The translations under genes were made by a program, and so were the position numbers. The notes beneath the pieces were generated by a model, which was given only the letters and a program-made list of their open reading frames with translations, did not search any database and was not told the DNA's origin. A stretch of 63,546 nucleotides of DNA, counting the filler, from Squatina squatina (lineage: Eukaryota), in NCBI GenBank assembly GCA_031763465.1. It is 4 parts of 4 records of this genome, joined end to end, with 100 filler letters (N's around TTAATTAATTAA, not from the genome) between each part and the next. Parts side by side here need not be neighbours in the genome. Positions count along the whole stretch, not along the records: positions 33,838 to 50,522 come from JARFOE010000222.1; 3 more parts are not named here. One strand, 5' to 3'. Shown here one piece after another: positions 1 to 63,546 of the stretch (the stretch's first letter is position 1; every line of letters starts with the position of its first letter).

Positions 1-279
1 CGTTAGTGCCCCTCGGAGGTGCTAATTCGGCGCAACAGGAGATTAATTTCGGCCCCACCAAGTTGGAAACTTAATCAATCCCCTCTGCAATCAGTTAGCT
101 TGTAGCACGTTCTGGGTGCACACTAAGGCTCTTCAAAAGGAACTTATGCCAGGCTCAGCTAACACGAGTCCCGTTGAGATCTTATAACAGCATAATGGGA
201 GGTATTCCTCAGGCCCTCTTTTACTGAAGACTCACACTAAGCTACGGTTTGACAGGCATTGGTTATCCTATGGCCTCAC

Positions 280-560
280 ACAAGTGCCATTCTTCCTGTG
301 TGAACAAAAACTGTGAATGGCAAAAGGCAATTGGTTTGGTTTGGAAGCATCCCAGCCAAGCCATGTCCTGCCCTCACCCAACAACCACACACTCGCACTT
401 TCCAACAGCACTCATCAGGTAATACTCAAAAGCTTGATGATTTCACCCCCCCCTAACTCAGGAACACAGAGACCAAATATAACATAGCTACATAACCCCA
501 GCACAGATCAACTAAGTCAACTAACTTCACACAGGCCAAAGATAAAATTTTAGCCTCATC
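280..560 (-). mobile_element. old tRNA-type SINE copy (family shared with 6340-6680 and 26560-26830)
   Basis: Shares degenerate blocks (gagaccaa.t.ta, tcagctaac, ctgccctcaccc, gcactt) with two other copies in the window. Family name not assigned. Confidence 0.5.
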
Positions 561-634
561 GCATCAAATATAGAAGTCTTTTCATCTTCCAAGGAATCTA
601 CTTTAGAGATGCAGTAGAAAGGCTGATACTTTAC

Positions 635-809
635 TCTTATCTCCTGCTCCTGGAAAGATTGAGCGAAGTCTGGCTTTCTTGTTCTTCTCCTCAGGAACCA
701 GTGGAAGAGGCTTGGAGCCGTGGTTGAGGGAAGATGAATCGCGATTATTACTGTTCATTCTCAAGGGAGGAGCTGGTGGTTTCTCTTCAGCTTCAACACT
801 ATCTGACAT
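635..809 (-). CDS. PAK3: p21-activated kinase 3, first coding exon (175 coding nt; exon begins at about 831)
   Basis: Translates [58 protein letters not shown], near-identical to the recalled human PAK3 N-terminus (PPAPPLR Nck-binding motif). Acceptor ttcctttccag precedes 831 and donor GT lies at 634-633, giving 175 coding nt, phase 1. The ORF-track extension to 603 is intron read-through. Confidence 0.95.
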
Positions 810-892
810 CTTCAGCAGTCGTCACATGTATCTGGAAAGGAACATTCACATTATTATTTAACAGGGCATTACTTGCTGAAGCTTATTTACAT

Positions 893-935
893 GAAACAAT
901 GTTCAATGAGGAAACAATGTTCAATGAGGAAACAA
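893..935. repeat. 18-bp tandem duplication (gaaacaatgttcaatgag x2.4)
   Basis: Exact copies at 893-910 and 911-928, partial copy at 929-935. Confidence 0.9.
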
Positions 936-3411
936 CAAGATCAAGCATGACAAGGTTTGAGGAAAAAAAATCAGCAATTTCCTCTTAGGGACATTGATCA
1001 GCCAATATGGCAATCTCTCTTTCGCGCNNNNNNNNNNCCTTCTTCCAAACGCAACTTAAAGTTCTTTCACATCAAAGGCAACATTGCAAAAAAATGAGTC
1101 ACCTTCGAGGCATTCACCATATGCCTATTACAAAATACCAACCCAGATTTACAACCCAGAGATAGGCTGATCAGAGTGTGTTTGGAGGGCAGGGGGGAGA
1201 GGATAGGGGGAGAGGGTGTGAGCATGAAAGAAAATCAATTTGAAATATAGCTGCATTGACAATATAATATAATGTTTCCTCCTTCCCATCCCCCCCACCC
1301 CAACCCCCACCCCCAAATACACCATTAATTTTGCTAATTTAAAGTGAATGCACCAACACTGGACCACATTGCTCTGCATGATTCTGCAGGGAAACCATCT
1401 GTGTGTTACGAGCAGGATAATTTGTGACATCCATGTATGCTCCTGTACTTGCTAACGTGCAAATGATCATCAAGAATCCCAATTTACACCACTCCATTTC
1501 AAACACATTTATTTTTACTTATCATCACCGTACAATAAAATTGGTTACATATTCCTGCACTTTAGTGCTTTCTCAGATCCAAATGCAGCAGGAAGTTACA
1601 TAGGATTACACNNNNNNNNNNNNNNNNNNNNNNNNNNNNNNNNNNNNNNNNNNNNNNNNNNNNNNNNNNNNNNNNNNNNNNNNNNNNNNNNNNNNNNNNN
1701 NNNNNNNNNNNGCTAATGCAGAAATCTGGAATATAAACAGGATGGGTTTCTACAGCTCGCGGACTGCCAGAAGATTTTTGCAGAACAACTTTCATAAGCA
1801 GTTCCGAAATAGTAGTGCTCCGTGGAAAACTTTGGGTGCCCATGAAAGGTAGCACTGTGCTTGGCAGAGCCTTCAGTGTATAATAAGGCAGCAGCACTGC
1901 ACATATAATGAGAACCCCAGCGTTAAAACCCTACCGTAAAGCATTCCAGATACTAACTGACCTTTCGTTTTGCCGTCAGCTCAGAATGAGAACAGTAGGC
2001 CCCGTCAAAAAAGGCTGCTGGAACAGGAATGCTGGGGTCTTCTTGTGGCAGCAGCTTTAGGCAGGAGAGAGTTAATCATCAGAAAGTCGATGAAAGCAGC
2101 AGTAAATTGTAAGCAGCATTGTTCACAAGTCACTGCTTTTCAGCCAGAATGACGTTATTTTAAAACAACATAGAAAATAACCAGTCAACTAATACTTTGG
2201 AATTTGAGAGCTTGGTCGGGCTCATGCACCACACATCTACTTTGAATAGATTCTTTGTTTATTCAAATGTGAAAGAGGAGTAGGCCATATGTCAGAGGTA
2301 GTACATAAAGCCCAGAGTATTCCTTTACAAACTAACAGTAGCATCCAATTTCACACTCCTCCTTATCAAACGCTGGATTATTGCTCAGACCAAAGGAAGG
2401 AGAAATAAACACAAAAAGAAATACAAGCACCAATGTTAAAATGGAGCTTGCAAACAACTGTATAATTTGTGAATGAACAGTCAAAGCACAGTTAAATGGA
2501 GTCCAAATTNNNNNNNNNNNNNNNNNNNNNNNNNNNNNNNNNNNNNNNNNNNNNNNNNNNNNNNNNNNNNNNNNNNNNNNNNNNNNNNNNNNNNNNNNNN
2601 NNNNNNNNNAAAAGCTTAATCAGAAGAAAAAGAAAGAAAAATCTGACTGATTACAGCATTCGTTAATGCTGTCGTCCATTCATTCATTAAATTAACTGTC
2701 AGCAAACATACTGTGATGACCACTGCATAACCGCTAACACATTTATAGCATGAAACACACCCAACACAATGTCTCTGGCATACACACACAGAAACCATGG
2801 TGGTGTGTTGGGTGCAGAGAAAGGTGCAGGATTTCAAAAGCATGAATTTTTAAAATCTTATTTCTATAGTTATAATGGGATGCTAACTCACTCGCAGACC
2901 TGACTGAGAAGGATAGAGAATAAAAGATAAACATCCAACTGACTGCACCCAAAAGCCGAATGAAAAAAAAAACTAGTTTTTCTACATGTCACTCTAATTA
3001 TTAATGCTGTTTGGGGATGGGCAGACTGTGAGGCAAATATGGGCCTCGGTATAACCACTTCCATAAGAATCTCTGCCAAGTGAAATAAAAATAAAGACAC
3101 ACAAATGCATGCATACACATACAATGCAAGTATTACCTGTAAATGGTGGGCATGTCAGTCTTGCCATTTTAAATCTTTTCCACCTCCACTGCATAACANN
3201 NNNNNNNNNNNNNNNNNNNNNNNNNNNNNNNNNNNNNNNNNNNNNNNNNNNNNNNNNNNNNNNNNNNNNNNNNNNNNNNNNNNNNNNNNNNNNNNNNNTG
3301 TGTCCGTTTAAAGTAGTTGAGATAAGCAGGTGAGTGAACTATAAAAACTTGACCTTTTGTGCTGGAGCAGGACTTACATTCTGTCCTCAGAGGGAGTCCT
3401 CCAACATCACT

Positions 3412-3690
3412 ATCATCTATAGTGCCTTTCATGACCTCAGGATGTACCAATGCACTTTCCGGCCAACTTTTGAAGTTCACTGATTTGTAATGTAAGAAAC
3501 ACGGCAGCAATTTGCGCGCAGAAAGCTCCCACACACAGCAGTGGGATAAATGACCAGATTACCTATTTCACTGAGGGATAAATATTGGCCAGGACACTGG
3601 GAAGAAGTCCCCTGCTCTTCTTCAGAACAGTGCCATGGGATCTTTTATGCCCTTCTGAGATGGCACCCACCACCCCCTCAGTAAATTTGG
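3412..3690 (-). mobile_element. Deu-domain SINE (SacSINE1/AmnSINE1-like), partial
   Basis: Reverse complement contains the Deu-domain core aaaagatcccatggcactgttctgaagaagagcagggga...cctggccaatatttatccctca and matches the copy at 17770-18210. Confidence 0.8.
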
Positions 3691-5499
3691 CAGGTTGCCA
3701 TTTTGGCTGTGTCGAGACACAAAATTCAGAGCGGAACTTGCTCGTATCAAGATTTCTGTTAAACAAACTGTAAACCTGCATGACTAGGATGAAGCATTTT
3801 AACCTTTTCAATGACTGCATTACCACTTTCTACACCAGAGTGAGAAAAACGGCTATTTTTTCCCAAGTGAGCTAAGAAATGTTCTTTTGTTTCGGTACAT
3901 TTCCTTAAGTGTTCTGTTACTATTAGAACCCCCAAAACAAAAAAACTGCCCACATGCACAGACTTATGGATTTTTAGAGCTAAAAAATGGCCTTTTGCCA
4001 CTCGAGGCTTAAAAGAGAAATACTTGGTCGTGCTAGTGTCTCTTTGTTTTAGTGGTTCTGCTGAATATAACAGCCATCTCTGAAAGCCTGTTAGTGGTTG
4101 TGAGGNNNNNNNNNNGTGAGGCTGTGAGCCAGAGCTAGGGAGCAGGTGCAGGTTCTAGGCCTCAGCAGCTGGGCCGAGAGTGTGCAGAGAGCAAGTGATT
4201 GGTGCAGGCATGTTTTATGTATTGGGGTCTGTTCACCATTGTTTTGTCATTTTAAGATTCTGCACTGGAAACGGCAGCTTGGTCGATGCCAGGTGGTGGG
4301 CCTGACTCATAGTGGGGGGATAAGGAGGGAGGAGTTTCGTTTTCTATTTTCTCATTTGTGTCTTACCAAAAAAAACTCAAGCTGTTTTTAAAAAACCCTT
4401 TGCATAGTTAGTGAAGTTCTTTTATATGTCGAGTTCTTGACTGCACCGTCTGGAATTTTAGAAAATATAACAGGACATCAGAATTAAAAAATAAATACAA
4501 GTCTTTTTTCCACTTCTACAATTTGTCATGCTGGGACATTAATTATTAAGTTTTTTTTAAAACCAAATTTTCATAATCGGGAAAAGGAAAAAGCAGATCT
4601 CAAATCATGATAAGGTAACATCCTTGTGTGATTAGTGACAAGTGGTAATCTGTTCTGGTGGCAAATAAATGGTATTCCTGTATAACCCGACTGCTTAAAG
4701 TGTAATTCTTCCTGGATGGGCCATGAGCAAAGTAAGTAATTAAAGGGAAGTTCCCCCATCATTAGTTTGGTGTAATAATGATTTATGGTAATGACCCTAG
4801 ATTAGGGCAAGGTAAGCACACAATTACTGACTGGGTATCTATTGCAGCAGTTCAGCTGCTGGCTATTTCTTCAGTAGTTGCGTCTTCCAAAGTTATTTTT
4901 ATGCAGTATCTAGTTGCTTCTATTTGAACACGTTGGTGCCCCAGTGGCCTCTATCATAGAACAGGGAAGCAAATTATTTACCTGCCTCTCATTTCAGCAC
5001 TACTTTTGGGNNNNNNNNNNNNNNNNNNNNNNNNNNNNNNNNNNNNNNNNNNNNNNNNNNNNNNNNNNNNNNNNNNNNNNNNNNNNNNNNNNNNNNNNNN
5101 NNNNNNNNNNGACACAGAGAGTCTTTAGAACCTATCACTTTTTAATCCAGGTCAATTTGTTGGTATGGTTAAGATCTGACATTTGTAAGTGGACTAGCAA
5201 GAAGTCCTGGACCCTTAAACTATAAGAAAGGGAGATACAAACTCATTGCATTGCAGAAAGAAAATGCAGCTATAATTGCTTAGTGCAGCAAAGTCTCATG
5301 TGAAATCATCAAATTTTTTAAACAGAAAAATACAATTCATCTTTTTTGAAAGTTGACCAAAAAAATTCTGAAAATATTACAACCATGCCCACAGAGATTC
5401 AGAGAATACGCCGTGAGAGCTGGGCTTTCACGTTTGTACATTATTATTCCCCACCACACAATAGCAGGTGTAATCCAAATAACTGGACTGACATGACAA

Positions 5500-6130
5500 G
5501 CTGGGAGAGGAGATCCCCGCTCTGGAACAAACCGTTAGTGCTACTGCAAGGTTTCCCAGCGTACCGGCGCAGTCAGTTCCCTTTGCAGTCAGCCAGAGAG
5601 CTCATTTAAAGGAGAAGTCTTCAGACACCAAACACCCCCCGCTGCTGCTGAGCGCCTCTGCAAATACGATTGCAAAAAAAAAATGAACAAGAGCTGCAGA
5701 TTAACAGCAACCAGGGAGCCCCAGCCTCCTCCTGAAAGCAGAGCAGAATGACAGCCTGTGCGCCAGCCCACAGCTCTGTGCAAGCGCAGGGTTTGCCTCG
5801 ATGCGCCGCTGGTGTCTGTCTGTGTGTATGTGTTGCGCTGGTGAAGTGCTTCCCCACCACCACTGCAGCATTTCTTTTAAAGAGGGTAGGGGATTTATTT
5901 AAATGAAATACCTCAGGATCCCCTTCTCCGATCTACCGGCTAGCTCTCCCTCTTCATCCCTGCTGTCCTCTCAATCGCTTTCACAGTCTCTCTCTCATTG
6001 TTCCTCCTGGATGGCGGACAGAGCGGAAGTAAAACCTCCAAATATGTGTCAGCCCTATCAAAATTACTCACAGCAGACTCTTCCCGACCGAGCACAAGCC
6101 GCACAACCTATGCCCGTTTGCAGTTGACAA
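5500..6130 (-). promoter_or_regulatory. CpG-enriched putative PAK3 promoter and non-coding first exon
   Basis: Local CpG enrichment, YY1-like gatggcgg and ETS-like gcggaagt near 6010-6030, and a minus-strand donor CCTGAG|GTATTT at 5912/5911 facing the PAK3 coding exon. Confidence 0.4.
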
Positions 6131-6339
6131 AATAAACCGATTCACACTCTATTCGGATTTCTTTCCTATATTCATTACAATTCCCATGTATACATAATTG
6201 CTTTGATTATGAACGTAAGAGAAAAGCTTTCCAATTTATGTGTCATGATTGCAACATATGAACCTAGGACTGGGGCTGTATTTTTTTTATTTTCTTCCCC
6301 CCCGCTTTTCCTCTCCTGACTCATTGTAACTTATCAACT

Positions 6340-6680
6340 TCCTGGACAGCATTAGCCACCCTCCTGCCCCTCTCTCAAGAGGCCACTCTTCATGTGTGAT
6401 TTAACATGAGACTTTGCTGCACTGAATGCCACCAGACTATTTAACCGTGGAAGGGTATCACAGCCCAGCCCGATCTTTCCTTCCGCGATACTTGCACATG
6501 TGCACTTGCAACAGGAATGACAATCCAGAGTGGAACGATGACCACTACTCCCTTTCCTAACTCAGCTGCGCTGAGACCAAATGTAGCGTCTGTACCAGCA
6601 GCTCCGCTAAAATCAGCTAACCCAGCAGAGACTGGGGTCCAAACCTGTGAACATCCTAATCTGCATGGCTCAGTTGCTCA
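6340..6680 (-). mobile_element. old tRNA-type SINE copy
   Basis: Minus-strand B-box-like caggtttggacccc followed by gttagctgattttagc; similar to 280-560 and 26560-26830. Confidence 0.55.
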
Positions 6681-7718
6681 TTTAAAGTGTATTGTTGAAA
6701 AAAAAATTCAGACAGCATTACTTTGCGACTATCCCACGCTTTAACTGATTTTGGTGTTCTAGCTGGTGACATCTCAAAAATTAGGCCATTCCCCGCCCCT
6801 GACATCTATTACCTTGAAGGGCACAAGAAATATAAATAAGTATAGCTAAAAATATGGCATATGTTAGACGACTAATTTAAAGCTTCTAAATTGGACAAAG
6901 AATTCACGGGAAAACAGAATATGGTTCAACATTTACAATGTAAGTTGCATGTATATAATCATATGATCCCTGTTGAGCTGCATAACCTTTATTATTTAGC
7001 ACAAAATATTGAGAATAGAGGTGTAGAAGTCTACTGATAGGATATACTAGATGCTGAAAGTAAACTATCAGACATAAACCCAAATGGTTTAGATAGCCAC
7101 TGAACATTTTTGCACACATTCCAAATGAACTCTTGTGAAACCGCTTTGCAGTGGTCCTACAGCAGTAGTGTAAATGCAGCCTTNNNNNNNNNNNNNNNNN
7201 NNNNNNNNNNNNNNNNNNNNNNNNNNNNNNNNNNNNNNNNNNNNNNNNNNNNNNNNNNNNNNNNNNNNNNNNNNNNNNNNNNNACAGTCAATGTTTTGTA
7301 ATAAACTTTTAAGATTGTTAACGCAGTAATTACCAAGTTTACCCACAAGAGGACCTGGTCCACAGTGCTTTACTTTGCTCTCCACATCAGTACACATGAA
7401 GCATGTACACCTGTCAAACCATTTTCCAGTCTGCTCTCTGATATTTAACTTATGGATCCTGTAATCTCCTAAAAATGCATCTTCTGTGCCCATCGACTTT
7501 CCAGAAATTTGTTCCAAATGAACTACATTCTTACAAAACTAATTGGGATATCCAGTAACTGTATCATCAAAACTAATCTGGTAGCTGAATTCTTCAAGGC
7601 AAAAATTTCCTGCTTCAAAGATTACATCCAAAAGCTACATCAAGCAAAACAAAAGCAGACTGTAAGACTGAGGGGTAAAGTATGTGCAATGTGATGCGAA
7701 GCAGAGTCAGAGAGAAGA

Positions 7719-8020
7719 TCATAAGAACATAAGAAATAGGAACAGGAGTAGGCCATTTGGTCCCTCGATTCGGTCCCGCCATTCAACAAGATCATGGCTG
7801 ATCTTCTATCTCAACTCCACTTTCCTGCACTATCCCCATATCCCTTGATTCCTTTAATATCTAGAAATCTATCATACAGTCATAGCGTCATAGAGTCATT
7901 ATGGCACAGAAGGAGACCATTCGGCCCATCGAGTCCAGCCCGGCTCTCTATAGAGCAATCTAGTCAGTTCCTCCGCTCTATCCCCGTAGCCCTGCAAGTT
8001 GATTTCCCTCAAGTGTCTAT
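7719..8020 (-). mobile_element. two adjacent or nested CR1-type LINE 3' ends
   Basis: cataagaacataagaaataggaacaggagtaggccatt is the reverse complement of the ttcttatg-repeat CR1 tail also seen at 59260-59280. A second tail with (tcatag) repeats starts at about 7871. Confidence 0.85.
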
Positions 8021-8589
8021 NNNNNNNNNNNNNNNNNNNNNNNNNNNNNNNNNNNNNNNNNNNNNNNNNNNNNNNNNNNNNNNNNNNNNNNNNNNNNNNN
8101 NNNNNNNNNNNNNNNNNNNNCTGAAACCAGTGCCTGCTCGGGCTTTGTGTCATCCTCAGTGCTAATGCGAGCCTACCCGCTCCCAACCGTCTGTCCGCTC
8201 TGCTGCCCCAATCCCCACGCAAGACTCTCTCTCTCTCTCTCTCAATCTTACCCCGAACCATCCTGCAACGTTATCCTGCAACGCTCCCGTTCCCACTCCG
8301 AAACAGACAGAAAGCGACCAGCCCCGACCTTAACCCAGAAACAAGACAATCCTTCTCAGTGGCCCGCCACACAATTACCGTTTCTACTCGGCATAACCAA
8401 ACCTCGACACAAGGCTGTCGGCTCTAACCTTAAGCCAAGGTGCAAGCTTTTGAAAATCCCGGTTTTGGGAATCTTCATTGACGCTAAGGTTAATGCCACG
8501 CTTCGCCCTGTCCCAACTCACCAACAAATATAACGCCGCCGTTTCCGCTCCTCGGAGCCCAATCTCAAAGAACGGGCGAGGTGTCTAAC

Positions 8590-8920
8590 TTAAAGTCAGG
8601 CTGCAGTTTCTGTCGAGCCTAACTCTAAATAATTCTAGTTTCTGCTTAAATTGACCCTAAACCTGAATAAGGCCGCAGTTTAAGGTAACATTAACCCTAA
8701 ACCTAAACGATGCTGTAATTTCAGCTGGCCCTGGCCATGATTCACTTTCTGCTAACTCCGAGCCTAATCCCAATGTCGCAGTTTCTGAGGAACATCCATC
8801 TGAACCTTAAATAGGACTTCACCTTCTGCTCACTCCGCCTCAAACTTCAATAATAACTGCAGTTTCTGCCGACGTATCCCCTAAACGCAGGTTTTACTAA
8901 CTCTATCCCTAAAGCAAATT
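8590..8920. repeat. degenerate minisatellite (gcagtttctg...accctaaa units) next to a CpG-rich stretch upstream of CHRDL1
   Basis: gcagtttctg/agtttctg and ccctaaa/taaccc motifs recur roughly every 35-45 bp. Confidence 0.45.
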
Positions 8921-9755
8921 CGGCTGGGGCCATTGTAGAATGTTCGACATTTCACGTCCAAAATGCTAGAGTTTGAACCATTGACTTGATTGAAGTAATT
9001 ACCGTTTTTTTTAACGGCAATTCAAACAGAACATAAAAGTGAAAGGGATGTACAGTGCACGGGATTTGACCTCTATAGTATACTAGTTTTAGTTCCATTG
9101 CTATTCAAGGACAGATGCTTTGTCTGTATCTGGTTAGTGAATTTGCCGGCCTTATAGGACTTGTGTCAGACAGAATGTCGGTGTTCAGTCCATGTCTAAA
9201 TGAATTGACGCTCCGACTAGCATGTAAAAATAAACTGCAGTAATAATTCACTGATTGCTTGAGCCGAGACCAGAAAGTGGGCCAAGCAGTGGATTTACTA
9301 GGGCAAGTCAATTGAGTTCATGCAAGCCTGTGTGTGGGTGCACCCGTGTGTGTGCATCCGTGTGTGTGTGTGTGTGCATGATTATGTTGTGAGCGAGTCT
9401 CTGACTACATGCGCGCATCTCATTTTGTTTGAAGGATTATTCAAAACTGAAGATATGTAAACGTTATTTTAACAGTGCAATGCCTCGGGAAACCAACCTG
9501 GATGTTGTGATTTCGTGCCGCTGTCTATTGCTTCTTCATATCTCACTGGTTATGGGCTTCAACATTTTACACTTAAGTGCATGATACTGTATGGTCAGAT
9601 ACATTAGAGACGAGTCTGAAAATATCTCAGGTCGGTTCCTGCGCCTCTTGTTATTCGGATCAGTGTCAGTGAAATGAAACTATCAGCAGGCGGGTTTAGC
9701 TCGGTCACTGTTAACATGAAGTAGGGCTTTGACTTATGTTTTTTTTTCTAAGCAG

Positions 9756-9868
9756 AGTCAGACACATTTTGCGTGTTCGAGGATAAGAAGTACCGGATGG
9801 GAGAGAGATGGCACCCTTACCTGGAGCCCTATGGATTCGTCTATTGTATAAACTGCCTTTGCTCGGAG
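9756..9868 (+). CDS. CHRDL1: chordin-like 1, internal exon (start of first VWFC/CR domain)
   Basis: [37 protein letters not shown] versus recalled human [37 protein letters not shown]. Polypyrimidine tract plus aagcag acceptor, donor GT at 9869, 113 nt. Divergent from PAK3 as in human. Confidence 0.93.
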
Positions 9869-10621
9869 GTATATTGGCATCCTCCTTTTCTTCTATAACC
9901 TGCAGGGAAGCTGGGTGTAAAATGTAGCAAATTTAAAAAAAAGATTTTGATTGTGTTGAAACCAACAGGTAATGTACCATGCAGAGTGCTCAGACACTAC
10001 ACTATGGACAGCCAAACTCACACAGATTGAAGCGCTGTCATATGAGCAAACCCAGCCGTATGAATTTTACAAGCTTGGAGATAGTTTAACCTTAGCCTCC
10101 TAATAGCGGCCCAGTGCTCTGTTACAAGAGGGTTTCCCCTTACTGTAAGGCTGTGTTTATTAGTAAAATGAATGATGTGGTACAACTTAAGATAATCTTT
10201 GTAAATATCACTTTTAAAATGTTGTTTTTGGAGCGCCGGTATCTAACCCTTTCATCACCCCTTGATTATGATCGCAGTTGGCTCAGTAGGAATTAGTCAA
10301 ACCAAGTAGCCAGACCACCAGAAAATGTATCCCCGACATGCGGTGAGTTGTGTTGTGTAGAGGGGTGGAGGGGCGCGTCCTTACACTGGACAGCAGCCTG
10401 TAACTTCATTCGCCGCCGCCCATCAGGAGTGCGCCGCACAACCGCGACAACAAACTTGAAAAGCTGATCGTAACAGCAAAGCGAATGAGTCAGAGATAAA
10501 AACAGATTAAAACACAAGAGGCGCGTTGAAAAAAAAATGTTGTATTACTTATCTCTTTTATTAAACTTTAATGTTACAATCGTTTTAAAAATATTTTTCG
10601 ATGTATTTGTGTAGTTTTGTA

Positions 10622-10773
10622 TCTGTCATTCCAGAACCAGGGGTCACAGTTTGACGATAAGGGGGAAGCCATTTAGACCGAGATGAGGAAAAAACCTTTT
10701 CACCCAGAGAGTGGTGAACCTGTGAAATTCTCTACCACAGGAAGCTGTTGAGGCCAGTTCATTAGCTATATTC
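10622..10773 (+). mobile_element. CR1-type LINE ORF2 3' fragment
   Basis: Encodes an SRTRGH...FTQRVVNL-NSLPQEAVEA motif typical of the CR1 ORF2 C-terminus, with an in-frame stop. Confidence 0.85.
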
Positions 10774-11354
10774 NNNNNNNNNNNNNNNNNNNNNNNNNNN
10801 NNNNNNNNNNNNNNNNNNNNNNNNNNNNNNNNNNNNNNNNNNNNNNNNNNNNNNNNNNNNNNNNNNNNNNNNNCAGTTACAGTATTGGCCAGCTGGGTCC
10901 TCTCAATGAGCCAGATTGGCTGCAGAGTCTGGGGTACTGTGGAACTCAGCCCATCTGAACTGTGTTGGTTCAAATTTAAAATTCTCATCGTTGTGTTTAC
11001 TCTCAATTTAGACTATGATAATAATTGTCTATGAAACTGAGGAGGAAGGGGGTTGCAGTAATTATAATCCCTGATAGATGTTTAGCATTCAGATCCCCAA
11101 AGTAAGGGATAATATTTACATACTTGAATAACTAAATGTTAAGTCATAGTGTGGATATTTTACTATAATTGCTAATGGAACCGGAAATGCAAACAGTGGT
11201 TATACAATTATGCAGACCTCTATGTTTATCATAGTTCAAGCAAAACAATATTTAGCTCGTAAATTATAAAGCACCATATAAAACTGGTAGACAAAAATGT
11301 TCAAGCAACGAGTTGCTATTCAAATGATTGAGCTGCTCTTTCTTGTGTCCTCAG

Positions 11355-11460
11355 TTTGTGTCTCGAATGGGAAGACCTACTCACATGGAGAGTCATGGCA
11401 TCCAATCTTGCGCCCCTTTGGACTAATGGAGTGTGTGCTGTGTACGTGTAACATAACCAA
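11355..11460 (+). CDS. CHRDL1: chordin-like 1, third VWFC/CR domain exon (3' end lost in gap)
   Basis: [34 protein letters not shown] versus recalled human [34 protein letters not shown]. Acceptor tcttgtgtcctcag. Confidence 0.93.
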
Positions 11461-14012
11461 NNNNNNNNNNNNNNNNNNNNNNNNNNNNNNNNNNNNNNNN
11501 NNNNNNNNNNNNNNNNNNNNNNNNNNNNNNNNNNNNNNNNNNNNNNNNNNNNNNNNNNNNGGCCAGATACGGCTGGACATATTGTATATTACCTGTGACT
11601 TCCTGGTAGGAAACAGGGGGCTTAAAATGTACAGGGATGTGATGGGGAGAGTTCCTGATACATTTCCTGCCCCTATCCCAGTTTCACCAATATATCTGCA
11701 CAGAAAAGGTGGGACTCCTGGCCCCTGTCTATAGCCAATGAATTACCTGGGCACTTTTAAAATGTGACTTTTTACCAGGCTGGTGTCTACCACATTCAGG
11801 TGACTTTGAAGAGGTCTGTGAGACAGCCTCTTAGAGGAGATCTCAGATGTCAGATTGGGACCTCACTTCCAAGTTATATAATGACTTTTCACATTAATGC
11901 AAACTGAAAACCTCTCACATTGACTTGAGAGCTGCAGTCTTAGTGTAACATGAAAATTTGGCAGCTGTATGATAAAAAGACTTTATTAGCCTAATGCTTA
12001 AACTATGGGAAGTGCACTAAAATCTTACATTCCAAACATTCTGAGTAGTGATATGCAGGTGCTGTATTACTCTAATTATAGCCAGACTGTAAGATACAGC
12101 TGACTAGGACAGCCCGAAAAAGCAATGTAATGCTCCTAGCGCAACAAATGCACACTCAAATTATCTTTAATGACCTCCAGAACAGCATCTCTACAAACAA
12201 AGTGGGTTTGAAACCAAATCCTCCAACACACATAAATTTGTTTTACAGCCTTGTAAAACCCTGGTAGTGAAAGACGGTGACATGCAGTAAAGATATCATT
12301 CCACATCGTACCACCCTTTGGATATATTGCCAGATTAGTAGCATTANNNNNNNNNNNNNNNNNNNNNNNNNNNNNNNNNNNNNNNNNNNNNNNNNNNNNN
12401 NNNNNNNNNNNNNNNNNNNNNNNNNNNNNNNNNNNNNNNNNNNNNNNNNNNNNNNNNNNNNNNNNNNNNNNNNNNNNNNNNNNNNNNNNNNNNNNNNNNN
12501 NNNNNNNNNNNNNNNNNNNNNNNNNNNNNNNNNNNNNNNNNNNNNNNNNNNNNNNNNNNNNNNNNNNNNNNNNNNNNNNNNNNNNNNNNNNNNNNNNNNN
12601 NNNNNNNNNNNNNNNNNNNNNNNNNNNNNNNNNNNNNNNNNNNNNNNNNNNNNNNNNNNNNNNNNNNNNNNNNNNNNNNNNNNNNNNNNNNNNNNNNNNN
12701 NNNNNNNNNNNNNNNNNNNNNNNNNNNNNNNNNNNNNNNNNNNNNNNNNNNNNNNNNNNNNNNNNNNNNNNNNNNNNNNNNNNNNNNNNNNNNNNNNNNN
12801 NNNNNNNNNNNNNNNNNNNNNNNNNNNNNNNNNNNNNNNNNNNNNNNNNNNNNNNNNNNNNNNNNNNNNNNNNNNNNNNNNNNNNNNNNNNNNNNNNNNN
12901 NNNNNGAGTAGTTATGCCCCCTGTTTCCCAAGCATCAAGTGCGGCTGTGCTCAGGGCATCAGGGAGGCAGCATCCAAAAGTGCAGCACTTCCCTGCAGTG
13001 AAAGGAGATGAGTCGGTTGAAGCGAGTAAAGCTGGCTCTTTGGAGCAACTGGTTGCAGAGCAGCATTGAGCAGAGATGGCTCAAGAGTTTGCCTGCCTGC
13101 CTAGTGTCTGGATGGGAGGACTGATGCATACAATTGGATGCCTAGATTAAGGAAGAAAAATTAATTAAATTAAGTGTGCAAGAAAAACATTTGCACCTTG
13201 GTTCTAGTTATCGCTGTCTTCTGCACTCACAATCACTGATGTGTTGACTCATCTCTATAATCATCACACTCTCATTGTTGTGGAATGAAACTTTTCAGTT
13301 TGCCTGTTGTCCTCAGTTTCCTAGCACTGTACAGTTAAATTATTGTACTGTTCAGTCACTGCTTCTGCTACACTTTTAGCTACTGCCATATTTCCTTGTT
13401 CACTGTATTTTGATAAAATAGAGAATAGAAAGTGTCCTGTGATATATTTATGTAACATATACATACTCACACAACATACCAGTGTGAAATTGCAAGTGTG
13501 TTTTGTCCATTGGGTGGAATGAGACGTAAAAATGCTATTTGAAAATGGCAGCTAGGAGCAAAGGTATTTAGAGAACAAAAAATGTAGAGAAGTGTCAGTG
13601 TAGGACCGTTGGACAAAAAGAGTTTTTTTTTCAATGTATAATTTTAGTGGATTCTTGTTTCTGTGAAAATGCAATGATAACTGACACAGTTTGGCAATAT
13701 GCCACACCACTGCTGTGTGTCTGGTTGCTAAGATTCTTAATGACCCCATAGGATCAGGTATCAGAGAGTTGTAGGGGCATTCTCATTATATAAAATGTAT
13801 TAAACAATATTTTGAATTTTAAGGCAAACTCACAAACATTATATAGTATGTTGAATGGTGTATATTATAATTAATACTAGGTAAATTCCAGCTCCACAGC
13901 TGAACCAGAAGGAACTGCTTTTGAAAAGTGTCTTTTTTTTAACAACAGTAAGTTGGTATATTAACTCTGAAATTAGAATCCCTAATATAGCTTTCATTGT
14001 TTTGCACTACAG

Positions 14013-14111
14013 GTATTCTACGCCACTTTCACATGGAGAAAATATCAAGGAGAGACTTTGAAAAACAGGTTAATCTTGGGTCTTTCCAACTACTCACACG
14101 GACCACTCAGA
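14013..14111 (+). CDS. CHRDL1: chordin-like 1, penultimate coding exon
   Basis: (G)ILRHFHMEKISRRDFEKQVNLGSFQLLTRTTQ versus recalled human [30 protein letters not shown]. Acceptor ttttgcactacag, donor gtaagt, 99 nt, phase 1-1. Confidence 0.88.
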
Positions 14112-14325
14112 GTAAGTAATAACAGTTCAGGACCTGCAAAACACAACAACACTGAAGTAAACTAACTGGGAACACATTATTCTTTGAAGAAACATTATAA
14201 AAATGTTGTATGCTCTTTAAGTTGAGGGATGTCAGTACTGATTTTACCACTATTAGTAACCAATCCCAGCATCAAGCACACCTAAGCTGGGTATAATATG
14301 GATTGAGTGCAGTAAACTCCCTTTA

Positions 14326-14425
14326 NNNNNNNNNNNNNNNNNNNNNNNNNNNNNNNNNNNNNNNNNNNNTTAATTAATTAANNNNNNNNNNNNNNNNNNN
14401 NNNNNNNNNNNNNNNNNNNNNNNNN
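14326..14425. other. artificial scaffold-joining spacer (N44-TTAATTAATTAA-N44)
   Basis: 12-mer at 14370-14381 with stops in all six frames, symmetrically flanked by Ns. Identical construct occurs three times. Confidence 0.95.
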
Positions 14426-16559
14426 ATTTGTGCATAAATAATCACATTCAAACCCTAAGTGGAGGCTACCCAAGAATGAACGGCTTTCGACAACTTTTCC
14501 GAAACTAGATGCTCTTGGGTGATCCTGAACTGCCAGCAATGTTAAGTCAAGGTAGCAGCAACATGGATTCTCCATGAGTTTTTAGGAACTCTCCAGTCAA
14601 TCAGCATTTACAGATGCAACAAAACTGACATGTGCACTTATGATGTTAGCGCCAATAGAAGGCCCATCATTGTTCTAAACTTTCGGTGCAATAGTTTGGC
14701 TTAACATCAACGCTGTTATCAGTACAGATTCTCTTAAGAACTATACTTCAATCTTCTGTGGCAAACATGGTTGCATATCTCAGCAATGAAATTCTGATGG
14801 GTGCACAAGTATATAATTTGAAGCACAATGGCTTAAAGGCAATGTGACCTCTACTGTAGTATATGAGTACCAATACACTAATTAGTCTAATGACAGCAAT
14901 ACCTGTCTCTGTACAATTAGATTTTACCTTAGGTAAACTTATGTATGGTATTGCAAATTTCAGATGATACAATGAAAAGTTGATGTATATTGTGAGACCT
15001 GCAAATTATAGCCAGTATTTTAAACACCAAATACTTCCCAATCGAACACTGCAGCCAATACCCCAAGAAGCAGATAATGTACTGCCTGCCATTCAGGCCA
15101 GCATGTGCTACCAATTATACAGCAGTACATAACAATGAACACATTAACTCCAATTGACTGACTACCTGCAATCCTCGTTGAATTAAGTACTCTTGTTACA
15201 TGACAAATATTTACCAAATATCCATCATTACTAGCTAACTATTTCAAACGATACAGTAAATCCTCCTTGTAGGATAAAGAGATGTCTGCAACAGGAACCG
15301 TATGCTGCACATAATTACTTGGTTTCTACTGTAAACAGAAGGCATTAGAGTGAATTTTTGACATTTGCCTTTTTCTCAAGAACACAGTGTACAATAAGCA
15401 GTGCAGTTCCATAAAAAATACCTTCATGAAAAAGAAAATCCATTTATATAGTGCCTTTAAAGTCCCAAGGTGCTTTTGACATGTATTCNNNNNNNNNNNN
15501 NNNNNNNNNNNNNNNNNNNNNNNNNNNNNNNNNNNNNNNNNNNNNNNNNNNNNNNNNNNNNNNNNNNNNNNNNNNNNNNNNNNNNNNNCTGGTCCCAGGC
15601 AGGCAAATTTCACAATCTTATGGACACCTAGGGCCAGTGAACCACTGTTGGAAATCTATAATCTACATTCAAGATTTCATTACCAGGCACACACTTCAAT
15701 AAACTAGTTTTAATTTGGTTTTATATTCTTTAGTGCCATATTGAGTTAGGACCAGTGTTAAAAATGTACAGGGAAGTCAAGCAAGAAGACATTGTAACTC
15801 ATTTAGATCATTTTATGAAAGCAGCAAATGGCATTCTTTTTATTCCTTTTCCTGCTACTATTTAATATTCATGAGAAAAAAAAAATCACAAAGACCAACT
15901 TTAAAACTTATTGCAGCAGAGAAAAATGTTGCAGTGTGGCATGCTGAAATGGATATTCGGTTCTGAAAGCATTCAGACACTATGCAAACATTAACAGAAT
16001 CATAGTTTTTCTAATATTAAATCAAGTTATTCATTATACACAAGGGCTGCTGTGAAAACAGATAATGTTACACAAAGGCTAAGTTCATTAGTTCTGGACA
16101 GGTNNNNNNNNNNNNNNNNNNNNNNNNNNNNNNNNNNNNNNNNNNNNNNNNNNNNNNNNNNNNNNNNNNNNNNNNNNNNNNNNNNNNNNNNNNNNNNNNN
16201 NNNTTCAAGATACATATGAACATATAAACAGGAAGATTACTGTACACTAAATGGAACTCAAACACCTGCAAATATTCTCACAAGTTCAATGCAACTGAAT
16301 ACACGAAGTCTTTCAGATTAGAGAGAAGTGAATACAACTTTTTTTTTTAAAAGAAACACTGTAGATTACCAACATGCTTTTCAATCTTGTAATGAGGTCA
16401 ACATACTTGTGCAATTTTCAGTTTGGCACATCTGTTACACTCAAGAGAGTCTGGCCAACACGAGGAGGAAATTCTTTAATACTCCCACACTTCGTGATCT
16501 TTGTTTCGTTGCAACCGGTTCCAGTCAGAAAGGAAGAAAATAAATGTTGGAAATCTTAC

Positions 16560-16657
16560 CTCAAATCTTCCAGTAAGTCACATTCCCCCTGATGCTTCGC
16601 CTGAAGTTTAGTCATTTGCTCAGCATGGATGTTTTTCAGTTCTTGAGTAATTTTTAC
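16560..16657 (-). CDS. FCHSD2: FCH and double SH3 domains 2, exon 2 (start of F-BAR domain)
   Basis: VKITQELKNIHAEQMTKLQAKHQGECDLLEDLR versus recalled human VKVTQELKNIQVEQMTKLQAKHQAECDLLEDMR. Acceptor tttcttctttatcgaag, donor gtaaga, 98 nt. Absent from the ORF track. Confidence 0.9.
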
Positions 16658-17769
16658 CTTCGATAAAGAAGAAACACCCCGTTGTTTTAAGAAATAACAA
16701 AGCCATACAAATAAAATGATTCCCAAACTACAACTGAACCCACCAGCTTACTCACGAAAACGTACGAAACAANNNNNNNNNNNNNNNNNNNNNNNNNNNN
16801 NNNNNNNNNNNNNNNNNNNNNNNNNNNNNNNNNNNNNNNNNNNNNNNNNNNNNNNNNNNNNNNNNNNNNNNNTGTTGAAGTGTTACAATTTTAAACATTG
16901 TTTAAAGGAAAATTAAAACCTTGTGGTACTGTCAGATAGGGCCGAAGACAAAGAAAATAAAAATAGTACTTAGGGCTTGGGGCTATCCTGAGATTAAAAA
17001 TTGGAACATTCTTCGTAGAATTGATAGAGAGCCGTCAATATTAAAGGCAGTATCAAAAATATTCAGTAATCTCTTTCTGCATAAGTAGACAACATCTGTG
17101 TATGGTGGGGCCTAAACTCTCATAGTTTTTGAACTAATTCCTGCAAATGTCTTTGAACATAATCTGAAACCAGTCACTTCCAGAAACTGTTAGAATTGCA
17201 AACAGGAAATGATGATATGACAAGATAGCAAAAAGATAAAGCTGACTTGTCAATGTACAGCTGTCTTGGACCAGAAATAAAAGTGCAATGACTTTAGAGA
17301 GAAACTTTTATATAGTCCACAAGTTAAATAAATAAGACAGCTGGGAGGGAACAGAGGGCTACAGCAGCTCACACAAAAAGGCTAATTGCTTAAGGTTCTT
17401 GTCACGCGTTACGTCATCTAAAGCCTTTGTGCAGCTGCCTCGCAATTTCCTCCATTATTCTATCCATAAATAGATGAAACTGGAGCTGTACTCCTGCAAT
17501 TTGTGAACCATTTGGCTTCTTTGATTGCACGCAATTGGTACATGTCCCACTATCCTGGTCTTGCCTCAGACTGAATAGAAAAATACAACACTAACATGAC
17601 AGTTCATGACAGACTGGGTCTTTTATTTTTAAATTGTTCTCAGGATGTGGGCGATACTGGCCCATCCCCAGTTGTCCAAGAAGCTGCAGCTGCCACAGAA
17701 AAGGTGCTGGGCCTTTGTCTTGAGTGACTTTTTTTTTAAAAACAACTAGAGTCTTTACGAGTCAATAGT

Positions 17770-18210
17770 GTCCACCGTGGCTCAGTGGTAGCACTCTCGC
17801 CTCAGAGTCAGAAAGTTATGGGTTCAAGCCCCATTCCAGAGATTTGAGCACATAATCTAGACTGTCATTTCAGTGCAGTGCTGAAGGAGTGCAGCACTGT
17901 AAAATGGTGTCTTTTGGATGAGGCGTTAAATGAAGGCCCCACCCCTTTCAGGTGGGTGTTAAAAATCCCATTGCACTATTAGAAAAGCAGGGGAGTTCCC
18001 CTGGTGACCTGGTCAACATGTATCTCTCAACCAACTCCACTAAAAACAGATCCTTACTGTTTTTATGGGACCTTGCTGTGTGCAAATTCGCTTCCAAGTT
18101 TCCCTCAGTTATAACAGTGACTGCATTTGAAATGTTCTTCATTGGCTGTGAAGTGTTTTTGGACGTCTTGAGGACATGAAAAACGCTATGAAATTGAAAA
18201 TTCTTTCTTT
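17770..18210 (+). mobile_element. near full-length Deu-domain SINE (SacSINE1-like): tRNA-derived head, Deu domain, L2-like tail
   Basis: A-box gtggctcagtgg, B-box gggttcaagccc, Deu core ggatgaggcgttaaa...aaaatcccattgcactatt...gcaggggagttcccctgg, and a T-rich simple tail. Confidence 0.85.
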
Positions 18211-19547
18211 TCTTCCATTCATCAAGTAGCCAGTTCTTCTAAGGAATCTTTTCCATTGCCACTGTGCCCACACCAGTTCCAGCCATTATATAAATGCATT
18301 TAATCTAGCAAGCTGCAATAGACTTACATGCCAAATGCAACAATACACTGGCTCATCATTTCTTCATTGCAACTCCTGTACCTTTGCAAAAGACAGAAGA
18401 TTAGATCAGTTTAAGCTGTGGTCATTTCTCCTATGTCTAATGTATCCCCATCTTAAAAATGGGCATCATATAGTGAATCATTTTGAGCAGATATTTCATG
18501 TGAAAGGAAGTACAGAGCTATCTTAAGCCATTCTTTAACTAAAATCAGATTTCTGCATTCTTGTTGATCCCTGGAGTTAATTTATTCTGAGAAAAGCTTT
18601 AAGTGTTACATCATGTCAGTGCCCGAGGAAGAAAAAAATATACTTATGTTTGTGTAAGATTTAAAAAATTGATTATTTCAACTTTATTAAAAGTTAGATG
18701 TGAATGACGTAGACCCAGCTCCATGTCAGGTGTTTTTGTTTCATCATTTTAATTTTATTTGTCCCACTTCTGCAATTCCCCTTTTGCTGCTGATCAATTC
18801 TACCAGCAGAAGTTAACTGTCTCTGATTTTCCCAAATAATTCTCGCTGGTATCAAGGATGCACAGTATCCAGAATTATCAGTGAGAATCCCTACTGCACC
18901 ACTGCACGGAGGGGTGTGTCAGTGCACTAACTAGATGTACCACCAAAGGTACCAATAAATAGTTTATTTTAACAAAATAAAGTTTGAAAAGCAAAAGGAT
19001 GCTCATTCCCATAGGCACTTTATCACTCAACACTTGACAAAGTTTTGCCTTTTAGTTTAGAAAAATGCTACAATCCAAAATGTAGTTATGTCAAAAGAGA
19101 ACGCCTTAATTTATGTAGAACAAAGGGTGGTCACAAAATTCCCCTTTATGAAACATTTACATGACACCTCCTCTGAGTCAGTGATTGGATAAGTGTGCAT
19201 TTAAAAATTATTACCCATATTCCATTTCTTTAGTTATTAGAGTCTCGCCTATTACAATTAATTGTATTAACATGTGACACAATAATATAAGTAAGGGCTT
19301 CAAAGCATATTGTAAATGATTCTAGTCCTTAAACTCTTGCATAAGTTTAAAACAGCTTTCTGATGTTCAAAATTCTTGTTAAGCCTTATTGAGTTATAAA
19401 TCCCCTAGCTTTTAGATACTCCAATATCTCCACAGGTGGTTCTCCTACTTCAAAGACCTTCAAATCAGAACAATATGAAGCCACCATGATCCTGGAAGAG
19501 AAGGAGATATTTGTCTGGAGGGATGCAGGGACATCAACAAACTGCTA

Positions 19548-19811
19548 AAACAACAACAACAACTTATATTTATACAGCATCTTTAACGTAGTAAAACGTC
19601 CCAAGGCGCTTCATAGGAGTATTACAAGACAAAAATTTGTCACCAAGCCACATAAAAAGAAATTACGGCAGATGACCTAAGGTTGTTCAAAGAGGTCGGT
19701 TTTAAGCAGCGTCTTAAAGGAGGAGAGAGAGGTCGAGAGGCGGAGAGGTTTAGGGAGGGAGTTCCAGAGTTTAGGGCCCAGGCAGCTGAAGGCACGGCCA
19801 CCGAAGGTTGA
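19548..19811 (-). mobile_element. L2-clade LINE 3' end
   Basis: Minus strand gives an AFS...WNSLP...FKTLLKT-like ORF2 terminus followed by a 3' UTR ending in (gtt)n. Confidence 0.8.
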
Positions 19812-20467
19812 NNNNNNNNNNNNNNNNNNNNNNNNNNNNNNNNNNNNNNNNNNNNNNNNNNNNNNNNNNNNNNNNNNNNNNNNNNNNNNNNNNNNNNNNN
19901 NNNNNNNNNNNTTAAATGCACAATACTAACTGATATTTTCAGATGCTATCTCATCATTAACAGTGCCATCATTAAGTATAAATAAATAATTGCTGTTCTC
20001 TGACAAAGAAACGGAATCATACAACACAGATAATGATACATTATTCCAGCATTCAAAGGAACAAAGATGGTGACAATCCTTTGAAAATAAGCAGATACTA
20101 GAAAACCTCTATTTATGTTCAAAGAACTTAATGAGAAAATGGAGGAAGTTTGAAAAAAATCAAGATCGAACGTATGTTTAAAATTTCTGGATTTTAACAA
20201 ACTCTGAAAGGTGAGGTTTATTAAAGGATATAGCCTCTAATCTACAAGTTTTACAGCTCATCTCATTAAAAAAGATATGAAATTGTTTTATTTATTGAAG
20301 TAAGCACTCAGTTCCCTAGATCAGAACAAAACACTCGTATTCTAACACACAAGCATTTACATGCAGATGCACATGTATAAATAACTTTTGCAATTTATTT
20401 TATCCAAGTTAAGAATGATCACACATTTGTTTTCTGTGCATTATAAGAGAAATTCAAACTCAAAGTG

Positions 20468-20625
20468 ACCTTGTCCCTCCCTATCTCTGTAACCAGCCCT
20501 ACAAACCTCCAAGGACTCTGCGTTGATCCAATTCTGGCCTCTTGTGCATCCCCGATTTCCTTTGCCCCACTGTTGGCGGCCGTGCCTTCAGCTGTCTAGA
20601 CCTTAAGCAATTAAATTCTCTCCCT
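20468..20625 (+). mobile_element. L2-clade LINE ORF2 fragment
   Basis: Encodes PTVGGRAFSCLDLKQLNSLP, a degenerate L2 ORF2 C-terminus overlapping the same family as 19548-19811. Confidence 0.75.
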
Positions 20626-21176
20626 ANNNNNNNNNNNNNNNNNNNNNNNNNNNNNNNNNNNNNNNNNNNNNNNNNNNNNNNNNNNNNNNNNNNNNNNNNN
20701 NNNNNNNNNNNNNNNNNNNNNNNNNNGACCAGCTTTTGAACAACTACAGGGCTAGGGAAAAGGGGGGCAGTAAAGGACAGGGTGGAAGGCAGGAGTGATT
20801 CATTGACAAAAGTGATGTTTTTGCAAGGAAAAGGAAGGAGATAATGGAAAAAAGTATAGAAACAAAAGATGGGGCCAGGAGAGGTGTAAATGGTTAGAGC
20901 AGAATTGCCGAGGGGGAGGGAAGCATGGCAAATCGGACAAAAAGGAGAAAGCTCTTATGGCCCGGGAATGTGGCGGAAGAAAGGCACCAGCGGTGCAGAC
21001 CCCAGCCAGCCGTGGGGAACCCCCCCAAGCACCAGTCCACATCTGCTCCACTCCCACTCCACTCTGGTACAGCATCTTCCACTGCGGTAGGGGCGCACCT
21101 GGGGATGAGGTTAAATCACATTAACAGAGTAGCAGAGAAGAAGGAGATTTATTCTGGTAATCAATTTACACTGTAC

Positions 21177-21272
21177 CTTGCCTGTGAATACTGAAGGACA
21201 CGACTGCCGCCAACGAACCGGAAGCGGACTGCGCATGTGCGCTGTCGGTTTGTCACCGGAGCGGGGATTCGT
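21177..21272 (-). promoter_or_regulatory. CpG-rich housekeeping-type promoter with candidate non-coding first exon
   Basis: ETS ccggaag at 21218-21224, NRF1-like tgcgcatgtgc at 21230-21240, and a minus-strand donor CAAG|GTACAG at 21177/21176. Confidence 0.55.
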
Positions 21273-21275
21273 TTA

Positions 21276-21458
21276 AAAAAATGTAAATGCCTGCAGGGAG
21301 CAGGAAAAATGTCAGCAAAGAGCAGGAAAAAGGTCGTGAGAAAACGGGAAAAATGTCGGGAGAGACTGGACTGCTTCAAAAATGCCAGGAGAGAGCAGGA
21401 AAAATGTTGGGAAGGAGCAGGAAAATGCCAGGAGAGAATGGACTGCTTCAAAAATGCT
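21276..21458. repeat. purine-rich degenerate minisatellite (about 21-22 bp units)
   Basis: Repeated gagcaggaaaaatg units and a duplicated tggactgcttcaaaaatgc block about 72 bp apart. Confidence 0.75.
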
Positions 21459-23479
21459 CTGTGGAAAAGTTTGATTCCAGATTAATGTGCAGTCCGCTTC
21501 TGCGCAACCTCTGGTCGTTGGCAGGAGTCATTCCGAATGCTGAATCCTGATATATAAAAATAAATTCCATTTCCTAGATAAAACATTCTTCATCTTGATG
21601 AGCACAAAATTCAAAAGGAAAAGAAAAACGTTTGTGCTCCAAGAGATTTTCTCATTTATATCATTGTATCGGCACATGTAACCTGCGACCCCATGTTCAA
21701 CCCGGTTGGATTCAGAACTCACATTGAAGAAACAACCGCACCATTTACTTGCCATTGGCTCCTGAAGATTTCTGGTGGTTGCAGGCTGACAACCTTTTCC
21801 CATAATATGTCTAGTATTTCTCTTGATGCATCGTGAGTGCTGAAACTGCTTTGTGCCCCTAGCATGATGATGTCCGATTGATCTGAGCACTGCCATATTA
21901 TTAATTTTCTTATGAGGAGGTCTGTGTTCCAGCTAACTGTTCTTTCTTTACAGACTGCAATTATAATGTGCTTTGCTTCTTGCCCTTAGTGTTTCACGAA
22001 ATACTGATATGGTAAAAGAGTTCATTAGCTTTTCCTCACAGGCAGCTCAGTCCTGTTTCAGATTTTTATATTNNNNNNNNNNNNNNNNNNNNNNNNNNNN
22101 NNNNNNNNNNNNNNNNNNNNNNNNNNNNNNNNNNNNNNNNNNNNNNNNNNNNNNNNNNNNNNNNNNNNNNNNCATGGGGTCACTTGCCTGGAATTTCTCG
22201 GTTCTGACAGGAATTGCAGCACCCACAAGCCCAAGAGCTTCTGTGAGGTAACAGGAGTGGGTGTAAGAAGTGTTCACACCCTACGAAGTGTAATTTCCTG
22301 GTGATTTATTAATGAGGTGGAAACACTGTCACTCTGGGCTCCAACCTAAAATGTCGCATCTTGCAGGACTAATCCACCAGTTGTGCTCCCCTCCCCTGAT
22401 TCATACAATTTCTAGGCTGGAATATTTTTCTGTTGGTCATAGATGGATAACATTGCACTTACCAGAATATAGTGCAGAGTGGGGCGATATCCTTTCCAAT
22501 TCTTAGCACCAAATCTAATCCTTAATATAGTCTTGGAATGGTTCGCTCTCTGTTTAAATGTCATGGATTTTTACCAGACATCCACTGTGCAGCGCACCAC
22601 TGTGTAACATGCTATTTGGCTGGATCCCAGGTATTGCATCATAGTTATGGTCCACTGTGCATTAAGGTTATAAATGGCAACATTACTTCTGACCAGCCAG
22701 TAATGAAGGCTGGTGATGCGAGACACAGATTTCAAATCGTNNNNNNNNNNNNNNNNNNNNNNNNNNNNNNNNNNNNNNNNNNNNNNNNNNNNNNNNNNNN
22801 NNNNNNNNNNNNNNNNNNNNNNNNNNNNNNNNNNNNNNNNCGTAAAATGACATTATAATAAAAGAAAGAGGTCAATGATGTGGCTGAGTTTACAGATAAT
22901 TGTGAATGTAAAATTAATAAAGTGTAATGCTTTGGCCTGGAATTTGCGGTTGTAAAGACAGAGAAACTGTCAGCATTCGCCAAAGTTACTGTGTAAAACT
23001 GACTGACAGCAACTTATGATGACCACACGTGCACAATTAAACATGGAAATCCAGAAGTTGCTGTCAATGATACCCTGCTGCTCCACAGGGTGCACTATTG
23101 CAGTCTTCACAGATGCAGTCAACACAGAATCAATTATTTGACATGAACTTCAATATTTTTACGCACTATTCGTAAAAACCATTGAAAAAGTTAAACCTTG
23201 TTGAAGGAGATGTAACAGAGATTTTTAAACGGTGTACTAAGTCATAATTATTGCTGAACAATCTCTCTCACCCTGAAAAACTAATTTTATAAGTGTGGAG
23301 TGTCAATCCCTCTATTCCATGATAAAAATTCCATAGATTTTTTAAATTAAAATTTTCTAAAAAAAGTTTTAGTTATTTTNNNNNNNNNNNNNNNNNNNNN
23401 NNNNNNNNNNNNNNNNNNNNNNNNNNNNNNNNNNNNNNNNNNNNNNNNNNNNNNNNNNNNNNNNNNNNNNNNNNNNNNN

Positions 23480-24316
23480 CTGATATATTACTATGCAAAA
23501 AACAAAGACAGGCCTTTTGGGGCAGCTTTGTGTAAAATTGTCCGATTCCTATTTTATACCAACCTGTACTGCAGCATCCTTTTTCTCACCTGTATGAGCA
23601 TCTACAGATTCCTGGGGATCTGCTTTCCAATGCATTCCCTGAGGTGGTCAAATTTGCGATCGACCCGGATAGTGTGCATTGTTATTTGGGGCGTTGTGAT
23701 AGTATTCCAGGCACCCATATTTGTATTTGTCAACATAGAGGATACTGGTAACACCACCCTTTGTTATGACACTGCAAACCAAATACATTTCAGTAAGTTT
23801 GTGATTTACAGCGCTGTACAGTTGGTGTTGCTTTTTTGTGGCCCCTTCAGAGTGGTCTTGATCTGCTATGGACTTACGGATATAAAGCTCCGTCGGCCCA
23901 ATGTTGTGCGTCCCGAATTTGCCAGATCCAGGAAAAAATCAATCAAGATGATTATTACTATACTCACTGTCTTTGTCTTATGTTTTTTGCCTTTCCACAT
24001 CACACGCTCCATTTACTATTCCGCGAGAAGTCTTCATGTGAGCTGTAGTACGCTAGATGCAGTAAACCTGGCCTATAAGCTGACCAGGCCCCTCGCAAGT
24101 GCAAATAGTTGCCTGGATCCAATTCTTTACGTTCTAACTGGGGAAACGTATCGAAGTAAGCTGGCATGGAGAAGTAATGGTGTTGAAAAAAAGAACAACC
24201 TTCATTTAGCCAAAAAGACAACCAGTGGAGCAGATATTATGAATTCTGTTTCTACCATAGAAATCGGGCTTGAGGAAATAAAGCAAGCTACTGCTGGAAA
24301 TAGTGATGAGGTCTAA
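23480..24316 (+). CDS. P2RY2: P2Y purinoceptor 2-like GPCR, intronless CDS, 5' part (TM1-TM2) lost in gap
   Basis: Open from the gap edge: LIYYYAK...LCKIVRFLFYTNLYCSILFLTC...CFLPFHITRSIYY...AYKLTRPLASANSCLDPILY. These are P2Y2/P2Y4-subgroup motifs. YTNLY, QAP and divergent adjacency to FCHSD2 (as in human) favour P2RY2. Confidence 0.8.
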   Translation: MIYYYAKNKDRPFGAALCKIVRFLFYTNLYCSILFLTCMSIYRFLGICFPMHSLRWSNLRSTRIVCIVIWGVVIVFQAPIFVFVNIEDTGNTTLCYDTANQIHFSKFVIYSAVQLVLLFCGPFRVVLICYGLTDIKLRRPNVVRPEFARSRKKSIKMIITILTVFVLCFLPFHITRSIYYSARSLHVSCSTLDAVNLAYKLTRPLASANSCLDPILYVLTGETYRSKLAWRSNGVEKKNNLHLAKKTTSGADIMNSVSTIEIGLEEIKQATAGNSDEV

Positions 24317-24349
24317 AATTATTAATATTGCCCAGCATGGACTTTAAGC

Positions 24350-24884
24350 GGGCAATTTTCAACTGCTGGCTGTGTATTTTTCACCTGAAAAAACAGGCAG
24401 CCAGCAATTGAAAATCGGTGGGGGGCACCCCTTGGTCACCCCATTGATATCCAAGGCCTGACTGCCCATCTGAAAAAATGCTGGAGGCTGCTTAACTGTG
24501 CAGGTTGGTGTCCTACGATGGTTGCAGGACCCCGATTGCAGTTTTCGGGTACAAATGGGCAGTGTGTGCACTGCTCGAAATTCGACATGGGGCACCTTTA
24601 GTTTTTTTTGGTGATGGAGGAGGAGCGGTGCTGCTCCTGGGCCCCTTAAAGCACTCTGGTCCACTGCCGGTCCATTTAAGACCCTCCCCGGGATTGCCTC
24701 TCCCTCCTCCCAATCCCGGCCTTCTGGCCGGCTCAGCATGGGAGCCGGCCGATTCCCTTCCTTTCCAGAACTGGCATGCTGCAGCGAGGCCCTCGCCCAC
24801 ATTTACTGGCAGTGTGTTAATGAGGCCAGGGCCTCAAAATGGCACCGACTTCCTGCCTGCGTAGGCGCAACTTGAAAGTCGCCC
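24350..24884. mobile_element. GC-rich non-autonomous DNA-transposon-like element (MITE-like) with short terminal inverted repeats
   Basis: Left end gggcaattttcaa and right end ttgaaagtcgccc are imperfect reverse complements, with an abrupt GC rise between them. Confidence 0.55.
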
Positions 24885-25491
24885 ACCAAGTATCATGAAA
24901 GTCTCAACAGAGTAGGTGGCCATTTGGTCCACCATGCCTGTGTCGGTGCTAGCTCCATACCAGAGCTTGCTATGTCAATCTCATCTCCTTGCTCTTTCCC
25001 CTTACCCTTTAATCCTTTCCTTCCCGTGTTCATTTAACTGCCTCTTAAATGCAGTGCTTTGCTTTGCTTGAAAGCTACTTATGATAATGCAGAGTAGCAC
25101 CCTTGCCTGTCGCCGGCACAGTTAATCAGGCTAGGGTGATTCAACAAATAGCACCGAAAGGTACTTCTGAGACATATCACACCTTCAAGAAATCTAATTT
25201 AATTCATATTTGGGTTGAAACAGCAAACACAGATCTGACCCGGGATCCAATTTCATATTAAAAAGACTTTACTGAACTGTCCCTGGGTCTCACTTGTCTT
25301 TCTTGAATCAATCTGCACACAATTAATTGTCATACAGAATTCAGGTACATCATTTAATTCTGGTATTGAAATCAGAATTTGCACAATTTAGNNNNNNNNN
25401 NNNNNNNNNNNNNNNNNNNNNNNNNNNNNNNNNNNNNNNNNNNNNNNNNNNNNNNNNNNNNNNNNNNNNNNNNNNNNNNNNNNNNNNNNNN

Positions 25492-25658
25492 CCGAGCAAG
25501 CCACTCAGTTGTACCAAATCGCTACAAAGAAGTATCACCACACGGACTGCAGCAGTTCAAGAAGGTGGCTCAACACCACTTCCTCGAGAGCACAATTAGG
25601 GATGGGCAATAAATGCTTGCCATTGACGTCCACGTCCCATGAACAAATAAAAAAAAAA
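25492..25658 (+). mobile_element. SINE/LINE 3' end with poly(A)
   Basis: ggactgcagcagttcaagaaggtggctcaacaccac...agggatgggcaataaatgc...A10, a retroposon tail I recognise from shark genomes. Confidence 0.7.
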
Positions 25659-26559
25659 TACACGGTTGTGCACTTTTTTCAGATTATTTACCTCTTCTCT
25701 GTTAAATCAGCCTCAGTCTGATGGAATATATCCACCCACCGAGGATGAGAAGAATCATGTGGCAGCCACAATACATTCGAGTACAGTGGCAAGACTTCTC
25801 TATTCCATCCCTGGCTTTTCCTATCACTTACCGAGTTAGGGTGATGTCTCAGTGATGCCCATTGATCGAAATATTATCTGCTCTTACAACTAAAAGAATC
25901 ACGTTTTAAAAATTTGCACTGCAGCAGTTAGTGTATGCTATAGCTCGAGCTTACTCAACTGGAGAAAGATGGCGGACTTCAAAGGCAGGACAGCTATTCA
26001 CAGGCTGTTCCGTGAATTTAATGTACCAGAAAACCATACATTCCTGATCTGTCAGTCGGTTTATCGGAATATGTTTAGAAGGAGTGGGGTCACACCTGCT
26101 GAGTGTGTCACCCCTAAGTATTCCCTCATACAATTGGAAGCTCTGGTTCCCAGGGTCGAATGTTGATAAACTTCAGTAAAGTAGGATTTTATTTTTTGTT
26201 TGCTGGGTAAATAGCAACATGGCTAAAAGTAGTGCAAAACATCACAGAGAAACGCCCAACAAATGACTCAAATCTTTTTTTTGAAAAGAAACTTCTGTGT
26301 TGAGATTCTGAAAATCGCTTGAACAATCGTAAAGATATTCAGAGAACATCCGGCCCTTCATTGTCACAGTAAATAGTTATCCATTCACAGCTGGTCAGCA
26401 GAGCATTGCAAATATACAGACACCTGCTGAAAGTGTTTCATAAATGCAATCAGTTCAGTAAGTGACAGGAATGTTGTTTAAAGTCTCTTCAAGGCAATCA
26501 AAACTGGGCAAAAACAAGTGAAGTTAACTCCTGATTATAATCCTCCATCCCCTCTCTCA

Positions 26560-26830
26560 TTATTTTTACTCTCCTCTTCTAAGTTGACTACTCATGCTGC
26601 GGAATGATTCCAGCACAGTGTTGGGCACTCTATATAAGCAAACCTAAACTGTCCTCACCCAACGTCAAGCAAGTGTCACTGACTAAAGTTCAGCAGTAGG
26701 TTGACCTTTCCTCTATCCGGCCTAGGGGCTAGGGCTGCTGAGACCAATTGTATTACTCCGTGTGCTGCCCAGTTGAGAGTGACGTAACTGATCACAGATT
26801 GATCCTGGGGCCCTGTCTGGTCTGTGAGGC
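26560..26830 (-). mobile_element. old tRNA-type SINE copy
   Basis: ctgtcctcaccc, gctgagaccaattgta and tggtctgtgaggctgag blocks shared with 280-560 and 6340-6680. Confidence 0.5.
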
Positions 26831-27209
26831 TGAGTTCCTCACTCGTTCGTACCAACAGGTAACTTTCAGGCTCTGTTTGATTGGAGAATAGTGTGCATCT
26901 GAATCGTACAAACAATATTTGTCACCTTTCTCAATAAAATCTGATTTCCGTTGGAGCATATAGAGAAGAAAAATGGCAGCTGGCTTTCCTCATGGATTCA
27001 GCACCACTTCTGGCTGTCAGAAGGCAGTATGAGAAGTGCAAAGCAGCCAACGAGTGGGAGATTTATCCATCATACAGTTAGTGTCGCACTACTGCAATTA
27101 TACTTTAGANNNNNNNNNNNNNNNNNNNNNNNNNNNNNNNNNNNNNNNNNNNNNNNNNNNNNNNNNNNNNNNNNNNNNNNNNNNNNNNNNNNNNNNNNNN
27201 NNNNNNNNN

Positions 27210-28200
27210 AATAAAGGAGCCCGGAGTGGTCTACGCCGAGCTCGGTTCCTTGGGCCCGGACAGGTAAGTGTGCAATCAGCCCGACTTCGACTTCTTCGAG
27301 CAGCCGCGAAATGTTGTCCCAGCGACGGGGCTGCACTGAGCACGCGCCCGGCTACAGGGCCAGCGCCAGCTGCGCATGCTCGGCGCTGTGAGGCGACCGA
27401 GGTCGATCTGTGGATGCTGTCGATCTGTTGTGGAGAGCTGTTGTTGGGAGGCTTGGGCGCGACTTTAGCACTTTTAAAATGAGAGGCCTTTTTCTTCGCT
27501 GTACCCATTTATAACTAATGCACTATACAGACCTCGTCATATACATTCACAAAACGGGAAATTAACCAGATTTGTATAAAAAAAAAATTTAATCCAAAAA
27601 ACCCAAGGACGACTGCCTTGTTTACAAGTGGCCGCGGTGTCATTTTACTTACAGGAAACGATGTACAAGTGTTTTGTACCAATAAAAAACGAAAATTATG
27701 TAGTCGACCGACAACAGCGGAGAATACATTGTTTTGTAGGAAATAACACAGTAACGGGCATCATAGTACAGCTGGGTATTTGCTTTAGTGTGTACCAGGT
27801 ACGAACGCCTCTAGAATGTTCTGGACATTTTTTTTTCTCGGCTGCTGCGCCAAGCTTCACTTTTATCAACGCGGTTACGCACATTTGCTTTTTTTTGGTG
27901 GGGGTGGTCGTAGATCATTCCAGAAGGTCAGTGGAGCTACTTGTAGACATTCTCGCCGTGCAGGAGCGCTGAAATCCGCTGTGCGTCTTGCACCGTTTCA
28001 GGAAGTTTCGGTGTAATCTGCGACTGGGCTGACTGGTCAGGATTTGGCATCTTAACCCCCTGCGAGAGAATTGCGTCGGATTCACTGCACCGAATAAATC
28101 GTAATAAGAACAGCGCAAATATGTTCAGAGGAAGATTGGGATCGAACGGTTTGCTTTTTGCACTGTCGCGTTTCCTCCTGAATAAACGTACTGATGAACA
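27210..28200 (+). promoter_or_regulatory. CpG island with candidate non-coding first exon of an unidentified + strand gene
   Basis: High CpG density, consensus donor CAG|GTAAGT at 27263/27264, and NRF1-like tgcgcatgc near 27371. Confidence 0.6.
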
Positions 28201-31200
28201 ATCTGCAATTTGGAAACGCTTCTGTTTTGCCCCATTGTATATTATATACGTCTTATAACCGAGTAAAGATTATTATTCCCTTTCCACAATTCTGCTTTTG
28301 TATTTCGTTTTGGACGGATTTATATTTAACTTTGTAGACCAAAAGATTCTGTTGTGATTTTATTTCCTGAATGTCACTTCTAAGTACAGTACTGTCCGTT
28401 ACTGTGCGAAAGTAGACAATCCTTTACAAAATCTTGCATAGGTTGCTATGACAACATATGAAACATAAATGTAAACTTCATGGGGGCCAAGGGAAGGGAG
28501 GGTCAGGACAAGGGTCAGGGCAAGTCTGTGAAGAATTTTTGTAAATTTCTGCTCATTCTCGCTGGTGAAATCTATTGGGATATCTAATGAAATCAACCTG
28601 GACATGTTACATCTTATTAACAGTAAGAGATACTTGGAGACAATGAAAACACTCACCTCATTTACCTTTAGACAACTAAGGTACACTTAAAGTGCGACTT
28701 TAGTGTGGCGGTGAAGTGATTTCCACTTTGTAAAAGTTGTCTTATGGCTCCAGAGTTGAGATCTAACTTGACTTTGGTGAGGGTCAGCTGGGGCAAACCA
28801 TCTCACACNNNNNNNNNNNNNNNNNNNNNNNNNNNNNNNNNNNNNNNNNNNNNNNNNNNNNNNNNNNNNNNNNNNNNNNNNNNNNNNNNNNNNNNNNNNN
28901 NNNNNNNNCTTGAACCAATTTTTAAATTCCTATTCTGTAAGTTATTGATTTGGACCTCGAAGATCAGTTGACCAGAGCTGTTGTGAATTATGTTTTGCAC
29001 TTTTAATCAGTATTTTTTTTATCAACTGTTATCGGTTGCATCTCTGGTTTAGATGGAACCAAACATTTTGAATCAGATTTATGCGAATGATTAGGGGACA
29101 GTACGAAGTTCACACCGGCCTAAATGAAAATCAAGATTTCCTGTTTGAAATGGTGCTGAGCTTTCTTTGAGTGGTGAGCTTCACAGTGTAAATAATCAAG
29201 TGTCAGAACGTTGCCTGGATCAGGGCCAGTTCTCATTGATCAGGGAACACAATGATGAAGGTTCACAACATTGGCAGGGCTGTTAAAATCAGAGTGGGTC
29301 AGCGATTCAATAGAAAAGACCTCACAGGGGTTTAATATTACCCACACCGGTTTGATTGACCCTGCGCTTCTGGTAACATAATGTTTAAATATCAGATTTC
29401 GGGAAACTTTAAACACGCGCAGATTAAATCACGTTCTATAGAAAGAAAAGCTGGCTCTTACCTTTCAGTTACACGTGTCTGTTCATTATGTATATCAATA
29501 TAAACAGAACCTGTTGAAATTTATACTTACAGGCCTCTGTGCCAAAAGCAATAAAATCATAAATAAAAAAGTGTCTCACAGAATTACAGTTACGATCTCT
29601 TGCATCTCCTTTTGTCTCTTACTTTTTAACAAGGTTTTTTAATCATCGTGCTACTTCCTATCAGTATTTTGCACATCAAACTGTTTCCAATTCATTTTGA
29701 AATAATTTTTCCATTTCATATTACATTTAAAGCCGTGCTTGTCTCTCCCTTCAAACCTGGTTTCCCAGCGTGTCACAAATAACCTGCAGCTAAAATACAA
29801 ACCAAGTTCCCCTCTTATTAGTTTCCTTCACAGTTGTTTTTCAACAATTTAACAAGCTTCCTTTCCTCCAATTTTATGTTATCTCTTTATAGCAGGAGAA
29901 CTACATTTGATGTCTGTCGCGCTGATGTAAAGTTAGCTTTAGTGGCACTATTGCAATGCTACTTGTGATGTGCAAGGACAATATAATAAGAAATTTATAT
30001 AAGGTAAAGNNNNNNNNNNNNNNNNNNNNNNNNNNNNNNNNNNNNNNNNNNNNNNNNNNNNNNNNNNNNNNNNNNNNNNNNNNNNNNNNNNNNNNNNNNN
30101 NNNNNNNNNTGCAGAGACTGGTGCACTGGAAGTAACATCTTGACACTCTATGCTCCATTTAACGAGGGAGGAAAAAGGGAATTATAAATTTTTACCGTAG
30201 CTGCATAATGATCTCTCCGTGGCAATTCATATCAAAGTAAAGATCAGTATGAAGCAGCCTTAGTTTCAGAGCACCTTGAGTCTTAACAAACTTTAAGGCC
30301 TAGAAATTCTTTGATGCCACGTCTGTTTTGCAGGCATAAAATAGGCACCTAAATGGACAATATTGTGGGTGGCATGAGCATATTTCGCGCCGGAAGTGGG
30401 CTACCTACCATATTGAGAAAACTGAATCCTAGATGTCCAGGGCTCACGCTTGAAATAAGCGTAATGGCCTTTTGCATTTGCAAATAGGGAGCCTATGCAT
30501 ATTTCAGGACTCCTTCCCGAAATGGGGCTGCCCTGAATGCAGCCAGTGCCGGGCCTGATGCATTTGGAATGACAAAGTCTATGTGTGGCTAAACTTAAAG
30601 GAACTGCTGGAGGCCGCCACCAGTGCTCATCCCAGCCCCACGGCAATCCCGAAGGCCGTTGCTGGCCCCTGTTCCGCAGATAGTACAAGAACATGACCTT
30701 AAGTCCCAGTGTGCCGAAAATCACCAGAACATACTTTTGGCCAATGCATGAAGTTTCAAACCAGTGCAGACAGGTAAGGACAAACAAGAATGTACGACAA
30801 GTTTTCAGGACTATGAATCACTTTATCTAGGATTGATATGGCTGATTCTATAATTGGGTACTACCAGTAAGGAGTGATTCTCACAGGGCATGCAGGTCAG
30901 GTGATTGTGTCCCTGAAGCCTGTGATTTTCTGTTCATAAATCATAATTGATGTCGTTTTTGGCAGCATCTCATGGCATCCTTTCTCAGATTATTATTATT
31001 CGATTATTAAAAAAAAGTTTTGGGATAAGTTTCCATTTTATCCATTTTTGTTCTTTATACTTACTTTAGAGATCTGTTACAAGTGACATTTTGTTAAATT
31101 AGAATTCAATACTAAACCTGAGGTAAATAAGGAAAAAAATAGCACATCAAATGAGCGGTCTCTGCCATAATGAGCTCTAATTATTCAAAACATTCTTTGC

Positions 31201-31842
31201 TATGCTCTTTGGGACCGAGAGACTTAGATGGGATGCACAGGGCCAATTCTGTTGACCTGGATCTGTATTAGGAAGTATTATATTCTTTTACAAGACTCCA
31301 GGGAGAAATGGAATAAGCTCACATCCTGCAAGTACAGCTAGTCTCTGTGTTCCTACTCTGTTGCTGCGACTTCCCTAGGTAAGGGCGAGCACTTGAGAAT
31401 TGTAATGGTAGAAAGAGTTTGATTGGAAACTGGATTTCGGATAAAAGTGTGGACGGAGAATCCTGTGGGGCCAGTTGATGCCTGCCCCCGAATTTCTGAT
31501 ATGCACTTGGAATGGATGAACTGCTACTTCTGGAACACAAATTTATCAAAGCCACCCTGTAATGTCATAAACGCAGAGCTGAATACCCAGTAGTATTGCA
31601 TGGTACGAAGAAAGTTGGCAGGCCTGGACATTCCCTTGCATTGAGATATTGAACATAGCCCAGTCCTGAGCTGGTTCTTGTTAGTCATGTAGGCCAAGCA
31701 TGGCAAAACCTGGCAGCTAAGGCACCAAAATATTACATGGCTGTACAATGGGAAGAGAATGAAACAACTGTAGAGAATCTAATGCACTCCAGCTGTTGTT
31801 GAGTCCCAGTCAGTCAATCGATTTATTCTTTCACTCTCACAG

Positions 31843-31952
31843 GTGGTACGTGGAAACCCTGGGAAACTTGCAGCCTCACTAATTGTTATAGAGAAAATAA
31901 TGCTGAAAGTTTTAACGTTTCTTTGGGACATTTATCTCAGGCATAGCTGGAG
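31843..31952 (+). other. candidate internal exon of unknown gene (possibly 5' UTR)
   Basis: Strong acceptor tttattctttcactctcacag and donor GAG|GTATTT, 110 nt. No translation recognised. Confidence 0.3.
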
Positions 31953-32009
31953 GTATTTTGATTGCCATTTATTAACCTATGTGAAATTATTAAACATTAC
32001 GCTAAAAGC

Positions 32010-32246
32010 TAACAAGCTTACATTTATGTAACACTTTGTCATGTCCTCAGGATATCCAAAAGCACGTAACATCAAATAAATTACTTTAGAAGTGCAGTCA
32101 CTCTTGTTATTTAGGCAAACAAAGCAGACAATTTGTGCATAATCAGATCCCACAAACAGCAAATGAGTTAAGGTGAATGAAGTTGAGTGGTTCTGTTTTT
32201 GATGTTGAACGAGGAATATTGCACTGGAGTAACTGTTTGCTCATCT
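32010..32246 (-). mobile_element. degenerate Deu-domain SINE 3' half
   Basis: Aligns by eye to 3412-3600 (catgtcctcaggat, gaagtgcagtcact, caatttgtgca, tcccacaaacagc). Confidence 0.6.
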
Positions 32247-32349
32247 NNNNNNNNNNNNNNNNNNNNNNNNNNNNNNNNNNNNNNNNNNNNNNNNNNNNNN
32301 NNNNNNNNNNNNNNNNNNNNNNNNNNNNNNNNNNNNNNNNNNNNNNACT

Positions 32350-32625
32350 GATGAATGATGCAAAACCCAGGGAACATGCTTTAAAAATTAGGAAACCAGG
32401 ATTCAATGGGGAATTGAAAAAGAACTAATTCATGCAAAGGGTAATAAACATATGGAGTACATTACCAGGGAAGGCAATTAAAGGAATTAGTGTAAATGGG
32501 TTAAAGAGATGATCATAAATGTTTCTGGAGAAAGCGGGCAGGCAGGGTTGAGAGCAGCCAACAAAAGATTGAGCTTGTTAGGCGAAATGGCCTTTTCCTG
32601 TTTCCAAAATGTCCTGCATTCCTAT
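32350..32625 (+). mobile_element. degenerate CR1-type LINE 3' end
   Basis: KPREHALKIRK...FMQRVINIWSTLP-like motif followed by the aaatggcct..tcctgt tail. Confidence 0.6.
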
Positions 32626-33737
32626 ATTTAAATTGCTTTTTCTTTAACTTTTCAATGTATCAGAGCAGGAATTCAACCAAATAATTCTAAGTGGAGCTCA
32701 ATGAACACCATACGATACTTGTCTATAGCCTGTGTAGTATATCACTAACACTCCATAATCTGTTCTCCTGTGCATATAGAGGTTTATGAACCATATGTTT
32801 ATCATAATGTGAGCAACAGATCAGTTTTTGAATAGAAATGCTTAAGTAATAATAAACTTTTCAACATGAGTGTGTGCAGACTGCGTAAGACTATCACGTT
32901 ACTTGCCTGTCATTATAACAGATGATTTGGGACACTATCTTCAAAATGAAAATGACTATGAAAATTCTGGTATGAAATCCACTTAAATNNNNNNNNNNNN
33001 NNNNNNNNNNNNNNNNNNNNNNNNNNNNNNNNNNNNNNNNNNNNNNNNNNNNNNNNNNNNNNNNNNNNNNNNNNNNNNNNNNNNNNNNGCTTGAATTAAT
33101 AATTAATGCGCAGTTACATCAGGAGTTAATTTGTCTGATTTCTTGTCCATCCCACCATTGTGAAGTCTCCTTCTGGTGTTTGCTGGTACGCTCGCGCAAA
33201 ATCTGGTGCGCTTTTCCTTTTCGCTGCCACATTCCAAGGTTATTGCGAGAATGTCTTTTGCATTTGAAAACCACGCTATCAACAATCTGTCTTCCAATGT
33301 GCTGTGCAGTCTCCAGCAGGTTCTATTCTGGAATAGAGGACCTCAAGTTGATTAAAAGTACTCAGCTATCAGTTCGCTGGTGCTTTAATCAACTCTCTGT
33401 CTCCAGTTCCAACAAAGAGGCTGCTGGAGGTTGCTCTATAGCCACAGCAATTCTAGTTAGATGCAGATGTGGCAGCTTAAATGTCTGATCCAGAATTTAT
33501 ATCCCCAAGAGAATGCATTAGAGGCCCAAGTGATGCTTATGTGATACAGGAATTCCAGTGTGTTTGCTGCATAGGTTTTGTGAATAATTATCATAAAACT
33601 ACAAAAATGCATAAGAAATGCTCACTGATAAAATTTAGCAAAGATTTTTTAAAAACATACAATAAGGCTCATTCATTGTCAACTTGATTTAACCATTTGT
33701 TTGAACAAATCAAGTCAACACAGTGGAATTTTAGAAG

Positions 33738-33837
33738 NNNNNNNNNNNNNNNNNNNNNNNNNNNNNNNNNNNNNNNNNNNNTTAATTAATTAANNNNNNN
33801 NNNNNNNNNNNNNNNNNNNNNNNNNNNNNNNNNNNNN
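33738..33837. other. artificial scaffold-joining spacer (N44-TTAATTAATTAA-N44)
   Basis: 12-mer at 33782-33793 between N runs. Confidence 0.95.
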
Positions 33838-34014
33838 GCACACTCACACACTCTCACATACTCTCTCTCACACACACTCACACACACTCACACACACACT
33901 AACACACATTCACACTCACACACACACTCAGAAACACTCTCACACAGACACACTCATGCAATCACACACACACTCACACAAACATACACACACACTCACA
34001 CTCTCACACACACT
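33838..34014. repeat. imperfect (CA)n/(CACT)n microsatellite
   Basis: Directly visible. Confidence 0.95.
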
Positions 34015-35744
34015 TTATATTTTCAAGTTTGACATAGGCCAGTGACTTTTCATGTATTATCTTATCGGACATGAACAATAGCAAACCCCTCAATATAATG
34101 AGAAAAACTGCTTGGCATCTGAGCGCCAGATGATAACAAGATTGGTGTCAATTTTTAAATGGCTCCATATAGAAACTTGAATTATTCATTGCAGTTCTTA
34201 TCCTATTACCAATCTACATCCATTCAGCAATCTTTAGAACTCTCCAGCACAACAAACATTAGCAGCCTTTTAAGTGCCAACTGTCGGATTTTGAAGCTGG
34301 GATTCAGTGGATGAATCAGTATTTCACCCGATAAATTCGCTGTTGAAGCTGAGAAATTAGAAGATCAGCTGATGATTTCTAAAAATCATAGTTACAGCTG
34401 TTTCATTTCGTGTTTGACCAAAAATAAATTATATATAACAAACAAGCTTCTAAAACGCAATTTTTAAAAGCTCTTCAATTTCCTCAAAGAGGCTGATGTC
34501 TTACGTGACGATTCATCTTCTTCCATACTGGTTGGAGACATTTTTTTAAAAGAAGGAATATGTTCCCTGGTGTGAAAGGATTGTTTTGCTTTATACGATC
34601 ATGACTCTCACTGCACTTAGAAAATTCCCAGCTTTTGTAAATACCTGTACAATGGGGAGTAGGATTGGAGTGGAGATGAGCTTTAAAACATACGCTTGGA
34701 TTCCCCTGTTTGGAATTCTGCTGTAGGGGGTGAATTGCAGCATCTGGTTATGTTCTGTAACTTTGAACGTTGCTTTCAGTTGTTTACTCACCCATACCAT
34801 GGTCACCAAGGTTTACTCCCCACACTTGTTCCTGCAAACCACGTTTTTTTGAATAAAAAAAAGTTTCATTGTGTAATCATTGTTATTTTAAGTAAAAAAA
34901 AACTTGCTTGCAGGGTCAAATAGCAATATAGTCTATAAATTACTGTTGCCGATAATAGCTAGGAATGCTGAATACACTCATATGAGATTCCTCTGACAGC
35001 TATTTTAATGGAGACGTTACCCCATTTATTTGAAATGCCTAATGCCTGTTAAAATAGCAGACAAAGGAATGCCATAGCAAGGCATTAAGCATTTGTCTGC
35101 TGGTACCATATCACAAAAACAGTCATTTCTAGCCTCTTATTCTGTTTTTGAAACCTTAAAACATATGTTTGAAATGTACATCAGCATGGTAAAGGGGATA
35201 TTTAATGTTTTGAAGCAACCTATGATCATAAATCAGTTCTAAGGTTTTGTCTTGATGACACTGAGCCCTTCTTAGACCTCCTGAAGCGACTTAAAAATAA
35301 AAATTAATTAATGGGAACCTCCCGCATGGCAGATGCGATTAATTCAGTTAAGAATTAAATAAAAGTTTGGGATGTAACCATTTCTGTTGCTTAGCAAAAG
35401 CTCCTCAATATACTGGCATACCTCTCTAAAGCAGTTTATAATTCTCTGACCGCCATCTTGTAAAAATGGAAATTATACCACAACCTCCATAGGGGATCAT
35501 TTTCTCTGGTTGCTAAGTGTTAATCCATTCATAAACCTAGCAGGAGGATTTCCTATTTATTATTTGCTAAAAGAAGAGAAAACTGAAGAAATCATCACAG
35601 ACACAATTCCAATGTCGCTACACATTGTGAGCAGAGAGGTTCCTGCTCCATATAGATGTAAACTCAATAATGAGTGTCTTTAAGCCCGCTCTGATAGATG
35701 GGGATTGACTTAACTTATCTCAACCAGGGCATCTCAAGTCTGCT

Positions 35745-35898
35745 TTGCCATTCAATTAGATCATGGCTGATATTCTATCTCAAATCCATTTTCCTGCATT
35801 ATCCCCATAGCCCTTGATGTTATTAATATCTGGAAATCTATCAATCATTGTCTTGAATATGCTCAATGACTGAGCACCCACAGCCCTCTGGGGTAGAG
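35745..35898 (-). mobile_element. CR1-type LINE 3' fragment
   Basis: Close to 7780-7870 (gccattcaa..agatcatggctgat...tatccccata.cccttgat). Confidence 0.8.
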
Positions 35899-35998
35899 NN
35901 NNNNNNNNNNNNNNNNNNNNNNNNNNNNNNNNNNNNNNNNNNNNNNNNNNNNNNNNNNNNNNNNNNNNNNNNNNNNNNNNNNNNNNNNNNNNNNNNNN

Positions 35999-36215
35999 AC
36001 ATATAGGCCAGACCAGGTAAGGATGGCAAATTCCCTTCCCTAAAGGACATTAGTAAACCAGATGGGTTTTTATGACAATCCGATGGTTTCATGACACAGC
36101 TTTTTTATTCCAGATTATTTAATTAACTGAATTTAAAATGGTGGAATTTGAACTCACGTCTCTGGATTAGTCGTCCAACCCTCTGGATTATTAGTCCTGC
36201 AACTTAACCACTACA
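35999..36215 (-). mobile_element. tRNA-derived SINE 5' half
   Basis: Minus strand reads gtagtggttaag...ctaataatccagag...gagttcaaattccacca...ctaatgtcctttagggaagggaatttgcc, an A/B-box-like head and a body common in shark genomes. Confidence 0.7.
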
Positions 36216-36296
36216 CTACTGAGTCCCCATTATCAGCAGCAGAGATAGAGTTATTAACTTCAGGGTGGTTCAGCAATTTATGTCATTTAGGAACAT

Positions 36297-36612
36297 AGGC
36301 CTAAAAATTGGTTTAGGCCTGATTCTGGCTGCCAGAAGCTTGTGGCCCGAGGCTCACCTGAAATTGGGCTTTGGGCCTCATTATAATAATTGTAGCGAGT
36401 TGCTGGTGCTTCCAGAGGCTCAGACTGTTGGCCGACTCCGAGTCGGAGCTGACTGATTTTCCGCCTGCCCCAACTGACGAGCTCCACTTGCGCACACAGC
36501 TCACCAGAAGCATGTGAAACGGCTTGGACCTCACAACAGTAACCACCAGCACGCAGTAGACACACTTCACTTGCCAATCACCCATTTTGTGCCAAAGGTT
36601 AAAATCGGCCCC
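36297..36612. mobile_element. GC-rich MITE-like element
   Basis: Starts aggcctaaaaattgg and ends aaaatcggcccc. Similar termini occur at 43-56, 30297 and 58675. Confidence 0.4.
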
Positions 36613-37121
36613 TTCACCATTTACTAGAATCAATTCCAAACCTATAAAAGTATCGAATACTTTAGCCGGGTGACCCTTTATTAATGCACCCTCATTCATC
36701 ACTATCTCATGAAAGAGGAGTGATAACAGGGTTTTACCTTGCACAGTGGGCCCTTTCCATGTTGATGACTTTGGATGCCATAAGTCTGATTATATTGAGG
36801 GCAAGTGAAGCATTTCATGCAGCTTAATCAGTGATACAGCCATAAAAATATATGTTACGTTAGAGAATGTGTTAATGTTAAGAGACATTTTATAGAGAGG
36901 ACATTTTTAATATGGTTTTATCTGTTACTGAACAGATGTGTTGCAATAAAGGTTTGGCATATCAGAAAGGTTGTTTTATATTATGATTCTCACTCAATGA
37001 CGAAGCTCTATGTAATCTGTGCGACATTATCAATTGTGGTATGTAATAGATGGTCATGCAAGAGCGAGTGTTTTTCGCCAAAAATATACTTAATGTTTTA
37101 ATGCTGCTGATTTTTGTACAG

Positions 37122-37267
37122 CAAAAACCAATGTGAATGAAGTTGAGAACCAGAAAAAGTTGAACCTGTGGAACAAAATTGCCACTCTCCTCGTTGGGGC
37201 CATTGTCCTCCTGAACGTATTCATCACTGCATTTGGGGCAGGGAATAAAGACTCGATGGTGACCTAA
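37122..37267 (+). CDS. ninjurin-family protein (NINJ2-like), last coding exon with second transmembrane helix and stop
   Basis: Acceptor gatttttgtacag, phase 1. Translates (A)KTNVNEVENQKKLNLWNKIATLLVGAIVLLNVFITAFGAGNKDSMVT*, versus recalled human NINJ2 ARLNLNEVEKQWRLNQLNNAATILVFFTVVINVFITAFG. The NVFITAFG signature and intron phase both fit. AATAAA at 37802-37807. Not in the ORF track. Confidence 0.85.
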
Positions 37268-38529
37268 GGAAGACCAACTCCCCCATCGTGCAGGCAAAAT
37301 TGAGCGGCAGCATTTTAGAATCTCCAAGATGACGACTACATTCCTACAGCAGTATTCCAGACTTTGTGTCTGTTGTTTCACTCGGGCATTTGTCCAGTCG
37401 GTCTACTGAGGACTTGAGCTGTGCCAGAGGATGTAAAGCAACTCTAGTCCATAAAAAAAGTTATTGATAAGCATTTGAATATTAATTCATAGATGGATAA
37501 TTTGCTCTGAATGTTGCACACTCTTCATTTGGGCATCACCATTCTGTGATGCCTGCAGCTGTGCACTTATGCCTCTGGATGGAGCTTCATAAACCTTAGA
37601 AGCTGCAGATCCCCATTCCTGTACCAGCACTAATGTAACCTGAGGGAAATTAGCTTTGTCTAGACTTTTTTGGGCAAAGTCAAAGGAGATCAGATAGTAT
37701 ATTAAAATACTCAGTTTGCTACTCAGTTGATATTTCAAGGAATAGGGATCACAGTATACTATCTTGCATCATATGTTAACCTGAGATGAGCAGCTGTTTG
37801 TAATAAAGGTTTTGCTCCCTGCCTCACCGAGGCATTAATCTCATGTCTGGAACCATTTAGCTAAAAAAAAAGTACCATTAATTTCACTGAAATAAGAGAT
37901 TTATGTTTGCCAGCATTTGTTTTATTTTTAATTTTTTTTAAATGGTTGTCCCCAGCTGACTCACTGCTGCACTCAATCATATTACTCGTGGGTATGTAGG
38001 AGTGGCCTGTGCCCATTGTGCTTAATCAGTATTTTCTGTTTCTGCACTACATGTACTTTAGTTTGTGTTTGCCAGTAGCAAAACATTCTGTAAAATTACT
38101 GTTGAATGTAATGTATTCTTATTAACAATGTCTGAAAGAACTAAAATTGGATTTTTGGCTTAGACTTGCAAATTTGGAACTGCATTTTCAAAATACTTGT
38201 TCCAGTTTGGTTTCTTTTAACACGAATCCAAAATTTCCTCATTAAATTTTGTGTGCTCTGACTAAAATTGAAATAATTTCATCTTTTTTGTGTTTAGGTG
38301 AGAGCATCAGTCCTTTTTTCTTCCTTTCCCCTGTTGTCAAATGCCATGTTGTTTTGAGACTTAAATGGCAGGTGATCTACCATTGCACTACCAATCTTGA
38401 TCTGAAACTGGCTACATGGAAGTGTGAAAAACTGGACGGGAACAATTCACACACCGATGTTCTCTCCTGTTTCTACCTTGCATTTGGGAAATGCCGTCTC
38501 AGCCACAAGGCTGAGTTGGAACCCAATAA

Positions 38530-38701
38530 CCTAGAGGAGTATAACAAGTGTCGGGGTGAAATTAAAAAGGAAATTAGGAAAGCAAAGAAAGGGCATGAGA
38601 AAATACTGGCAAGTAAAATCAAGGAAAACCCAAAGATGTTTTATAAATAACCAAAAGGGTAACCTGTGTGTGAGGCGGAAGACGTGGGTATGGTTCTGAA
38701 T
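38530..38701 (+). mobile_element. CR1-type LINE ORF2 fragment
   Basis: LEEYNKCRGEIKKEIRKAKKGHEKILASKIKENPKMFYK, the CR1 endonuclease-RT linker. Confidence 0.85.
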
Positions 38702-39225
38702 NNNNNNNNNNNNNNNNNNNNNNNNNNNNNNNNNNNNNNNNNNNNNNNNNNNNNNNNNNNNNNNNNNNNNNNNNNNNNNNNNNNNNNNNNNNNNNNNNNN
38801 NCCTTTTAAATTAAGAGAAGAAAAATTAAATCCCTTTTCTACCAAAACATATTTGATGACACCAACGATATTCATTGACAATGTATTGCCTAGACTGGGG
38901 GTACCAACCAGTCTAGAACAAAAGTGGAAGCTTATCGATAGATAAATTGGGGAGAGTAATGCACAGAGGTGTCCATTTGTGAACTGCTCTCCCAGGACAG
39001 TAGTACAAAAGTGCTTTTATTCTCCATGCCAACAGAAACTGAAGCAGTGGTCAGATGAGGTTGTTATTTTCAGCAGGTCAAATTGTTCAAGGGATAATGG
39101 CTCAAATGGTTTCTTGCAGTAGATGGCAGAATATTTATTTCTGCATGTTGAGCTGCATTCAGAAAATGAGGATGGCAATGGCCATTATTTTTAGTCTAAT
39201 TTTCTTTATTCCCTGCACTCTGAAG

Positions 39226-39478
39226 GAAGTTTCTGAAAAGTCTGACCCGAAAGGAACCTTGTGAATTGCTGTTGGTGATTGGAACAGGAGTGAGTGCTGC
39301 TGTTGCTCCACATATACCTGCACTGTGCTCATGGCGAAGCTGTATCGAAGCAGTAATCAATGCAGCTGATGATCTCGAGGTGCTTCATCCTTCTGATATT
39401 GTGGAGTTCCGTCACAAAGTAACAGAAGATCGTGATCTTCTTGTGCTTGCTCATGATCTAATCCGGAAAATGTCACCA
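39226..39478 (+). CDS. FAM118A: FAM118A (SIR2-like domain), internal exon
   Basis: KFLKSLTRKEPCELLLVIGTGVSAAVAPHIPALCSWRSCIEAVINAADDLEVLHPSDIVEFRHKVTEDRDLLVLAHDLIRKMSP. ALCSWRSCIEAV matches recalled FAM118A rather than FAM118B. Acceptor AG at 39224-39225, donor gtaagt, 253 nt, adjacent to SMC1B as in human. Confidence 0.93.
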
Positions 39479-40821
39479 GTAAGTCACAATAGTGTTTCGA
39501 GCTGTAGAGTAAGACATTCACATGTTTCAGAGAAATGCCTGTAAACTTAGATGTACAATATCTATTTACTTATTTGGTGTTTGAGTAAACAGTTTTATTC
39601 TGAAGGTTAAGTTTTAGCTATCCTTCAAATGTTTTTTTGGGTATTCCTTCCAGAAATGGCTGGGAAAAAATATTTCTGTTGCCCACCCAAATAAGCTGAA
39701 ATAACTGACGTGTTATACTGGCAGCTGTTCTGCTGACACCTAGATTGTGAATGTTTTGTTTTTGTTGACATTTATTGCTTCCAGCTCAACTGAGTCTATT
39801 GCTTTCCAAGTTGTGAAGCATTAACCACATTAATGTTAGGAGGAAGCTGAGAGCTGATACAATGAAATCAGAGGTGAGAACGATCAATGAGAACAGTATT
39901 AACCTATGTGGCTCTTTTTTTTTCTCAACCAGCAGAACTCCTTTGACGCTGCTTATCGTGAGTCCAAAGTTACACTGTTGCAAGGGGAGTGGGTGCTGGG
40001 GTGTGGGAGTTGTGAAAGGATTTCTAAAGACTTTAATGGCAGTTGTGCTCCGGAACATCAAGGTTAATGTTTTTTGATTATTTTCTGGAAAATAAAGTTT
40101 AAACAAATACACTGCTGGTAGATAAATAAATACATGATTTAANNNNNNNNNNNNNNNNNNNNNNNNNNNNNNNNNNNNNNNNNNNNNNNNNNNNNNNNNN
40201 NNNNNNNNNNNNNNNNNNNNNNNNNNNNNNNNNNNNNNNNNNATTTAAGTTTGTAAAATAAAAGCCAAATCTTACTTTCACAACTTTTTTTTATGAAATT
40301 GGGCAGTTTGAAAAGTACTCCCCAAAAGTTTTTCTTTCCTAGTAATGTTATAGTTGTGCTAAAACAAAACTTAAATACCTTAGTTTTTCGGTACCCTGCA
40401 ACATTCAATTGGTTTGCCTTTTAAAATATATTTTTGAGGCAATTGTTTCCGAAGTAAAAGTCACTTAAGCTCATCTCTGGTTGAAAACAGGCATTGATTG
40501 TGATAACTGATAATGTTGGTACAGTATCAAGAGAACAATAAGGCGGAAGAATAGCACTGAAAATGGCCTGCAGTACTTCCAATGTAGTATTTTTGTGGAT
40601 GATTTAAATACTGACCTTTACTGAACTTTGCGACTATGTTTACACACAGTGTGAAGTAATTGTCATTACAGTTTTGTTGTAGTCCTGAACAATCTGATCA
40701 CCTAATGACATCCAGTGCATTATATTTAGGATATTTATCCTTTACATACTTAAGGGGAACCATCCTCTTGAGAGGGCCCTGTAGCAATAATTAATGTGTT
40801 TGGGATTCTTTTTCCTGATAG

Positions 40822-41107
40822 GAAGAGTTTCAGGACCTGTATCGCACCAAGTCCTTTGTATTTTTGGGCTGTGGAGAAACTCTGCGGGATCAGATCTTCC
40901 AGGCACTGTTTCTTTATTCTGTTCAGGACAAAGTGGATCTGGAACACTTCATGCTGGTGCGAAAGGATAGCCATGACCATTTCTATAAATTGCAGGCGGA
41001 GATGCTTCTGCATGGGATTAAAATAGTATCCTATGGAGACCGATTTGAGTGTATGCCTCAGTATTTCCGTGACTTGGTGGCGCACATTTGCAGGCAGAGA
41101 AGCCCAG
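40822..41107 (+). CDS. FAM118A: FAM118A internal exon
   Basis: EEFQDLYRTKSFVFLGCGETLRDQIFQALFLYSVQDKVDLEHFMLVRKDSHDHFYKLQAEMLLHGIKIVSYGDRFECMPQYFRDLVAHICRQRSP. Acceptor tttttcctgatag, donor gtaagt, 286 nt. Confidence 0.93.
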
Positions 41108-42313
41108 GTAAGTCATCTGTTACTGGTGTTGAGTTCTTAAACAATGGTAATTTTGTTCCACATTGAGTATTGCTTTAAGCTGCAAATCTTTTTTGAGACT
41201 GTGGATAGATGCTACAATTTTTATAGAACTCTTTTTTTTAAGCGTAGTCAGATTAATCTTGGGATATCGAAGACAACAAGATAGGCAGACAAAATACAAT
41301 GAAACATTCTATATTTTTTGATTCATGTCTTGGGCAATGACACAGGTACGAGAATGAGAGGTTGAGTGTACAAATTCAACAGCACTTCTTATCCCATACT
41401 TGGGCAATTGCTCCCAAAGCAGTCCTTTGTTTGCTCATTCTGCATGAGGACCAGGATTACTTCCAGTACCACGTGCTAGTGAGTATAGGAACAGGAGAAT
41501 AGACCAGATGAATGCGTGGCTGGNNNNNNNNNNNNNNNNNNNNNNNNNNNNNNNNNNNNNNNNNNNNNNNNNNNNNNNNNNNNNNNNNNNNNNNNNNNNN
41601 NNNNNNNNNNNNNNNNNNNNNNNCTGAGAATAAATTTTAAAAAGTATTATTTTCCAAATATATTCAAAGATCGGACTAACAGATATCCTGCGGCATTGCT
41701 CATGGTAAGGCTACTTTATAACGCAGGTGCAACAAGCCATATCACACCTTACTGCTACGAATGAGAACTGTGTGTAACCTGGCCGACCTCATTAAGGCTG
41801 GATCTTATTGTAAATAAGCACATTGGGGGCCAGGGGCCGTTTTGGTAATTCATGCCAATTAGGAGGTATTCTGTGGTGCTGGTGGAAATTTCTCAGAAAT
41901 CAGCAGGAGAGAATGGGCTTTATTTCCTTTTTATTAAGTGACTGTAATTTGCACGAGTGTCACCTGAAGTGTGGGGCATGTGTCACAAAACATTATATAG
42001 ACTGTAGATCTCCCATCTTGGTGGGAGAGGGGAAAGAAATTGTCCCTCATGACTTCTGTTTTTTTCCTATTTAAGTGCAGGGTATTTACTTGAGTCACTA
42101 ACTTGTGAGCCTTTTGCCCTCGATTTTTGCCATAGCCTTGGGATTAACAGTGGTTGTCCGTGTAGTGCATAGGCTTGTAGAGAGGGAAGAGAAATCTTTA
42201 CTTTCAAACTTGTAAAATTTCAGCAAAGTCATCAATGACCTAGAACTTTGTAACTTTTCCTTTGGGGTGACTGTGCAATAGTTCCTTACCTTTGATGCCT
42301 TGATTTGTTGCAG

Positions 42314-42394
42314 GAACAGCTTGTTCAGATTGCGCAAAGCGGAAACAAGAAGAAAATGGTGGCATACTTCAAAAAAGGATCCGAAAAGCAAATG
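42314..42394 (+). CDS. FAM118A: FAM118A near-terminal exon
   Basis: (G)TACSDCAKRKQEENGGILQKRIRKAN versus recalled human GNACQDCAKRKLEENGIEVSKKRTQS. Acceptor tttgttgcag, donor gtacat. Confidence 0.82.
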
Positions 42395-43416
42395 GTACAT
42401 TTAGAACAGGAATATTTTAGAACGTCATTATTTTTGCCTCCTTCCCCCCACCCCCTCCTTTTTACCATGGGCCCAGTTTCTGCAGGTCATATGTGAATTA
42501 GTCACAAAGCAAATGAGCAAAACCCTGCTCTGAGCAAGTATTGCAAGAGGCATAGAAAAACAGTGTGGGTATAATTTTACTTCTGGTTTTTAACTTATCC
42601 CCATCCCAATTCACTTTCCTTCTCTTCCCCCACCCCACCTCCGGCTGGCTAACCCATGGAGAAGGATGCTTTGGAATTAATATCTGAATTTCAACAGAAA
42701 TGGAAAAATCAGCACTGTTGAGAATCATGGAAATAAATCTCCTTAGCTTTCTTTGTGGTAGACATATGTCAATGCTACAATATNNNNNNNNNNNNNNNNN
42801 NNNNNNNNNNNNNNNNNNNNNNNNNNNNNNNNNNNNNNNNNNNNNNNNNNNNNNNNNNNNNNNNNNNNNNNNNNNNNNNNNNNTCTGAAAAGTCTGTGGC
42901 TTTGCTTTTTCAGGATTCAGTGTAAACCCTTCAGGTTTTCCAAAATTCTATAATTTAGTAAAGTGCCCATTATACTACAGGTTACGAGAATTCACTAATC
43001 TGATTTGGGCAATCACGACACTAATAGTCATCAGGAATATAAATTAAGCTTAATTCCATTTTTATGTCCTTCCTAGTTGGGGGCATTGAGGCCATTTGTC
43101 GTGGCCTCAATACCACCTTGACACCAAGGATAGAGTCTGGAGTCTTTTTGGTCTGTACTGCTTATTAGCAAACCAGCTGGAGGCTTTATCCATTGAGATC
43201 TTGATGAAGCTTTAAAAAGATGCTGTAACTAAAGGGAGTGAACAGTAAAATGGATGTAACAAATGAAAGGAAACTGAGCTACAACAACAATAAAATGGAA
43301 AAATGAGAATCATAGATGAGAAAGAAAATAAGATATCAAAGAAAAGAAAGACTCAACAAAAGTTTCAGAATGGCTGGAATGAAGGAATAAATGTTCAAAT
43401 TTAAATCTCATTACAG

Positions 43417-43439
43417 ATACTGATTTTGGAGGACCATAA
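43417..43439 (+). CDS. FAM118A: FAM118A probable terminal coding exon (coding part)
   Basis: Acceptor tctcattacag, phase 1 compatible with the previous exon. Gives (D)TDFGGP* versus recalled human DTDDAGGS*. Confidence 0.6.
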
Positions 43440-43859
43440 ATTGTCCAAGTAAAGCACCTTCACCGTAGTGCCATATCCTATTCCATGATGTTGGATGCAT
43501 CAAAAAATGACTGAAAACCTTTATTCACATCAGCACAAGTTGGCTTGGTAACTCTTTCCATAGAATAAGAACAGTACTTTGTAACTGTTGAGCAGTTGTT
43601 ACAATCATTAAATGAAAATCAGTGGCTCTCCTGCCTTCGTGGACTTAACTATTTATTGTAGTGCCTCGGGGAACGAAGTCTGGACATTGCTGCTGTTTTA
43701 CCAAGTGGGACTTGGTGGGGAAACATCCAGATGTAGTGTACATTTGTTTCAATTTTTATGTTTTTACTAAAATTACTATTTTAGATGTATAAATGTGAAT
43801 GCTATGTTCTTCACTGAAAATCATCCGTTTAATGTAATACGGAATAATTGAGGAAATAT

Positions 43860-43995
43860 TTAGCATTTCTGTACTAGATCTATGGTTATAATNNNNNNNN
43901 NNNNNNNNNNNNNNNNNNNNNNNNNNNNNNNNNNNNNNNNNNNNNNNNNNNNNNNNNNNNNNNNNNNNNNNNNNNNNNNNNNNNNNNNNNNNCCT
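43860..43995 (-). CDS. SMC1B: SMC1B probable terminal coding exon, interrupted by an N gap
   Basis: Acceptor gcaattacag before 43995. After the gap it reads IITIDLVQKC*, resembling the SMC1 terminal VLTLDL motif. Confidence 0.5.
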
Positions 43996-44131
43996 CTGTA
44001 ATTGCAACTCGGAGTGCAAGTGGATAAATCATTTAAGCTCAAAGAAATTTGGTAGTTTGAAGTCAGAACACACAAAAGAAATACATTGCAAAGTTATAAT
44101 TGGAACATAAAGTTTCTGGTTGGAACAGTAC

Positions 44132-44242
44132 CTCTGGATATACGCCAATTAGTGCCTCGGCTTTTGAATAAAACTCCTCTTTCAGTGAGATCACAATCAC
44201 TTGGAAGTTCTTCCTGGATTGATCTCTGATGTAATTTGTAAC
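44132..44242 (-). CDS. SMC1B: SMC1B penultimate exon (C-terminal ATPase head)
   Basis: [37 protein letters not shown]. Acceptor ttcttgttctcag, donor gtactg, 111 nt. Confidence 0.92.
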
Positions 44243-44839
44243 CTGAGAACAAGAACAAATGAATTTTTTTTTTACAAAAAGGCAGGATGTGATACCCAAA
44301 AATGGTCAGCCTACCCATGAGACAGAGCAACTTTGTGCACTCCCCACCCAACTGTTGGTAATGCTAATTCTCTGGAAAGGTCAAAAAGGCCAGTGGCCTA
44401 TTTCAAGAAAATCTCCAGCAAATTCTTCCGGACTCCATAAGAGAATCAAACAAGCATCAAGCAACTATGGATTTATCACTTGGCGAACATATGTAACCAA
44501 AGTCCATTAACTTAACATATCTAAATCAACTTGAAATTTCCTCCTGGTGTACCACTGCACATATTTTAGTATAATCTGCACCATAGCATATTACTCTCAT
44601 CCTCAAGATCATTGATCACGTTAAGGGTCATTCTGATTCTGGCCACTTATGAAAATATAGCACTTCTTTATGCTGATGATATTGTCATCTCACTTGAGGA
44701 TGTGCTTTACTCACCANNNNNNNNNNTTTGATCAATGGGATATGATGATGGATGCCCCAAATGTGGTCTATAGCTTTGGACAGTTTGAGAGATCTCAAAA
44801 GACACAAGCGGTGTCAGTTTTAATTGTTGCAGTACCTGG

Positions 44840-45000
44840 AAATGCTGTGAGGCTGAAACAGACTGTTCGCAGCCTTGGTGTCATATCTGACCCCGGCATG
44901 AGCTTCCGACCACTTGTCCATTCCATCACTAAGACTGGCCATTGCCACCTCCGTAGCATTGTCTGCCTCCGCCTCAGTCTCCCCTCTTGTGCTGCTGCAA
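44840..45000 (+). mobile_element. L2-clade LINE RT fragment
   Basis: LKQTVRSLGVISDPGMSFRPLVHSITKTGHCHLRSI, an L2 RT thumb-region motif. Confidence 0.8.
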
Positions 45001-45954
45001 NNNNNNNNNNNNNNNNNNNNNNNNNNNNNNNNNNNNNNNNNNNNNNNNNNNNNNNNNNNNNNNNNNNNNNNNNNNNNNNNNNNNNNNNNNNNNNNNNNNN
45101 AAAGTGGTAAATAAAGTGCAACAAGAGCAGAAAAATAGATGGGAGTGAGCGATGAACAATTTAGATTTAAAGTATAGTAAGTAGGTGTGAGAAGGATGCC
45201 TTGCTGTGGACTGGTGCTCATGCAGCTTGTTTAATTGATGAGCTTAAAATCAAAAGCAAGGTGGAAAGAAAAGAAACATGGTCCTTTTTTTTTAAATGGA
45301 TGACAAGCAAATGAAGTTTAGCCTGTCCTCATGGGGCTGTAGCTGAAGGTTCCCATTCCTGTCCTATTTGACCCTAGTTTCTTTAGCACTGTATGCACAG
45401 CAGACACAACGGGGTAGGTTCATGACTACATCTGGCCTGCATCTGACCTTCAAGGAGTAACTGGGGACTGACAATTTGAGGTCATCCTACTCCAATCTGC
45501 ATTTATTGTACTGAAAAACCCCCCATGTAGATAACTAAGGGGTCTGCAGAAAAGTGAAACAAATGGGTTATTTATGTGTGCTGTCTTTTGTCAGGAATCC
45601 TTCATGGATACCAGATCAAACATCTGTACAATATTCTACCAAGCTCTGCGTAGCTGAGCTCCACAGGACGTTGTTAATCTGCAATTATCTTGTTGCTTAT
45701 AAGGTCATAGGGACAAACCCACATGAGTTTGAAAATCTATAATGGTATAGCTACTGTACCAACACGGGCATTACATTTTCTAGCTAATTATTGGAAACCC
45801 GCTTCATATAGGAAAAAGGTTGGCATTTTAGAGAGCTGTGCATGTCGCAGAGCTGAATATATTTGTGGGCAATCATTGGCTGGATTGCACGCAATAGTCA
45901 AAGTCAATCCAAGGTTGAGTACTTCAATTATTTTTACTCGGAAATCTGTCAGGA

Positions 45955-46380
45955 CAGATTGAATAGACTGGGGCTTTTTTTTTTAAAAAAAAAAGGAAGG
46001 CTATAGGGTGATCTGATAGAGGTCTTTTAAAATGATAAAAGGGTTTAATAGGGTAAACATAGAGAAGATATTTTCACTTGTGAGCGAGATCAGAACTAGG
46101 GGCCATAAATATAAGATAGTCACTAATAAATCCAACAGGAAATTCAGGAGAAACTTCATTACCCAGAAAGTGGTTAGAATGTGGAACTCGCTACCACAGG
46201 GAGTGGTTGAGGCGAATAGCATGGATGCATTCAAGGGGAGGCTAGATAAGCACGTGAGGGGAGAAAGGAGTCGAAGGTTATGTTGATGGGGTTAGATGAA
46301 GAGGGGCGGGTGGAAGCTCATGTGCAGCATAAACACTGGCATGGCTCTGTTGGACCAAATGGCCTGTTTCTGTGCTGCAA
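45955..46380 (+). mobile_element. CR1-type LINE 3' end
   Basis: MIKGFNRVNIEKIFSLVSEIRTRGHKYKIV...FITQKVVRMWNSLPQGVVEANSMDAFKGRLD plus the gaccaaatggcctgtttctgtgctg tail. Confidence 0.9.
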
Positions 46381-46475
46381 ATACTCAGCTCAATGATTTT
46401 ACAAAGTTTTGCTAACGACAAACAGATACCAGAGCAAGTTTTAGGTTACAAATAAATTAGGAAATTATCACTCTA

Positions 46476-46628
<153 letters not shown>

Positions 46629-48569
46629 CTAGGAAGTAAAGTAATTTTTTCCAATAGTTTCCTGCAATTAAATGCTTAAAGAGGAACTCTCCTGAATTGA
46701 AATGAAAAATAATGAGCATCCAGGAGTGGCTACAAAATGGTTATCTTATTGAAGTGTCCACAGCCTTATAGACCACTGACAGTAAAATGCTGAAACCAGA
46801 GAGAAGGACAGAGCCTTGACTTCGAAATTACTCCTCTGTACCAATTATTATTTTTTGTTAAATAACGTCTGTGTAGAGCTCATAGAAGTTTTACTCTTCA
46901 AGAGGAAAGTGTCATTTTCTGGTGTACATTTGGTATTCAACTATTATATTTCAGTAAATGTGGAAAACACTAACATTAGTCTCAACTCTTCTGGCAATAT
47001 GATTCACTGACTTTTTCATGGCCTCATTTACCAGTTTTGATTATTTCCAATGTTTCATTTTCTTGTTAAATGTATTTTCTTTCTACTTTTTTCACCATCA
47101 GAAAATACAGCAAAATCAAACCAGGCAAATGGCAAATTATTACAGTTGTGCTTCTTGTCTGCGCAGTCAAATATGAACAATGAAGGTCGTATGGTTAGAT
47201 ACATATTGTGGATTTTCTTCTCAATTACCTTTTGGTCAGGGAGAAACTGCACAGCCTTCCAACTGGCAAACAGAGTGAATTGCTTTTTTGTTTCATGTTC
47301 TTTCACCATTCCTTACTTGAATCGGTTTCACTTTATTACATTTCATGACTTTATGTAGCAATGACTTGCATTTCTTTCCATTACCATCAAGTGACTGAAA
47401 CCAGATATTACATACATTTTTCAAAACAAAGCAGCTGGTGGAATAGCTCAAGTAGCAAAGCAGTGCCAATGAAATGCATGTGAAAATCCTTTCTAAGATG
47501 AGCACCATCAGTATTTCTTTGTGAAAATGAATACGACTCACTCTCCTGGAGATATCTTGAAGTGTCATTTGTTTGATCTTGGTGCAAATGGATACTAATG
47601 ATCCAGCCAATCATATCCAGTTATTTCCCAACTACTAATGTTTGACATTTAGAAGTTTGCTCATCCTGACACCCTGATTCTATCCCATTATTAACTGTAC
47701 AAAATTAGAACCACAGGTTGGTCACTATTCAGGTGGAAGCTTTCTGTCTATTATTTCACAAACATCCCATATGAATAGCTATATAGTTCTTGAGAGGTGA
47801 TAGGGAAATAAGCAAACAAGTCAGGTAGAATCTCCTTTTATTTGCCAGTTCCCCTGAGGATACAAATTAAACATTTTTTTTGTTCAAATAGATTTGTATT
47901 CCTATTTATGTTGCTTTTGTGAGCTTCCATGCACCTGAAAGGGCCACATATTCTCATGATTCTGATTTTAGAGGCACTTCAACACTATTTTCTTTACTTC
48001 ATTGCTCCAGAAAGATTATGTTATTAATTTGTCCTGGTATCTTATGCATAGCCTGATGTAGAGACAAACACTCTACTTCTTGTGCGAGCAGTTTCAGGCT
48101 GCCCCACTAAATACTGTTCAAGCTTTTAGGGTTTTACTTTATTTACTTGTGGTGAAAATGATTCTGAACAGCCTAAACATAGTGGACCTTCATTATTACA
48201 AAAAACTACTTTTAAAGAGCCAGAATCCATTTCTGAGACCAAACAGTTATAATTAATATTCCAGTTTTGATTTGTTTTGTCTTATTCATTTTATGTTTCT
48301 CACAAAAACAAAATTTCAGGCATGACTGCTTCTTTACCAAAACTGCTTACGAGAATATAGATCAGCCATGATCTAATTGAATGGTGGAACAGGCTCAAGG
48401 AGCTGAATGGCCTACTCCTAGGCAAGTGGCGATGAATAAGCCTGGTTCTTCCCATTAGATTTGAATGTCNNNNNNNNNNNNNNNNNNNNNNNNNNNNNNN
48501 NNNNNNNNNNNNNNNNNNNNNNNNNNNNNNNNNNNNNNNNNNNNNNNNNNNNNNNNNNNNNNNNNNNNN

Positions 48570-49314
48570 AGGTAGATAAAAGGGATAAGGGAATGGAGTT
48601 CATACAATGAGTATAGGACTCACTGTATGAACTCCTTTCTAACCCAATATGTAAAAAGCCCAACAAGGGAGGATTCACTGTTGGGTCTCATAATGGGGTA
48701 TGAACCAGAGCAGATAAGAGAAGTAAAAGTAGGGGAACATCTAGGCAATAGTGACCATAATATAATACATTTAAGATGATAATTGATAAAGACATAAGTA
48801 TGACAAAAAACGGGTAATAGATTGGAGAAAAGCTGATTTTGAGGGGCTGAGAGCAGAATTTTGGAATATAAAACTGGCAATAATATTGGCAGAAATGATG
48901 TAGAACAGCAATGGGAAACATTTAAAACGATGTTCAACAGAGTGCAAGAACAATATATTCCGCGAAAAGGAAAGAACAAACTAAACACAAATGAGACTCC
49001 ATGGATGAAGAAAGCCATAAGGGAACAATTAAGGGTAAAGAAAGAGGCATACATTACGTACATAGACAGCAGTGGAGTGCATGATCAGGGAGAATACGAA
49101 AAGATTCGGAGAGAAGTCAAAAACAATTAAGAAGGCAAAGAGGAACTATGAAATTAAATTATCAAGGAATATAAAACAAAATAGTAAAATATTTTACATA
49201 CTCAGCAATATAAAAAGGAACGTTGGGCTGGGAATAGGGCCATTAAGGGACAGACAGGATAATACCACAGATAACGACATAGAGATGGCAGAAATATTAA
49301 ATGATTATTTTGCT
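48570..49314 (+). mobile_element. CR1-type LINE ORF2 fragment (endonuclease end and linker), decayed
   Basis: EHLGNSDHN motif, QWETFKTMFNRVQEQYIP, PWMKK and EMAEILNDYFA, with frameshifts and stops. Confidence 0.9.
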
Positions 49315-49853
49315 NNNNNNNNNNNNNNNNNNNNNNNNNNNNNNNNNNNNNNNNNNNNNNNNNNNNNNNNNNNNNNNNNNNNNNNNNNNNNNNNNNNNNN
49401 NNNNNNNNNNNNNNTAAACAAAAACAGAAAATATAGAAATATGCAGCAGGTCAAGCAGCAATTATATAAAGGACAGAAGAGATGATATTTCAGATGTGGA
49501 CATATCAGAAGCATATTATAGCTAAAACAGCAAATCTCTGCTGGACCAAATAGCCAATAATCTGTGACAAGAGGGTATTCATTCTTACCTGATTTCTCTT
49601 ACAAAAACAGGAAGGTGGAAATAGCATGACAGAATTTAACCGTAAGCACTTATACCTTTATAACTTTGAGACAATGACTCGGTCTTCCCACAGCTCCTTG
49701 TAAATAACTATTAATGCTTTTGTTTATATAGTGGAGTATATATTTTTTTCTTTTTTGTTTGCATATTGGAGTCATTTCTATTGGCCCCTCACATGAAATG
49801 CATTCTAAAATAAATTGGATAATCTCGTATTGCATTTAATGTAATGTACTTAC

Positions 49854-49970
49854 TTCGTTCATTTGATGCTGAATCTCCTGCATTTTCACTTCTCTATCCT
49901 CAATACTCAAACTCACCATAGCCATTTGGGACTGCAAATTGGCCAGTCCACTTTCTAGTTTTGACCTTTC
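49854..49970 (-). CDS. SMC1B: SMC1B coiled-coil exon
   Basis: ERSKLESGLANLQSQMAMVSLSIEDREVKMQEIQHQMNE, similar to SMC1 EKSKLESELAN...KMNQ. Acceptor cttttttaag, donor gtaagt, 117 nt, phase 0-0. Confidence 0.85.
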
Positions 49971-50522
49971 CTTAAAAAAGATTGCATATATTAGGATCAT
50001 AGTAGTGCACATTTTCCCCATACTGCATTAAATAAAGAGGATATTTTGGCTCATAGATTTGGCTGCGCAGTGCCTGTTTTCTGAATGCTAAATAGCCTAT
50101 GTTCCCAATATGCTGTACTTTACCATGCTTGAAACAAGTATTTACAAATAGGTGAGGCCCCAACTTCAAGATTGGCTAGCCCTGAGGCAGTTTGTTCCAG
50201 TGCTAGCTGCGCTCATTAAAAGCAGACCTCGAGTTTGCCTGCAACCTACATGTGAGCCTGGAATATTACTTTGAAAAATTGCAAGGGGATTCAGGTTCAA
50301 ACTAGTAAAAGGTAATTTTAGGTCCAATATCAGGAAATTTTTCTTCACACTATGAACAATCAATGTGTAGGATAGACCTAGATATAGTGGAGGGAAAAAT
50401 CCTGTAATCATTTAAGAACTAACTGAATGCTACAGCAGGGGAACTTTAAGATCTCTCTGTTTCGGTGAGTTAAGAAGGGATGATTGGTCTTCCTCAACAA
50501 TAATTATACTGTAATCTTTTAA

Positions 50523-50622
50523 NNNNNNNNNNNNNNNNNNNNNNNNNNNNNNNNNNNNNNNNNNNNTTAATTAATTAANNNNNNNNNNNNNNNNNNNNNN
50601 NNNNNNNNNNNNNNNNNNNNNN
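50523..50622. other. artificial scaffold-joining spacer (N44-TTAATTAATTAA-N44)
   Basis: 12-mer at 50567-50578 between N runs. Confidence 0.95.
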
Positions 50623-50722
50623 TGGAAAACATTATATGATCACAGGGGTTTTCAAGCGAGTATAAATTAGAAAAGATAGTGTATGCGTGAGTGAGAGGGA
50701 AAAGGACGAATGTACAAATGGT

Positions 50723-50901
50723 AACAAAAAAATGCTGGAAAAACTCAGGAGGTCAGGCAGCAGCTGTGGAGAGAAAAACAAGAGTTAACGTTTCGGGTCA
50801 ATGATCCTTCGTCGACGAAGGGTCATCGATCCGAAACGTTAACTCGTTTTTCTCTCCATAGATGCTGCCTGACCTGCTGAGTTTTTCCAGCACTTTTTGT
50901 T
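50723..50901. repeat. about 180-bp loopless palindrome, Penelope-like terminal inverted repeat element
   Basis: Arms tgctggaaaaactcag...gagttaacgtttcgg and ccgaaacgttaactc...ctgagtttttccagca meet at cttcgtc|gacgaag (50813/50814). Confidence 0.85.
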
Positions 50902-50959
50902 TATATTTTAGATTCCAGCATCTGCTTGTGGTTCTCATCAAGACTTTATTTCTCCTGCT

Positions 50960-51345
50960 TCCAATCCTCCATTATTCAAAACGCTGCTGCCCGTGTACTG
51001 TCTCACTACAAGTCGCGCGTGCCCATCACATCCAACATTCTCAATATACAATGGTTTTCTGTCCCCCAATGCACTGAATTTAAAATTCTTGTCCTCAAAT
51101 CCCTCCATGGCCTTGCACTAGCTACCACAGAAACCTCCTGAAATCTTATCTCCCCCTACCATATTTTCCAGTGCTCCAACTCCCTCCCTTCGCACAACCA
51201 CTGATGGCAGAGCGTACTGCTACTAGTTTCGTTCCCCAGAACACTCTCCCTAAACCCCTTCCTNNNNNNNNNNAACGTTCTAAAACTCTTTTCAGCTAAG
51301 CTTTCAGTCAGCTCTCCACACTCTCTCACCTTGGCTTGGTGTTTG
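50960..51345 (+). mobile_element. L2-clade LINE 3' fragment
   Basis: IQNAAARVLS...PIT...QWFSVPQCTEFKILVLKSLHGLA, an L2 ORF2 C-terminal motif. Confidence 0.8.
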
Positions 51346-53524
51346 TTCCTTTATTCCCAATAGCTATATATTTTTTCTCTCTTCCTCACCTCCCCCATAA
51401 GGCATTTTCTAGATCATAGGCACAAGTTGTTACTATGGCAAAATGAAATAGGCTTAGAGTAGATAGCACCAACCCAATGGGACAAGTGGCCTCTTTCAGG
51501 ATGTGAGGTGAGAAAATTAGTGGAAAAAAAATGTACACATGGATGTGACTTAGGGGAAGTTTAATCAAATTGTTGGATAAATAAAATCCAGGTATAACTT
51601 ACGTAACAGGTTTTACAGCAGTTTCAAAATAATAATCATAATTAATTTTCAACATCACAGATCATCCATCTCTGACAGATGAATAATTATACAATAAAAC
51701 ATATGTCCAGAGAAGTTTCTAAATCAAAAGACAGAATTAAACGCAAAAAAGGCATTTCCGCAGCCCAACTGTATTCCTAAATTCCAACACTTAACTGCAC
51801 AAGGATTTTCTTTTATTCCTTCAATTTTTTAATGTTAGTGTAATTTCATTACTATAATTCGAACAAATGTTTGTTAATAAAAGCACATGATCAGTAGGGT
51901 ACTGGGATTTTCGTTATTGCAATTACCTTCATATTAGTTTCTGCCCATTGCCTCTGACAGGCATAAATTAGTTCTCGTAGTGTTGCCTACAGATTAATGA
52001 ATTCCAAAATTGAAGTTTAATTGTTTGGGAGTGAGTGGAAAGAGTAGAGGTAGATTCTAGCTTAGGTACACCTGTGATTAAATGATTTTCCTCCGCTCTC
52101 TGTTTCTCTCACTCTCTGGCAGCATCATTCTGCTGATAACTGACAGTTCTATCAGTGGATTCTACTCAGCACAGCAGAAACTGCAGCTGAGGCAAAGCCG
52201 GAATTAATAATCTGCATGAGTGAACACACATCTGCCGTTTGCAGAGAAAGATTCTATTAACAAATGCCGAATCCTTATAATTAGCAGAGCAGTTTTTGCA
52301 GCTGCCCATCTGACCCCCAGACTGAATGAATTGTGGGTGGTGTTCATCCTCAGAATTAATCTTCTCAAATTACTGTATATCTGTTCATAGCAACAAAAAT
52401 AACAATAGGTTGAATATGCTACACAATAATATAAAATAGAATTCTGGTCCTACATTATTTCGATGCTACAATGAATGGAGTGTACAGCACTTTTAATAAG
52501 AAATTTGAACCCATTCTAAACAATCTGTTTGAATTTTATAATATACATCTTCAGTTTGATCTTATTGTTTTTTAAATTGGTGAGATCAGGATGGGTGCAT
52601 TGAAAGAGCAAAAGAGAAATGATAATCCTCTCAGCAGGCTTCGTGGCAGAACACAGGATCAAATGCAATAAGAACAAACAAAACTACAGTACAAAGAAGC
52701 CCGTTACAAATACATTCTTTTGACTAAGATTTATACAGACATCTATAAACCATTAAAATGCGATTCTTCTAAAATAAAATAAAAATCAGATCAACAATCT
52801 CTGGGTAAGTACGTTTTGGACTGCATCTGCCAGCTGCTCCGAGCTTTCAGTGACCCCCTTCTTGAGACTTTGCTACTGACCCTAAGGTACCTTAATTCCT
52901 CCACATGCATATTTTAACATTATTACAAAAGGCCTCATTTGCAATTTATAGGGGAAGCTGAAATGAAGATATTTCAGAGAGGTCTGCCCTAACCATTTCT
53001 GCTAGTGATGGAATTATAGTCTAAACAGCTGGAGTGTGTCCCAGGAGACAGTGGGATATGGCTCCTTTATAGCAGAATAAATCTATCAGACATATTTCAA
53101 CTGTCCGACAACATTAATAGACACCAGCACACTTTAATATTTAATGAACTTGTGTGTAGGTTGTNNNNNNNNNNNNNNNNNNNNNNNNNNNNNNNNNNNN
53201 NNNNNNNNNNNNNNNNNNNNNNNNNNNNNNNNNNNNNNNNNNNNNNNNNNNNNNNNNNNNNNNNACAATTGTCCTGTTTCCAATTAGGTTGGCTTCCTGC
53301 ACAGGCTCAAATTCACACAGATAGCTGTGAATAATTATGGAAATGAACTGACCCAGGAAAAGTGCCAGCAGTTAGCACATCACACTTCTGGAATTTCATA
53401 GAAATTACAATATAGAAACAGACCGTATGACCCAACTAGTCTGTGTTGGTGATTATCCTCCACACAAGCCGAAGTCCTGATCCCATATTGCTTTATTCCC
53501 CTTTCTTTAAACCATCGATTTAAC

Positions 53525-54027
53525 CTGTGGGAAAATGTGAGCTTATCCATTTTGGTAGGAAAAATCAAAAAGCAAAATATTATTAAAATGGAGAGAGACT
53601 ACAGAAAGCTGTGGCACAAAGCGATCTGGGTGTCCTCGTACATGAAACACAGGAAGTTAGCTTGCAGGTGCAGCAATAATTAGGAAGGCAAATGGAATGT
53701 TGGCCTTTATTGCAAGGGGATGGAATATAAAAGTAGGGAAGCCTTGCTACAACTGCACAGAGTGTTGGTGAGACCACATCTAGAGTACTGCATACAATTT
53801 TGGTCTCCTTTTTTCAGGAGGGATATACTTGCATTGAAGACAATTCAGAGAACGTTCACTAGGCTGATTCCTGGGGTGAAGGGGTTGTCTTATGGCCTGT
53901 ACTCACTGGAGTTTAGAAGAATGAGAGGTGATCTTATTGAAACATACAAGATTCTTAGGGCGCTCGATAGGGTAGATGCTGAGATGGTGTTTCTCCTCAT
54001 GGGGGAATCTAGAACTAGGGGGCATAG
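53525..54027 (+). mobile_element. CR1-type LINE ORF2 RT C-terminal fragment
   Basis: EYKSREALLQLHRVLVRPHLEYCIQFWSP...LEFRRMRGDLIETYKIL...ESRTRGH. Confidence 0.92.
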
Positions 54028-57000
54028 NNNNNNNNNNNNNNNNNNNNNNNNNNNNNNNNNNNNNNNNNNNNNNNNNNNNNNNNNNNNNNNNNNNNNNNNN
54101 NNNNNNNNNNNNNNNNNNNNNNNNNNNAAGAATACATACAGCAGTTGACACATCGCATTCTACAATACAGAAAACACATATTAATCAATATGCAGTCTCA
54201 TGTCCTGAAGATCTGCTGAGACAGTTGCATATCAGATTATGGTATTTAGCAAAGAATAAATTATTTATTGTTTCTGTTATGAAATGTTATAATACAATAC
54301 TGATAATGCAGTCACTCATCTAAATTGGTATCAATAATATAGGAATCACAGAACCATCAATTTGCTTTCTTTGTTAAACACAGTATAGCATCATATGAAC
54401 TTCTATATATTGTATAGTAGTCAGTAAGTTCGTCTATTTCACAAAAGGTTTGATGCAGCAGAAACAACAGCACAGACACAGCAAAAATGTTAAATTTTTT
54501 GTTCTCCCTGCAGAGCGTCTATAATTCTATTAGCACTATTTTCTTTCTTCATTTTTTGCATCCCATGCCAGATCTCAAGTTCTCTGAAGCAGTCCTTAAT
54601 CATGCTCCCCAAAGGCCCAGGTCTGCATGCGGCAATTTCTCCCCTGCTCTCAGCACAGATGTTTAAAGCACATTCCATTACACCTACATGCCATTATAGC
54701 TAATGGCTTATTTTGACAAAAAGCTGCTCTCTACCCAGTACAGCAGAGTGAAAAACATCCTCATGTATCTTCTGCACCCTTAAGCAATTACAAGAGAGAA
54801 GAGCTACATCAGAATGTTGTAATGTTAATTACCTACTGGAACATCTAAAAATGTGACCAACCATTTATTATGCTATTTTTCTCAAACAAACTAAATATTT
54901 GGATCAAGTAAATAATGAACATTAAAATTTGATTGTCTGTTGTCTATAAATAAAGAAAATTCCTGGGATACAGATTTCTGGGAAAAACATTTATTTAAAA
55001 TTTCCAGTTTTATATGCTATGAAAATGTACTCACAGCGAGAACAATTAAACACTTTCCATTGCATCTTTTCTGATTATTCACTTAGTAATATTTACCATA
55101 AAACATAAGAGTAATTACAATTTTTTTTAGACTCGTTAAAATAATCAGCTGTCACAAAGAACACAATTCTGACAAAATGAATGACATTCTGTGGCTCAAA
55201 AGCTTATCACAATCGTATACATTCTACCTCAAGGCTGCTGTTTTTTTTTATATATCTGAGAAACTGCTTAATATTAACATAGATGACAATCTGGCAAGAA
55301 GGTGCTGATCAAAGATAAATTTCACACCCTCACTTCGCATTTTCTAATTACACCATCTGTGTCAGACTCCTCCATGGTACTTATGTCCAATCTGTCAAAT
55401 GCTGCATGCCTATGGGAATGCAGAGGAGTTGAGAAATCGCCTCCATAGCTCACCGACAAATCCATCACCCCAATCATAAACCACATGGATATTTTACTAA
55501 TTGGAAATGGGAACGAATGTTCCAGACCGCATAGGCGATGAGGCATTTGGGAGGCAAGACATGAAATTTACTATTCAGAAGATAGCACAAGCTTGCCCCA
55601 GCTTGTCTGGCCAAGTGTTTAGAGGTACCCATGCATGCAATAGTGTAGTGATCTGCATAATTTTAAGAAATATAAAACAGAAAAGCACACTAGTACAGCA
55701 ATTTCAGTGATCCAGTTAACATAACAAAAACAATAGGATGGTTTTCATGTTGTATGTTCTATAGTTTTTTTCAAATCGTAATTTTGAATACATTGTTTCA
55801 TATTATAAATAGTAGCCTGAAATGTGGTCTAACCCAAAATGTAATCTGGTATTAAATGTGATCCCTTAAAACGGCTGCAATATTGTTGGCCATATGCTAA
55901 GCCTTTCAAAATCCTATCTGACATTCACAAATTTGACTCATTCAGCTTATGTTCCTAAAACATTGATATGGCAGGATTGAGCACCAAGTAATTGGGCTGA
56001 AAATCCTGGGAGTCTAGTCCACTAGCGCAAATGCAGTGAAGCGGAACACCTGCCCACTCTAGCTCCAGGAGAGGATCATCTGCATGGCCAAGGCATGTCA
56101 CCTGCGAGGGCACATCAGTGACACACACTCTAAACAACTGGCGGCAAGTTGGAACAGTCCCATGGCACTATAACAGTTGAGAGGAGATCAGCAAGGTCCT
56201 GAAGAGAAGTGGCTTCTTCTAGACTTTTGTTCCCAATGGAGCAAGCAGGCTTTTTGAGAAAGATAACTGATTCCCTCTGGGATTGATTACTTGTCTCCAG
56301 CTAAAGGTTTGAGGGCTTTATACTGGCCTCAGCAGGACTTANNNNNNNNNNTGTGGGGGTTGCAAGCAGTAGATTCCTGGCGGAAAATGGCTGCAAGCGA
56401 AAAATGCGGTGAAATCCATACAGAATCACCTTCTGACCCAAATTCCGGTTACAGGCGGCCAATCCCTCCATTCTTCTCCCTTGATCTGGGCCAGAAGTTC
56501 AGGACCGTTGCTGTGCTTGTTTTATTATTTGACGTTTACAGCTTCCAATTAAAATTACAGCAAGAAGTGTAATTAAGGTAGTTACAAGAAACCCTATGCA
56601 AAAAGCTATGTATTTAAGAACTGCGCAGATTTTACAGTTATTGCTTAAATCTAACGTTTCCATGTAAAATGTTAAGTGTTTCACGGATTTTGATGGACCC
56701 TCTTAACATGCAGCTTTGCACTAGATTGGGGGGGGTTACACGGTAGCCAGTGCAAGCTTAGACTTGTGGCAGGTGGTTTCCGTCAGTGGTTTTGCACCAC
56801 TGGCACCCAATATATATATATGGCCAGTTTTACATCAGTGCACATCTGAACCTGCTTTGCATCAATGCCAAAGTGACAGTATAACTGCTGCCTAAATCTT
56901 GCTCCTTTGTTTAGGGAACAAAATGCCTCTTCCTATTTTGGTATTTATGCAGCCGTGGACTGTTGTATAAAAGGATTTCTGCACTATTAGAGATTTTACT

Positions 57001-57469
57001 GACTGACGTGTTGTTTAAGGTACAATTTATACACAGTGCTTACCAACTATTTTACTAACTGGGAGGTTGCACAGTAAGATGAATTGCATTTTACTTGTAC
57101 TGGACATTTACATCTCTGGGAATGAGAATTAATTAGAATACTGTGGACAACTATCCTCGTGCAATTGAGTGCTTTATTGGCGGGATTCAGCCTCCAAAAG
57201 TGGAGTGGACCTTTGGGTATTAAAGTTATCCTTCTTAATACCCTTTTAAGGTTATTTTCTGTTCTCTAGTCTTGTGCCATTCAACGTAATTTACTGTTTC
57301 ATTGGCAGTTTTTCATAATCATGATCCTTGCAAATTAATGTTGTCTACATACTGTAGAACACATCTTGCATTTATTTTTTGAACCGTTTAACTAAAATGA
57401 ACAGTTTGTTTCAGACAAACATGGCTTTGTCCCCCAAACAGAATTCATTTCTTGCTCATGTTATTAATG

Positions 57470-57851
57470 TATCTTCTCTTACGCAGTCCCTCGGGTTAGA
57501 GGATGACTTGCTTACACTCTGGAGTTGTGGGTTCTGAGGGGGCTGAAAAGTCCGATGCAGGATCCGCAAACTCGACCACAGGTGGGGCAGGTGGTATTTG
57601 ATGGGGTGAGTGGATGGGATGCTCGTGTTTCCACACGCTCCTTCCGCTGCCTGTGTTTGGCCTCCACGTACTCCCGCCAGAGAAACTTGAAGCGGTTGGC
57701 GCCTTCACGGATGCTTCTCCTCCATTGCGGGCGGTGGGGATGTTGCATTTTTTCAATGAGGCTTTGAGGACGTCCTTGTAGCCCTTCCTCTGCCCTCCTC
57801 GGAGGCATTTGCCATGACGGAGTTCGGAATATTGTGCTTGTTTCAGGAGTC
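57470..57851 (-). mobile_element. RTE-clade LINE 3' end
   Basis: WRRSIREGA...EAKHRQRKER...CPTCGRVCGSCIGLFSPLRTH, the RTE C-terminal zinc-finger-like motif, followed by cccgagggactgc.taagagaaga tail. Confidence 0.85.
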
Positions 57852-58673
57852 NNNNNNNNNNNNNNNNNNNNNNNNNNNNNNNNNNNNNNNNNNNNNNNNN
57901 NNNNNNNNNNNNNNNNNNNNNNNNNNNNNNNNNNNNNNNNNNNNNNNNNNNGCTCTATCTTGTTCCCTTGATGGAAACAGTTAACTAGGCACTGGTGAGA
58001 GATTCTACTGCTGCATAGTGAAAGCTTGGCATTAGTGCCAAGTAGGGAACTGTGGTACGCCAGATGTGTGAGTACATTCTATAAAACAATATCAGCTCAC
58101 TACAACAGAAAGCTGCAGCCATTAATCCCAGGGCCTCTGGGATTCAGGATGGTGCTGTAACTTGACTGGTGCCAAGACTCTATCAGATAAAGTCCTCAAA
58201 GAATTGTTAAAAACCACACTAACATATTTAATGAGTTGTATTGTTCAAACAATCACATTATTGACTTTTTCAAGCAAAAGGAACACTGGGACTAGTTGTA
58301 GACAGCAAATTTGCATAATTAATGTCCTATAACTGAACCTTGTGCTTAGCAAAAGCCAAAACCCAAAACATTAGTAAAACAATAGAACATATTAGCTGGT
58401 GTTTTGCTCCAATTCATGAATGAATGTATTGAACAATTATTGAACGCAGTGGAGCATCCATCGTGACAATCCCATTCACACACATCATCAAATCGGTTCT
58501 GCAAAGCAAAAATGTTTGTTGGAGTGTTTTTTGCTGCACTCACTTAGCTTCTCACTTTTCATTTATTTGATAGTCGTAAGCCAGAGTCAGATTGACGACT
58601 TGGTTCTTCCTCATTAAACCTTCCACATATGCTAGGCCACCAGAAAGCATTAGACCACACACAAAACACAACG

Positions 58674-58932
58674 TGGGTGAAATTTCCCCGGGGCGCCCAT
58701 GGGGTGGTGAAGCTCGGGAGCCGACGTTTTAGGGGAGGCCGCCGAAACTGTGCCCCTGCTGCGGTCTTCCCCGTACTGTGGCGGGAGCGAGGCAGAGCGA
58801 TGTCCGCCTCACTCCCAAGGCAGTAATGGGGCATACGCGGTGCGCTCCCTCCCTTAAAGGGGAGGGCTACAAGACATCCTGACGCTGCCCCCGCAGCCCC
58901 CACTGGGTCACCAGGGACCCCGGCGACTGGGC
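58674..58932. mobile_element. GC-rich repeat (MITE-like, truncated by gap)
   Basis: Abrupt GC/CpG rise starting gggtgaaatttcc, similar to the termini at 24350 and 36297. Confidence 0.45.
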
Positions 58933-59032
58933 NNNNNNNNNNNNNNNNNNNNNNNNNNNNNNNNNNNNNNNNNNNNNNNNNNNNNNNNNNNNNNNNNNNN
59001 NNNNNNNNNNNNNNNNNNNNNNNNNNNNNNNN

Positions 59033-59280
59033 TTCTTCTCTCAGAGGGTCATGAATCTTTGGAATTCTTTACCCCAGAGAGCTGTGGAGGCTGAGTCATT
59101 GAATATATTTAAGGCGGAGATAGACAGATTTTTGATCAGCAAGGGAGTCAAAGGATATGGGGAACAGGCAGGAAAGAGGAGTTGAGGCCAGAAGCAGTTC
59201 AGCCATGATCTCGTTGAATGGCAGAGCAGGCTCGAAGGGCCAAATAGTCTACTCCTTCTCCTACTTCTTATGTTCTTATG
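59033..59280 (+). mobile_element. CR1-type LINE 3' end with (ttcttatg)n tail
   Basis: FFSQRVMNLWNSLPQRAVEAESLNIFKAEIDRFL then a 3' UTR ending ttcttatgttcttatg. Confidence 0.92.
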
Positions 59281-62200
59281 CTAGGTAACTTGTATACTGT
59301 TGTCATTGTGATTATCTCCACCTTCTCAGTGAAATGATACAACGCATTAATATTAAGGTTATGTAGTTAGGAGAATAATGCTCTGCATCTGCATTTTCCT
59401 TGCCATAACTGAGTGGAAGAGAAGGGAAACTTAAACACTAGGCCACTTTTGTCCCCATAGTCACTGATTTTGGGGCGTATTAGTGGTGTGTCTGAAGCAG
59501 GTTGTCTTGTGTGCCATCATGTAGGAGGACCCAACTGGGAAAACAGAAGGAAAAAAAGCTTTGTCTAGGACAAAAGAAAACTTGCTCACAGGCATGTTCT
59601 ATCGTCTACCAGTTTGGCATTGTAACTATGGCCCTAAAGTCACTGTCAGATTCTTCAACTTACAGTTTTTTCCATACACTGTATTGAAAGTTTAAAGATA
59701 CAAATTGGTTTAACTATTATATTGACTAATGAAAGGCAACATTCAATATATTTTTATTATTTCTTCAGGTTTTATTGCCTCATCTTCATACATCAACACA
59801 ATTTACACTGCATCTGATCAGAATCTCATCTGTCACCAGCTTAAGCTCTAGTTTTATAAACAAAACTGTCCATCACTTCCTGTGAGAGATGGTCACCCTT
59901 TGCTCTGTCTCCATTTTCACCACAAAAAGTAATGATCAAAGCATACTTTGAAAGTCTAGCCTTTTCATGCATCAGTACTTAGTCAAAGGTCATCAGCCTT
60001 CACTCTCACCACCTGATCCATTGCAAAACTGGTAACAGTAAAAGTTGCAGCTGGCCTCGTGGAGCAGCGAGCATGATGTTTGTGTGCCCAGCAGATGTAT
60101 AACTTGGTGGAATGATCTGAGTGCACCTGTTGGTCTACAACCATCTGCTATCCAAAATGTAGAGGGAGAAAAAAAAAATTATCCGTCTGTACGTAATCTC
60201 TATCCTGCAGCAAAGGGCCTTCAGGCAACAAAACACAAGCAAATAATCAAGCTTTACAAAGGAGGAAAGTCCAACACAAAGAAATCAGACAGCCCAGNNN
60301 NNNNNNNNNNNNNNNNNNNNNNNNNNNNNNNNNNNNNNNNNNNNNNNNNNNNNNNNNNNNNNNNNNNNNNNNNNNNNNNNNNNNNNNNNNNNNNNNNCCC
60401 CGCCTCAGACTGGATGGAGCGCTGTGAAAGCCCAGTCTCCAGGCAGCGTTCCCCGCCTCAGACTGGAAGAACTGGATGGAGCGCTGGCCACTAATGGAGG
60501 ACACGTTGGCCTAGGCTGCAAAATGATGCCAAAAGGGCCATTTCGGAGACAGTATCAAGGCTCTAGGGATAGCACTGCAGCTGTGTTGTCAAGGATTCAC
60601 TGGAATAGTGCTGGAAATATCCAAGGTGTGTGGAAAGAGAGAGAGAGATGTGTGTTTAGTGTCAGCCAGCAGGAGCAGTGTATGTTGTAAATAGAGGTTC
60701 TGTTTTGAACAAACGTATGACTTCTCTTCATTGACTTAAGAACCAGCATTGTAGAAACAGATAGATAGGAGTCGTTAACTGCACAGGAGCACGATGGGGA
60801 GGGAAGGTCTGAGTCAGGATGGGGTGAGGGGGCATGGCTCACATTCTCATCAACAAATTTAATGAAGATTTATTGAAAGCTATAATGAGCTTAACCACCA
60901 CCAAATCAATCACGAGACAAAAATAAATGGAAACACGAACTTCCATTTTTAAAACTTGAAATGTGAGGTGTGGTTCGTACTTTAGAAATTTCCACATAGT
61001 CCACTCGAGACACACAGACTCTGATTACTGGTATAAAATGAGGTGGAGATAGGAGTGTCGACCATGTCATGCAGCACAATTTGTACCAAATTACTGTGAT
61101 GTGATTAATGCCCAGAACAGCATCACGGGTTCAATGATCCAGAACAGGTCCTTGTGTGTATTCTCACTTCAGTTCTGTCAATGGGAGGTGCTGAGAGAGC
61201 CAGTTCCCAGTCAAACTGACTGGGAACTTCATAAATTCCCATCAGACATTTTCTCAAAACATGCTCCCAGCAGAGCCCCTCCTCTTGACCCATCTCCAGA
61301 AAATCAAATGGTGGGGCGCCCAGCTGCGACGTTTGGACTTGTGCTCCAGGTATGCACATTTAAACTTCATCAGATCTTGCATAATAGTAAAGGATAATGA
61401 GGCTCTATAATTGTATGTCTAATAGTAAATTAATATTTATGCAAAATGGAACTGTGTGCAGTTATCAGTGTAAGACAGTGGGAGGTACTTAGTACATCTT
61501 TAACAAACAAAACTAAAACAGGGCAATACCCAGTAATGAATATTCAAACTTTAATAACTGGCCACAATTGATGCTTTAGTCAATTTAACTAATTGTATTA
61601 TAACCCTGTTTTAACTGTGGAGTAGCGGTAATTACTGGAAGTAGTGCTTTATTATCTTGGGTAACACCACAAATGGCNNNNNNNNNNNNNNNNNNNNNNN
61701 NNNNNNNNNNNNNNNNNNNNNNNNNNNNNNNNNNNNNNNNNNNNNNNNNNNNNNNNNNNNNNNNNNNNNNNNNNNNNCCACTGGTACATGTAATGAACTT
61801 AATCAGTTATGAGCTATGACTACATCTGGTACCCCCACCAGGGAACACTTCACCTGCCTTGCTCTGTTGAAGCACACCTCCTGTAAGCTAATGTGCAAAA
61901 CAGCACTGATGAAGGCCATGTTCACTTGCTCATGTTCCTGATTGGATGAAAAAAGTAGAGCATGTGAAACTATGGACAAAATCTTCAAAAAAGCGAAAAC
62001 ATCGAATTGTTTCCTTTATTGTAGTTTACAATAAATTACACATGATCAGAATTCACAGGACAGGCAGCGCTTCTAAAGCTGCAGAACAGGAGGTGTAGAA
62101 ATATCTAAAACATACTTAAAATGCTTTACTGCTTGGTTGCATCAAAGAATTATGCAAACTACATAAATGTTCAATTTACCATAAGAAAACTTTTTTATAT

Positions 62201-63546
62201 TATTTGTTCTCTCTAAAGTCACATCATTGCAAAGCTCCAATTATTTGTCATTAAGTTTTGTAATACGTACCCTGCATGGAATTTTCCTATTTCAAATTAT
62301 TTTTTAGATAACCTGTAACAATATCACACNNNNNNNNNNNNNNNNNNNNNNNNNNNNNNNNNNNNNNNNNNNNNNNNNNNNNNNNNNNNNNNNNNNNNNN
62401 NNNNNNNNNNNNNNNNNNNNNNNNNNNNNCCACATCACTTGTTTAATTGTGCATTTATAAAGCTTTGAACCCAACAAGAAGCTTAACAAAGGTAAACCAC
62501 TTTATTTCTAAACTCACTGACTGCTAACACTGCTATTTGGCATTGTTTCAGCTGTCGTTCCAGGTCCTGGGAAGACACCAGATGGCATAATTATTGCTGC
62601 TGTGTCGAGAGGATTTAAGCTGCAGTGACATCACAATAGCAGTGAGTAGGAATTTATTAAAATTACCTTGACCAAAAATAACACAAAAAAATATTTTTTA
62701 CTGATTACATATAACTTAAGACCATATCAATTACACAATGCATTCTCATAAAAGGCACAATACTTTGTAATTTGTACATACTACATAGCTTCTAAAATCG
62801 AAATAATTTAAAAATATATATGTATTAACATTAGAATCTCAGAGAGGTGGTGTTCCTGCACTGCTGTAGATCAAGGATTATTTAGAAAGTGAAAACATAT
62901 TTTAAATTTGCTCATCTGCAGAACAGTTATTCATTATGGGTGTAACAGTTTTCAAGACTACTAGCCTTTCACATTTTTAGATATTCAACACAATGGACAC
63001 ATTGACTGTACATTGTCAATTTGCACACGTTTTTAAAAAAAAATCAGCAATAAACAATTAAGGATTAGAGGGGCTATTGTATTCATCGGTAGATAATTTT
63101 TGGCAGCCTTCCCAGAGCATTAAAATGCAAAGATCACATTTTAACAGCACATAGTACTGAAAATATTGGGTTCTGAGTCAGTCAGGGAGACTACAAAATG
63201 TAAGCATAATGAATCCTAAAGTCTCCATTGCTCTCCCTGTTTCTTCTCAATGTCAGTACACCATTAACACTGATGAAGACCAGCAACAAATGTCTGGGCA
63301 CCCTTTAGGACCGCCAGTACAAAAAAAAGGTAGCATTGGGCAATAAACTTGGGTAACGTGCAATAAGTGAATAAAAGAACAAACTACTACTCTGCCCATT
63401 TTTGGGATTGAAATAGGTAATGATAATTTTATATGAATTGTCATAAATTAAGCATTAAGCACTGATATGGTTTTTGATGGCTTATTTATAGGAATACATA
63501 GTTACAATAAATTGCAACAATCAGTGCAACAATGGATTTCTGTTAT

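Follow-up and report, generated by a model that had tools for sequence, protein, structure and literature searches.

The window, a stretch of 63,546 nucleotides of the Squatina squatina genome made up of four parts, carries in the third of these (positions 33838-50522, equivalent to G000:C222:2,053,296-2,069,980) the genuine last coding exon of a ninjurin gene. This exon lies on the plus strand at 37122..37267, belongs to a gene that is likely NINJ2, and encodes a cytosolic linker, the last membrane helix and a short tail. It follows a splice acceptor AG at 37120..37121, opens with two bases that complete a phase-1 codon, and runs on for 47 open codons to a TAA stop at 37265-37267, with Leu117, Lys120 and Gly127 (NINJ1 numbering) among its residues. 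The exon frame scored 38.9 bits (E 9.5e-11) with a ninjurin profile from which the cartilaginous-fish clade had been left out, against 9.5 bits for the runner-up frame of the window and 10.2 bits for the best of 30 shuffled windows. With the Pfam Ninjurin family (PF04923) the exon alone reached 25.3 bits, slightly below the cut-off of 26 bits, and its upstream partner exon, described below, 72.1 bits. The top PDB match of the exon peptide was human NINJ2 (E 3.4e-7, versus 1e-3 for NINJ1), and the peptide is 93% identical to a sawshark ninjurin-2-like protein. All seven matches of a search with this peptide were orthologues of the window gene (64-93% identity), as were 11 of the 12 matches of a search with a full-length orthologue, which came from sharks, rays, skates and a chimaera and were called 'ninjurin-2-like' or 'ninjurin-2' where the source gave a name.

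The 3' untranslated region begins directly after the stop codon and is covered at 37268..37374 (plus strand) by contigs of two sequencing runs, X1 and X2, which derive from relatives at about 94% identity and may be RNA; the X2 contig extends for at least 255 letters unlike the genome past 37374. An AATAAA at 37802..37807 on the plus strand is a candidate poly(A) signal and constitutes weak evidence, since 20 such hexamers occur in 15,775 bases of the stretch; one more falls within the coding sequence, at 37244. Thus a preliminary description of this DNA, which had proposed a spliced phase-1 ninjurin exon with a stop and a downstream AATAAA, closer to NINJ2 yet divergent from it, was borne out on these points, if feebly for the hexamer. 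Two segments of the 3' region are repeat-derived, one at 37500-37670 with 38 diverged matches in the genome and one at 38520-38700 with very high contig depth.

We then searched the genome with the Pfam Ninjurin family. Six matches were found among 13 scored candidates: the window exon, an exon on contig C647359, the last exon of NINJ1 on the unplaced contig C824729, two exons on C16, and a weak match on C234 (E 0.77, with an internal stop). The C647359 exon (L001:557-785), on an unplaced contig of 971 bases, ends in a phase-1 donor and is the upstream partner of the window exon. It is 81% identical to the same sawshark protein, and the two exons joined give 124 codons with no internal stop. 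The splice join is known from a relative rather than from Squatina squatina itself: in run X2, a contig of depth 62 reads through the upstream exon and on for 29 bases from 37122, the start of the window exon, with two substitutions there, another of depth 66 starts at 37121, and a contig reading the intron has a depth of 4.7. The ninjurin gene to which the window exon belongs is intact. That the exon might instead be a relic without a working gene would fit the absence of upstream exons from the window stretch and the Lys that the upstream exon carries at position 91, in contrast to the Gln of all other rows covering this column. We nonetheless regard this as extremely improbable, as both exons have open frames with matching phase, the splice join is seen in a relative, and orthologues make up all seven of the peptide matches. 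The Lys91 could be a change in this species or an assembly error; the relative in run X2 differs from Squatina squatina at L001:752. A Q91A substitution impairs NINJ1.

For the first coding exon, a search with a 17-base motif returned three matches with one mismatch, none of them on C222, and these candidates were rejected because the reversed control gave as many. On the plus strand at C222:2,003,915 (L020:3915-3970) we noted an exon-like stretch with an ATG and a GT donor that weakly resembles the N-terminus of a horn-shark isoform of the window gene (12 of 18 residues, E 0.03). Since it sits among minus-strand WNK1 exons, this stretch may serve as an alternative first exon that lies antisense within WNK1; it seems to be out of frame with the next exon. 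Stretches that are similar to each other and resemble the 5' exon end seen in run X2 occur on two GC-rich unplaced contigs (L076 and L077), and one might speculate, from matches at chance level, that the first ninjurin exon is repeat-derived.

The gene order along C222 is Wnt5, ERC, RAD52, WNK1, ninjurin, FAM118A, SMC1B, RIBC2, FBLN1 and Wnt7. Upstream of the ninjurin exon (2.0566 Mb, plus strand, identified by profile and homology), exon matches placed a Wnt5-type gene at 1.755-1.757 Mb (minus), ERC exons at 1.9485 Mb (minus) and RAD52 at 1.9558 Mb (plus), followed by WNK1 exons at 1.999-2.006 Mb (minus), whose best PDB match is WNK1 (121.8 bits, with 98.9 for WNK3 and 80.2 for WNK2). The RAD52, WNK1 and ERC exons thus lie 50-110 kb upstream of the ninjurin exon on one scaffold. 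Downstream, across a 100-N scaffold gap at 38702..38801 that divides the ninjurin contig from the FAM118A contigs, the window holds a FAM118-family coding exon at 39226..39478 (plus; PDB match to FAM118B, E 1.3e-22), which we assign to FAM118A from its neighbours SMC1B, RIBC2 and FBLN1. A further coding exon at 40822..41107 (plus; open frame with AG/GT ends and no Pfam match) is, we presume from its position, probably also part of FAM118A. It is followed by an SMC1-type C-terminal exon at 46476..46628 (minus; Pfam SMC_N, E 4.2e-5), taken as SMC1B by position. SMC hinge and SMC_N exons come further along C222, as do exon matches to RIB43A, a fibulin-like gene and a Wnt7-type gene, reaching through 2.21-2.24 Mb.

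These neighbours are found on two human chromosomes. Human 12p13.33 carries, in order, B4GALNT3, NINJ2, WNK1, RAD52, ERC1 and WNT5B (PMC8303811, excerpt), and 22q13.31 carries WNT7B, ATXN10, FBLN1, RIBC2, SMC1B, FAM118A and UPK3A (PMC12111097, excerpt); an ancient block of wnt5, wnt7, erc1/2, atxn10 and ninj1/2 has been described (PMC8851819, excerpt). C222 is therefore the human NINJ2 neighbourhood still joined to the genes of 22q13.31. The orientation of the genes at the human NINJ2 locus we take to match the strand pattern in the shark. While the exon does lie 5' of FAM118A, as first described, the supposition that no mammalian ninjurin corresponds to this locus is not borne out, given RAD52, WNK1 and ERC, which stand upstream in the order of the human NINJ2 neighbours. 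The simplest reading is that the shark retains the Wnt5-Wnt7 block whole and that a later break, in the human lineage, would have fallen between NINJ2 and FAM118A, leaving the former at 12p13.33 and the latter at 22q13.31. Most likely, then, the ninjurin gene kept its place beside WNK1, RAD52 and ERC and the block split later at its side, rather than the gene being the extra or relocated paralogue initially suggested.

The C222 scaffold is rich in gaps and its joins may be reference-guided. The ninjurin exon sits on a contig of 2.7 kb between 100-N gaps and is the single exon anchoring the gene to C222; 28,957 of the 50,177 bases (58%) in the interval from WNK1 to ninjurin are N. B4GALNT3-type exons were not placed on C222 in a search for the CHGN family, nor was anything placed there in a search for the ATXN10 family; a frame at L072:1953, which we take to be ATXN10-like, had no Pfam match. 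The sequenced portion of 200 kb around the locus yielded no second ninjurin exon. A weak ninjurin-like tblastn match just after the RAD52 exon (L015:5999) was discounted, as the profile search did not recover it. A second block of Wnt7, WNK (2/3-like), Wnt5 and ERC lies on C16 at 3.84-5.07 Mb (L035, L059-L062). It is likely a sister to the block on C222, and NINJ1 would be expected to lie there; 80 kb of C16 upstream of the second WNK, where much of the sequence is N, yielded no NINJ1 exon. The literature we searched yielded no paper on ninjurin synteny with WNK, nor one on the synteny of cartilaginous-fish ninjurin-2-like proteins or on the exchange at positions 95 and 127 described below, and sharks go unmentioned in the accessible part of a paper on turbot NINJ1 (PMC12799870).

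Is the window gene NINJ2? We consider this likely, a view that is carried by synteny, as the neighbours on C222 match those of human NINJ2. Similarity scores lean the same way, the sawshark orthologue scoring 109.5 bits with NINJ2 and 92.8 with NINJ1. At nine columns that separate NINJ1 from NINJ2, the cartilaginous-fish clade has the NINJ2 state at five, the NINJ1 state at one and neither at three. Hagfish also has three of these five NINJ2-like states, which are therefore possibly ancestral. Position 102 is of the NINJ2 type throughout the clade, the NINJ2 state at position 129 has a plurality of only 0.33 and Squatina squatina has the NINJ1 residue there, and the NINJ1 states Asn43, Ala47, Val102 and His112 are absent, with Thr, Met/Val, Ala and Gln in their places. 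As for separate NINJ1 and NINJ2 genes in this species, the C824729 exon attests the former, and no canonical NINJ2 exon was found in three genome searches, which also missed the middle exon of NINJ1. A second, canonical NINJ2 could be hidden in assembly gaps, since the assembly is incomplete, with that middle exon missing and 58% of the WNK1-to-ninjurin interval N.

Sequence trees cannot decide the orthology. Rows were chosen from 223 proteins, leaving out truncated and near-duplicate sequences; 20 representative rows were named by look-up, group labels of unnamed rows were assigned by similarity, and only two rows of the invertebrate group bear names. The largest tree (90 rows, 107 columns) gave a solid cartilaginous-fish clade (100/99) on a long branch (0.63), placed in a starred group (99/92) with NINJ1, a second teleost clade, lungfish and hagfish and not with NINJ2, which was itself paraphyletic; this placement counts against NINJ2 orthology. 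The base of a 29-row vertebrate tree was a polytomy, and the nearest outside rows in a 31-row tree were three NINJ2 proteins. AU tests rejected none of three placements of the clade: with NINJ2 (p 0.24), with the second teleost clade and lungfish (p 0.37) or with NINJ1 (p 0.20). Two distinct teleost clades are both named 'ninjurin-1' (P0039, P0044, P0053, P0067, P0050), with one catfish carrying one of each, and the lungfish protein is named 'ninjurin-1-like'.

These results bring in two other origins for the gene. It could have arisen beside WNK1 as an ancient tandem sister of NINJ2, with the lungfish 'ninjurin-1-like' protein or the second teleost 'ninjurin-1' clade as its orthologue, canonical NINJ2 being either lost in cartilaginous fishes or concealed by assembly gaps. 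We think this unlikely. The corresponding placement is not rejected by the AU test, the lungfish protein is 56-59% identical to the clade (bat NINJ2 being close at 60%), more than half of the upstream interval is N, and most RefSeq names carry '-like'; yet the Amblyraja protein is named plain 'ninjurin-2', the lungfish and teleost candidates lack the NINJ2-type Ala102, and neither the sequenced part of the 200 kb nor the three genome searches revealed a second ninjurin exon. The position of the gene, moreover, equals that of human NINJ2, with an orientation that we presume to be the same. A still less probable origin, which we credit with very little weight, is that scaffolding placed beside WNK1 and FAM118A a gene that in fact lies elsewhere and arose by an independent duplication, perhaps of NINJ1, in cartilaginous fishes. 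The small contig between its gaps, the unplaced partner exon and the grouping of the clade with NINJ1 in the largest tree would all suit such an error. It is improbable, however, that a misjoin should hit the position of human NINJ2 by chance, the sequence scores favour NINJ2, and the stretch at C222:2,003,915 among the WNK1 exons bears its weak resemblance (E 0.03) to the N-terminus of the horn-shark isoform.

Our preferred reading is thus an intact NINJ2 orthologue in an unsplit Wnt5-Wnt7 block, with a predicted reversed contact at Phe95/Gly127 and probably without membrane-rupturing activity, and we hold it to be quite probable as a whole. Human NINJ2 (PDB 8SZB) is the best PDB sequence match and shares the neighbours WNK1, RAD52, ERC1 and Wnt5, as well as Thr43, Ser59, Val93, Ala102 and Gln112 (NINJ1 numbering), K45 and D53. 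It differs in having B4GALNT3 where the shark has FAM118A as the other neighbour, in having Gly95/Phe127 rather than Phe95/Gly127 and Gln103 rather than Leu, and in Lys44 and Lys65, which are replaced by hydrophobic residues in the shark gene, and in Asn120, which is Lys in 7 of the 12 clade rows. The RefSeq proteins XP_067855824.1, XP_032893432.1 and XP_007892894.1 ('ninjurin-2-like' or 'ninjurin-2') are direct orthologues within the supported clade, with 64-86% core identity, known from automatic annotation only. With human and mouse NINJ1 (PDB 8CQR, 8SZA, 8UIP, 9BIA) the window gene has in common the fold, according to the model described below, and a hydrophobic residue at 117; Ala47, Lys44, Lys65, Gly95 and Phe127 of NINJ1 are not kept.

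The most distinctive of these differences is the exchange of residues between positions 95 and 127, to which the partner exon contributes Phe95 and the odd stretch of the window exon Gly127. All 12 cartilaginous-fish rows, which represent a single evolutionary event, have Phe95 and Gly127, and none of the 77 other rows with both columns does; 58 of these 77 have Gly95 and Phe127. F127-G95 is the top co-evolving pair and links the helices of neighbouring subunits, G95L impairs filaments, and K45 and D53 form an inter-subunit salt bridge (PMC10307626, excerpt). A knob-and-hole pair between neighbouring subunits would thus have been inverted, and the reciprocal nature of the exchange suggests that side-by-side assembly is still under selection. 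As in NINJ1 and NINJ2, K45, D53 and I84 are present, in all 12 clade rows, as are T123 (9 rows) and A138 (8 rows). With the pair inverted reciprocally, oligomerisation would persist. We envisage a protein that would rest in the membrane as a three-helix unit and join side by side through Phe95/Gly127, and judging by its residues the shark protein would probably form oligomers.

Whether such oligomers would rupture the plasma membrane is less clear-cut. Positions 47, 57, 63 and 93 have been put forward as possible causes of the non-lytic nature of NINJ2 (PMC10307626, excerpt), and Squatina squatina has Met47, Phe57 and Val93, whereas its Gln63 is the NINJ1 residue. None of the 12 clade rows retains Lys44 or Lys65. 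Asn120 lies in the pocket that holds Lys44 of the resting dimer (PMC11711097, excerpt), and its replacement by Lys in seven rows is perhaps, speculatively, a second exchange. The bulky or NINJ2-type residues at 47, 57, 59 and 93, together with the loss of the two lysines, would make NINJ1-like lysis less likely. Gln103 of NINJ2 (117 in NINJ1) contacts cholesterol and has been linked to non-lytic filaments (review PMC12547243, excerpt). Its replacement by Leu in the window exon would count against non-lytic behaviour; Gln at this site does not define the NINJ2 orthology group, as no more than 4 of the 17 rows of bony-vertebrate NINJ2 have it. On balance, the residue pattern makes it somewhat likely that the shark protein is non-lytic for the plasma membrane. 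An AlphaFold model of the sawshark orthologue (P0001), of modest confidence (pLDDT 65, pTM 0.45), predicts helices at 25-58, 65-91 and 97-129, consistent with the amphipathic helix and two membrane helices that are a trait of the family. All six Foldseek matches of this model at E<=0.001 were NINJ1 or NINJ2, the best being resting NINJ1 (9BIA; rmsd 1.8 A over 105 columns).

The C16 matches belong to a third ninjurin, with an intact three-exon core outside the window at G000:C16:15,473,096-15,482,531 (L045:3096-3251, L045:~4950-5051 and L046:2385-2531), canonical splice sites and intron positions unlike those of NINJ1 and NINJ2, and hence unlike the single phase-1 core intron of the window gene. 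It retains K45, D53, Q91 and T123 of the ninjurin family, and has Ala95/Leu127; the window gene is 31-40% identical to the 14 rows of this third type (mean core identity 37%). A search with one of its exons gave 43 matches at 80-100% identity among 47 candidates, from sharks, rays, a chimaera, bichirs, sturgeon, gar, bowfin, eels, arowana, frogs, salamanders, crocodilians and lamprey. Mammals, birds, squamates, turtles and other teleosts were absent from these 43 matches, absences that are leads because there were few candidates. The number of ninjurins in humans is two (PMC12547243, excerpt). The C16 clade was supported at 99/98 and 100/100 and fell outside the NINJ1/2 group (99/91 and 98/99), although a single vertebrate clade including it was not rejected (p 0.16). 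Core identity within this type is 79-91% from catshark to lamprey, frog and crocodile, and 90% from catshark to frog, compared to 75% for NINJ1 from ray to tetrapod type. The proteins appear in RefSeq as 'ninjurin-1-like' or 'ninjurin-2-like' (e.g., P0182, P0201 and P0220), a search of the ESM Atlas with the C16 protein gave generic ninjurin clusters only, and we found no description of a third vertebrate ninjurin in the largely open-access literature searched.

Together, these findings make it likely that a third ninjurin lineage arose before the split of NINJ1 and NINJ2, is more conserved than either, has its own exon structure and Ala95/Leu127, persists in lampreys, sharks, rays, chimaeras, non-teleost fishes, eels, arowana, amphibians and crocodilians, and was lost towards humans. 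A third vertebrate lineage missing from mammals, raised earlier as an explanation for the window exon, thus appears to exist, at C16 and not as the window gene. Its surroundings at C16:15.51-15.56 Mb (L049-L053) include a gene with Ig V-set and C1-set domains, a BtpA-family gene and a NACHT (NLR-like) gene facing a PH-FYVE gene; at L051:4069, one frame weakly matches Lamprin (E 0.007), below the cut-off.

Why NINJ1 and not NINJ2 ruptures dying cells is an active question, with Gln103 and cholesterol, residues 47, 57 and 93, and the N-terminus as rival causes. Shark NINJ2 separates these, being without Gln103, bulky at 47 and 93, and inverted at the strongest co-evolving pair between subunits, and would therefore provide a natural test of the filament model and of the time at which NINJ2 became non-lytic. 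The C222 locus preserves a Wnt5-Wnt7 block that is split over human chromosomes 12 and 22, with the break adjoining NINJ2. The window gene was already annotated in cartilaginous fishes, and the greater novelty lies with the conserved third ninjurin of C16, which '-like' names have obscured. If our interpretation is true, this third ninjurin and the Phe95/Gly127 NINJ2 of sharks would be natural interface variants for studying the determinants of lysis.
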